From positions 124,001 through 188,000 of the forward strand of contig RBZT01000563.1 of assembly GCA_003693705.1 (NCBI GenBank): a stretch of 64,000 nucleotides of DNA. Direction: 5' to 3'. The stretch is from Polymyxa betae A26-41 (taxonomy: Eukaryota > Protista > Endomyxa: Phytomyxea). Below are positions 1-64,000 of this stretch, piece after piece. How positions within the stretch are numbered: position 1 is the first letter of the stretch; every line of letters begins with the position of its first letter. The notes beneath the pieces were generated by a model. It searched no databases, was not told the origin of the DNA, and was given only the letters and a program-made list of their open reading frames with translations. Both the position numbers and the translations under genes were made by a program.

Positions 1-3000
1 TCTGAAACCAGCAAGTGTCGTCGGAAGTTCTGTATTACGAATGATCCACCTTTCAAAGATATTACAAAAGTACTATCATGAGAATCGGCTTACGGACTCT
101 ATTAGAACAGCAGTGGAACTCTGTCATCATGTTGAAACATTCGTTGTCGATCTCGATCCGGTTATCGAATCTTCAGCAGTCCAGATCAAATCCGCTTCCG
201 AGCAGCGTCAATTTGTTGATGCGATCATGGTTCTATCTGAAACGTACCTTTCTGCGTCGTATAGTCTCCCGGAACTGAACGATGAACTCACTTTGATACG
301 TTGGCGTCGCACTATTGTTCTATGCACGTTGGCGGTTATGTACGATTTGGTGATCCGCTCAGAATGTGGACAGGGAACTGCAATATCATCAACTCTGCAA
401 CGGTTTCATCTGGATCTTTGCGATCGTGATGGTATCAGCAATAACTTCCCATCGTTGCTTTTTACTTGTGCTGAGACAACTTTAGGATCCAATTTAGATA
501 CGGCTCTGAGAGACGCTCAGTTTCCTAATGAGCCAAAAATGGCAGATGCCAGATCCCGTCTGATCCAATATTTCCGGCAACAATTGCACAACAGACCTTC
601 TCAATCTCTCACGGTTTATGCACTTTCGGTTAGGCTATTGATATCGCTAAACAATTCGTTTTAATTGTTTGCTTTAGGGTCAGGTTCAATCCACAGATAC
701 AATCGCACAATTCATTACCACTGCCATAATAAACGGGCAAGTGTCGAATAATGCTAAAGTGGATAGAAACATGCCGAGCTTGGAGGCTCTGACCATTCTG
801 TCATCTTCCACGAATCAGCAGCTGGATAACATGTGCTTCGGTTTGAGGCAATACCTGTTTCTTCTCGTTCATATTGCCATCTCTATGGACCACTGTATGC
901 TTGAGATATCATGTGGTATAACTTCTGAATAATGTCAGGCTGTCTGATACGCCCCGGATTATATTTATCAGTTGCTCTTCAGCCCCGTTTTATCATTGAC
1001 AAATTCTGCTCAGATTCGGCATTCGTGTGTATCTCAATGATGAGACGAAAGCAACTTCGATTCAGCAACAATCAGTCATCGTTTGTTGATCGATTACTAT
1101 CGAAGGTCTCTAATAGCTTCTCATCGTTTGGATTACATGGTCTGATTCCTTTCAGATTGGAACTGGTATGCAAACTTTCTTATCTGCACAAGAATCGGCG
1201 CTGCTTTCACGCATCGTCAGGGACAGCAGTGGCCCGATGACTCTGCATCTTCTTTTAGATTTTGTCGCTTGCCATAGACTGCATCTTATAAACTGGACAT
1301 GCTTCCAACAATTATTCACCTACTGCTTGTTTCGATGTGGTGAAACGGTATCTGCTTGCATAATTTGTACTCTAGAAGCCTCATTGCTTTCAGGCAACGC
1401 AAATGTACAGTAGCCAAACAATGATTCCGTCACACGTTGGCTTTTTTCGGAATTGTGCTTTGTTAGAACATAATGTTTCAAAGAGCCTAGTTTCAGTTTG
1501 CATTTCTCTTGCTGAAGTCGTTCTGCAGGTATACTTTCATCAAAATCTAGGAGTTGATATTTATTCCTTCTGCGCAGGATCCATCGTGTTCATCTTCCGC
1601 TTTCAGGTTTTTGTACGAAACTTTTACTTGCATTGTTCATTATTTCAAAAACACTTGCGACGCTGGAATCTCGAGGCTGCATCAATACTGCAAAGATAAG
1701 ATGTATCCTCGATTGCGAGCTATGATTGAATCGCTATTCGAATCGTGTAACGATTCTACGCAGTCGCTAGAAGAGATCTCGAAGTTTTTCGTCTCAATAA
1801 TTAGGTGAAATTATCGCAGCACAGTTACCGATTCATATTGGTTAAAGTTTTTGTAGATGCCGCGAAAATTCTGATGATGCCAAGATTGCAATAGCGTTCA
1901 TCGAGACGTGGTCTTCCCACAATGTCTACCTTAGAGATAACATGTTACCTGATGCGATTCGATGCTCTATTACATTTCAAAGATTTGCTTCAGACACTAT
2001 TGTTTCGGATTCTTTCATAGATGAAGCCATAAGGAATATATGTTTTGGGAATAACCCTTCTTTGTTCCGACCAGCATTTGCACCCACTCAGTCATCATGG
2101 AATTCTTCTACCTGCTGCTTTGTTGAAAATCCTATAATATCCATTTCGTTCGATTCTGTCATCGAGATTCCTTTACAAGGGTTTGCTGTCAAAATGAGAA
2201 ACGGATCTGTGCGGCCACTATCCCATCCTAACTTGCTCTTTTACTCAGAAGAAAATATCTTGCTCCGAGACGATTCGTTTATAGCTGTGCCAAGATCCAA
2301 GCTGCCAGCTTGCCTTCAAAACGTAATATCCAAGACTCCCTCTTTATCATTGTGGCGTAAACTGGGCACGACTCAAGTGGCGACTGACGATACTTCGCTT
2401 GTCATTTCATTGAAGAGGTTCTTTGCAGAACCCGAACTGGTTGATGCAAAAGCCAAAAAGACAACACCAAAGCCGTCCAACTCAAAAGCGCCAGAAACAG
2501 AAGAACCTCCAGATGATCGTGCATTGCTTCTCAAGCAATATCCAGAGCTTCGGGAATTTTGTGGATGTGTTCATGACAAGAACCTTGGTCACCTCATTCG
2601 AGAAGACGATGTCTGCCTAGAGCTTCGGACAGCTTTCAACAATCTATTCGTGCCTGGACCTGTCTCATACTGGACAGATAATGAACCAATTGAACCCGGC
2701 AAACCAGCCGACATCAACCGAATTGTTCTACCTGGCGGAATTCATGCTTCTATCGACAAAGAGTATGACCGCCTACAGCTCAATATCGGGTATGAATTGA
2801 TCAAACGCCGTTTTAATGTTTCCTTCATGAATTAATATGATGTCATCAATAGGGGCGAGGTTCTTGTTACGGAAGCCCCGAATGAGCCATTGATTGGTCT
2901 TCTTAAAGGGTTCCCTCCTTACTGTACTCTTCGCCATCAATCAAGGGGTTCATGCCACGTCCTTTTCCATCATCCCGCCTTGTGCATTCCAATCCATTCT

Positions 3001-6000
3001 TCGCAACTCGTTTTTGACGAGTTACGATTAACAGTTGGTCTTCGCCTGTGGATTGCTCTCCAATTCACGCGATTGCTGCGATTCGAGGAAGCTTTCGAAA
3101 TGATAGCCCCTATTAATGCCGTAGAATGGAGCGACAGTTTCTTTCAGAGTTGGGTCAGTTTCTCTCCTGTTCATCCTGCTCAATGCTCTTTGAGATTGAC
3201 CATTATTTCGCGGGTTTTAAGAGACCACCCCAGCAAATCTCATTTGATTTCGCGACTTTCTGAACATATCTCGAATTACGAATCACTACGATCCTCTCTC
3301 CCGCTTCAGTTTCGAATTCAGCGCTCTGAATGGCGAGTGCTTCTTTCATACCATGCCCAGGTTAATAACCAGTCTATCAACAGCTTCCATGATAAGTGGC
3401 AGCAAATTAGAGATCTGGCTTTAAATAGGTTTGAATTTATACATCCTCGGCGATGGAAATTGGAGTTTTTGACTGACGATCCGATCGTGTCAAACTTTAA
3501 TTATCAGGGAACCAACAGCGATACCGTCCGTGTTTGCGATCAAATATGGAAAGCTCAAACAATCGACAAAGGCGGGTTCGTTTCGCTCTACGAGATGCTA
3601 ACTGGGAGACTGGACATAGTGTTTAACAGCAAACGGATCACTGTTGATGCTGCAGCATTATTAGCTCGCGTGCTGTTCTTTAAACAATTCAGACTGCCGG
3701 CTGGGCCAGATCCGATGTTGGGTCCGTTTGCTATCATCGATTGTCTGCTATTTATGGCCGATGGCCTCATCATCCAGAATATTGAAGCCTCTCGAAGTTC
3801 ACGCCAGATATCATTGAATGACCAACCTGCAACGCTTTCCTCATTCCTTGATTTCCTGCGATTCCCTCCATTTCCTCGAGGTTCTCGTTTTCTCCTTTGT
3901 CCACTCAAGATCTAATTGATTTGTGCAGGTAAAGATGGGCGAGTACATGTACTGCCTTCGTCGTCTTCAACCGAGTGGGCGATCTTTGCTGATCGGTTGA
4001 TGTCAATATGTGATGCTATTCGTCCAAGACCGTCACCAAGCGTAGAAGATGATGTTAATGGTGCAGATATTCTCAATGCCGCTTCGTCTGCAGTTCCATC
4101 TCGAGCTTCGTCTGCATCAGCTATAGCTTCCAGGCGAAAGGGGCGTGAACCCGGATGGCGTTGGGCACCTGCCAGGATCTCGGCTAGGCAACGCTATGAT
4201 GCTGCTGTTTTTGAAGTTGAACAACCCGATTTTTCGGAAATTTGTCAATCGACCTGTAAGACACTACTGACCAATTTTAACAGCAACGTTGACTTCTGCG
4301 ATCACGTTTCTGGATTTCTGCAATCGACAACCTTATGGATGCTGATCTCTAGCTGGCTGTCGATGGATGCAGCTGATCAAATGAAACATCTAGCCTTAAG
4401 TCGGCTATCGATAGATTCGGAGCTTGTCCTGAGGTCCATTACAACTGCTGTCGAAGCTGGAATCTTAATCGGGCACAATTTTGGCAACGAAAATAATCTC
4501 AAGAAACGTTATATCAATGCTCTGGAATCTGTTATAACGTTTATCGAGCATATACCGGGTATGCCTGCCAGCTCTAACGAAGCAACTGCGCTCGTAGTAC
4601 AAGCTGTTGATAAACCTACAATTATTATTGCCGATAATGTCCTGCATTTCCGGCAGCTTTCGGACGCATTAACTGGATTCCTTCGCCATCCTTTATTCGC
4701 TAACATTCCACATTGCATTTCGGTTGGCATCGTTCCGTATTTACAAACGGCAACTGATATCCCGCGCAGGAAACGGATTTAATTCCCGCTTCAATAGCTG
4801 AATGTTTAGGAGGTTCGAATGGCTTGATTATTACTACTGGTTTCGCTGTGGAGAAATTTCTTGCGAATGTCCAGCTAAATTTGTGTTCGACAAAGAATAC
4901 CGAAAACTGCTTCGAATTCTGTCATGCGTTTCAGAAACTTTCGGAAGCTCATTGTGTCGCCTTCCCATATGATGATTTTGTGTTCAAGCCCATCACCTTC
5001 ATTAACACATCAAATTTGAGCAACGGTCGGTGTTGTGCCGAAGTATTTCGCGATCGCTGCAATTTAGCTCTTCATATACTGGATGGATTTATGGCTCCAT
5101 CTGAGGCAATTGCCATGGCATCTATCCGCAATAACGATTCTGCCTTTCTTTCAACTGCTTCTCTGGCTTATATGCGATTACATAAGGTTTTTATCGTAGG
5201 GCTTCGCTCGGTCTTTTTAACAAACATGCTTAGGAACTGCAACAACTTAGGCTTGATGGCGTAATCGAGGGAACACATTTTGTCAATTATCAGGATAAAG
5301 TCGCTGTATTTGACGCATATGAGCGTCATCTGCTGCATGCTGTGCTGGAATGGGCTATTATGCTATTGATCGATACTGGTATATGTTCTGTTAACGGGTG
5401 TCGTCACTTTAACGATTCGACATCGAACTTACCGGCGTCTGACGTCGCGAAACGATTCATTCTAGCAGATTATGCAGCTGCCGCCTGTCTTTATGAGCGC
5501 TTCGAGTATGATGAGCGCTCAAGAGCCGTTTTAGTGCACGGTAGGATAAATTGACAGTCGCTTGCTACTAGCTCTTAGTCAATTTTACAGCTCGTTTCTG
5601 GATACGTCAGATCATTCCATTTCTGATGACCCAGAGATGCGGCATTACTTTTGCAAGGATTAGCGAAGACGATCTCGTGGCGCGACCGCTGTCCGATGGC
5701 AGATTTCAATCGGATTGTATTTACTTCCAAAATATGGATGTGACGATCGGTACAACCATCATGATGTTTTATTCAGAAGGGTTTGTACATGCATGAAATG
5801 ATCCATCTCACTTTTACTGACCATTCACTTCTAGGCTGAATAAGAATGATACCGAAAGGTTGATCACTCAAATGCAGAATGACTGGTTTTATGAAGGCAC
5901 AACGCCCAGTCAGTATGATCGCCCGAGCCAGCATGAGTTGCAATCTTGGCTCGGAACAACCAACGTATCGCTCAGGTTTAAGTATTTAGTAATTGGTGCT

Positions 6001-8814
6001 CGTAACTTATCTGTCGACAGATCCTTGGAAAAATCATCCTCTTTGTTTGAATTTGTTCACGATCGCGTTTGTTACCAGCTGCCTGCAATCCGTCACTACC
6101 TAACCAGGCAAGTTCTGCCGCAAATAACACGATGGCCGACGGATTGCCTCAACGTTGATCTGAGGGATTTGCCCCTCATTCCGAACTCAGATGATCTACC
6201 TTCTGCATATAATTTCATTGGTATCTCGGCGATTGAAGCTCTAAGCTGCGCTATACGCTCAGTCAATATACATCATCTAATATCATCAGTGCTACCTTCA
6301 CGAGCAGTTCCGCCTGAGTTAGGGCGTTTTATAAAAGGGTTAACTGTCTCGATTGATCAGTCTGGTAATCAAAAGATTTAGTAGATTTAAACTGTAGACT
6401 GAATATTATCCAAGGATCATTGCAACTTAAAAGACATCAACGTAGGCTGGAGTTGCTTCGTGCTCAGATTGCATCCATTTCTGAAATCCCGGATACCCCA
6501 CAACAGCAGATAATTCAACAGTATTATTCGTTGGCGGAGCTCATGCAAAAAGGAACAAAATGTATATTTGCTTGCGTCCAGTTCGCGATATGCTGAATTT
6601 AAACTGTAGGCAAATCAAATGCTTTCCGATGTGAGAACGATTTCCATTTAGAGATGCGAAGTTTAGAAACAATATGGGCAACTACAGAGCCCAATGGAAT
6701 GACATTTGCCAAAGTGTCATCATTACCAAATGATTCCATTATCGATATTTTGCCCTGTTCACCCATTACTTCCGAACGAGACCAAAAGCTTTCCAAGTAT
6801 GGATTCTGGCAATGTGTCGCTAGTAATGTTAATGTCTGTGTAGACACTGTCTCAAATGGAATATTGCTGGCATTGATGTCAACTCTCTTCATAGAATCGC
6901 TTTTCCCTTACGGGCAGAGAATGGGTTTACCTTTCCCTCTATCTTCACTTCCCGTAATCATCAGAACCTTTGCGATATTGACGTCGTACTGGAGCTCTAT
7001 CTTACGGGGGCAGAGTCAAGTTGTAGGAGCCTCTTTCCAGTTCGCCTTCCGTCCAATCTCCGAAGCGGCCTGTTGCGTCATCTGGGACCAGATTTCGTCG
7101 TCAGGGTAACTGTATTGGAAATTGGGCCTGTCAGCGCATTGAAGTATACTTAGAACCTGGAAGAGCTCTTTGGGAAATGGCAAATTCGATTTCCTTTAGA
7201 CGAGTGCGTTTCCGATCTTGATCATTGCAAGCTTGTAGCTTCAAAAGGATCAGGCATCCGGCCCAAAATTAAGTCAACATTTTTGACCAGAGAACCTCAA
7301 TCTCATTGTCAGACGTCGCATTCGGTTGATGAGTCGGAGCTCAACTCTGTTCTAAAACCAGAGCATTTGAAAGAATTACTTGACAGAATTGAACAAAACA
7401 TCTCTGATTCGAATTGCTATTTTGTCGCAATAACATTACAAGAAGCGTCGACATTATTTTCGTTGATGGATTCTACCACCGATATTCACCAGATTGGAAG
7501 TAAGATATTTCGAATGTCGATAGCTTTTTTATGACTGATGCTCTTAGTGTGTCTTCGCAGCCTGGATTCTGGCAACATTTTAGCGCGATCTAATCGATAC
7601 CGATGTGCCGGGTTCTCGACCATTAACAGTGCAATGTCATGCTTACATTATGCTAACGGCGAAGTACAGTCGACAGATTACAATTCCCTGGTCATGCGCC
7701 ATATCTTAGATCCGATTCCTGAGTCGCAACGGTTACGAATGCTGAAGGAGTTCATCGGTGAGCAGAATGTACATGATGGTCCATTTTCTCGCTAATAATC
7801 GTAGATGTTTCTGGTCGGATTCGCGATCTCCGTTCTTGGGATTTTTCCCCCTTGGCACAAATTTTCCACATCGGGGAAAGCATGCTTACCACACAATTAC
7901 GCAAATGCTTTGCAAAGCTTAAAAATGGAATCATCCTGAGGTCAGTGAGCCGAGAATTTGCTATTGGGTAAATGTTAGTTGACGATTACTGCTAGATATG
8001 GCAATAATGTCGCCAGCTGCTTTGATTACCTCGACAGGAATCATGATGGTTTCATAACTGCAAGCGAACTGGAATACACCTTAAATGAGCTCAAACTAGG
8101 TTTCGCGCCTCAGGATTTCCAATGCATTCTGCTTGATTGTGATATGAATTCGGATGGGGTTATCGATTTTGCAGAATTTACGGTTCTTGTTTTCGGAAGT
8201 GATACGAACAACGACTCTTTAAAAGACACAATACAGAGGCATGGTGAAATCGATCAAGAAAAAACCGAAAAATGGAAGGCTCAGCTAAGAAACGAAGAAG
8301 TAATTATGTTAACAGACCCATCTTTAGCATTGCACTCATTGGAATCTAGGCTCGTAAGGAAGCAGTCCATTATGAATTAATGAATGACACCACACGGTAT
8401 GAGACAATGAAGCCCCTGGTTTCGTCGCTTCGCTGGCAATATCACAAGGCAATGTCGGCTGCTAAAGTTGCTTTAAACTGCCACAAACAAATTCTTCCGT
8501 TGCAGCAAATACACCATCTAGGCGAGAGGTCGGCCATTTCGGTAAAGGTTGCTCAACTCACTCAAAGGGAGCGGCAAGCGCAGGAGGAGCTAGCTAGATC
8601 CAGACTTCACATTGACGAGGTGAAGCGCTCCATCCGTAAAATCGACCCGACATTCGGAACCAACGACAGCTACGCAAAGCCTTGGTTCAGCTCTGATGTC
8701 GAAATGAATGACGAGGACGAAGTTCCAAACAAGGTCACAATAAAATGACATAGACAGGGTCTCATTCAAAGGTAGAAAGGCAATTACGAAAGAAGCTCAG
8801 CTCATGTAACGTAA
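1..8814 (+). CDS. Giant multi-exon protein (5' end likely outside window) with C-terminal EF-hand pair; divergent DUF3638/DUF3645-like family member
   Basis: Chain of + strand ORFs 41..8748 separated by ~45-60 nt GT..AG gaps. EF-hands DYLDRNHDGFITASEL and DCDMNSDGVIDFAEF at ~8020-8180. The segments LHLLLDFV..QQLFTYCLF, YFVAITLQEASTL and RSWDFSPLAQIF resemble giant protist DUF3638/DUF3645 EF-hand proteins. The intron at ~8300-8349 joins the EF-hand exon in frame to ORF 8380. The 3' end is uncertain (8748 or 8814). Confidence 0.6.
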
Positions 8815-8949
8815 TCAATCTGCTGATCAATTGGCAGCCGAGCCCTAAATGCGCATAATGTTGTAATGTTACAGAGCAGCAGCCCATAAATCTTTCCTTG
8901 ATAATCGGAACGGTCCTGATTACTCACTGGTGATTAGAGTGAAAAATCG

Positions 8950-11650
8950 ATGCTGCTTGCACCCTCGCTGAATGACGACCTGGTGTACGAGAGTCGCCTG
9001 AATGCTGTGATATTTGCATTCACGCCACCACCGAGACGTGGAACCCGATGCTTACGCCGCTATCTTGACCTGCTTGTAAAGATCAGGCAAATGCATACCA
9101 TGCTGCGAAGAAAGACCCTGCTGGATGTCACTCTTTTCGTTCGACAGATGCAGTGGTATTGTGACGTGGCTTACATTGCACATGCTGCTTTACAAGAAGT
9201 TGGCAATTCTGAAGAGTTGTTACAGCGCCTAAGCATTGCTGGAAACGATCGCCGTGCATATGGGTAGTATTTCGACCTGCATTGAGGCTTTTATTTATTT
9301 GAATTGTAGCATGAAAGGAAGGCACCTTTTCTTTCTGGTATTGGATCAACCTAGAAAGATGTGCCTTGCTCCCCCATTCGGTGAACTGACAGCCGTAGAG
9401 GACGTGGCTGCTTTTATAGACCTCGTCAAATCAGATATTGCACGAGTTGAAGTTCTGTGTGATATTGCCTCCCAGATAAATGCACCATTCGGGAATACAA
9501 CCCTGTCTTTGAGCCATCCAACACGCTTCCTTTTTGATCGTGACCTTCTGTCACAAGTCAGTCCAATCCAGTCCAAGATAATCACAGTTTATCAGTATGC
9601 ATACCTAGATCATAATTCGGTTATGTGACAGCATCTAATAGATTCTCTGATGTGATCATCGGGGCGTATTATGAGGCGCGAGGCCGCCTGATTGCGAGCT
9701 TCATTATCGATCTGTATGGCGCTTCTGTCGGAAACATCACCCCGTCTGCTGTCGTTTTGAAGAACGACGGCGATCAAGATTGTGTCATTCTGAAAGCGGA
9801 TACCCCTGATGAGATGTCACAATGGGTAAAAAGGGTGAATGATAGTATATCAGCATTATCGTTTGATCAGTCGCAATGGATGGACGATTCATGCTCGTCA
9901 ACGTGTGTTAAGTGCTGCCAACCATTCAGTTTGGCTATCAGAAGGCATCATTGTCGGCGATGTGGCTCACTAGTTTGCAACAAATGCTCCAATCGATTAG
10001 TGTTATTGCCTTTTCTCGATCGAAAAAGAAGGAAACGCATCTGTGACAGCTGTTTCGAGATAAGGAAGTATGTTGGCCTCAGGAGGATGACCTCAAGCGA
10101 TTTTGAGCTCATTCAAGCGTTCCTTAACTTTATGGAAAGGAATATTGCTCGACGACAGCTTTGTTTGAAACTGCTCTCTGAAGCAGGGATACATCAGTCC
10201 GATCTCGGCGCTTATCGAAACTTTAGTCCTAATGCATTGATGCCTGACCAAATACGTGATTTATCGATTCACTTCGAAAGTATGTATAGCTCAAGCTGCG
10301 CTTTCGTCGACGCTTTGTCACATTTAACTTCGACGTGGAAGGAGGATGTCGATCAGAATGTTGGCGATCTGTTAAGCGACCATGCTCGTTTTTTTGGCGA
10401 ATTATCTTCTTACATCAGCGAAATCAACGATATTTCAGAGCTGTCAAGCCAAGAAAAGGCATTTACCAACGATATTTTCCGCCCGATTCGCCAGATTTCC
10501 TCGATCAGAGATGCGATTGATCAGATACTAAAGGAGACACCGGAATCCCATCCTGATTACGCCAGCCTTTCTTTAGTCATGCATGTAATTCAGGATTGCG
10601 CTGCAGCCGCTTCACAATGCATTTCACGTTTTGAGGGGAGTGTCATGTTCGCCGAGATCGAACTGAAATTCGCCAAACCGATTTCTTTTTATCGACCCGG
10701 ACGGGCGTTCATCTCCGAAGGCACTTTGAGACGACAAATGTTTTCCCGGAAAGTGTACTCAATTATACTCTTTTCCGATCTCATCATTATTTCAAAATCA
10801 TTTGCTACCGGTTTGATACCTCGGTGGCGAATTGAAACCCTTGTTCATCTGCCTTGCATTCAACAACTTGATGACACGACCTGGCGTCTGTCATGGCTTT
10901 CTTCCTGTATCACGTTTGAACCGCTACAGCCAAGCCAATGGGTGCATGATATTGTACGAATAACATCCAGGGCGACACATTCGTCTCCAGGAGCTATGCT
11001 GCAGCCCAAGAATTGGGTCCCTGACTCAGCTGATAGTTGCTGCTCGGTATGCTCAAAATCATTCTCTATGGTACTTTTTTATTGTTCGTCTTCATTCGTG
11101 CGGGTGATTCGCTGTAGATCGTCCGGCGACATCATTGTCGATATTGTGGTGATCTGGTGTGTCATCAGTGTTCGACAGGACGGGTGTCGTTAACTGGAGA
11201 GAAAGGCAACAACGTCACTGTTCGAGTTTGCGACAAGTGTCACCCTGCAAGTGTATCTAGGGATACCTCAAGCATTGCCGACGAAGGAAGTGATGACGAG
11301 GTTGAAGTGGAAGACAGCGAAGGCGATAGTTCGCCCAGTCTAAACGCTTCGTTTTCTGGTCTGTTATCCAGATCTGTTGGGAACGCTTTAGATAACTGGA
11401 TGTCGAATACTGATGCTAATAACTGCCTGATATGTGATAGACAATTCACAATTGGTCGAAGACGTCATCATTGTCGTGAATGGTCAGTTTTTTTCGTCAA
11501 TTTCATAATCAACTGAGTTGCATTTTTAGTGGAGCGCTTGTCTGTAAGATGTGCTCGACATCTCGAATGATCTTAGAGCATATCAGCAAAACGGAACGGG
11601 TTCGCATTTGTGACCGGTGCGCTCCAGAAATTTCTGATCGCACAGAATAA
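8950..11650 (+). CDS. FGD/frabin-like RhoGEF with DH, PH and three FYVE domains
   Basis: Three FYVE motifs (WMDD..RRHHCRRCG, WVPD..RRHHCRYCG across an intron, WMSN..RRHHCREC across an intron). DH C-terminal motif ILKETPESHPDY is followed by PH (GRAFISEGTL..IILFSDLII). Stop TAA at 11648-11650. Confidence 0.85.
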
Positions 11651-12036
11651 TGAAGTATTGCTTTATGTGTGAACGCATATAATCGAATGCTTCTCTTGCA
11701 GAAAGTCAGGATAAACTAGTTGAAAGAAATCAGCATTATTACAGATCGGTTCTCGGTTTGCTAAAGACCATCGACCTCTGATGAAAATAGGACTTCGAAA
11801 ATAGATAACTGCATTGAATTGGATTGATAGTTGATGCTCTCCATGATTAGAAACATTGGAACTATATGAGCGTTCGAACGATTCCCGAATCTACCTGCCG
11901 TTTTGCTCTGTCTAGTCCTCAGCAGTAAGAATCCCGAACTATTTATAACTTTGCAAAGATTGGACCCCTAGTTTTGGAAAGAAAAGGTGATTGATTTTTG
12001 GAGAGAGGGGTTAGAGGAACCCCTTTTTTGTCGCTT

Positions 12037-12413
12037 ATGGGCGCTACATACCCCAGTCACAGGGCAGCGGATGAGCAAGAACACAGATTTGTCCAGCTGT
12101 TTAACCTCTCCAAGTACAACTTTCTGGAATCTAACACTTATTTACGATGGTTCGCTCGAGAATACTGCCAGCGAGATCATAATTCAAATATATTATGGAG
12201 GAGTTTGATCGTCTCAAGTTTCAAATTCAGAGCATCAGTCACCTATCCCAGGTGATCACACAAGCGCAATACTTTTGCATCGGCCAGATTCGGGAGATGA
12301 TCTGGCAGAAGCAGCTTCTCAATAACAGATACAAGGCGTTGGACGATTCTGCTACTCTGTTCGATCAGTATCTGCCAGTTTCCCCAGAGCATAACCCTTA
12401 TGGCGAATTGTGA
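12037..12413 (+). CDS. Small hypothetical protein (~94-111 aa, 1-2 introns)
   Basis: ATG at 12037 and ORF 12195..12413 can be joined through a GT-AG intron at 12211-12251, with an optional in-frame intron at 12150-12200. No recognised domain. Confidence 0.45.
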
Positions 12414-12610
12414 TACATATCAAGTCTACCAGTCGCATTTCAAGAATTACCCATCCTGATCTGAAACTCGAATAAAGGTTCAAATCATTATTTAGGTAAT
12501 TTATTTTGTCTAAAGCACACGTTGATTGGCTTGAGCAAGCTAAAACGAAACATTCTGCAGAACCAATCTCTTCTATTGTCTTTATTAGCCAACAGGCCAA
12601 GATTAATAGT

Positions 12611-15600
12611 TTATAAAATCGAAGACAGTTTCCCGAAGATGAGAGGAACCACTAAAGGAACAGCTATCAATAAACAACATATGGCCATAAGTACATTCTT
12701 TCGTTTTGAGAATAATTCCAAAGTATTCAACAAACGAGAGCCGACTGCCCATGGAGGAGGTTTACGGGAGGGCGGTGCAAGAAATGGATCTCTGTTCGGA
12801 TGATTCTGTCCTTCGCCTACTGGTGCTGCTTCAGCTTCATTTTTAGCTAAAGCCCACATCTCGACATGAACATCGCCTAGCTGCTTGCCTTGGGCATCGG
12901 GATGTTCAATATGAAGCCACTGTCCTGGAATATGCAAGACCCTTCGGCGCTCTCGCAATGCTTCTGTGAGTTTCGGTGCCAGATTAATGATGACATCTCC
13001 AATCGCAGTCCTCCCAAATATGTCGGCATCCCAGACCGTTAGCTTCAATCGCGATACTTTGCACGGAAGAGTTATTGGAAATACCATGCGATAATTCCAA
13101 TCAGCATTAGGTCCGGAACCCCATGCTGTATCAGTTGATCTGACAATGTCGTTTCCAGGAATACCGTCGAAGTTTGCAGTGCAAGTAATGAACTGGTCGA
13201 TCTCATCGTCCCGATTATCTGTAGGCCACCGAATGTCCCGTGTTGTCCAAATGACCAAACGAAGCTCGTACGGCTCAGGTTCGGACCGAGATAAGATCTC
13301 TAAAGGAATTTCCAACGATTCTTGCCAGCCGACTAGGTCAACTCGAAGCTCGAGCTTTCCTCGACTAAGTTGCCCTTCCTCAGATAGCAATGACCGTTGT
13401 TCTTGCCGCTGGGCCGCAGGGAGTGAATGCCAAGTCGGATTCAAAATTCGCTGTTCCAAATCAATAGAAGTCGAACCAATCAATCGATCGGCTCTCAGGA
13501 GGCTCCGGTTCCAAACCGATATATCCAAAATGGCATTCTCGGGGAACTTGCATTGCAATTGGAAAGCACGTGCAAATTCAGGATTCAACTCGTCCATATC
13601 GAAAATCGCGTCGCTTGAAGCTAAATAAGCATGTAAATAACATTTGTTAGATGATTGCACGGTTTTGAACCTCTGTCATTGATTTGTTGATAAGATTCCG
13701 CTCCATTTTTGATAACAAGATAAGATTGCATCCGCCCGCGTTCGCCAATCCATGATTGTTGTGGATTAAAACTGATTCCTCGGTACACATATAATCGGAC
13801 AGCATAAGTCTCAGAGAGAGACTGGAAAACGGCACTGTTTTCGTCATACAGCTCCATATCGTTGCGATCGCCAGCAATTAGAATAGCCTTCAGACAGAGC
13901 ATAAGGACGGTAAGACGTTGCCGCTAAATGTTATCAATTTCGTTACTTTTAGATGACCGATTGAGGATCTGAGACCTTTCGAAATATCCAGTAAAGACGT
14001 CTGCACTTCTTTGGATAAAGCATGTACATCACGGATAAACTCCTATTAACTAGAAATAAGCAAATGTGAAACATATACCAATCTGCTCTATAGACCAATT
14101 TCATGACCGAATTCGCCGCTTTCGAATCCTTCTGGAGCAAGTCATTGAAATCTTGCTCGAACGAAGTCATGGTTCGGTTGACATATGCATTGTCAGTTTT
14201 GTCATTGAACGTCGACACGTCGATGTTCTCTTTACGAATCGGGTTCGTCGTTGTCACTGTGATATTAAGGCTATCTATATCGAGCGCCATGGAATCCAGC
14301 TTGCCCTGCCATGTCGCATCCACAAGCGATTTCGTTCCCGACGCCTACCATCAGTCGTAATCAGTACAGATGCGAAAACAATGTTAAATGACATACAGAG
14401 GGTAGCACCAGTCCTTCCTGCTTACTCTGAGTTAATGTTTCATACCATGGGCTATCTTGAGACCCCTTGACACCTCCTAACTGACGCCTCTGTAGGTTCC
14501 CTTTATTTCCTCGGCCGCACCAAATGTCCTCCAGCTTGACATATCTTCAAAGACATTTAAAACATAAAACGGATTCAATCAGATTCAGACCTGAAGCCGA
14601 TACGCGCCCGGCCAGTAGCGCGACGATCGTACAATCGTATGAGAACAGCAAACGCATCGATGTCTGTCTGCGGCAGACATATATCATCGAATCGAATTAA
14701 CTCTTTAAAATCAGCTGCTCCATTGACTACAGGACCAGTTGGATTCACTATGTGAATTCTTGTTAGAGAAAGCCATTGTGCTGAGATAATGTACCAGTCT
14801 TGGTGATCATATGGCCAGGTTGGGCGCCAGGGCTACAATCCGGAACAGAAATCTCCAGTTGTGGTTGCGATAGTGCCGAAACATTTTTCGTAAGATGAAC
14901 ATCACGAACTCCAACTCCATGGAAAATCAATGAAGCTTGCAACAACAAAACAGAACTTCGGGAATTGGCCTGGTGTTCTCTTCAGAGACTGTTTAAAACA
15001 ATGATTTCATTAATACCTGATCAAATTGTTGCAGTTTCTGAACGGGAGTAGTATAATTCCCTTCTAGAACTTGAAATCGAGCAATAAGGAATGAGTCTCG
15101 GTCAGCAAGATTTGGTGTATCAGAGCTGTATAGAGGATACCTAACGATTCGTCGTTCAGCTTAACTAAATAAGAAGAGAATTGAGCTACCGAGAGAATGC
15201 GTTGTGAGCAGAAACCGATCCTGATTTTGTAATTGGCACAGCAATGTCGGTTCGACAAATCAGTGATTTAGAGACCATACCGCTACTATGATATATCAGA
15301 ATGGATACGCGAGGCATTAAACCAGGGTCTAGTGAGAATTCGAAGTTGATGTCCTAAAAACGTCACAACCAGTTGAATACAAATCAATTGCTTCTTACCT
15401 CATTCCAGATTGGATACAGCGTGTCATATTTGATCGAGGTCGTGCCTGATACACCGGCTACCCGGACAACAGCGAAACAATTTGCCAGGCCGATATCGGA
15501 GAGATGGGGAAGATTGACTGCCATATGGATATTGGAAGACAGCCGATACTTCTTCATTGAAGGTTGGATTAGTTTAGCCTGATCGGCAGCTTTTTCAAAG

Positions 15601-17226
15601 CTGGCAGTAGCGCGCCCAACCCCTATAGTGAATAGAAGCAAGCCAGGTACAATTCGGTCGTCATTTGAACGAATCGGCTGAAGAAAGCGCCAGATAGGAG
15701 CCCAGCTCTCTCCAGATGGATTCTGATCTGCGTTGACAGCACAATCCATGTTCATACCCAAAAGGATCTTTACGGGAAGCCGAATATAGGCAATCTGTTA
15801 ATGAGTCTCAATCACGGCCAGTTAACAACAAAAGCCATACCTTCGATTCGATCATTCCAACACGGTGAATAATGGTTATAATGACATCTGGAACCTGCTC
15901 GAGATCAAATGGCAATACCGCCTTAATTGATTTGAAATTGCAATTCCAAGCGCAGGCCCCATGATTTACGTTCACGAAAGCAGAGGTCAGGCGGTTGCCT
16001 GCAAAATCTATCTCGACAGCCAGTTTGCCAGCATTGACCGACAAGTCAGCGGCAGAATAAAGCTGGAATTTAACAAGATAGGGCAAACCCGAAGGTTCAT
16101 CAGTGATGGTTTCTAACGGCATCGATAACAGCTTGGTTCGCTTAACAGGGCTAACGCTAAAGCGAACTAGGAGTCGCCCTGCGAACTCGCAAGGAACATC
16201 AATATCAGGCTTGAACGATTCCATCAAAGACGCCAGAAATCCTGAAGTAGTCGGTGACGTGTAGAAAGAAACCCATTTAGGGCCCCATGGCTTATAGGTC
16301 AACTCGTTTTGGGAAAATGTGATGCTTGCAATAAGAACATCGGGTCTGCCGGAGGTCTCATTCCAAAGCATAATCTCAATAGAGTCACTCGTAACCGGGA
16401 TGTAGAAGGGCATCTCGAATCGGCGATTGAAGATCGGATTATGCTGATTAGATCGGCTTGAGGTTCGAACGGAGTTGCCATTGAAGCGAACCGACACAAA
16501 TGGATTCAAGTGGACGTGACGATCGACTAGAATCTGCTCAGCTCGATATATCAGGACATTCAAATGGAAGGGCTTGTATCGGATCTGCGGCAGCTTTAGA
16601 ATCGGGTTGGTGTCGATTAGTGAGATCGACGATGGCGATGGGACCAGGGTCGGTGGCGGGTCGCCAGGGCGCAAGATGTAAACGCTTACTAGAATGTAGC
16701 CATGAATCGTGGCTGGATCGTTTGGCAGATATAAGCCCAGCCATTGCCGGCTGAGACATTTCGTCTTTTTCCGATAGACGAAGCTGAATGAGATCTCGGC
16801 GGACCCTGTTCCTCATGTCGTTAATGGCAATGAAGAGTACTGGACCCGTTTACTTTTACCTATTAATGCATCACGGAAGACTGTGTTGCGATCGAACACT
16901 TTCAATGCGATCTTCTCGGCATTGAACTGATTCTCTGTCAGCCAGATATGATCAAAGATAAAAGTCTTCTCCCAGAGAGCGTTATTGGTTTCAGGTTGGT
17001 TTAAAGTAATTTGACGCCGTCGGCTAGTTGGACCGAGTTCTACAATACACACGGCATCTGAAGTGCCTGATCTATCCCTATCGACAAGATTCGTCTGTCC
17101 GAAATTCCCATAAACTCATCATGATGCTTACAATCCAGATAGGCCACGTCCTTCAATAACATGAACAACGACCAGGTGAGGGATCTTCAAATGGCCAACT
17201 GGCAGATTCAATTGTGCATTACTCAT
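12611..17226 (-). CDS. Ferlin-family multi-C2-domain protein with C-terminal transmembrane anchor
   Basis: Several C2 domains (VHVIEGRGL..DRSGTSDAVCIV; LNVLIYRAEQI..NPFVSVRF..NPIFN; LYPIWNE; LNPEFARAFQLQC; ELRLVIWTTRDI..WNYRMVFP), the ferlin C-terminal motif APVGEGQNHPNRDPFLAPP, and a terminal hydrophobic helix. Confidence 0.88.
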
Positions 17227-17325
17227 GATATATCATACCACGAGTACTGAGACGGCACTTGATGTCAAAGGTACTGGCAACTGCATTTCACAGCAACCAT
17301 GTGACTGTCTTCCACATGGAACAAT

Positions 17326-18969
17326 TTATGAATAACCATTGCGTCTTTTGGAAACGATAGTCGGTTTTGAAGTCGCATGCTTCTTCAAAACCATCCCAGG
17401 CTTAGAGAGGATCCTGCCGACATCAGACAAATCTCCTTCCTCCAGGTTTGACCTCCTAGAGGTTGATCTAACGCTGCGTTCACCTTCGACTCCAGGCTCA
17501 CAAAGATCAAAATGCCAAACAGAATCTTCTGGATAAACCAGCTTAGTAGAACATCCTAGCTCATCACCGCAATCTGGGGCGTCGTTATCGAAACGGACCT
17601 CGCCTTCAGTTATTGGTTCAGAGATGCTATCTCTAGCAGCTGGAGCAATAGCTTTGCTTTGTGTTGCCCAAGATCCTCTTCTCCTTGTACCTGTAGAACG
17701 TTTCTTCAACTTGCTTTCTATAACGTTCGTTATAGCAACAGTTTGTTTCATCTCTTTTTGTGGCGCGGTAATGATATCTCGAACTTCATGTTTGCGACGA
17801 TGTTCCCGGATTCGAAGCATTGCCCGTTCATGAGGTGTCAACAGCGTCAGTTGCTCTTGCAACGCGTCCAACTGCTGTTTCAATGGTTCGTTTACCTTCC
17901 TCTCCTGAAGTAGCAGCATTGTTTGGCGCCTTTGTTCTTCAAGTTCGGATTTCAACCACTGCTGCTCCTGCATGAGCATTTCACAAAGCTCTGTCAGGTT
18001 TTGCAATTTATCTGCTATTTTGTTGTCATTTGCTTGCAAAATCGTACGAGATAAATCTGGTTCCTTGCTAGTACAGACAGCATCATCATGAAAGCCTTTC
18101 AAAATTGTGGTAGCTGGCAAAGAAATCTCACTTTGGCTCACTTTTATCGGCTCTTTGCTAGGAGCACTGAGTGGCGTTGGCGGTCTGGTGAGTTGTTGCG
18201 AGGAGATAGGTTCAAGTGAACCCTTTGAAGCACAGGGGGTTGGTTGACGCTTGTTTAGCTGTTTTCCTTCCAGTTCCCTTTCTTTCTCGAATCTCTGATT
18301 CAAGATTGCAATTTCCCGTTTGATTCTCTCTTCATCTTCGCGATTTTTTTGTTCCATTTCTTGTTCCTCGCGTTCTTGTTGTTGTCTCTTTTCTTCGATT
18401 TGATGCTGCAAGATTGCTTTCTGCCTAAGGCGCTTTTGGGCCTCGTCTTCGGTAAGTACAGAGCATCCCCGGTTTGATCTTATTTTGTTATGAAGGAATT
18501 CGTCGGTGGGTGTTAAAGGACGGACCGAGTGCTTTGAAGGAATTTCCGGTAGCACATTGTGATTCCGCATTTGTGTTGCATTTGAGCTGAGTGTATCTCG
18601 CTTCGATTCCGATAAATTCGTGTTAAATATGCTCGGCAAAGTGACTGCATTTGCTAGTTGTTAGATAAGTATTTAGGTAACAAGATAAACAAAGCTCCAC
18701 AAACCGCTCTCAAGTTTAGCTTGCGAATCATTACGTTTTCTCGAGTCGGTGTCGACCCTTTGAAATGGTTCGCTGAGAATCCTCCTTTCCGAAATCGGCT
18801 TTTCTTGAACAATTACGACGTCAGGCTTTATCATCTTTGGGCTTTGCAGCAGCTGGTTTAATGCCGTCGCAGAAATGGTCGAATATTTCTGGCTCGTGGC
18901 TCCGTTTGTCAGGCTACCGCCTGTGTCCTTTCGCCGAGAGGGCGGACGGGAGCGATTATTGGTAACCAT
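17326..18969 (-). CDS. Coiled-coil protein with CCDC66-like segment
   Basis: ORFs 18673..18969 and 17326..18639 can be joined by an intron. The segment QKRLRQKAILQHQIEEKRQQQEREEQEMEQKNREDEERIKRE resembles the CCDC66 domain of ciliary proteins. Start uncertain. Confidence 0.55.
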
Positions 18970-19322
18970 TGCAGCGGCTGCTAATGGGTATGGAGGAGTC
19001 CGTCAATAGGTTGAAAGGAGATGGGAGAATGGGTGTCATAGACGTGGGGCAACCTTCGCCAATGGCCACCCCAAAATGGCCCCATCTAATCAAGCGGTGC
19101 ATTTCTGCAATTGATGACATCTCTTGAATGTTTTTATTCATCTAGTGACTATTTTGCTACTGTCATGCATATATGCTACATATGCCTTGAAAGACTCGTC
19201 AAAGCGCTGATATTAGATTGAAAGAAGGTTTCTAGAACGGGATTAACCGCCCAAATCCGTCTTGTAATTTCAACAGCAAGGACGTGCAATACCCAGTCAA
19301 TGAAAACTCATCCGGGAACTAG

Positions 19323-20037
19323 ATGACCACCATCATGAAAACCGCAAACGCACCAAAAATTGTTGAATCTGACAATCGGTCCATAATTAGCTGCGACTGG
19401 CGACGACAAGCAACCCGACATAATCGCGAATTCATGATCTCGGTTAAGGTTAACAACGATTCATTTGAATATTTAGAGGATTCGTTCACGAGATCTAATC
19501 AAGATGCGAGTTGGAGAACTGATGACAGGCGGACCGGCAGTCGTCTGCTGTACTGATAAAGAACCGATTCAATCAGTGATGGAGAAGATGCTGCACTTTC
19601 AATGCTCATCTGTCATCTTAACTGACACAGAAGATCTTGAAACACGAAAAGCATTGGCAATTATTACCATGACGGATGTGGTACTAAGCAGTATGCCCTC
19701 AAATCATCTCCTAAATTCCGTCTAGCTGAAGTGGCTATTAAATCATGACACATCGTCCGGAATCGTAATCGGGTCGCTTGTGGAGCAAAACCGAAGAACT
19801 GTGACGCAGATAGACATCGACGCCAGTATCGAAGAGGCGTCCAAGCTGATGGTGTACAAGCGTGTCCATCATCTTATTATAACTTCGAGAGACCAGCCGA
19901 CAATGGTGGGTGTAATCTCAGCATTTACAATAGCCATGGAGATGGCGGCTGCCAAGAACGCCTGGCCCTTCCCGAAAGAGTTCTTGCTGGAAAACATCGT
20001 TCAGTATCAGAACGTCGAATTCGAACAAGCGACCTGA
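19323..20037 (+). CDS. CBS-domain pair protein
   Basis: RVGELMT..VVCCTDKEPIQSVMEKM..SSVIL..LAIITMTDV and IDASIEEASKLMVYKRVHHLII..MVGVISAFTI form two CBS motifs. Two predicted short introns. Confidence 0.75.
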
Positions 20038-20363
20038 ATACCGACTAAAGAATATGCATCTGGTACTTTATAGAAGTGTTTCCAATCTTGCTGCTTTCAA
20101 CAGCTGGAAGCCCAAATAAATACGCACAATGTATTTTACTGCATAGGTAGTTCTTTCATCATTCTGTAGGGACAATGAGATACGGAGTATATACAGCAGA
20201 CAGTACCCATTCAGGCGAATTGCAAAAATGCGCCGTTTCGCAGATTTTCATAGCCGTTACAAATCTCCTGTGTAATTTGCGTCCCCCACCCACAAATTTG
20301 GTGATCTCATCTGGGCGTCTTGCATTTTGTCAGGCGCCGTCATTATTTGAACGGCGGGGCGTT

Positions 20364-23300
20364 ATGGGGACCCAAATAGAGGGCAGAATCGTTAGCAATG
20401 CAGCATTGAACTCTGGATTTGCCACCCCAACCGCCGTTCCACCTACTCGGCACCGCTCCAGAACTCAAATAAATGTGACGCCGTCTCCTAAGGCGGTCGT
20501 AAGTTCGGGCGATTTTTCGTATTTTTCTGAATCAGGGATGAGCCCTTTGCCATATGCACTCAGTGAATTCATTGATAATTCGTAAGAATCTCTTTGGACC
20601 ACGCCGACGTCTTTGTTAATCGTTTCCGTTCGCTATGAAGGCTGGCGGCCATCAATACAAGAATGACTGCTGATTCCGGGGCGTCGTTGGCCCCAAATAT
20701 AATTCCAGGAGATATTCGTATCAGTTTTGATCGTGTTGATAAACTGAACACTGTTGTCATCTGGTAAAATGTTCTTATGGGTAGTGTTTTGGATTAATTA
20801 TGAATCGAAGGGATAATGGTTGTGGCATGGACAAGGACACACTAAAAGATTTTGCAATTTATGCTCTAAGTCCAGAAGATCGTCTTGCGAAAATGAATGC
20901 GACCGCCAAAAAGCCGCTCAAGGAGTCATCTCTCACTGAGTTTTACTCCAATCCGTTACGAGTGTATGGCTATGCGACAGCCGATTGCTGCACGTGTTCT
21001 TATACCATGCTGATAGCAATAGCAACATTAGTATGTTTGGAGTCGGTGCTAAAATGAGCGCTTTTTTTATTGGTAATGACCTAACTATGGTAACGAAATG
21101 CGCCCAGTCCGAAGAGGTTTGCAATTACTGTCTTCTTTGAACTTTTAGTAAACACGCCTTCGCTAGGTGCATGAGTTCCGATGCAACAGCGTTAAGATGA
21201 ATTCACAATACAGAGACAAGGTGGCGTGACCTCTACATCGATTGCGCTTTACTGACAATGTGTATTCAGGGAAATGAATGCTATAATCAATCCATCAATA
21301 ATCGTGCACCTGGTGCGGTTGCTGACTCCGAGCTGGCTCCTGAGGCTGCCTTGATTCCGCGACTGAAGAGCTACATTGAAGTCATGGAGAAGCAACACAA
21401 TTCGTTCACCTATGTAGTCATAAACGGCGTTAAAAGGGATTTCATTACAAGATTTGAGAAATTTCACAAAGAGATTTCTCTTAGCCTTGCCTCTGTAAAA
21501 GATCCTTCTTTTGAGATTCTGTATTTTGACTTGAACATTTGTAGGTCTATCATTGGTATCTTCATGGGCATTCCTCTATCAAGACCCCAATTGGTGGAAA
21601 CATATCAATCAGTTTAGCAGTCAATAATTTTCCCGTTTTGGATTTAAAGTATTGCGTTATGATGTCGCTATGTTATTATTTTAAAGTGGTCTCCAGATCT
21701 GTGCCCTCTGTCATCAAGGAGCAACTTCAACGCAAAAAAGACACTTTTTCGTTCGAAATTGTTGATTCGGAAAATGGTTTCGGGGTGTTTGGCTTTGTTA
21801 ACTATTTTCCCTTCAACGATGTCGAGACTTATCCGAAAGAGTCGCAAATTCTTGCTCAATGGTGCGGAACACCAGAACCTGACTCTGATGACGAAGATGA
21901 CGACAGCAATGTTAATAATGGATTGGACCCTTCTGAGCAATCGATTCATCCTATATTTTCTTGTTGGTGGCAAGGTACCCTTGATGCCCTGCCATTTCTT
22001 CCTGAACTTATCCCCGAAAGGTCGTCTTATCCCAATAACAACTGTGGAATCTTTCAAATGGATGGGTCCTTCATTTAAGCAGACGACGTCTAGATGTCGG
22101 TATCGAGTAAAGGGCTGTTTGTTTTTAGACAAGTCGTTCAAAGTAACCCAAAATAAGAGCACGTAAATGACCTCTCTTTTGCGTTACCGTAAAAAAAGCA
22201 TTCATGCTGTTTCAGATTCACTGACGATGTTCGTGCCATTTTGGAGCGACAATCTGCAACTGTCCAACTTGTCGATAATATCAGAGGCCCCATTGCGAAG
22301 CTTCCGCGATCATCCAAGACAGTTGAAGATGCATTTAAAGAATGGATCAAATCCTGCCACGATCGGTATGATAAAGAGGTTCAACTTCGTACGAAACGTC
22401 CCAAAGAAAGCCATGCACGCTGGCGAAGGTAATTTGTTTTCGCTGTGCTTTAATTTATTTAAGATTGACCTTCTTAGCTGGCTTGAGTATGAAGAAATGG
22501 TTATCTCCGGAAGTGATGCCAAATCACAGCGTGTATTCAAAACTGGTGACATTGCTCGTATCAACACGGCTAGTACTAAAAAGCTACGCTTTGGGCGTAT
22601 CATCAAGTTCCTTCGCGCGAATCCTCAGTCCGCTGATGACTTTGAAACGCACCCTGATGCCGCCTTTGTGAGTGGTAGTGATCGGGGCCTAAAATGCGAA
22701 GTCAAAGCTTTGCCCGACTTTTGTTATCCAAATCCTAAAGATAAAGTAGCTTCTGGTAATAACGTCTCGGAATGTATTGATCGTGCTTTGATTTATGTTT
22801 ACAGTCAAGCTTCGAATGATAGACAAAACGTGTTCCAAAGACGAAGTATTAAGTCAGCTGGATGAATACACAAAGAAACAGCTGAAACACATTCCTAAGA
22901 AGCTGGATTTTGATATATACGAACCTGGATCTATTCCCAAAAAAGTATCAGCTGGTTATAAGTTCCCCAATGTGGATGTCCAGGTATGTTTGTCGCCAAT
23001 TTGGTGGTCCTATTTTTATATGTCGTAGATTCTTTCCTGTACCGGTGATTCTCTCACAAGTGTTCCTTTTGAACCTACTAAGAGGCTCAGGTCTAGGCAA
23101 AGATTCTTTGTCAAAGAGCAAGGAACGCTCGTGGTAATCTCTCCTTGATTTTGCCAATCTATCATTTGGCCGATTTTTGGCAATAGGAGCTTAAATCCTT
23201 TGACGGTACTGCGAGGGACAAAAAGTTCTCGTTTTGGGAAATCGATACTCTGTTCAAGCAATGCGGCTTCTATTCCTGTGTATTCGACATTCCCAACTAT

Positions 23301-26300
23301 ATCAGCCCACTGGATGACGCCATTTTGACCAAGACCTACGAGTTCCAAGTAGTTCCCGGTCTCCCAACTGCACTGAAGTCTTCAAAACAGTCATCGTAAT
23401 CCTCTTGTCCAGTGTGATAACATTTCTTAGACTGTGACACAGAAACCCGTTGACGATCACTCTCGGTGCGCCTAGCAAGGGAGAGGTGTCAGTTCAGTTT
23501 ACTGATCAGGTTACGTTAAGAATTAATATTGTGGCTCACACTCAATTGTCTTCCAGTTTGGAAACGCATGTATACCGGATGATATTTTTCTCAACAATCT
23601 TGTCCTGTCTCATGATTATTTAATCGTTAAGCCCAAGCCTTTCAAAGTAGTGAATGGCAATGTGATTATTGCGAATATCTACACTGAGCCGAAAACAGCT
23701 GAAGGTGGCAAGTTCGTTACATTCCGCCCTAACGAAATCGTACAAATGCTGGTTGTGTATGATTCGCATAATTGATTTGTGGTCAGGCTTCATTAAATAT
23801 TGGTGTGAGAGGTCGTCCTAATGGAATTGGAACGATATCTGTCAATTTAACGCTTGGAGAGCCGTACAGTATGGTATGGGCTGATGACTGCAGGCCCCTT
23901 CGAGTCACTAGCGGTGGCAGCCTTCCATCGCTCAAAATGCAATTGGTGGACCGATATGGGCTCCCTGCTAAACCTAACCCAGCATTAAAATCGCTGACCA
24001 TCAAGCTCCTTGATCCGGACTCGAAATTAAACGGTGTCGCTGGAAAGCCGGTGCAAGTGTCAGAGCTTTCTGATCCTTCGGGTCTGATTCTGGGTCCGGT
24101 TATTCAAATCAACAGCGGGCTCGATAGGGTTACTTTGCGGGCATCGTTGTCCATCAGAAAGGCGGGCGTTTCTGTTCGCACCATTGATCTGGATCGTTTG
24201 GTTATTGTTCAACCTGGGAACATGCTGGGCTGTGTCGAACTCAGCGTTGCAAATCTGACTGCCGAGGCCTCTTCCGTCATTGCCGGATCTACACATTCAC
24301 TTCAAATCGACCTTTTTGGAGAGAATGGACAAATCTGGCCGAAACCCTACTCTGAACAAATCTGCCAGCGATATGAGCTCCACTATAATGGAAGATCGTT
24401 TCCATTAACGCCTCTTGGTATTGTGATCGTTTGTGGCGCACTACGATTCTAACCGGTCTGTATAGGGGTTTTTCCTAATGTGGTGACTTTCCCTGAAAGA
24501 ATCCAAAATGTGAATCCATTCCGAATCTGTGCCACGGTTGTCGATGTTAGTCCAGACTCTGTCAACATACCGCTCCCATGCGAAACGCAGGTGACCATCT
24601 GTCCTGACCGGGGCGTCCAATGGTCGGCAACCATAATGCGACCGATTCGATGTGGCGAACCTATCGGGGATGCCATCCAAATCAAACTTCTTGATGTGTT
24701 CAATAATCCTTGCAAGATAAATCCAAACTTGGGCATAAAGGTGAAATTTTCTGGAAATCTCACAGTTGGAGGTTCAACCTGGGCCCGATATGACTCTACA
24801 GGGACCTGTATGACCTATCCAGGTAAGCTTGATTTGTTGGGTTCATGTCTGTTAAATCAGTATAACGTTCAGGTGTTACCCTTATCGGACACGGTCCTGG
24901 CTATGGTGTGCTCTTAAACGACGAGCTGCTTGCCAAATTCGGGATTGTTGAAGGTCCCCCTTCTTCGCTGGTTTTGAATGTCTCCGACGAGACTCGAAGC
25001 TTCCAGCAGATTCTGTCAGAAGAGTAAGTTCACTTTCTTGGGTGATGACTGTGCTGACGGCTTTGTGTTAGTGTCACAAATATCGATGTCCCCATTGTTG
25101 CCTATTCGATGCGAGAATTTCACGTTCATGCTTTCGACGTCTCTGGATCGATAGTTTCTTTCCCGCCCACTGTACAGGTTGCTTGCAATGATGCCAGGAT
25201 TTCTCCGATAACAGCTCCACATCAATATAAAAAGGCATTTCAGTTGGTGTTCAACGTCCCTGCCCGCCAATCAACTGTTACTGTTACTTTTACATGTGAC
25301 CAAATTTCGAAACCAATGGTCTGTGTATTTCCTGTTCAGGTATGCTCCTCCGTCAATCTGAATTTATGCCCTGCTCCTCATCGTTTGTTCAGCCGTGGCT
25401 TCTTGGTGTATCTGCTATCAATTTGGATCCCGTTTCACCAGCCATTTCTGCCGGTGCCCCGTTTCCTGATATCTCTGGACATATTCTTAATTTCGCTGGT
25501 GACCCGGTCTCGATGGACATTAATATGTTGTCATCGTTATCCCTTGCTGTCAGGAATACTGGTTCGCATTAGATTTCTCCTCCGTTTAACACCATTGATA
25601 TTTTCTCAGAGGGGAAAGATTTGGGTCCGGAGCTGTTTGCTCCAGCAGCCGTCAGAGACGCAGGTGGAGGTTTTATTTTCCGTCCCCAGCATCCTGCCAC
25701 CATGGCAGGCACTTACACAATTTTCGTAACGTAAGTCATCTCACACTGATTGTATTTTTGTCTCTAATCTCAAGAAGGTACACCGAAGGACGTCCTGAGG
25801 TTCTCGAACTGTTGACTTCCGACCAACATCGTCTGCTGTCAAATACGTCGGTTATCAGAATTAATCCTGGTCCTGCTGCTCGTCTTCATGTTCAAGGAGA
25901 TTCCGAAGAACCATCCAATAGCGCGCGCCCGATTCCCAACAGATTAATCATTTCTGTAGAGGACGAATTCGGTATTTTTCCCGCATATGTTGAATGAGCT
26001 TTATTTACACGGGTTACAGGAAATCCGGTTCCCTATCGGTTTCAGCAAAAAGATGCAGCTGGATTGAGATTGAAGGTGCAACTGTAGCCTTCTATTGCTT
26101 GTATCATTCAAATAATGCTCTCTGTCAGTTTAGGGACGGGCATGACAAGGATCATTTAACTCGACCCTATTTATCAGTAGATGCTTCAGGGAACATCGTC
26201 GTTCAGTCTCTTGGTCCAAACCCTCATAAGCCTCTTCCGAAACAAACCTATGAACTCCTCTTCAAAGTTCCCGATTGTAACCTGAAGGGGTGCTCTCTGG

Positions 26301-27761
26301 AGTTTTACTATTCGCCCAATGTACAGCCCCATCTATTTGTCCTCACTGATTCTGACAGTGGCTAGGCTCAAGACATTACCGAATTCAGAGCACTCGTTTC
26401 ACGAGAGGAGAACCTTAGTGATGCCCTCTCTGCATTGCAGCAGGAACTGCGTCTGGCAAATCAGGCGGCGTCTGCTGTTGCATGTAATCTTCTTTGATTA
26501 TCTGCCGTTTTCGTTTCTGAGGTTTTTTCTAGCTCGGTTGAATACTTGTCGTGACCAATACCAAGCTATCGTTTCCAAGCATTTCGGGATGGGAAAAGAT
26601 GTGGATATTGCCAAGACCTTAGAAGGGAGTAGGTCTCAATTATGCACTTTACGGGCTGAAATCGCTATTTCAACTAAGCCTGCCTCTGTTGGCACTAGCA
26701 ACCACCAGAAATTGCAGAGTATGGGAAACTTTATTGGCATCATTGGATTGCTGGCCACTTGCTTCAGCGAAGAGGATTGCAGACTGGGTATGTTGTTGTC
26801 TTTAGTTTTATGTGTCTCGCTAATTATTCGATAAGTATCGTACGCTCTCTCCAATATTCTCTGTGCTCCCATTTTTCATACGATTTCTCCCGCTGAATCT
26901 GCACGCATGAACATGAGGCACTTCGCTCTGGTGTGTCCTTTACTTCCGTATCATCTCCTCTCGCTAAGTAGTTGTCAGGATGTTATGCCGAAGGATGAAT
27001 CATCTTTGTCCAAGCATCTGTCCCTTGCCAATCAATATGGACGACAGTGGAACTCCGATCCGGTCCCTCTTTTTCATCTAGTTCATCCTCATCCAAACAT
27101 TCAACAAGAGCTGTTTCACAAGATTTTTTCAAGCCTGTTACGAGGGAATTTGGCATGCAAGACATATGCTGATGGAATGGCTTTCAAGCAGTTCTGCGTC
27201 AAGCACAGGCTTAACTGTGGCACCATCTTCACTTATGGTAAAAATTTAATGCTTTTCGATTTGTTCTGACATCGTTTCTAGACGGACGCATTTTGAAAAA
27301 TAACGGAGAACTGGGCGGTACTGTTCCGTTGCTCTCCAAGCTACAGAAACGCATTGGTGAGTCGCAACTACCTATCTATTTTTTTCTGTTAATAGTGTCT
27401 TACAGGAATCGAGCCACGACAACTACGTGAGCGGCTGGTCGAATGTGAAAAACATATTCAAGATCTTGAATACCTTCAGCGTCTGGTTGTTGAGCAGCGA
27501 CAGCTGTCTGAGAAGCAAAATGCCGACAGTGATAGGATAAGCAGGTGAGACTATTCTACAAATTCTGCCGAATTTCAGCTGATACGTTTCAGTATCGAGC
27601 AGAGAATCCTAGTGACGGAAAAAGATCTCGAGAGTGTTCGGCAGCAGATTGAGAAAGCTGACCCGAACCCAGCTGGTACTACAGGCAGAAAGCGACGACG
27701 AGCTTCCTTCGGGGGTCCGACAGCTCGTGGAGATGGTCCTGCAGCCCGTCGCAGAAGATAG
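20364..27761 (+). CDS. SMCHD1: SMCHD1-like protein (GHKL ATPase, long linker, SMC hinge)
   Basis: Spliced motifs: SGDFSYFSESGMSPLPYALSEFIDNS; VVIWDNGCGM; NSNISMFGVGAKMSAFFIG; SFTYVVINGV; YHWYLHG; NYFPFNDVETYP; FSCWWQGRLIP; RVKGCLFLDKSFKVTQNK; FKEWIKSCHDRYDKEV. Hinge: FIGIIGLLA...DPVPLFHLV...IFSSLLRGNL...CGTIFTYDGRILKNNGELGG. Basic C-terminal tail RKRRR..ARRRR. All occur in the same order as in vertebrate SMCHD1. Confidence 0.88.
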
Positions 27762-27820
27762 TAACTTGTAACAGTTTGCTTAAAATAAAACTGAATTGAT
27801 GTATTCGTGTGAGAGGATTT

Positions 27821-29158
27821 TCATAGTTCATTATCTCCGGAGACTGAACGCATCAATCTGGCTCTTCTTCTGCCCATTCGTATGCCTCGCCATAGACCAA
27901 TGAAAGCGAGAATCGCCAATAACACGTAAAGCAAAATGAGCCAAGTCCCAGCTCCTAATCCGTATACGACTGGTTGAGCTGTGGGTACAGGTTCTGGATC
28001 TTTGCAATAATAAACCTTAGATTCTTCGCTGTAAATCGTCTCTACAGTGCATCGTTGGTAATTATCAATGCAGAATCCGGGGACATTGCGATTATCACTG
28101 TTCTCGCAATTACAGATGCAATCCTTGAAATCGAATGTGCCTCTAGCACACCCTGCTTTCGGCGGAAGACATGAATTTTCCTCTGCACGATTACTACAAG
28201 TTAGCAATTCGTGGATTAGATGAATGTCCTTGGGTGTTTGCATGTACGAGACGAGCTGAGCATTTGTGACAATCCAGACATTCTCAAAGTCAAGGACTTG
28301 GCCGATGAACTTGCTGAAGGCTTCCATGGCGGTATCATCTTCCAGCAGATTTTTGGACAGCGGGATGGAAACCGGAGCACGATTTCCATAGAAGCTTGCT
28401 GCAAAGTTGAATGCCAGTAATGAAGCCCAATCCGGATTGGAACTTAGGGCATTGCCAAGTGAGACATCGCTTTGACCGCCATTTCCTGTCTTGTTGTGCC
28501 TGTCTCGAAATTCCCAAACAGGAATCTCAATCAGTCCAGGATGCCGCTCTCGAGCATCACACATAACATGGGGATCGCTGCAATCCTCAGCAATTCCAAA
28601 ATCCATCGTATATGGCCAATGCCGTTCGCCAGGGTTTTGAACTGCTTCCAGAATACTGTGGTCGTATTTGAATCCAATCTGGCCCAGGATCGATCGGGTC
28701 CCGATTCCGTTGCTCCATTTCGGCGCGCGAAACCCTATGATTTGATCAGCAGGGATCTGTGAGCTTTGAACAAGCCAATCCCTGGCCTTGGTAATCTGCG
28801 ATTGGATATCGCCTCCTTCGGCAGCTGCTGTGACAGCAATTTCAAAGTAACGGTTGAAAGCATTACGAATCATGTCGGCATTCGAATGTTCACGAATGTA
28901 CCATGTAATTGGAATATTGCAGCCATTCAGGTTTTTATGCCTCCTCGTCAGTTTCACCATTCGGGAGAACGTCGATTGTGTCATGAGCTCGTCCGTATAC
29001 AGAATAACGAACTGTGGCGTATTATCGCGATCGAAACGCCCAGGCGATGTGGTTGAAGGGCATATACAGGATGGCAACTGACATTCATCTGGGCATTGAT
29101 CGTCTGCCAGAATCACAGTAATAGTAACAAAGCATATCCATAACGCTTTTCTCTTCAT
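27821..29158 (-). CDS. Secreted, membrane-anchored CE4 (chitin/polysaccharide deacetylase-like) protein, predicted inactive
   Basis: Intronless 445 aa ORF. Signal peptide, CQLPSCICPS, TPQFVIL, NLNGCNIPITWY, IIGFRAP, WPYTMDFG, PGLIEIP, GNRAP and VWIVTNAQLVSYMQTP match insect/fungal-type CDA-like proteins. Followed by a Cys-rich stalk, a TM helix and a basic cytoplasmic tail. Confidence 0.85.
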   Translation of the reverse strand: MKRKALWICFVTITVILADDQCPDECQLPSCICPSTTSPGRFDRDNTPQFVILYTDELMTQSTFSRMVKLTRRHKNLNGCNIPITWYIREHSNADMIRNAFNRYFEIAVTAAAEGGDIQSQITKARDWLVQSSQIPADQIIGFRAPKWSNGIGTRSILGQIGFKYDHSILEAVQNPGERHWPYTMDFGIAEDCSDPHVMCDARERHPGLIEIPVWEFRDRHNKTGNGGQSDVSLGNALSSNPDWASLLAFNFAASFYGNRAPVSIPLSKNLLEDDTAMEAFSKFIGQVLDFENVWIVTNAQLVSYMQTPKDIHLIHELLTCSNRAEENSCLPPKAGCARGTFDFKDCICNCENSDNRNVPGFCIDNYQRCTVETIYSEESKVYYCKDPEPVPTAQPVVYGLGAGTWLILLYVLLAILAFIGLWRGIRMGRRRARLMRSVSGDNEL

Positions 29159-29544
29159 GCTTTAGACCGACTGCATCTAGAATAACTTAATATTGTTTAG
29201 CAAATGATTCAACATCGTTTGGCGAGCCATGCAAGATCTGATGACTCATCCGACTTCAGTCCCCATGTTGTTTTACTCTGCGAAAGCCATTTGGCTCGCA
29301 TGTTTGGTTATGCTTGGTGCTGACTTGCATGATCGCCGCTAACAAATCTGGCTGTTCGGGCGTCGCCTCGACTCCGATCACACCATCACCAGTTCATATT
29401 TATAAAGGATGCAAATCAGTGAAAATTTGTAATGTGTATTGGCGACAGAGCTTTGAAAGGGGAGGCTCCATCCACACAGATAACGTTTCATGGCAGGCTG
29501 CTCTTCGACCTGCTTCAGCTTGATTATACAGAGCTCTCCCTTTA

Positions 29545-32259
29545 ATGTTAAGCTCTGGATAGAGACGTCGATTGTCTTCATAATCGTTATCGAGGTTCAA
29601 AATTGAGGCGCCGGTTCCGAGCAGCCGCCGGGTGTCGGCTGCAGGCATCGCCGGTTTGGATGGCGCCGCCGTGCCTGTTTCTGTGCCGCTGGTCCGGCAT
29701 TTGCTCCTGGCCGAGTTCGACATCGATAAGGGCAGTATTATAAAGTATCAGATTCCGGGTCCGACCGGAGCGCCTGAGACCAGCTTGGCTGAATGCATGC
29801 TTCCCGAGGGAGGCCATCTGCACGAAACCGACTCGACCATATTCTTCATCGCACCGCAGAACGTCAAAGCTAATGACGATGCGACTGAATCATGGCTGGA
29901 GGAAAGCGGAGATGCTATCGATGCTTTTCGGATATTTCCTTTACAACAGCAATGCCAGACGGAAGTCTGCGAATCGCTCTGGCAAGTTCGCTGTTATGCG
30001 ATGGATCCCGAAGACAAACAGTACGGGCTCATCAACGACGATGGCGGTCTCGTTCGTGTTCGATTTCGTGTGACAAAAGAAGCCACACAGGCGGCTCCGC
30101 CTCAGTATTCGTTAGATGTGGAACGTCTCGACGATAAGGGTGTCATTCGATCGATTGTGGTTACGATGGATCTTCGTTATGCATTTCGGGACGAAGATCG
30201 ATTCGCCGTCATCGATTTCGATTCGGAGTCTTCATGCAGTTTATCGCTGCAGTTTGAATCGCAAGACGACCTGCTTCGATTCGAAAGCGTCATTTGTAAA
30301 GTCGTTGATTCGACCGCCGGCAACGTGTACGCCTGGGATAACGTCAACGATTCCGTTCAGGACATTTTAGACCCGGAATTGGAAAAACGATACGCCGATT
30401 ACAGAGAGATGGACGCCGCTTTATTCGTCTGCCTGAATATCGTCCAAACACGAAAAGTGCAATCTGTACGAAGGGGCGCCGTAGTGAAAGCGCTCGCTGT
30501 CGTTACCTCTCGACGATATGTTGAAATGTTTCGGCCGTTATTATCGAAAGCGTTGGACGAGATCTTCATCGCTCGGAACGATGAGCAGGTTTTATCGTTC
30601 TTAAATCAACTCCATGCAGTTTTATCAACGGTTCAATGCCCAACAGTTCAGGCATCGCCCTTACATACTCGAGTCATTCGCGGGCTGTGTGGATACGGTA
30701 CTGGATGCCCGTTCTCCGCTTTCGAAGTCCCGCTGGCTGGAGAGTCGTTTACTCTAAAATTGCCCATAGTCGATATCTATGAGGATGAACTCGGCGGGGT
30801 CAGTATTGTCGAGTTGGTGCGAATTTTCGGCGAGTCGGTTATGATCCTCTATAATGGCATCTTCCTCGGGAGGCGGGTTCTGTTTCTGGGACATAATATG
30901 GCCGCCTCTCTCGTTTCTCGACTCGTACTTGCTGCCGCTGCAATGGTTCGGCCGCTGTCAGCTGGCGTCCTGCATCGTCTATTTCCTTATGCACATCTGA
31001 CTAATCTCACATTCTTGCAGACTCCTGGTTTTATTGCTGGTGTTACCAACCCGATATTTGCAAATCATTGGGAATGGTTTGATATATTGGCTGATATCAA
31101 GCAGGGAACTGTGCAGCTCTCGTCGCAGCAAGCCAATCAGGCTTCGGTTAGCGGCGCCAATGTAGTCCCTTCGTTAACGCCAGAAAAGCTTTTAGAGTCT
31201 TCAAGTGTTTCTCACGAATCGATTGATTTAGAAATGTACGCTCAGATGACGTCGGCGGGGACGGCTACTTTTGGTGAAGAATACACGAGGGCGGTGTTTT
31301 ATGATCATACGCTATCGCTACTCGATCAGGTCGTGTCAAAAGAGCTATTCCGGGACGATACTAGACGCCGTTATACGTTTGATGGAAATTCAGCTAGGCT
31401 GTCCGAATATCGTGCTGCGAAGCATCACGACTACCACGACGTATCAGTAAAATGCGCCCAGAGGCATTCGCTCTTTGGAAGGCATTTTAACACGATCAAA
31501 ACCGTAAGATATTCGCTTTGCATCTCATAGAAGTATTCAGTAATGTTGTAGTCGGCGAGACTGCTTCAGGTTCGGCGACTTCCATCACGCCAATTACAAA
31601 ACATTTTCGAGGAGATCGCATCCAGATTAATAACCGAAGAGCACGTTTGGCAGCTCCTGGATCTATTGCCTGAATGCCGCTCCGGCCTATTGCCAATTGC
31701 TATTAGCTTATTTGGACAGCAATTTGTACAGAAAGCCGCATTTGATCTTCTGGAAAGAATCGAGTCGACCGGTGTTGGAGCTAAAGCGATCGACCAGCTT
31801 CCGTTAATGCTATTGATGGCATATCGGAGGTTGAAGCGAGAGAAGAAGGAATCGCAGCGCAGGGAATCGACTGTTCTACCAGATTATATCCAGCAACGGG
31901 ATTCATTTTCCCGATTAAGGCCCACCGTATCTGCCTCGTTCAAAGATTCACCCAGCTCATCCGACATAAGCAGGCTGACGTTCCCGAACTCAAGCTTAGT
32001 TGGACTGAACGCAACAGCGATGTTACCCATGTCGAGAACAGATTTGAACGCAAAAGGGGTGTCCCCGGAGGTCGTTATCTCCATGGTTCGTCAAGATACG
32101 GGATCATCGGGTCCAATACGTCCAGCCAGCCTCGAGTCAGATTTCCAAGCCGGGTCCAGCGACGACGACGCTATCGATAACGACGCCAATAGGCTGATGC
32201 AGCAGATTCAGAGCGACGACTCGGCCTATGCCAGGAGCGACATTGGCTCTGAAGACTAA
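29545..32259 (+). CDS. Afi1/MesA-like DENN-family protein
   Basis: VRHLLLAEFDIDKGSIIKYQIP, LAECMLPEGGH, VRRGAVVKALAV, RRVLFLGHN, RLFPYAHL, GFIAGVTNPIF and LPECRSGLLPIAISLF. One intron at ~31504-31550. Start inferred (see findings). Confidence 0.82.
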
Positions 32260-32577
32260 TTAAACAGAAATAACATAATCGTACAAAGAGAGATACTGAC
32301 CACTTGTGCAAACTTTTATTCCATATTGAATGGCTCTAGCTTCAATATCCATCATTACGATGATTTCGTCCAATCCGCTCATGCTTAAGCCGTTACATAC
32401 AAAGCATCGTTGTAATGCTACTTGAGTGACTGATGCAATTCTACATGATCAGCAGACCCGATCATGTAACTATAGTAAGATGGCCCGATAGATGTAAGCA
32501 GGATGACGGTACGCGATACTACAAGGTTGCCCGGCCCGATGCCGGTTACGGGAACAGCGGAATTAGGGTTTGCGTTC

Positions 32578-34081
32578 ATGTGGTCGACGGCATCCAGCCG
32601 GATGTCCCGGGTGATGCCGGCCCGAATCGGTCGCCGCTCCTTGTCGCTGCTCTTCTCGGCGCCCACCAGGTTGCCGAGGGCACCTGCCACGCCGCCCTAC
32701 CGTCGCAATGGCCGGTACATCAACCCTTGGCAGACCGCCCCGGAACGAAACATGGCCGCCGCTCTCTGGCGAATGTTACGATGTCATCTGAACTCACACG
32801 ACGTTCAATTGCCAAGGACGCAGCCCGATTTCAACCTGATTCGAAACCCGCCAAACTCCAACGACGAAGCCATTCTAACTTGGTACCGATGTTTCATCTC
32901 TTTTTTTCTCATGATTCACCTCTTACTAGGATCGGGCACTCCTCGTTTCTTATTCAAGTAAGTTCAAACCATGATCTTGCTTCTTATTCAACAATGCGTT
33001 TGTAGATAGGGCGCTATAATATTCTCACCGACCCTATCTTCTCAGAACGAGCTTCGCCATCGATCTGGTTCGGTCCTAAACGTATAGTTCCGGTTGCAAA
33101 CGGGTCGCTATCGAATCTGGTCGCTGATTTACCTCCCATCGATATCGTTCTCATCTCACACAACCATTACGATCATCTGTGCGCAGACACCGTCGACGCC
33201 TTGCACGCCTCGCATCGCCCAACCTTCTTCGTCCCGGCCGGCGTCGGCGAATGGATGCGCCAGCGCCGTATCGACGACGTCGTCGAGATGGATTGGTGGC
33301 AAACGTCCTCCTCGCCTTGTTTGATGAGCAGCACATCTCCTCAGATTGAGATCATCTCCTTACCTGTACAACACCTCACATCTCGCTCAATATTTGATCG
33401 TGGTGCTACATTATGTCTCAGCTATATGATGCGATTCCGAACATTGGATTCGATTCGTCAAATCTATTTCGCCGGCGATACAGGTCCGTGTGGCTGTCGT
33501 TCGCGAATTTGTTCCTTATTCTTGAAAGGTTATCGTAACGTGCCGGAATCGTTCGTCGGTGATGAGAATGATCTCCCATCGAATCCTGTGTTCAGACAGG
33601 TCGGTGAGCGCCTTGGTCCGGTAGACCTTTCGCTGATCCCGATCGGTGCCTATTCGCCACGATGGTTCATGTCACCAATGCATTTATCTCCTGAGGACGC
33701 TGTCTGTGTTCACCAAGATCTGCGATCACGACAATCTATCGGCATGCATTGGGGCACCTTCTTCCTGTAACTCTCCTCTTTCCGCAATCAATATTCTGAA
33801 AATTTCGCAGAACCGAAGAACCAGCCGATGAACCGCCACGACGATTGCGCGCGGCGACCAGCGCCCAAGGCCTAACCGAGTCCGAATTCGGCGTGATGCA
33901 GCACGGCGAGACCAGACGCATCCAGTTCGAAACAGCAAACGAATTGATTCGCGAATTCGAGACAACGCCGATGGCGCGCAGGTACGCCACCGACCTCCCA
34001 TTGTGTTTACTAATCATCGATTGCAGCAGTAATAGGGCCGACGATGAGAGGCGGTCCAGTACGTTGCAGGCTCATCTCTAG
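32578..34081 (+). CDS. NAPE-PLD-like metallo-beta-lactamase-fold hydrolase
   Basis: TWIGHSSFLIQ, ILTDPIFSERASP..GPKR, ISHNHYDHL, FAGDTG, LIPIGAYSPRWFMSPMH and IGMHWGTFFL, split by short introns. The Arg/Ser-rich N-terminus may be a targeting peptide. Confidence 0.88.
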
Positions 34082-35600
34082 AAGATGGTAATCCAGCGGT
34101 TAATAACTGACGGATCCTTCTGCTGTTGATTGATGCATTCTGTGATCCAGAATAGGTTCCGCCGTTCCTGCTCTTTCAGCTTGACAAATGCCCAGATAAA
34201 TGCGAAATGCGATTGCCCCTGAAACGCCTCACGATTCAGCTCGACCTCGCGCTCGTATAGCACGTCCTCGATCCTGTCATAATTAGCAGAACATTAACAG
34301 GGATCGATAGGCTGTTACTCTTTGCCTTCGTTATGAGCTCGTTGCCATAATTGTGCGAAAATCTTGTAATCTTCGAGGACGGCCCCGAGCTGGGTCGCAT
34401 CACCCACCTGCGCGAATTTATCGATGGCGTTCGGGTACAAAGTCCCAAACGATGCGAACAGCTTGGCGCGATCATCGCGCCGAACGGGGTCGTTCAGCGG
34501 AGTTGCGAACGAATTAATCATGATGGAAATGGCACGGCGATCAGCCTCGAACTCGAGCAGCGTCTTCATAGTCTCCCACGTCTCACCGCCCATACGACGA
34601 CAATAATCGTAGAAATCTTCCAGCCACAATCTGGGGACACGAACAATGACATTCATAACGATACGATTAAAATGAGCGGCGTTACTTTTTGAGAATGTCG
34701 TTGATGACATCGATGTCTTCTTCAGAGAAGATCTGATGCATGTGCTGGAATGAGCTCAGCTCCTGGGTGACCGGCGCGATACATTCAAAATATTTCTCGA
34801 AATAACGAGCTACAGGGGTATCAATAAGGACCGTCGAATAGAGCTCCAAGAACCCTTCTTCTGTGTTCTCAAACGTCAATATCGACTGCCGACGACAATC
34901 AGCTATTTCTAAAAAAATGCAAAAACAAAACCGACTTTCATTCTCGGAAACCGACCCATCGGATTGCATTTCGATAATAGTTGATCAGGAGCGCCTAGAA
35001 CCAATATTCGATCTGGGTTTAGGGTTTAGGGTTTAGCTTATACCTCCTTTGATGAGGCTCAGGATCAGGAACGAGATGTTATCGAGCATGAATTCGAACG
35101 AGATCAGATCCATGAAGCTAGCCAGCGATCCGGTCGCCTGCGCTCGCACGAAATCGTATTCCTTTCAATCGATCGGTGGCGAACATCAAGCGAAAAAAAA
35201 AACTGCACCGACCTTCTCTAATTTATTCGAGCAAGCTTCGACCACGAAATCGGGCGTCAATTTCCCTGACTGTAATGACTGCAGCGATTTGGCGTAATCG
35301 GTATCGGTTAGTGTCAGCTTCACATCGTCTACATGAATAAATCAATCGAGGGAATTATGCATAATTCCGCAAACCGAGCGTTTCGCATTGGCAGAGCTGC
35401 CGATAATGATAATCCTGCAGGAACCCGGAACGGAACCCGCGAAAGACACCTTCTAGAAACCTATTCGAAGGTCAGAGATAGAGACATCGCCGCCGCCCTA
35501 AGTACCCATAGGAGATGTTGAAGGTGAGCAGGGAGCCGGGCGGCTCGTACGATCGGATGAACGACTCCTCCTCGTAGTAGTCGAGAGCGTCGTCGGCCAT
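34078..35600 (-). CDS. VMA6: V-type ATPase V0 subunit d
   Basis: FNISYGFLEGVFRGFRSGFL, CQCETL, FEFMLDNISFLI, VLIDTPVARYF, WLEDFYDYC..GGETWETMKTLLEFEADRRAISIMINSF, and FQGQSHFAFIWAFVKLKEQERRNLFWITECINQ. Confidence 0.95.
35015..35036. repeat. Short telomere-like (TTTAGGG)n tract inside a VMA6 intron
   Basis: gggtttagggtttagggtttag lies inside the predicted 49-nt intron 34995-35043. Confidence 0.75.
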
Positions 35601-35883
35601 GGAGTCTGTCGCCGACTGCTGATCTTGTGTCTCCGACCCCGTACAACACAGCAATCTTCCCCGATCAGATATCGTTATAAGCCGATCTTCGACTCGCTCA
35701 CAATAAAAGTCTCTCTTCTAGTGTAACGTTATGTCTTAACCAGGGTTACGTTACTTCCATTGAGAAAAATCGCAACTTTTAAGTGTTTTTTTTTGAAAAC
35801 TCAATAACCTCGCTGTGTCAAGCTATGTTGTTGGCGCCTAATGCCACCGATAGATGGCGGGAATACGAATGAGGGAAGGGGGT

Positions 35884-36790
35884 TTAACCCATGCACAGCC
35901 TCTCGCAATGATTGCTTACAAATTGGAGGCCATTTGCATCCAGATTGATCAAATCAGGAATACTGGAGTCAGACTCAGGTATTGTAGCTCTGTTCCAGAA
36001 CTGAAAGTGAGTCTTATTTATCAGAGCTGGAAAATGGTATGATACTACTGACAAAATCATATTTATTTTCCGTGTCTTAAATGAGGGGATTTTTGGGATT
36101 GTTCCCAGTAATTGCTTCAATACTACTTTTTAAAGGTATTTCACATACGTGAATCATACTGCAATCGATGCCAGCTCATGGTCGGCTCAAACTTTCTATG
36201 CCATAAGTCGCATCATATTACAAACTTTAAGCAAGACATCAATCTCCCGTCTGTTGCAGCTGATTTGATATTGGATAGACTGCAGAAGGCAGAGCTCCTG
36301 TCGTCTCCTGCAACAAAGCTCCTCTGAGAAGTCCATATGGAGACTCCTCGTTACAACTTTGTATCGAAGCGCTTGCTAAAGTTAGTTTATGGTTAAGTTT
36401 GAGATATGCACATATTAGGAGACTTTTGCAATGGAATGGAAACATCTGTTGAATGAAGCATAACGCCTTTCTGGCGTTCCAGCTAAGTTCCAGAAGTTTT
36501 AGACAAGAGACTTGTTTGTACGAAGTCTATACAATAGAATACTTCATCGACAGTCATGAGAATGCTCTCGCCCAGAGCTGTTTGCCAGGATTGGATTGGA
36601 TTTTCTAGTTTGTTGATTTTGTCAACGGGCGGCGCGGTGACCCTCGCGCAAGGCAGGTATTACTGAGGCATCGCCTCAATCTACCAGGGGACTCTTACTT
36701 CCAGTTTCAGAGCCGATAACTAATACACCCATAGCTGTTTGCCAGGAACTTTGGATAGCAATAAGAACCTGTTTGTTGCATTCACAGCAT
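35884..36790 (-). CDS. Possible hypothetical multi-exon gene
   Basis: Short minus-strand open segments bounded by GT/AG, and a duplicated SWQTA(L/M)G-encoding motif. No recognised domain. Boundaries approximate. Confidence 0.25.
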
Positions 36791-37119
36791 TTGACGAAAT
36801 GTTGTGTATTTTGCTGTGTGTATCATTTGTGCACTTCGTCAAAAAGTGTCGTGTTTTAATCCGCCTGTGAATCCACGGCCTGCTATCCGCCTTCTGCTAC
36901 GAAGGTGTGGGAGCTGTGGGTGAGCAGGGCAGCAGCCAGGGCAATCGCATCAGCGGCGGCAAGGCTGCAGCATCTTCAAAATAATCGCCTAACTGAACAC
37001 AATCCTGATATGCTGCATGATTGCAAAGCCAATGCAAAGATCGACAACGTGGGCGAGATCGTGTGCTGTACCGGTCCTGAGGACCCCGAGCCGACCTGTG
37101 ATAGTGTGCCAGCCGATCC

Positions 37120-38366
37120 ATGTCGGAGCGCCTGGTCGTCGTCCTCGTCGTCCTGTTGGCCGTGGCCATCTCGCAGGCGGCCGGTCGCCGGATTGCATTA
37201 CGACGGAACGTGCAGGCGGCGCAGAATCGGCTGGCGTATGTTCGGGCGGCCCGTGAACATCATCGGCAGCTCAGCGGGAATCGAACTGATGATGATGATA
37301 TCGACATTGGTCTGGTGGATTCCATCATTCACGAGTTCCTGGCCGAGGTTCAAGTAGGTGATCCAGGCCAGGTCGTTCACGTTGTATTCGATACAGGATC
37401 GAGCGAGATCTGGATGTCATCTAGTTTATGTGATGACAATACATGCTTGCTGGAAGATCACAGATTTGATCCGAACCTATCCAGCACCTATGTTGGTAGT
37501 GATCGGAGAGAATCCTGTGTCTATGGATCTGGTGAGGTCGAGGGCCTGATCGGATATGATCAGATCCAGATCGCATCAGGCGTTGTGGTCGAACGTCAAT
37601 CTATGGGTCTCATAGAAGCACAAGACGGGTCCGTCTTTGAAGGTTTGTGCAGCGTTGATCGTCCTTGGTTTGCTTATTGAGTTCATGAAATCTAGCGGGT
37701 GTTCTGGATGGGATTGTTGGCATGTCATTGAAAGGTCTTTCATCATTCCAGGATGACGACGACTTTCAGGAGAATTTACCTCTCATTTACAACATGCGAG
37801 CTCAGGGCCTCCTGCCCCGGGGCCAGTTCGCCTTCTATTTCTCTCGTGATGAGACCCGCCGCCCCAGCGAGCTAGTATTTGGTGCTATGGATCCGGAACT
37901 GTACACCGGCTCGATGCGCTGGGTTGACGTCGTCGGTCAAGGGTTCTGGGCCGTCCCCATCACCAAGCTCACCATCGGTGGCATCGACGTTCGCGATTGC
38001 AACGAGGACAACCCGTGCTATGGCATCCTGGATTCGGGATCCACGGCGTTCACCGGACCTACCTTCGTCTTGGAGCAGATGGCGATGTCGTTCGAGTCTG
38101 GCACCAGAATCACTGATTTACCCAGGGTGACGTTCACGATCGGCGGAGTCGATTACATCATCGAAGGCGAAGAGTACGTCATTTGTGAAGGCGTAGAATG
38201 CTGCCCGGGCTGGACCGCCATGGACTTCCCGGATGTCAACGCCTTCATTCTTGGAGATCTGTTCCTGGCCAAATACTTCACCATCTTTGACCTGGATCGT
38301 CATCGGGTCGGATTGGCCCCTGTCGCACCGCTCGTTGGTGGCAAACGACCTGGGAATCTGTATTGA
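37120..38366 (+). CDS. Secreted pepsin-like aspartic protease (A1)
   Basis: Signal peptide, VVFDTGSSEIW, YGSG, DGIVGM, FAFYF, GILDSGST and FILGDLFLAKYFTIFD..RVGLA. One intron at ~37643-37695. Confidence 0.93.
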
Positions 38367-38675
38367 AATCGGCGCCTTCCCTAAGAATGTGAAGAACTGC
38401 TTTAACAATTTCAAGCAGCTTCTGTAAATATACGCCATCAAATATCACTCCATTCCGGTCGAGAAAATGATCGAATTTGTGGTTGTTTAATTCTCGAATC
38501 CTGCTCTATTATTTCGAGTCAATGAAATTTCGGTCTTAGACCGGGAATTCGGCGCCAACAAGATAGTCCTGCTACTTAAGGGCATTTTTTGATCGCCAAC
38601 AGGGTGCCACAATGAGATAAGCGGATTCGATTCGCGGAAATTGAATGATTATTAGGGACGAGAGAGAGATTCGGC

Positions 38676-40376
38676 TCATTTCGGGGCCGCCATAAATACC
38701 GAATACCTTTCAACATTTCGATACGATTGAATATGCTTGGGAGAAAGCAGGGCCGTTTCTGCAGCAATTCCAAGTAGGATTAAGCGTAGCGCCAGTTTAG
38801 ATGCAAACAAGATCGCGAAACAAAGAACGCTGACGATAATCACGAAACCGGTTTGGCCTCGGACCGCGCCGACGGCCAACCATAAGGAGTATATGACGCC
38901 ACGCAGCAGTACGACTGCGATTGGGATCGAGACGAACCCGATTCTTCGGGAAATGAAATGAGATGCGTCGGAGACGGCGCGTAGGGCTTTATCTGACCCG
39001 ATATCGTTATATAGAACGTCCCGAAACTCGTTGAACAAATCAGTGTCGAAAGAGTTAAACTTGACAATACAGCCATGCTTGATCCAATCAACCACAAATT
39101 CCATGAACAGTAGAATCGCGAAACGCTGCGATGCTTGCTGAAGCCAATCGGCGGCGGCCGCAACCCCACCGAGGTTCGACAAATTCACGACCAGGATGAC
39201 GACAGCGAACAGAACCAAATGGAAACGTTCAACAATATCACTGGTGGCAATCTGGAAGACTTGCTCCTTCGTATATTTCTTAAATACACTCGATTTCAGT
39301 TCGATGAAGTTGTTGGATGATAGTAGCGAGACCAGCGCCGAGGTGTTCGAGTTCATGGCCACGTTCAAGCAGACAACCTGCAGATACAGAACCAGCGTGT
39401 GTACGACCGTGTAGCCGGATGCCACCACAAAATCCAGTACGGTGTAGCGGGATAGCAGACGCGCCTGCGCATTGGCGTATAAGGCGTCGAGAATATCCTC
39501 ACCGAATGAGCAGCAGAGTTTATCGAAGACGGTGAGAATATTGAAGAGGACGTAAAGCTTAAAAAAGTTCTGCCCTCGAATCAGGTGATAGATCGATGAG
39601 AAGGTGATATTCAGCAACGAGAGAAGCACACAGCAGCTGACAATCAGTAGAGCCCGAACGACGTCTTTAGGCGACCATTTAGTCGCCGGCCACAGAAAGC
39701 CCAACACCAACCGCAGCGGCAATAATGTAAATATGTACAAGAATTCTTCAAGACACACCAAGAAACCAACCAGCCTGCAGAATCGGTCAGCTCATTAAAA
39801 CAGCAAAATCGAATTATACAATAAAGGACAGCGAAATTAAAGAAGCGAAAATCAGAACAGAGGAAGATGAATTAAAAGGAATCGGGAAAAACGAAAACAG
39901 GAAGAAAATAACCAAATATAAAGAGCCGAGGATTAGAAACGCATTTACAGGAGTCGCTCAAGGCGAAACGGAATTCGAGCAAATCGGTTCAAGTTAGATA
40001 TTGATGTTGATAGCAGATTAATATCACTCGTGCTGAATTGCAGTGACAGATAACGCCAGAATGATATCGAACCAATCTCAGCCAAGCGCGTTGGCGACAT
40101 GCTACGACTCCTGGAACCACTCGCTTCGGTGCTGGATGAAGATCGGCTGGAAAGAATGCTCGATTCAGACGGCAATGGTCTCAGAGGCAGAAACAAGCTT
40201 CTGGACTCCGGAGAGCGATGCCGGCGACCTGAAACCGAGAGCGACCGCAGCGTCGCCGGAACCGAGAGCGGCGCGCGCCGAGTCGGTGCCGGCGACATTG
40301 CCGCGATCATGCACGTTCGGTCGACGAGCTCCTGGATAACGGATTGAACGATGACATGGTCGACATCGTCATCCAT
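38676..40376 (-). CDS. TAPT1/Emp65-like (DUF747) ER membrane protein
   Basis: IPFRLERL, FLYIFTLLPLR, IYHLIRGQNFFKLYVLFNIL..DKLCCSFGEDILD, SNNFIELKSSVFKK, SDIVERF, VDWIKH..KFN and SRRIGFVSIP. One ~170-nt intron. Confidence 0.92.
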
Positions 40377-40993
40377 ATTAGACAATGAAGGGACAAGGCA
40401 ATAGACGTCTGTTTATGTCTGGGAAGTAAGGGGGGAGGGGTTACCTTTTGTAAGAGCCATCCATATCCCATATGTTAATGTTACGCTAATGTTGGAGTCA
40501 TCAAGCTTTAATTCATTTCTCTTAGGATAGAGAGAGACAGATGTGAAAGAAGGCAGTCATACAGGCAAATTGATGGAAGGCCAATTGTCAGGCGGAGCGT
40601 CCGGAGCTGTCGGTCCAAAAATACGTGTACCCAACAATTTATTATTGTGTGGATTCCAGTTGGCCATTTTGGCAATCCACGATGCGGACCTGGTTTACTG
40701 CCGATACTGGGCGCCTCGAATGGTAATAATGTTATGTTGATATTACAACAAGGTTGAAAGAGAGGATAAAGCGGAATCGGTATTTGTTAGCGATTCTGCT
40801 CAGGTTTGTTTGATTAAGAACCGGGAGGCTTGGTGGTCGAAATCTTTTAAGGCCGCAATTACTCGCATGCTACTCGAAAGGTTATTTTACCAATTCGAGA
40901 TGATTTTATATATCTCAGACGTGCTGGCAATAAAACTGATTAAGTGGGAAATTCAGCAGTCCTGTTTTCTGCCACTGTGAGTCCCGAAAAACA

Positions 40994-41049
40994 GTGCGCA
41001 GAAAAGCAGTCGAGTTTCTGCAAAACTGCGCACGTAACGCAGTTTTTTT
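40994..41049 (+). other. Two overlapping, mutually exclusive hairpins followed by a T-run
   Basis: GTGCGCAG-AAAA-GCAG-n8-CTGC-AAAA-CTGCGCAC (40994-41033) and AAAACTGCG-n7-CGCAGTTTT (41022-41046). Function unknown. Confidence 0.4.
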
Positions 41050-41138
41050 ATTGCCGGTCAGCAATTTTAAACAAAGCAATCATTCGCTTACCGTATAGGC
41101 TTGCTTGAGTTTTACTTGCGATCTGGTCAACTCCCAGC

Positions 41139-43264
41139 ATGGTAAACTGCTGCCAGTTTTGGACCTGCCCTGATACTGGCACCGCCGCCATTATCACCAG
41201 GTTGGTTCCGTCACTGGTTGCGTACTGGCCCATGCATTGACTTGTATGGATAGATGGAACAAATACGACTCGATTGCTCAAGTTCGTCGCTTTGGCTATC
41301 GTCAGTTAGTATGGGCTTTAACCAGTTTACTTTCTATAGGCAGGCTGTACGCCCCTGTTACCCTGCTGTGGCCATTCCGTTGCCGGTCTCGTTAATCTTC
41401 GTATTCAGGAAATTCGGCACAAGATCGAAGCCAAAGTCGGTTTACTCTCGACTTTTATTTTCGATCAGTTTTTCTTATGAAACGGTTCATTTTTTAATTC
41501 CACCGCTGTACTGACTATGCTGACTGTTCAGACAAAAGGTAAACAATGATGAATCCATTTCTTCGAAGCTGACAACGTTTGCCTTTTTTGTTCAATTCGA
41601 TGCGTTGCTGATCGTTATCCATGCTAGACAACGTAGGGAATACTGCCCCGTGCGTGTCTGACCCCGTTAAGTTGTTGTTCTGCAGGTCTTCATTCTGGTG
41701 CATTTCTCGATCCAATACCGAGTCATTCCGGAACGTGTCTCGGAGGCCTTCTATCGTCTCACCAACGTCCAGGTACGAATGTCTCTGAAGCTCTTTTCGA
41801 TCGTCGCTTACTGACCTGGTTCGCATTTAGGGCCAGATGGAGTCCTTCATATTCGATGTAAGAAGCGAATCTGTTCCTGATTTATTCGGAATTAATGTTT
41901 GCCATTTTCTATAGACGGTCAGAGCCCAGGTTCCAATGATTGTACGTCTGCTATTGAGTTCTTGTATTCGTTAACATTGCGCTGAACGTGATCTTGTAGC
42001 CATTCGATCAGGTCTTTCTGCAGAAAGAGGTCGGTCTTTCTCTCTGACTTTACTATCGTTTTTCTCAAATTTGGCGGTTTGCCGATTTCCCATTCTTTTA
42101 CCTTGTTCGTTTTATTTGAGTTCTTCGAATCCAACGTTTCCGTTTCTTTCGGTTGTCACCGATTACTGGATTCGAACTGACGATCTCATTGTTTAACAGG
42201 AGATCAGCAAACACATCAAAGAAGGTTTTGTTTCTCGTTATCATCATGATCATTGCCCGTCTTAACGTCATAATTGTCAGAGCTATCCGAGGCCATGGAA
42301 TCGTTCGGATACGAGATCATCAACTCGTAATGTGTCAGTGGTCATGCATGACTCGGCGCTGATCGTACATCTAGACTGATCACCGATATCGAACCGAGCA
42401 CCGACTTGAAAAACGCCATGAACGAGATCGTTCGTCAGGAGCGCCTGAAAATGGGTCGGTTGTTGCGGACACGTACCGGCCCCCCCGGTCATACTGACTC
42501 GTACGTCTGCCAGCTGCCGAATACCAGGGCGAAACGCAGCGTATCATTGATGTGAAAACCGCCGAGGCCGAAGGTGAAAAGATTCGTATTCAGGTGCGGT
42601 GCAGTTAATGGATGTTTGCGGCTCGCTGAATCCGGTGCGGATGATAGGCGGCGGCCGATGCTGAAGCCAAGTACTTGAATGGGCAGGGTATCGCCAGGCA
42701 GCGTGCTGCCATCATCACAGGTTCGTCCAATTTGCGAATATCGTCCTTTGCAGTTCTTATGCGAAAGCATTTTCAATTTTGTGTGTTTTGGGTCTTCGCT
42801 TGTATTGTTTCAGGTATGTTATCCACTTATCCTGGTCGCGGTTTGATTAGATTTTTTCAAAACGGTTTTTGTCGCTGTTAGGGTTTCACTATGAGATTTC
42901 TATTAGTAACTGAGTCGAACAAAAGGTATGCGAGACGACGTCCGAAACTTCTCCAATGCCGTCGGCAACGTTGGCACGAAAGATGTTCTACACCTGATCA
43001 TCCTAACCCGTACTGTTCCATCTCGTGCTCGAATCTCCTATTTTGATTTGTTGTGAATCCCGCAGAATACCTGGATACATTGCGAGATGTCGCTGCCAAA
43101 TCGAACGCCAATGCCGTGTTCGTCCCGCAAAGCGCCACGACACCGACTGTCGCTGATGGTGTAGGTTACCGTTGTGATCACCCATTGAATATTTGGTTAA
43201 CGATGTGAGACAGGTCCGAGATGGTTTCCTGCAGGCATCTTTATCGCAAGGACGAGGGCTTTAA
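41139..43264 (+). CDS. SPFH/band-7 protein, HIR (hypersensitive-induced response)-like; 17 exons
   Basis: Manual splicing gives MVNCCQFWTC..AGCTPLLPCCGHSVAGLVNLRIQE..EAKTKDNVFILVHFSIQYRV..AFYRLTN..FIFDTVRAQVP..FGYEIINSLITDIEP..KNAMNEI..DAEAKYLNGQGIARQRAAIITG..KDVLHLIILTQYLDTLRDV..VRDGFLQ. All intron phases are consistent with GT-AG. Confidence 0.92.
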
Positions 43265-43559
43265 AAGAATCGTCCGTTTTCCTGCTGATTTCCATTGTAA
43301 TATGAGAGATCGACTTTTTTAAAGTTATTTCTGTGCTGATTGTAGCCGTCCATTATCATCTGTCTGCTTTGCCGTCAATTGCTGTGTACCGATTATGGGT
43401 CACCAGACTTCACGTCATCAGAATTCACATTCTTAGTTTTTAGTTGGTAGAACGTTTTCGGCTGTACTTGGTAAATTCGTTTAGCCTGCATGTACATGCA
43501 TGTTTGTCATCTAGGTAGTATAGAATATTTAATGATTCTTTTGGGCCAAAGATGGAATT

Positions 43560-44446
43560 GTTCGCCGCGCTGTTTCTTCTCTCGGTGGACAGGTCGTCAA
43601 CGAAATCGTTAGAATCCTCTTAGCTTTCCTTGCTGTCAGCATCTTGAGTTTTCAAGCGATCTATTGTTGATAAGCCTGGAGTGAACACGATATTTGCCAC
43701 CGTCAACGCACCCAACGTTTTCTACAGGTTATGTTGTTTTCAACAATTAGGGAAAATACCAATAGAAATCGCAATAAAAAACAATCATTCTTAGCGCCAT
43801 AATCATAATATCGCCTTGATCTGTGAAGCTTTCTCTGAGAATGATGTTGATTAGAGCACAAAGGATTGGTACTTTGATATTATTTTGTCTTCAATAAGAG
43901 ATAAGTGAATCCATACAGATCCGATTATGGCGGTTCCAGTTATCGATATAACAGTGCCCAGATGATCGATTAAACAGGTAGCTACAAGAAACGATGATCT
44001 TATCTGTTACTAACGATGAAGTTTAGTTGTTGGAGCATCCTCAGCAAGAATCAATGGGAGGGAATCTGATTAGAAATTACAGAGAGAAATACACCAGATA
44101 GTATACCAGGTCCAGAGCGATATCATGCTGCCTTTGAGCCAGATATTCGTCATCCATCATCATTGAACGAATCGATTTCCAAAGAGTTTCCGTGTTCGGA
44201 TGGCTTATCGTTGCCATCTTCCCTCCATTTATTGCTGACAAATTCGCCGATATTCTCGAGCCTGATTTCTGAAGAACCTTGATGGCAGATAGCAGCTGCA
44301 TTCGCCCAAATGTATGCGAAATGGGACCAACAGCTTGATTTTCTTAGCAATGAATGCTTGGAAATCAACCCGGAGGAAATCCCCAGTCATACACTCTGGC
44401 GATGCATAACCTGCTTTACCGCCGAATAAGATCCCAAATCTCCCAT
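43560..44446 (-). CDS. Hypothetical multi-exon protein
   Basis: ORF 44077..44301 plus further minus-strand open segments flanked by GT/AG. No recognised domain. Ends approximate. Confidence 0.35.
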
Positions 44447-44599
44447 GTCAAGCCATGATGATATTGTTGGACATGTTGTGTCAGAACACTATAAGAGACA
44501 GATCTCTCTATCTGTAATCAGCTGAATTGATTAATAGACGAATAGTTGCGCTTATGTAAGTCATTATTATTACTATAGAGAGAGTATATAGTGGTGATT

Positions 44600-46347
44600 A
44601 TGACCGCCATTGATTTAGACGTCTTCCTTGATGCTATCCATGATTTCAGCTCCCTACCTCTCATAGCTATAGAGCAGCATCCAGACAAGGTCGAGGAGTT
44701 CCTGCAACGTATTGGTGGGATATCGGTCTGCCGCAGGCCCAGCCCGTGTCTAAAACCCTAACCTCGGCCAGGTCTTACTCGGGGCTCTCGCCGCCCCGAT
44801 CGACGACGATATCGTTCGTGATGATATCGCTCGCTGCTTCCGCTTGGTCCTGGCCTCTCCTTCTGGTCGTCTCGCCCTAACATCATATCCATCCATCTCA
44901 CAAGCACTATTAACCGGGCTACACCATCAGGACGAATTCGTCCGCCAGATCGCCGCCGAACAATTGCTGGGCCTGTACGTTCAGGACGGGATTCGCGATC
45001 GGCTGCGGGCCGTACTGGCCGCCGACGACGTGTTCGGCGGCGTTGTGGAGTCGCTGGCGGACCCGTCGACTTCGGTGGCCGAGAATATCGCCAATCTGTT
45101 GGTGGAGATTGGCGATACGAAGAGGTTCTTTGGCGATACGTTACGATCACGTATCAAGAGCGTCGCGGAATCCGATGCCACCGTACTGATCCGCGTCCTG
45201 ACCCTGGCCGCCCGAATGGGGAATCTGTCCGAGCAGGGATTCCGCGAATTTCAGGAGAGCGGCGTACTGGCCGATGCCATGGCCAGGCTGATGGATGGTG
45301 GTGATGATCCACTGCTACAAATGTCGCTGTTTGCTGTTGTGGCGGAGATAGCGAGATCCAGGTCAGGGCTGCAATATCTGATAGAGGTCAGCCCTAAGGC
45401 GCTGGAAACCCTAAACCCTAGTCTGACCCTGGCCCAGGTTCCTCTTGGCTCTTTACTACGCCGATTCTCTCCCGGTTCTGTCGATGTATTCGTGACAAGT
45501 TCCGCTCTGAACATATTGGACTCTATTGTTGATCAGTCCATTAAGTTCGATATGATCAGATGGATTCATGACACCGATCTACGTGCATTCCTAACAGCCG
45601 CTATAGAGAGCCGAGACGAGGCCGTACTGGAGCCCGGTATTGCGGCCACCGCTGCGATCGGCAAATGCTACGCGGGCCTATGCGAATTCACGCAGGACCA
45701 GCACGACCTGCTGTTCCATCTGCCGCGGATCGCGATGCGCCCGGCTCTGTCGACGAACGCACTGATCATCGCCGTGCTACATGGGTTGGCGACCGTGTTC
45801 GCGGCCCGGTACGACCGCCCGGAACAGGCCCGCGCGGACGCGCTGCGTGCCGCCATTATCCGCGGTACGCTCGCTGATGATCGAGCTGAGGGCGTCGAAC
45901 ATGCTCTGCGATTTATGACGAAGATCAAGAAGTGGTGCAACAATATCGAAAATGGCAATTTGAAATTTGTTCGGTTTTGAGGGTTTCTCTTTATATTTGT
46001 ATTGTAGATCTTCGTGTAGCATCGTACCGGTTCCTATCAGAATTTGGTCGATCACGGTTTGGCCTCGAAGCGATCATATCGGCCCCGGGCCTGATCGAGA
46101 CCCTGCTGGATCAGCATCGCGAACACGAATCGAAAGCGAACCTATGGCGGTTTTCGGTCGTGCAAGCCCTGTCGACGAATCCCTCGCTGGAAGACCTGGC
46201 TTCGGGGACGCCGGGCCTGGCCAGCCATATCCGCCAGCATGTCCACGAGGTCTACCATCCTGCTCTACTCCATTCGTTGTTTATTTCTGATTGGTTTTAT
46301 AGGGCCCGTATCATAAAGGTACCAGTACAGACGTTGCTGTATTATAA
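44600..46347 (+). CDS. PSMD5: 26S proteasome assembly chaperone S5b/PSMD5-like (HEAT/ARM repeats)
   Basis: GLHHQDEFVRQIA, LADPSTSVAENIANLL, DATVLIRVL, DDPLLQM, IISAPGLIETLLD..EHESKANLWRF and C-terminal HEGPYH. ATG at 44600, stop at 46345-46347. Confidence 0.78.
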
Positions 46348-46623
46348 AACATTTTGGGGACTTAATAAGTCGTTCCCAAACTGGAATTCGCTGAAACTAT
46401 TTTTGATCTCGAATCCCATAATTATCAAAAACGACACAGAAATAAACTTAAGCGAAATCGTGGGCGAACGCGCCCCGGCGATGCGTTTGACCGGCTGGCT
46501 GCCTGACGCCGTAGGACAGTACGACACCTGAGGCAAGTGCGTTCGCCGTGCCGTGTGTCAGGGGCCGGCACGGCCCCCCAACGACTGCGCCAGACGACGA
46601 CGGCCGCTGGGCGTCCCTTCATC

Positions 46624-48488
46624 ATGGTGATCTGGTCGAAGCTGATCCCTCGATTCGGGACGGAAGCCCGGCGCCGTACCCATACCCGGCAGCGATGGCG
46701 TATGGCGATCCCGGCCGTCGCTGGACATTTATGTATCGGCTCGCCCTATGCATGGAGCCTAATAGCAGATCCAATGACCCGCGAACTTGGCATTGTGGCA
46801 TCTGCTGCGGCTGATTGGGGATTGCCGGCAACAGCCGGGGTCATGTCGGTCACGTTCGCTGTGCAGGGGATCACATCGGCCCTCGTCGGGAACTGGCAGA
46901 ATCGGGTCGGGCCGACGATCGCGGTCGGGACGGCGGCCTTATCGTTCGGTAGCGGGCTCATGTATGCTGATCATCGTGTGAAAATTCTGTTTACTTTTTT
47001 TATAAATTTTCTATCAGGTTGGCGGGTTATGGTCTATCCCAGCATAATCTTGCATTAGTATATGCTGGTTATGGAGTTCTAGGTGGAATTGGTGTTGGTC
47101 TAGCATACACACCACCATTACAAGTCCTGTAAGTTCACCATCTTTTTTTGTAGTATTTTTTTTCAACTTGTTGTGTTCAGAATGGAATATTTTCCTGATA
47201 AGAAGGCGATGGCGTCGGGTGTGACCGTGGCTGGATTCGGTAGCGGTGCACTTCTGTTCGCCCCAGTCGCCAACAAGCTCATGGAATACTTCCGTCGATC
47301 GCCCGAATATCTTGGCCTGGCCGATGTGAACGTCGTCCCTCAAGAAGGACGCCTGTTCGCCGACGTCTCGGGCAAGCTTGTCGAGGTCGTGATGGCGTCC
47401 GGGTCGACCTTCTTCGAGGATGGCTATTACGTAATCGGAACCGGATCCACCGGTATCGCCGAAACGCTCGGCGTGCTTGGCGCCGCCTATCTCGCGGCAA
47501 TGCTGGCCGCCGCCTGGGGACTTCGTAAAGCTCCTGCCGTCGCCGAGAAACCCATCGACGACAATGCCCCTGCCAGCCTGGGCGCTAAAGGCAACGTTCA
47601 TTCGAGTGTGATCATGAAGACGCCTCAATTCTGGAATCTCTGCTTGACGTTCTTCTGTGTCACAAGCGGCGGTTTAGCCTTGCTCAGTGTCGCCAAACCG
47701 CTCATGCTGCAGACGTTCGCCTCGACGATCCCGGAGCTGGTGACGCCCAGCGTCGGGTCCGGGTTCGTGGTGGCGTTGGCTGCCGGGAATCTGTCCGGGC
47801 GCCTAGCCTGGCCGCTGATCGCTCAACAAATCGGCTTCAAGAACACGGTCAATATCATGACGGCGGCGGCAGGCGGTCTGTTCGTCGGCATGCCGACTTT
47901 GATCAATTCAGTGGCGTCGTCGCATGCGACCTTGCCATTCTACGGTTTCGTCGGATCATCAGTGGCAATCGTCTCGATTATGGGAGGAATGTACGCCCTC
48001 ATGCCTGCCTACGAGAGCTACAAATTCGGGCCCAAATACGTCGGCTCTAATCATGGTCAGCGAGTTTCGATTTTGTTTTGCACAATGTTTGAGATATTGC
48101 AGGTCGAATGCTTCTGGGATCGACGGCGTCATCTGTTGCTGGTCCCGTCCTGCTTCTATCGCTGCGCGAGCAAAGCGTCCATGATTCATTCAAAGATCTG
48201 CTGGCCAAGGTCGACCCGGCTATGTTCGAGCATCGATTCGGGATTCCATTGTCGGAGGCTACCGAAGCGATTGTCACGGGAAGGATCACTTTAAAGAATC
48301 TATCGCCGCTCATTCCCGATCTTGTGGATCCATCCATATTTGTGTATAATTCGACATTGTATTCGATGAGTGCCTTGATGGTATTTGCTTATGCGATGCA
48401 CGCTCGTGTGAAACCAGTCGATTCCAAGTTCTTTGAGACACCCGAAGAAGCTGCCGCTAGAGGTGTGCATTCCGGCGGCGGTCATTAA
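46624..48488 (+). CDS. MFS transporter, oxalate:formate antiporter (OFA/YhjX)-like
   Basis: HLCIGSPYAWS, YGVLGGIGVGLAYTPP, YFPDKKAMASGVTVAGFGSGALLF, MKTPQFW, GNLSGRLAW and PAYESYKFGPKYVGSNHGR. Confidence 0.88.
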
Positions 48489-48532
48489 ACCGTTGACGGC
48501 GCTCATAAATTATCCGAATCAATTGTTATTTA

Positions 48533-50146
48533 TCATGATGAGCCTCTTAATCCATGAGTGCTTACGTAATATATAATAGTGGTAATCACGAGAATAAACA
48601 CGATCGAGGTCGGATAGAAATCCGTTACGAACCCAGACAAGACAATCGCGAAGCAAGCCGATGCGAACGTCAGTGGCGACGCCGGAAAGCATTGCATCCG
48701 AAACGATTCGCCGATCGTACTGCCCCTTAAACGAATCACTGCCAGGCCAGCTAAGCCTGCAAATAACCATGTGGCGACTCCTGAGTAATTAATCAAGATC
48801 GAAAGGTTGTTGCCAAGTAAGACCAGAACGCAGGACCAGGCGCATAACGCCATCGTGGAATTTGCAGGGACGCCTGCCTTATTCACTTTGCCGAACCATT
48901 CTGAAAACCGCAGCTTAGCAATTTCAGAATTACAACGAATCTGGTTATACAACGGACCACTGAAAATGCCATCTCGACCTGCAGCATAGAACAACCTTGC
49001 TTGACCAAAGATGGTGGCATGCGCAGCTCCCATTGTCGCTAACATGATTGCTAGCGATAGAGCGATGGCGAAGGCCTCGCCTCCGACTTTCATGGCGAAT
49101 GTGTAGCCAATGGAATCGGATGTTGCCAAAACCAGAGGGTCTATTACTCTCAGGTAAGCACTGCAATAAATGTTGATTAGATAGAAAGTCTAATCGACTA
49201 GATTGGTGCCATACTAATTGCAGAAAATGTATAAAGTGATGACGGTGAACATTCCGAAGAATGTACCGAGCGGGAGGTCCTTTTTCGGATTGTTGAACTC
49301 TTCTGATAGAGCGCACACTGAATTGTATCCAGAATATGCCCATAGAGCGCCCAGAGTCCCCAAACCGAACTTCCCTGGACTAGTTCCAGCAAAACAATCC
49401 GATAAACTGGAGAAGTTAGCGCCATCCATGAGAGATTGCGGTGTAAAGAACAGAGCCTGACAGAGTGGCATCAATGGCGATTTTAGAATGCAAAGCGACT
49501 CTTACAATAATAATCATGAAGACAGCAGCAACTTTGAAGACAACCATGGCTTGCTGAATTTCGGCCGATTGTTGGACCCCTTTTCTATTTACATGAGCTA
49601 AAACAACGATTAAGCCCACAGCTACGATTCCATGCGCTATTCCAGAGTTGATGTTGAAGATTGCCATAAAGTATTTAGCAAAGACGGTTGCCTCAATAGC
49701 TATGCTGCCTGAAGACAGCGCTAAGAAAGAGACGACAAGGAACGAGAAGGAGATGCTCTTGTTGAAAGCTTTCTCGAAATAAGCAGCTTCTGCAGCAGAA
49801 TTGACATGTCCTGTTGCTAGCTCTACATAGCATAAAGCTCCAAGAATGCTGAGAAACCCAGAGAACACCCAGACCAGAACTGAAGCGCAAGCAGAGCCTG
49901 CTGCAGCATATACAAGACCAGGTGTACTAAAGATACCGCTTCCTAAACAATCAAGTTTCGTGTTGGTCGTCTACGAGCACCATTTCATACATACGCACCG
50001 ATTATATTGCAAATGATCGTGCTGTAGGCATCCTTCAGACCCAGCTTTCCTTTTAGCACTGGTTTTGAATCGAATTGCAACGGAGCCGTCTCGAGTCCTT
50101 CATCGGGATCAGTCACATGTAACAGCGCTCCGAGACGATCGACCAT
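48533..50146 (-). CDS. APC-superfamily amino acid permease (LAT/SLC7-like)
   Basis: IIGSGIFSTPG, GALCYVELAT, ALWAYSGYN..EEFNNPKKDLP and ARLFYAAGRDG. About 12 TM segments over several exons. Confidence 0.9.
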
Positions 50147-50436
50147 AAATGGCGTCTTCTGAACCCAAAATGAAACTGAAAGAACTTCTCTATGTTGTCG
50201 AAACTACACATGCGACCCTTTACTGAGCTCTGTGTCTCGATAATGGAAAGGGGCCCGGCCTCTCTTACACGAGAGTGTAATGTTACCTCTAGAACCTGAT
50301 GGCGGGTCTGAACTCCAACAAGATGAGCTCAGCCATGGTACTATTCTGTACGAGGCAAAGAACATCTATAGGATAGATCGGCTAAGAAACATGTGAATAA
50401 GTGTTTGGATCGTTTTAATGCTTCGCGAGACGCAGC

Positions 50437-50969
50437 TCATTCTTCCAAATCTCCTGTGTACTGGACTCCAGGGAATCTTCCTTCGAGGCGATCGTCATTC
50501 CATTTCTCAAGCTAGGCCAGATGTAAATAGAAGATACGATATTTGGTCAAGAGACAGACCCAGCCGGTAGGGCAAATGCTTCGGAAGTAATGCTTCAGCT
50601 TTAAGCAATCCGGGTCCGTTGGTGATTTATCACGAGCGCAGAGAAGGAATTCGTTATAACGAGTCCAGCAGTGTCGGCTTTGATTTGTCGTCGGGAATCG
50701 GAAATCGATCGGAGCGGTCGTCGGCTTTCGAAACCGTTCCGGGAGATTCTCAAATGGGACATTTTCGGGATCCGGTGACAAATCAGAAGTTGGCTCTTCC
50801 GGTGCTTTGTCGCCAACGACTATCCAAATAAATGAATAAAAATTATCAGGAAAAACGTTCTAAAAAAGCGCGAGATTTGAAACCCAATCCTACCAGCCGC
50901 GGTGTCCTGAGACGACGTCGGCGCCTGTAATTCTCCAGCAGTTGGGATCTTGTGCAGATCGACACCCAT
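50437..50969 (-). CDS. COX6B: Cytochrome c oxidase subunit 6B
   Basis: TAPIDFRFPTTNQSRHCWTRYNEFLLC..C..YFRSICPTGW|LEKWNDDRLEGRFPG. The acidic/Pro-rich N-terminal extension is partly encoded by an inferred first exon. Confidence 0.9.
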
Positions 50970-51238
50970 GGTTATAAGCAGACGTGATCACGTTGGGATC
51001 GATACGCGGCTGTATAGAAATGGGAAACCCCTTTCAAAAACAATACGTCTTATTAAGGCAACTGAGACGTGAATGGGAACATAGCGCAGTTATCTCCATC
51101 ATATACAAACTTCTACTTTTTTCTATGTTCTATACTATCAAAGCAGCTTGGCTTTGAAGCCGAAGTCAATCCGTTCAGCAAGTCAATGGCGACTTCGTAA
51201 TTGTATGATTGGTTAATAGATAAACAGATATGACATGG

Positions 51239-53213
51239 TTACGGTTTAATCCCTATGTCTACGACCGAGTTCTTCTTCGAACCTGCCTGGCTAGAGGGCT
51301 TCGGTTCGAATAGCTCAGCCGGCAATCCATCGAACGAGGGTCGTCGTTCATTGATCAAGTCTGCGGAATGGGCGCTCTTGAAGTCCTGAACCGCCGCCGC
51401 AATGGCGTCTTTGCCTTGAGAAAGCAGCCCTTGGGGTACCATCTTGTTTGGTGTCAGCTGCTTCAGCTGAATAACCAGCTCGTTGTGCTCCCGAAGTGTC
51501 TTGTACACACGAACAAGCTTGGTCACAGCTAGAACTTTTTCTTTTAGAATGCCTCCTCGTTTTGCCAGCAGTTGGGACTTCTTAGTATTCTTTACTTTGA
51601 TTGCAACAGGCTCGCTTTCGCTGTCGCTCTCTGATTCGGAGGCGTCTCCATTCGACCCGATTACAGACGCCAGCATGTCGGTTACCTTTTCAGCAACGAA
51701 TGGCAGCGACCACGAAAAAACGTCCATGAAGTTTGGGAGGTAATACGGGTGCTCACAGTTCATAAACTGGCGAATGTTCAGCAGCTCGTCGTCAAAGTGC
51801 AAGCAGGCGCCCTTGTTCCGGTACACATCACTAAACACGGTCAACGTTTACTCTGCAATGCACAAACAGCTTGCGATTCTTACCAATAATTCGGAGCTAA
51901 AGAGCATTACGTTAGCAAAATGGAAGGAAAATCCGAGGTTAGACCTACCGCTGAATATTGTTATTATTCTTGGTATACCGTGTTTGTTCTGCATCTGCAT
52001 GCGATAACCTTCCAGCTGGGCTTCGTGCGCCCGAATGATAGCTGTCAAGTGGTTTTTCTTCAAGAACGTATCGACAGCAGAGACGCCGAATACGAACGAG
52101 CACTGACGCGTCTCGTTGTACATAAACCAGGAATCTGGTGAATCTCCATTCTGTTGCTTTAATGGACTCGCCGAAGCAGGGTTACGTCTGATACCGTCTT
52201 CGCTAGCCGCCTCGTGCTCCTGGTTCTCGTCAAATGGATCCGACCACAATAGGTCGCACATGGGTCCTTCTCGCGGAACTTCTCGAAACCGCTCGATATC
52301 GTTAATATCGTTCAGAAGAGTGATATCTGGAGACAGTCCTCCATGCATACAGAGGAACTTCTCGTTGATAGTTGCTGCCAGCGGTAGGCAATCAAAAGAG
52401 TCCATGAACTCGTTATACAGTTCGATTGTATACTTGAACACACATTCATCGCGAAAATTAAAGAACGAGGTCAGATGCCGGCATTCGTGATTACCTCGAA
52501 GCATGAAAAACGTATCCGGATGGGAAATCTTGACCGCATATAGATACAGCAAAACCTCACAGGAAAAACAGCCTCGATCAACATAATCTCCCTATAAAAA
52601 TAATTAAAGACGAGCAGTAAGCATGGAAGGATAGTGTTACAAGGAAGAGATACTGAACTTCAGCAGGATCGCCACCGACTTGCAGTAATCTCATCATATC
52701 GTAATATTGGCCATGCAGATCGCCACAGACCGTGATAGGGTCGTGAAGATGCAAGAGATTAGGCTCCTTACGAAAGACAGCCGACGCCGTTTCGATAATG
52801 CGAACAGCACAGCCATGCGTGATTTTGCCTTCGCGAAGAAAATGGTTCTTGAGAAGCTCAAGGTTAGGCAGCCGGCCATTGTCCTTGGTGAATAGCATTT
52901 CTTCGGTCATAGGACGCCGAGGGATAGGAGAAACCGAGGTCACAACGCGATCGTCGTGAGGCTCTGCAAGACTCCCATCTGGAATCTTTGCTGCGATTGC
53001 AGCATTGATGGCAGCAGCGGTAGGCGGCAGCGCTTTAGATTCTTGATCTGAAGGCAAGGGGGTTTTCTTGCCGAAGTCATCCTCTTCCTCGTCTGAAGGT
53101 TTCTCTAACTCGTCTAATTCCTTATGGTTCAAATTGCTGACAGCGTCATCAGCTTTCGGAGCCTGCGGTTCGAGATCGGAAGGAAGAGCACCTGCTGTTG
53201 ACGATTTCATCAT
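51239..53213 (-). CDS. CNA1: Calcineurin (PP2B) catalytic subunit A
   Basis: GDLHGQYYD, GDYVDRG, LRGNHECRHLT, IRAHEAQ and SAPNYC. CnB-binding helix LPNFMDVFSWSLPFVAEKVTDML, CaM-binding ILKEKVLAVTKLVRVYKTLRE, and autoinhibitory DLINERRP. Confidence 0.95.
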
Positions 53214-53843
53214 GAAACAGCTAAAGCTATAGCGTCAAAAACTACTGTTGATTAGACTTTAGACTCTTCAGAATTCACCACAGCCAGCCTGGTATCTTTC
53301 CATGTACTAGATCGATCCCGCACCTTCAGATTTCCTTTATATATTCAATCTTCTGCAAGGTACGTCAGGCTTGGAGCAAGTTTCAGAAAATATCGATATC
53401 ATTCAAATCATACCATACTTAGACTTAAAGCTTTACACAGTTCAAGCAGATACACCGAGCCTGATTGCAATGCTTTTGATCTTAAAGCTCCATCAATTAT
53501 GACATAATAATAAAGCTATACCACCTATCAGGTGCCACAACAAAATGAGCAATTAGATAATTCTATGCGTTGGAATTCTTAGGAGACTCAATGGTCAATA
53601 GTAAGCAGACACTGGACTGTAAAATCTAAACTAATATGCATGGACCTTTGAAATCATCAGAGGCTGTACTCGAAAGCAGTAGCATGGTAACTTCGTAATC
53701 CCTGGATTCATAGCAACAAATGAAATGCCTTTGATATGAGAGTTCACGCAGTTTTAAAAGGATCTCTATTGCGTGGCCTTCTGTGACAACGCTACTGGAA
53801 AAGTTTCGATACTGTTAGTGACATAGAGAATTGAATTCACATT

Positions 53844-56800
53844 ATGCAGACTTTAGGCGTTGAGGAGAAAGCATTCTATTCGTTAGACGCCCAACAAGTG
53901 GCTAAGGAATTCAATGTCGATCTCGAAAAGGGCTTAAGTGCTGAAGAAGTCCATGCACGATTGGAAAAATATGGGCCGAATGTGCTTTCAGGAAAAACGG
54001 CTGAAAGCATATGGATTCTGCTATTTCGACAGCTGGCCAATTCGATGACGCTTGTTCTTCTTGCGGCAACTGTGCTCTCATTTATTACGAAGGATTATGC
54101 TGAAGCCATCGTCGTTTTTCTCATCATCATCGCCAACACCTTCACCGGTCTGTACCAAGAAATGAAAGCTGAAAAGACAATGTCTGCTTTGCGAAGTATG
54201 TCATCGCCAACCGCTAATGTATTAAGAGATGGTGAGCAGAAAACCATCCCTACAATAGACTTGGTACCAGGTATGAATAACAACACGATATCGTATTAGC
54301 ACGAAATGTTTTGTAGGTGATATACTTCTGTTGAAGAATGGAGACAATATTGGCGCTGATTGCAGGCTGATCTACAGTCAGATTCTTGGGATTGATGAAG
54401 CCCTCCTTACTGGGGAAACCCACCAAGTCGAAAAGCATACAGGAGTTATTGGGAGCGAGAAAGTCCCTGTTGGCGATCAGTTCAATATGGTGTTTTCCAG
54501 TACGACCGTGACGCAAGGACGAGGCAAAGGTCTGGTGGTTCGAACTGTAGGTTTGGATTATAGTAATGGATTTCAATGGTAATGTCGGTTTCTTCAGGGA
54601 ATGGAATCAGAACTGGGAAAGATTGCTAAGTCTATGTTTGAGACCAAAACCAACGATTCCAAAACCCCTTTGCAACGCTCGCTCGATAACATGGGAACGC
54701 TGCTGATCTTCGTTTCTGAAGTTCTTGCTCTGATCGTCTTCGCTGTGAACGACTTTGTATTTAATGTCAATGTCGTCCTGTACGCTGTTGCTGTCGCCAT
54801 CGCCGTTATTCCTGAAGGTTCGCGCGCACGAATAGTTCTGCAATACTCAATCAACAAACGTTATAGGCTTGATGGCCGTCGTCACTCTGACAATGGCCTT
54901 GGGTATGCGTCAGATGTCAAAGCAGCGTGTTCTGGTCCGAAAACTGATCGCTCTGGAATCTCTCGGAAGGGTCACTAACGTTTGCTCTGATAAAACTGGC
55001 ACCCTGACGCAAGCCGTTATGACCGTTACGAAAATCTGGCTCCCCGGCAATGGGGTTTATTCAGATGAGGTCCAACAGGGTGTCGACGTCTCCAAGGAAA
55101 AGGTCGTTGAACCACATGTCGAAAGTTTAATAGAGAATGGAACAAGTTCATTTCAGTTACTTGGAAAATGTGCATCATTATGCAATATGGCGGAGCTGAA
55201 ATTTGATTCTGATGGTAATCTGCTGTATGGGATCGGAGATGCAACCGAAATCGCTCTACAAAAATTTGCTCACAAATACGATTTGGGAAAGAAAACAATT
55301 ATTTCTGACGATGGCTATGATCTATGGGTCGAACATACGTTCGATTCTACTCATAAGCGAATGGCTGTTGTCTATAAGAATCCACATGGTGAGGGCGCTG
55401 TAGTTTTTGTCAAAGGTGCGACAGAGAAGATCATGGGGCGATGTGTCGCGATTCAAAGAGCAAACAAGGCCTGTCCAATGTCCTATGAAGAATTGGCTAA
55501 TGAGATCCTGCCGGTTGTGCAAAGGTTATCATCTCAGGGAATGAGAACTATATCATTAGCGATGCGCTACTTGGAGAACGTCTCATGTATGGACGCTGCG
55601 AAAGAGATCCCTCGTGGGGAAGTCGAGTCGAAGTTAATGTTCCTTGGACTTGCCGGTATCACTGATCCTCCCCGACCAGAGAGCAGAGCCAGTGTCGATC
55701 TGTGCCACGAAGCTGGAATAACCGTTCACATGTTGACTGGAGATCACCTCATGACGGCAGTGGCGATCGCGCGACAAGTCGGTATCTTGCCATCATTGGG
55801 TGACGTACGAGAAGGTGAAAGTCTATGCATTATGGAGGATGAGAACTGTCTGGTGATGACTTCATCTGAGTTTGATCACATGACCGACAATCAAATCGGT
55901 AGGTAACCAGATCTTATTCTGTCTTTGCCTAAAGTGTTGCAGATGCTCTCACGGATCTGCCGAAGGTTATTGCAAGATGCAGTCCACAAACGAAAGTTCG
56001 AATGATTCAGGCTCTTCATCGAAGAGGATGTATTGTGGCTATGACTGGAGATGGTGTCAACGATTCTCCCAGCTTGAAGTTAGCTGATGTTGGGATCTCC
56101 ATGGGACAGAATAGCTCCGACGTTGCCAAACAAGCGTCCGATATCGTCTTGACTGATAATAATTTCGCCAGTATCGTCAATGCAATTGCAGAGGGACGTC
56201 GTATATTCAGAAATATCCAGCGATTCGTTGCTGTATTGATTGGCGGAAATGTAGCCGAACTATTTGTTCTGATGCTTGGTTTGTCGTTCGTCGACTCTAG
56301 TGGTCATTCCGTATTTCCATTATCACCTATCCAGATTCTAGTTAACAATATGGTCAGGAGAAGACCTATTACTACGTGCTATATCTTACATCTGATTAAC
56401 TAGGTAACTGGAACTCCATCCGCGCTAGCGCTTGGTATGGAGAAGAAAACGCCTGATGCCATGAAAAGGCCTCCTCGATCGGCAAAGCTCGGGCTCTTCG
56501 ACGCCGAACTCGTCACTGATATCATTTTCTATGGTTGTATTATTGGTGCAATCACACTCTTCGATTTCTATGCAACTATTCACTGGTTCGGGAATGGAGT
56601 TCTTGGATCTGAATGCGACGTCAATTTTACCGACCGATGCAACGATCTGTATCAAGCTCGCGGTGTCGTGTTTGCAGCATTGACAATCTTGATGCTTCTG
56701 CACACATATAACTGTCGTGATATTCGAGGTCGTATGTGGAATATGGCAGGGCTACGTCGGTTCTTTGATAATCCCTCCATTACCAATGCTGTGGTTATCG

Positions 56801-56973
56801 GATGCTCCATTGCTATCGTATCGCTCTACATCCCTGGACTCAATGATAGAGTGTTCAAGCAGATCGGGTTTGTAGCTGAATGGAGTCTGGTTTTCGTTTC
56901 CATTCTTGTCTTCATTGTAATTTCCGAATTGTACAAAATATTCAAGACCTGGCTTCTCCCTCCGTTCCATTAG
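53844..56973 (+). CDS. ENA: ENA-type (P2D) Na+/K+-exporting P-type ATPase, copy 1
   Basis: DEALLTGET, VIPEG, CSDKTGTLTQ, GDATEIAL, KGATE, DPPRPES, AGITVHMLTGDH and MTGDGVNDSPSLK (the last two are typical of ENA pumps). Five predicted introns. Confidence 0.9.
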
Positions 56974-57784
56974 TCATTTACCATTATATATCATTGTAGA
57001 ACTGAGGGAGGGCGCAATCTGAATCTAACTGCAACTAATACGTTTTACAACAGATAGGCGAGCTGAATACGTGAACATGTTTTCTGTATAAATATTGTCT
57101 TTTTGTAATTCAAAAGTTTTCAAATTTGCTACCGATGGGCCTCGACGAGCTGTTTCGACCTCTGTACTGTACAGAACGATTGACCTAACAGCAGCTTTTT
57201 CAACAGCCCTCCTGCATTTGAGAGGTGTCAGAAGGTTGCATTGGCAAATTCCCAGGCAGACAGGCAAGCGAATAATTCCGGATCAAATCTCTCCATGTTT
57301 GAACAGACGACGGAACCGAACCTTAAGCCGGCAGGATTCAGATAATACAGAGATGAAGCGACTCCAGTAACGAAATCATCTTCTTTTGGAAATGTCTCGG
57401 AGGCTGCTCCGCTGCCTTGGCTTTTCTAGTCTGTAGATAGGCTATAGGCAGGATCAGAACCAAACTTCATGGGCACCCATGCAGAAATCTGGGTTCAGAG
57501 ACACTCATTTTTAAATCGATATTCGAGGCTAGCTCATAAGCGCGCCTGAAAATCCTCATGTTAGCAGAAGAGATTGTGTCAAACGAATCATAGGCTGGAT
57601 AGAGCCTGTTTGTATCAACTCAAGGAAAGTTTCCTTAACTTGGCGAATCGACAGAACTCAGCCTCATCGCTCCGTATGTTGCCATTAGCAAGAAAATAGT
57701 TAATTTCTGTCAGGTTCTGTCCACTATGTTCTGGTTTCAATCTCCGAATCATGCGTTCATCGATCTTCAAGCTCTGTTCAGAAT

Positions 57785-60700
57785 ATGAACCGAGCCTACC
57801 ATACCTTAACTGTCGACCAAATCCTGGCCGAATTATGTGTTGATCCAGATATCGGTTTATCTGACAAAGAGATCAACGATCGATTCCAGAAATATGGCCC
57901 GAATGCGCTTTTTAAAGAAAAGACTGAAAGCCCATGGATTCTACTCTTCAATCAGCTGGCCAATTCTATGACCTTTGTTCTAATTGTCGCAACTGTTCTG
58001 GCGTTCGTCACCCAAGATTTCGCTGAAGCCATTGTTGTTCTACTGATCATCATCGCCAATACTTTGATTGGTTTCTATCAAGATTATAAAGCTGAAAAGA
58101 CAATGGCTGCTTTACGAAGTATGGCATCACCGACTGCTAATGTATTAAGAAACGGCGAACCAAAACACATTCCTGCATCAGAGGTGGTTCCAGGTATTCA
58201 ACCAAAACCCGATTTCATTGATTTCTGAGTCTCACTTCCAAGGCGATATTCTTCTTTTGAAGGGCGGTGATAATGTTGGGGCTGATAGTAGGCTGATCAC
58301 CTGCCATAGTATTGGTGCTGATGAGGCTCTGCTTACTGGCGAGACCCATCAAATCGAGAAGCATTGCGATGTGATTGAAGAAGAGCAGGTTCCTGTTGGT
58401 GATCAACACAATATGGTATTCGCAAGCACAACGGTGACACAAGGTAGAGGACGTGGCGTCGTTGTACGAACTGTAAGTCTGTCCTTTGGTGACGTCGCTT
58501 TACTCAATCCGATCGTTTCAGGGAATGTACACGGAGCTGGGTAAAATCGCCAAATCGATGTTCGAGACGAAATCGCGAGAATCTCAAACCCCATTGCAAC
58601 GCTCGCTTAGTAATATGGGGCTCGTGTTATTAGCTGTGGCAGTCGTGTTTGCAGTCATTATTTTTGCTGCGAACGGATTTGACGTGACGGTGAGCGTTCT
58701 TCTCTATGCTGTTGCTGTTGCGATTGCTGTCATTCCTGAAGGTCCCAGATCACAATTCGTCCGTGCTAATTGATTTAATCGCATTTAGGTTTAATCGCCA
58801 TTGTGACTTTGACGATGGCCCTGGGAATGCGTCAAATGGCCAGGCAGCGTGTTCTGGTTCGAAGACTGATCGCTCTGGAGCTGCTGGGAAGAGTCACAAA
58901 TGTCTGCTCTGATAAGACCGGCACCTTAACTCAGGCCATCATGACTGTTTCGAAAATCTGGCTTCCTGATATTGGGATCTATTCAGATGAGGTCTCGCAG
59001 ACCTCGGAGCCACTGAAAGAGACAGCTGGAGAATCAACCTCCATCCAATCATTGGTTGAGAACAGAATAAGCTCCTTCTTGCTTTTCGTGAAATGTTCAT
59101 CCTTATGTAATATGGCTGAATTGAAGTTCGATGACAGTAATCACCTCATCTCTGGTATTGGAGACGCCACCGAAATCGCCTTGCAAAAGTTTGCTCACAA
59201 GTACGAGTTCGACAAGCAGAAGATAATCTCCGAGGAAGGATGGGAGCTATGGGTGGAACATGCGTTCGATTCTCATCATAAAAGAATGTCGGTGATCTAT
59301 CACCATCCGCATGATCATGAAACTGTGATCTTCACAAAGGGCGCTCCTGAAAGGGTATTGGCTCGGTGTATGTTCATCCGACGAACAGACCAAATCTCTC
59401 CAGCATCATTCGAGGAATTATCGAATGAGGTTCTGCCGGTCGTGCAAAGATTATCGTCGCAGGGCATGAGGACTATAGCGCTAGCGATGCGTTATCTGGA
59501 CAATGGCACATCAATGAACTCAGCCAAAAAAATCCCCCGGAAGGAAGTTGAATCGAAGCTGATCTTTATTGGACTTGCTGGTATCAGTGATCCTCCTCGA
59601 CCTGAAAGTAAGCTCAGCGTTGCAATGTGCTATGATGCTGGAATCACGGTTCACATGCTGACGGGAGATCATCTGCTGACAGCAGTTGCTATAGCTCGAC
59701 AGGTTGGTATATTACCCTCATTGGATCAAACATATTATCAGGAATCTCGATACATGCTCGAGGAAGAGAAAGAATACGTCATGACATCCACTGAATTCGA
59801 TAACATGACTGATAACCAGCTCAGTATGATCATCACTTTTATTTGATCGATAATATGCTAACTTACAGCAGATGCTCTGGAGACTTTACCGAAGGTTATA
59901 GCCAGGTGTAGCCCCCAGACGAAAGTTCGAATGATTAAGGCTCTTCATCGAAGAGGATGTATTGTGGCTATGACTGGAGATGGTGTTAATGATTCTCCCA
60001 GCTTGAAGTTAGCTGATGTTGGGATCTCCATGGGACAGAATAGCTCCGATGTCGCCAAACAGGCGTCCGATATCGTCTTGACTGATAATAACTTCGCCAA
60101 CATCGTCAACGGCATCGCCGAAGGACGTCGTATTTTCAAAAACATCCAGCGATTTGTTGTTGTTCTGGTCGGGGGAAATATAGCCGAACTGTTCGTTCTG
60201 ATGATCGGGTTGGCGTTCGTCGCCAATGGGCACTCTGTGTTCCCGTTGTCACCGATCCAGATTTTAGTGAACAACCTTGTAGCTGAGCCAATCAATGCTT
60301 AGATGCCTTAACTGATCTTTTTCATAGGTGACGGGAACGCCCTCGGCGTTAGGGCTTGGAATGGAGAAGAAATCACCCGATACGATGCAACAGCCCCCTC
60401 GAAACGCCAAGTTGGGGCTTTTTGACATCGAGCTTATTACAGATATATTTTTCTATGGATGCGTCATTGGGGCGATCACGCTCTTCGATTTTCAAGCAAC
60501 TGTTCAATGGTTCGGTGATGGATATCTTGCACCGGATTGCGATTTCGTTTTCACTGACCAGTGCAATACTCTATATCGAGCACGTGGTGTTGCATTCGCA
60601 GTATTGACAGTTTTAATGCTGCTGCATACATATAACTGCCGAGACCTTCGCGGTCGAATGTGGAATGTTGCAGGAATGCGACGGTTTTTTGACAACCATG

Positions 60701-60897
60701 CCATTACGGTGGCTGTTGCGATCGGTTGTTCAATTGTGGTTATATCGCTCTATGTCCCAGTTCTGAACAACAAGGTTTTTAAGCAACTCGGATTTGATGC
60801 CGAATGGAGTTTGGTTTTCGCCTCGATTTTCGTGTTTATTGTAATTTCGGATCTGTATAAGGTGGGGAAATGTTGGGTCCTGCGACGTCTCCATTGA
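57785..60897 (+). CDS. ENA: ENA-type (P2D) P-type ATPase, copy 2 (tandem paralogue)
   Basis: Same motifs and same intron positions as copy 1. Confidence 0.9.
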
Positions 60898-61009
60898 AGG
60901 GGCAGTTGCTTATGCTTATTGTTAAGTAAAAACCATGGACTACCATATACATACCAATACAAATGTTTTACAATACTGTATACTCAACAGATTGTTCAAG
61001 ATAAATCCT

Positions 61010-62080
61010 GGAAGATCATAAGACTCTTGTTATGACATTTGATGAATTCGACAGTATGATGTATCAAATCGGTAAAGAACAATATCTGCTTTCTTTGAAC
61101 TGGCCCTTTTGCTAATAGCTTGCAGATGCTCTCGTGAATCTTCCGAAAATTTCAGCCAGGCGTAGCTCCCAGACGAGAGTTCGAATGATTCAGGCTCTTC
61201 ATCGAAGAGGATGTATTGTGGCTATGACTGGAGATGGTGTTAATGCTTCTCCCATCTTGAAGTTAGCTGATGTTGGGATCTTCCTGGGACAAAACAGCAC
61301 CGATGTTGCCAAACAGGCATCCGATATCGTCTTGACTGATAAAGATTTCTGCCAACATCGTCAACGGCATTGCAGAAGGACGTCGTATTTGCAGAGATAT
61401 TCAGCGATTCATTGTTGTTCTGGTCGGGGAAAATATAGCCGAACTGTTCGTTGTAGTGATTGGCCTAGCCTTCGTCGATGTTGCTGGCCATTCTGTGTTT
61501 CCGTTAACGCCGATCTTGATTCTAGATAGTAGCCTGGTCATGAGGAGGAACTGTTCCTCCACTTTCTAATAGTTTCTGATGGATTAGGTGATTGGAACAC
61601 CATCGACTTTTGCGCTTGGTATGGAGAACAATCTGAACATTCAATGAACCGCCTACCCTGATGATTAAAGCTCGGTCTCTTCTAATGTTCATATGATTGG
61701 TGATTTCCATGACAATATTCAGTGGTTGGAATCCCAACTAGTTGCGACACGAGGTTTGGCAAATCACTGACGATTCGTATCGTGCTCTAGTAATGGTGAT
61801 TGCTGGGTTGACGATCTTTCATGCTGTTGCATACATATCGCGATATCCGAGCACTAATGTGGAGTATGAAAACATTCTTTGAGAATCCTGCCCATTACCC
61901 AAGCTGTGGCTATCGGCTGTTGTTCTGTCGTGATCATATCACAATACCTTCCAGGTTGGAACACCAAAGTCTTTCAACAGCGAGCATTTGCAGCACATCC
62001 ACTGTTGTATTTTAATGCAATTTCTGAGTAATATAAAAAGTGTTGGATTCTTCCACCATTTCTTCGAATACAGACATTAA
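61010..62080 (+). pseudogene. Truncated, frameshifted third ENA copy (3' part only)
   Basis: Starts in the P-domain, retains the intron before DAL..LPK, and has GDGVNASP (D lost). Frameshift near 61345 and decayed TM7-10 sequence (MLLHTYRDIR). Confidence 0.85.
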
Positions 62081-62099
62081 TCATAGGCCGAACGAGAAA

Positions 62100-62393
62100 T
62101 CAACGGTTCTGCTTGATTGGCTTGGTGAAGTGGCGCTTTGAAAGCCGATGCCGACGTAGTTGGCCGATATCATGAAATGTTCTTGAGCAAACGTTGCATA
62201 CTCGATCGACACCTTCGGCTGCACTGTTACTAGCCGGTTTCTTATCTGAAGCAAGGGTCAGCACAATCACCGACCGCCAACGACAGGCAGAAATACCTGA
62301 TACCCAAGCCATAATTTGAAACTGGCCATGCACTGTCTTCACAGTTCGTTTGGTCCTGCGCCAAGCGCCTGGTGCAGCGGCGTTGTCAGCCAT
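62100..62393 (-). CDS. Small basic protein with a C2H2 zinc finger
   Basis: CNVCSRTFHDIGQLRRHRLSKRH. Probable in-frame 51-nt intron at 62246-62296, giving ~80 aa. Confidence 0.7.
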   Translation of the reverse strand: MADNAAAPGAWRRTKRTVKTVHGQFQIMAWVSGISACRWRSVIVLTLASDKKPASNSAAEGVDRVCNVCSRTFHDIGQLRRHRLSKRHFTKPIKQNR

Positions 62394-62731
62394 AGAGCAT
62401 TGAGGTAGAATGGCATTATTTGATGCGGGATTACGTCGTTAAGATGCGTTACACAGTCCCATTAGGGTTCATATCACACCAATCGACCATGTGGTTGTAT
62501 GATACTGATTACGGCAGGACGGCAGCCCAGCTTCATTAGAGGTGCTCTTCCACACTGAACGTAGGAGGCTGCTGCTATACCATCAACTGGCTCATCCGTC
62601 TCTCCAACCTCATTCGATGTTTTGTCCCCATTTGAGAGACAAACTCGGCTCATCTGGCGGCGTTTGCAAATGGTTTCCCATCAACAGTGGACGTTGTGAC
62701 TTCAAGGATCATGTGTACTGTACTTGAATCG

Positions 62732-63843
62732 ATGGGAAGTAGTACCGGTAGTGAACCGGGTCGCGAACCTGCTTGATGGCGACAGGACGAGGAAGGTCGC
62801 AGGCTGGGGCGTTCTCGGCCCAGTCGGCCCATCGAGATGATTATCGTCCGCCTCCATTACCGGCTGCACAGCCGAGTCCTGTCAACAGACCTAGACTGTT
62901 TATTCCCTTCACCGGCACCTCTACGTCAAGCGATTATCGAGCTTTTCCTCGCGAAGCGTTGCTATCTAGCTCTGTCAAACGTTCCGAGCCAATTACGAAT
63001 CATATCGGCGATCGTTCGTCAGCAACCAAGTTTGATTGGTGTTCAACCAATCGCGAAGATTTTCGCTTTCATCAACGTCCGCCTGCAGAGACAGCAAAGC
63101 CTCCCTCACAGCGTCGTTTAGTTCTACCATTTACTGGCCAGAGCACCTCTCGAGCTGATTTTCAGGCTCCGCCTTCTGAAGTTCTTCGCAGCAGTCGACC
63201 CGGATCTGCTGCCCTGAAATCGTTCAATGATAGGGATAATATCCATGTTACAGACTTGCTGGATGACGCCAAGTTTGAGGGTTCTTCTTCTTATACCAGC
63301 GAATATAAGCCCATACCTTTACCGCTTTCTCAGACGCTTTCTCAACCGACCCTCGAATATGTTCCTTCTCAAGAGCCGCCGTTGCGATTCGAAGGCGTTT
63401 CCGAGAGCCATTCGCAGTATCGCTCGATTGAGCTAGAGAAGGGGCACCGAACGCCTATTGATAGCAAGACGTTCATTAGCTCGATATCCAGTCCAGGTTC
63501 CATGTTTGAGGCAACGACAGAGTTTCGTGCAAGCTTTAAGCCGGTGCCATTGGAGAGACACAATATTGCTCTGGAGCCATATGTTATGGACGATTCCATT
63601 CCATTCGATGCGACGACGGAATCTAGAGCCAGTTACCGACCTTACGTTCTCAGTAAATCAGATGGAACTCCATCGGTATCTGGCAGAGCAAGCCCTGTAT
63701 TCGAAGGGAATTCAGGCAGAGCAAGCCCTGTATTCGAAGGGAATTCAGGCAGAGCAAGCCCTGTATTCGAAGGGAATTCATCCCATCGTATTGATTATGT
63801 CCCATACTCAGATCAAAGCTGCAAACGTAATGACTCCTCATGA
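62732..63843 (+). CDS. SAXO/STOP-like axonemal microtubule-stabilising protein
   Basis: Repeated F-x-G/A-x-S/T-x-x-R-x-D/E-F/Y modules (FTGTSTSSDY, FTGQSTSRADF, FEGSSSYTSEY, FEATTEFRASF, FDATTESRASY). A short first exon from ATG 62732 is inferred. Confidence 0.75.
63679..63780 (+). repeat. 33-bp coding tandem repeat x3 (SGRASPVFEGN)
   Basis: tc(t/a)ggcagagcaagccctgtattcgaagggaat occurs three times, near-perfect. Confidence 0.95.
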
Positions 63844-64000
63844 CCTGGCGCTATCACTTTTAATACAATTCAGACAATTTTCAAATGATCTTCATTCGTT
63901 CATCTATGACTGCCGAAAATTCACGTTGATCTCAAAAAAGTTCATTCGCCATCATCAAGAATGGCCATTCCGAGAGGTTTTGTTGCTGATAGAATTTCCA

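Follow-up and report, generated by a model that had tools for sequence, protein, structure and literature searches.

Gene structure and expression

The window, a 64,000-nt stretch of a Polymyxa betae contig, carries a single gene of the SMCHD1 family at 20364-27761 on the forward strand (Table 1). The gene consists of 32 exons and 31 introns, and its product has 1959 amino acids (CDS of 5880 nt). The introns are 44-59 nt long with a median of 48 nt, and GT..AG ends were found in 31 of 31. Translation begins at the ATG at 20364, with an in-frame stop 63 nt 5' of it, and the stop codon occupies 27759-27761. Both ends are those proposed in an earlier note made from the sequence alone; its count of about 20 introns was too low, the actual number being 31. 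Introns 21649-21696 and 26931-26978 contain no stop and keep the frame, which makes them invisible from open frames alone. When the phase of the 32-exon model was checked, the only stop found was the one at its end. For this check the exon 28/29 boundary was placed 2 nt to the left of its final position; it was then shifted by sequence reading to give GT..AG ends, which left the frame and the CDS length unaltered.

Table 1 Features of the SMCHD1-family gene (window coordinates)
Feature	Position	Strand	Remarks
Exons 1-8	20364-20581, 20641-20763, 20811-20963, 21017-21116, 21167-21220, 21270-21494, 21545-21648, 21697-21974	+	
Exons 9-16	22021-22162, 22216-22428, 22478-22755, 22805-22983, 23029-23133, 23187-23395, 23443-23509, 23557-23739	+	
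Exons 17-24	23787-24417, 24466-24822, 24873-25023, 25072-25339, 25393-25561, 25610-25730, 25778-25971, 26020-26075	+	
Exons 25-32	26129-26320, 26366-26483, 26533-26787, 26836-26930, 26979-27237, 27282-27356, 27406-27544, 27593-27761	+	
GHKL (Bergerat-fold) ATPase	20460..21494	+	Exons 1-6; exon-by-exon alignment with fish SMCHD1
Motif I, ALSEFIDN/S	20544-20581	+	End of exon 1; E at 20565-20567, N at 20577-20579
Motif II, DNGCGM	20812-20829	+	Exon 3
Motif III, FGVGAK	21036-21053	+	Exon 4
Motif IV, SFT	21402-21410	+	Exon 6
SMCHD1-type S5 transducer	21545..22428	+	Exons 7-10
Region at animal-BAH position, identity unconfirmed	22478..22983	+	Exons 11-12; collinear with P0002 and P0004
Central Ig-like beta-sandwich array (predicted)	23029..26320	+	Exons 13-25
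Helical (coiled-coil) arm before hinge (predicted)	26366..26711	+	Exon 26 and first part of exon 27
SMC hinge (predicted)	26712..27330	+	End of exon 27 to exon 30
Helical (coiled-coil) arm after hinge (predicted)	27331..27686	+	Exons 30-32
Basic C-terminal tail, RKRRR ... RRRR	27687..27758	+	Exon 32

An RNA-derived spliced contig of 6877 nt (run X2) lies on every exon of 21017-27016, from an ATPase exon to the hinge exons. The contig has GT..AG joints, the depth bins are consistent with the splice model over this interval, and the spliced contigs of run X1, from a separate study, are concordant with it. The earlier note had asked whether RNA-seq would confirm one transcript, and the 6877-nt contig does so by joining the ATPase and hinge exons. 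Transcript support for the model thus covers 21017-27016, per bin and per joint, in two independent studies; exons 1-3 and the exons past 27016 are based on splice consensus and on collinearity with the homologue P0002 (1948 aa), which aligned collinearly from 20460 to 27701 when compared with the window by tblastn. We conclude that the gene is real and is expressed as one spliced transcript. It is single-copy in the assembly, as judged from a six-frame genome scan with the SMCHD1_S5 profile that gave matches at one locus only. The spliced contigs extend beyond the stop codon into a convergent downstream gene. On the other side, the neighbour is a CBS-domain gene, whose end lies about 325 nt upstream.

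The motifs quoted in the earlier note were all located where it had placed them, in one consistent spliced frame. Its description of a full-length SMCHD1-type protein, with GHKL ATPase, S5 transducer, beta-rich middle, coiled coil, SMC hinge, second coiled coil and basic tail, also held.

N-terminal ATPase module

Motifs I-IV and the catalytic glutamate are intact in the P. betae protein and align with fish SMCHD1 residue for residue. Pfam HATPase_c_3 matched P0002 and P0004 with 36-40 bits and exon 4 alone with 17 bits. When the N-terminal family profile was compared with the PDB, mouse SMCHD1 (6MW7) was found with 246 bits (E=5.4e-72) over 468 residues. The next matches were HtpG/Hsp90 chains with E-values of at least 1.5e-3. 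There was no MORC or MutL chain among the best 60 PDB matches and none better than E=0.19, in agreement with the earlier view that the ATPase resembles SMCHD1 rather than MORC or MutL.

The transducer contains the motifs CWWQ/G/RLIP, which spans intron 21975-22020, T-x-NK-x-x-F, and WIKSCHDRYDK in exon 10. Pfam PF22899 (SMCHD1_S5; gathering score 27 bits) scored 42.5 bits on the open frame that runs through exons 7-8 and the in-frame intron between them, and 48.4 and 40.9 bits in the six-frame genome scan. For the database proteins P0002, P0004 and P0008 the scores were 97, 76 and 88 bits, respectively. The sole PDB match of the S5 stretch in exons 7-8 was 6MW7.

An N-terminal ubiquitin-like domain is absent. 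Just 35 residues lie ahead of the first conserved strand, and the alignment with 6MW7 begins at chain position 92, the mouse ubiquitin-like domain being residues 25-110. The N-termini of P0002 and P0004 are as short and also have no such domain. The absence had been overlooked in the earlier description. In mammalian SMCHD1 the domain is reported to be required for N-terminal dimerisation and chromatin localisation (PMC8286825), and its place in N-terminal dimerisation is also described in PMC7458401. Lacking this domain, the protist protein would have to dimerise its heads without the domain swap of the mouse structure.

Middle region and C-terminal hinge

Exons 11-12 were placed at the BAH position following the human map, in which BAH is 571-688 (bioRxiv 10.64898/2026.02.05.704097). 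Pfam BAH gave no match over these exons, and fish SMCHD1 is likewise without a Pfam BAH match; a BLASTP comparison of exons 11-12 with the fish BAH/IGL-1 region was not significant. The predicted fold of exon 17 (23787-24416) is all-beta (pLDDT 74.7). The nearest solved folds of this model are tandem macroglobulin/Ig-like domains with E-values of about 1e-3, and its top Atlas match is a chordate SMCHD1 cluster of Ig_7th/8th plus hinge (TM 0.50). When the protist and fish middle regions were aligned using hhalign, a collinear match was obtained over the ~270 columns that immediately precede the coiled coil (probability 90.7 %, E=1.2e-6). On these predictions, which cover exon 17 and the last domains, the middle of the P. 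betae protein, about 1000 residues, is an Ig-like domain array. The beta-rich linker of the earlier note is indeed beta-rich, and from the fold of exon 17 it is more exactly described as an array of Ig-like beta-sandwiches.

The hinge carries a glycine signature, G-x6-G-x2-GG, in exon 30, and its motif CGTIFTY/D/GRILKNNGELGG bridges intron 27238-27281. When hinge profile A2 was compared with the PDB, the mouse SMCHD1 hinge (6N64) was the sole significant match (E=6.7e-11), followed by DMS3 (E=0.52). With profile A10, which contains plasmodiophorid rows only, 6N64 still came first (E=0.023). An AlphaFold model of the hinge was built on the orthologue P0002, with fish SMCHD1 rows in the input alignment (mean pLDDT 71.7). 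When this model was compared with the PDB, 50 of the 50 matches listed contained a hinge, 6N64 among them with an E-value of 2.2e-6. Exon 29 of the window matched Plasmodiophora brassicae P0004 with E=2e-18. Pfam SMC_hinge gave no match to the plasmodiophorid hinge, and the hinge exon alone gave none in the PDB.

Exon 26 has no proline and no glycine, and in the P0002 model its counterpart forms a long helix (H9-31). Exon 31 is charged, with one proline or glycine, and its P0002 counterpart is modelled as helix H219-245. From profile matches and models, the C-terminus of the P. betae protein is thus read as an SMC hinge with flanking helical arms. Exon 32 encodes 14 K/R among its 55 residues, mostly in the tail, and basic C-terminal tails are also found in P0002, P0008 and fish SMCHD1. 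This tail is likely a nuclear localisation signal.

Orthologues and prior descriptions

Two full-length orthologues were found, P0002 (UniParc UPI0006B2C1ED) and P0004 (P. brassicae PBRA_006002, 1929 aa). P0002 shares 33-85 % identity per exon with the window gene, and P0004 shares 31 % identity with P0002 over 97 % of the length. The nearest named match is from the plasmodiophorid P. brassicae, in line with the earlier note, which had taken the organism to be a unicellular eukaryote. Among language-model look-alikes of P0002, SMCHD1 clusters scored 0.99 and 0.97 (one of them labelled Chordata) and a streptophyte cluster 0.81; the gap between SMCHD1-named and streptophyte clusters is to be taken as a lead only.

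No published study of P0002 or P0004 was found in a literature search. PBRA_006002 appears in NCBI and UniRef as a "hypothetical protein" or as "SMCHD1 ribosomal S5 domain-containing", and Iyer, Abhiman and Aravind described in 2008 the fusion of a MORC-type GHKL+S5 module with hinge plus coiled coil, calling it "a distinct ancient eukaryotic lineage" (PMC2292703). With this domain annotation in databases and this description of the fusion, the novelty that the earlier note had claimed for a protist SMCHD1 was overstated. The P. betae gene is a modest extension of the known SMCHD1/GMI1 family and no new kind of system.

Alternative explanations

We consider it very probable that the encoded protein is a chromatin ATPase of the SMCHD1 family, located in the nucleus of a plasmodiophorid that is most probably P. 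betae. Three other identities were weighed. That the ATPase and hinge belong to two adjoining genes, wrongly joined in the model or in contig assembly, would be conceivable as non-stranded RNA assemblies can fuse neighbours, and the contigs do enter the convergent downstream gene. However, the frame stays open over 31 of 31 junctions to one terminal stop, all introns in 21017-27016 are removed within one contig, and the longest intron, 59 nt, leaves no intergenic gap. P0002 and P0004, which are independent, have their parts in the same order. The merger was rejected because of the continuous frame, the one spliced contig and the collinear full-length orthologues, and we regard it as extremely improbable. 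Hardly more credible is a GHKL ATPase of another kind, such as MORC, whose C-terminus is unrelated and whose likeness to SMCHD1 is only general GHKL similarity. HATPase_c_3 is common to MORC, MutL and SMCHD1, and the failure of Pfam SMC_hinge would fit as well, but SMCHD1_S5 scored far over its cut-off, Morc6_S5 had no match in the genome scan, and the hinge matched in fold and with the SMCHD1-hinge profile. MORC identity was rejected on the hinge fold match and on the N-terminal profile result, in which 6MW7 far outscored every MORC or MutL chain. The gene could also be non-native, either a contaminant from the host plant or another source, or recently acquired from an animal or a plant; the species lives as an obligate parasite in roots and its assembly was made from infected material (PMC6328671), and an identical fragment is present in another assembly. 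Against this stand a GC content that resembles the rest of the window and an identity to fish SMCHD1 of merely 24-28 %, and the P. brassicae orthologue, at its level of identity to P0002, fits vertical descent within plasmodiophorids. A foreign origin is therefore very improbable.

A different question is whether the same protein mainly serves DNA double-strand-break repair or homologous recombination and not heritable silencing of genes or repeats. Radiation induces Arabidopsis GMI1, which is described as the likely orthologue and has been linked to homologous recombination (PMC3707822, PMC3753908). SMCHD1 gathers at DNA damage sites (PMC4004971), and a part in repair has been reported for the human protein too. 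The survey for HP1, H3K9 methyltransferases and DNMTs proposed in the earlier note was run by six-frame scan, and no match to C5-DNMT, Pre-SET or chromo-shadow was found in the genome. This would suit a role in repair, and the setting of 5mC and HP1/LRIF1 known from mammals may be missing here. However, these are weak negatives, as such scans are insensitive for intron-dense genes; the SMCHD1-family gene itself was missed by PF13589. No sequence feature tells repair and silencing apart, and the two roles are not mutually exclusive. Repair as the main job is rather unlikely in our judgement, and a function of the protist protein in silencing or repair is suggested by homology. A silencing system directed at repeats or effector genes, as put forward in the earlier note, is a conjecture from homology; candidate targets would be repeats, gene clusters or DNA breaks.

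Possible mechanism and significance

If the chromatin ATPase works as mammalian SMCHD1 does (PMC7458401; bioRxiv 10.64898/2026.02.05.704097), two chains would be permanently joined at the hinge, which would also bind nucleic acid, and ATP binding would close the two GHKL heads until hydrolysis opened them. With hinge-joined chains and ATP-driven head closure, the dimer could clamp or bridge chromatin under the control of ATP and in this way compact or insulate it. Tentatively, and with somewhat more doubt than belief, we suggest that plasmodiophorid SMCHD1 may be an ancestral enzyme without the ubiquitin-like domain, whose GHKL heads dimerise without the domain swap on which mammals depend, in a genome that perhaps has no cytosine methylation or HP1-type readers. 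If this were true, the hinge-tethered, ATP-gated DNA clamp would predate the mammalian targeting modules and be independent of them, and the SMCHD1 family would trace to an early eukaryotic ancestor common to Rhizaria, animals and plants.

SMCHD1 has been studied almost solely in mammals; its mutations lead to FSHD2 and arhinia, and its mode of action is still debated. An expressed protist orthologue without the ubiquitin-like domain is a natural minimal SMCHD1, in which the parts required for ATP-dependent dimerisation and for DNA compaction could be sought. For dating the GHKL-hinge fusion it supplies a further data point, from Rhizaria, and it may be regarded as a candidate chromatin organiser for plasmodiophorids, which are repeat-rich, unculturable crop parasites.

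Comparison with known systems

Vertebrate SMCHD1 has the same order of parts and a similar size (about 2000 aa against 1959 aa). The GHKL motifs with a catalytic glutamate equivalent to E147, the SMCHD1-specific S5 transducer with its GRLIP and NK motifs, the Ig-like middle, the hinge glycine signature, the flanking helices and the basic tail are likewise shared. The overall identity is about 24-28 %, and the protist hinge is too divergent for Pfam SMC_hinge. In contrast to the P. betae protein, vertebrate SMCHD1 has an N-terminal ubiquitin-like domain that is swapped between protomers, and the human protein has a BAH/IGL-1 DNA-binding module that is unconfirmed in P. betae. The mammalian setting of X inactivation, imprinting and D4Z4 is absent in P. 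betae, and the 5mC machinery is possibly absent too. P0002 and P0004, from other species, have the same architecture as the P. betae protein.

In plants, Arabidopsis GMI1 combines a GHKL ATPase with a C-terminal SMC hinge (PMC5651269) and was set beside the protist protein by description. Arabidopsis DMS3, which is a hinge only, was far behind the mouse hinge as second PDB match of the hinge profile (E=0.52 against 6.7e-11) and was also among the fold matches. MORC ATPases have the GHKL+S5 module in common with the protist protein, together with ATP-dependent head dimerisation and chromatin compaction (PMC5651269, PMC2292703); they carry Morc6_S5, usually with a CW finger and a coiled coil, and have no SMC hinge, whereas the P. 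betae protein has a hinge but neither a CW finger nor a Morc6_S5 signature. Canonical SMC proteins (cohesin, condensin and SMC5/6), whose hinges lie at other loci of the P. betae genome, share the hinge fold with its flanking helices, hinge dimerisation, and DNA looping or compaction. Their head is of ABC type with Walker A/B motifs and built from both termini, with a long antiparallel coiled coil, whereas the P. betae protein has an N-terminal GHKL head and a beta-rich middle.

Gene structure

The three plus-strand phases of 20364-27761 contain many short open frames, which are linked by very short GT..AG introns. The splice model was obtained by homologue-guided dynamic programming, and five places in the first automatic models were corrected using RNA joints and the alignment of P0002 (a 1948-aa database orthologue, UniParc UPI0006B2C1ED). 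In the final model, all 31 introns have GT..AG ends and lengths of 44-59 nt (median 48). When phases and junction codons were checked, no internal stop and one terminal stop were observed; after this check, the exon 28/29 boundary was shifted by 2 nt by sequence inspection for GT..AG ends, with CDS length and frame unchanged. Two introns (21649-21696 and 26931-26978) are in frame and stop-free and were therefore revealed by RNA only. The start and stop coordinates of the earlier note were correct and all the motifs it quoted were found in the open frames of this interval, but its figure of about 20 introns was an undercount.

Features of the SMCHD1-family locus and its surroundings (positions in the window)
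Feature	Position	Strand	Description
CBS-domain gene	19504-20037	+	two CBS-domain open frames (17.5 and 24.4 bits)
SMCHD1-family gene	20364-27761	+	32 exons, 31 introns, 5880 coding bases, 1959 residues
ATPase exon	21017-21116	+	contains FGVGAK
P0001	21638-22078		139-aa database entry
Intron	21649-21696	+	in frame, stop-free
Intron	21975-22020	+	entered by P0001
Intron	26788-26835	+	retained in an RNA contig of run X1
Intron	26931-26978	+	in frame, stop-free; retained in an RNA contig of run X1
Terminal stop	27759-27761	+	
Convergent gene	27821-29158	-	intron-free, 445 aa; no Pfam match at E<=0.01

Database searches were carried out by individual exon, and the orthologues P0002 and P0004 (Plasmodiophora brassicae PBRA_006002) were used as stand-ins for the window protein in whole-protein analyses. 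Two database entries, P0001 and P0003 (95 aa), result from ORF calling in the prokaryotic manner although the DNA is eukaryotic; P0001 starts within one intron and runs on into another. Such entries can mislead homology searches.

Transcript evidence

Six small public RNA runs from two studies contain about 0.65 of the words sampled from the gene; by our own estimate, this is approximately the share expected for spliced RNA once introns and junction-spanning words are subtracted. RNA contigs were compared over 21017-27016, a stretch that starts with the fourth exon and stops short of the final ones. In run X2, one contig of 6877 nt aligns with all exons of this stretch and leaves out all of its introns, in each case at GT..AG ends; two contigs of run X1, from the other study, have identical joints. 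The splice model agrees here with 30/30 depth bins and with the 15 joints that were listed. As the X2 contig spans it, the ATPase exon with FGVGAK, the transducer, the middle region and the first hinge exons belong to one spliced molecule. From the exon model and the record coordinates, the first X1 contig was calculated to extend about 80 nt 5' of the ATG.

By arithmetic on the record coordinates, the X1 and X2 contigs also overrun the stop codon by 1.2-1.7 kb into the convergent minus-strand gene, and an X1 contig retains the last two introns of the compared stretch. Together, these observations (26533-29400) suggest either that the convergent transcripts overlap (antisense read-through) or that the assembly contains pre-mRNA. 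Contig continuity alone is thus no proof of a single transcript, and two merged genes had to be considered. This alternative was rejected on the uninterrupted reading frame and the full-length homologues, which complete the evidence for a single transcript. The ATPase and hinge therefore share one transcript, as the earlier note had assumed, the RNA part of this evidence being that of 21017-27016.

N-terminal ATPase and transducer

The open frame of exons 7-8 (143 aa, including the translated in-frame intron 21649-21696) scored 42.5 bits on Pfam SMCHD1_S5 (cut-off 27). Its only match among all PDB sequences was the mouse SMCHD1 ATPase structure (6MW7), and an exhaustive HMMER search returned three proteins at E<=0.001, including P0002. 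A profile of the N-terminal regions of P0002, P0004 and P0008 (an unnamed 2321-aa protein) matched 6MW7 at 246 bits (E=5.4e-72, chain positions 92-559), followed by HtpG and Hsp90 at E>=1.5e-3. When the exons were aligned one by one with fish SMCHD1, motif I was found to be kept, including its catalytic glutamate and its asparagine, as were DNGCGM, FGVGAK, SFT, VYHWYLHG, CWWQGRLIP, T-x-NK-x-x-F and W-x-K-x-CH.

A MORC-type protein was also considered. It was rejected on the SMCHD1_S5 score above the cut-off, the rank of 6MW7 and the lack of any MORC chain among the 60 PDB matches listed for the N-terminal profile; no MutL chain was among them either. The ATPase is therefore of the SMCHD1 type, as first proposed from the DNA, and not of the MORC or MutL type, a grouping that would have refuted the earlier note.

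Middle region and hinge

Exon 17 (210 aa) has a predicted all-beta fold (pLDDT 74.7), for which the nearest solved folds are tandem macroglobulin/Ig-like domains with weak E-values. A chordate SMCHD1 cluster with Ig_SMCHD1_7th/8th comes first in the ESM Atlas (TM 0.50), with generic bacterial Ig-like proteins scoring similarly. When the protist and fish middle regions were compared profile to profile, a collinear match was obtained for the final ~270 columns, up to the coiled coil (90.7% probability, E=1.2e-6). No BAH domain was detected by Pfam, BLASTP or hhalign.

Several searches gave no match for the hinge. Pfam SMC_hinge did not match the protist proteins or the window hinge frame, whereas the fish protein was matched at 41 bits; the hinge exon by itself had no match in either PDB or Pfam, nor any significant BLASTP similarity to the fish hinge. 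Window exon 29 was similar to the hinge of P. brassicae (E=2e-18). Profile A2 was built from P0002, P0004, P0008 and the window hinge frame and included 16 residues that are a translation of intron 26931-26978. Its sole significant PDB match was the mouse SMCHD1 hinge structure (6N64; E=6.7e-11), followed by DMS3 (E=0.52). With the control profile A10 (clean exons, plasmodiophorid rows only), 6N64 was again first, though at E=0.023. The strength of the A2 match depends on P0008, a sequence that in profile searches links plasmodiophorid hinges to those of animals.

Residues 1640-1885 of P0002 were modelled with AlphaFold, from an alignment that included fish SMCHD1 rows, as a mixed alpha/beta domain flanked by a long helix on either side (pLDDT 71.7). 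All 50 Foldseek PDB matches listed for this model were hinge-containing structures (SMC1-SMC3, SMCHD1 6N64 at E=2.2e-6, condensin, bacterial SMC and DMS3). Taken together, profiles and model indicate that the C-terminal domain is an SMC hinge, whose nearest relative among solved structures is, by sequence, SMCHD1.

Relatives and genomic context

P. betae is a plasmodiophorid (Rhizaria). P0002 is collinear with the window from 20460 to 27701 (tblastn). In a word-indexed search P0002 matched P0004 (1929 aa, UniRef name 'SMCHD1 ribosomal S5 domain-containing'), the two being 31% identical across 97% of the query. Fish SMCHD1 (E=5e-42) and P0008 were matched as well. Indexed searches with full P0002 returned six proteins and a four-sequence profile returned the same six, while the conserved core (residues 405-480) found nothing but the query itself. 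P0008, a SMCHD1_S5 protein, comes from a compact metagenomic contig of 21.7 kb that seems to be poor in introns (ENA sample ERZ1426575); its gene is intron-free with closely packed neighbours (glycogen phosphorylase, GYF/PIN_4), and it probably derives from a compact-genome picoeukaryote.

Contamination or transfer as the origin of the window gene was considered and rejected. As a separate observation, the 821-nt contig AYZY01075424.1 (GCA_000510975.1) is 100% identical to window 21487-22307, introns included. Parasite DNA thus sits in an assembly filed under another record, probably by contamination.

In six-frame scans of the assembly, this gene was the only SMCHD1_S5 locus. Canonical SMC hinges were found at four other loci. 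SET domains were matched at least 26 times and chromodomains at least 150 times; many of the chromodomain matches are on short contigs and probably come from chromovirus-type retrotransposons. No C5 DNA methyltransferase, Pre-SET, chromo-shadow or Morc6_S5 match was found in these scans, which are weak negatives because genes are split into small exons, and the HATPase_c_3 scan missed even this gene.

Predicted function and comparison with known SMCHD1 proteins

The data show the architecture of the protein, catalytic motifs that are intact, and expression of the gene, and they support the assignment to the SMCHD1 family. On the model of its mammalian homologue SMCHD1 (PMC7458401), two chains would be joined through the hinge, which would also bind nucleic acid. 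The GHKL heads would come together when ATP binds and separate when it is hydrolysed, and the dimer would bridge or compact chromatin. A role in silencing and one in DNA repair are both plausible (PMC3753908, PMC4004971).

SMCHD1 has been described as conserved in vertebrates and higher plants (PMC3753908), and no paper on a protist homologue was found in the searchable literature. The GHKL+S5-hinge fusion is already known as 'a distinct ancient eukaryotic lineage' (Iyer, Abhiman and Aravind 2008; PMC2292703), and the P. brassicae orthologue is publicly domain-annotated.

The ubiquitin-like domain (UBL) of mouse SMCHD1 occupies residues 25-110 (PMC7458401), and according to PMC8286825 and PMC7458401 it is required in mammals for N-terminal dimerisation and chromatin localisation. 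The N-terminal profile aligns to 6MW7 only C-terminal of this domain. Only 35 residues precede the first conserved strand in the window protein, and this leader is just as short in P0002 and P0004. An in-frame stop is located 63 nt 5' of the ATG, and the CBS-domain gene ends about 325 nt 5' of the ATG. We therefore regard the window gene as encoding a UBL-less SMCHD1-family protein with a predicted, unproven silencing role, and the lack of the N-terminal UBL as a real architectural difference from mammalian SMCHD1.
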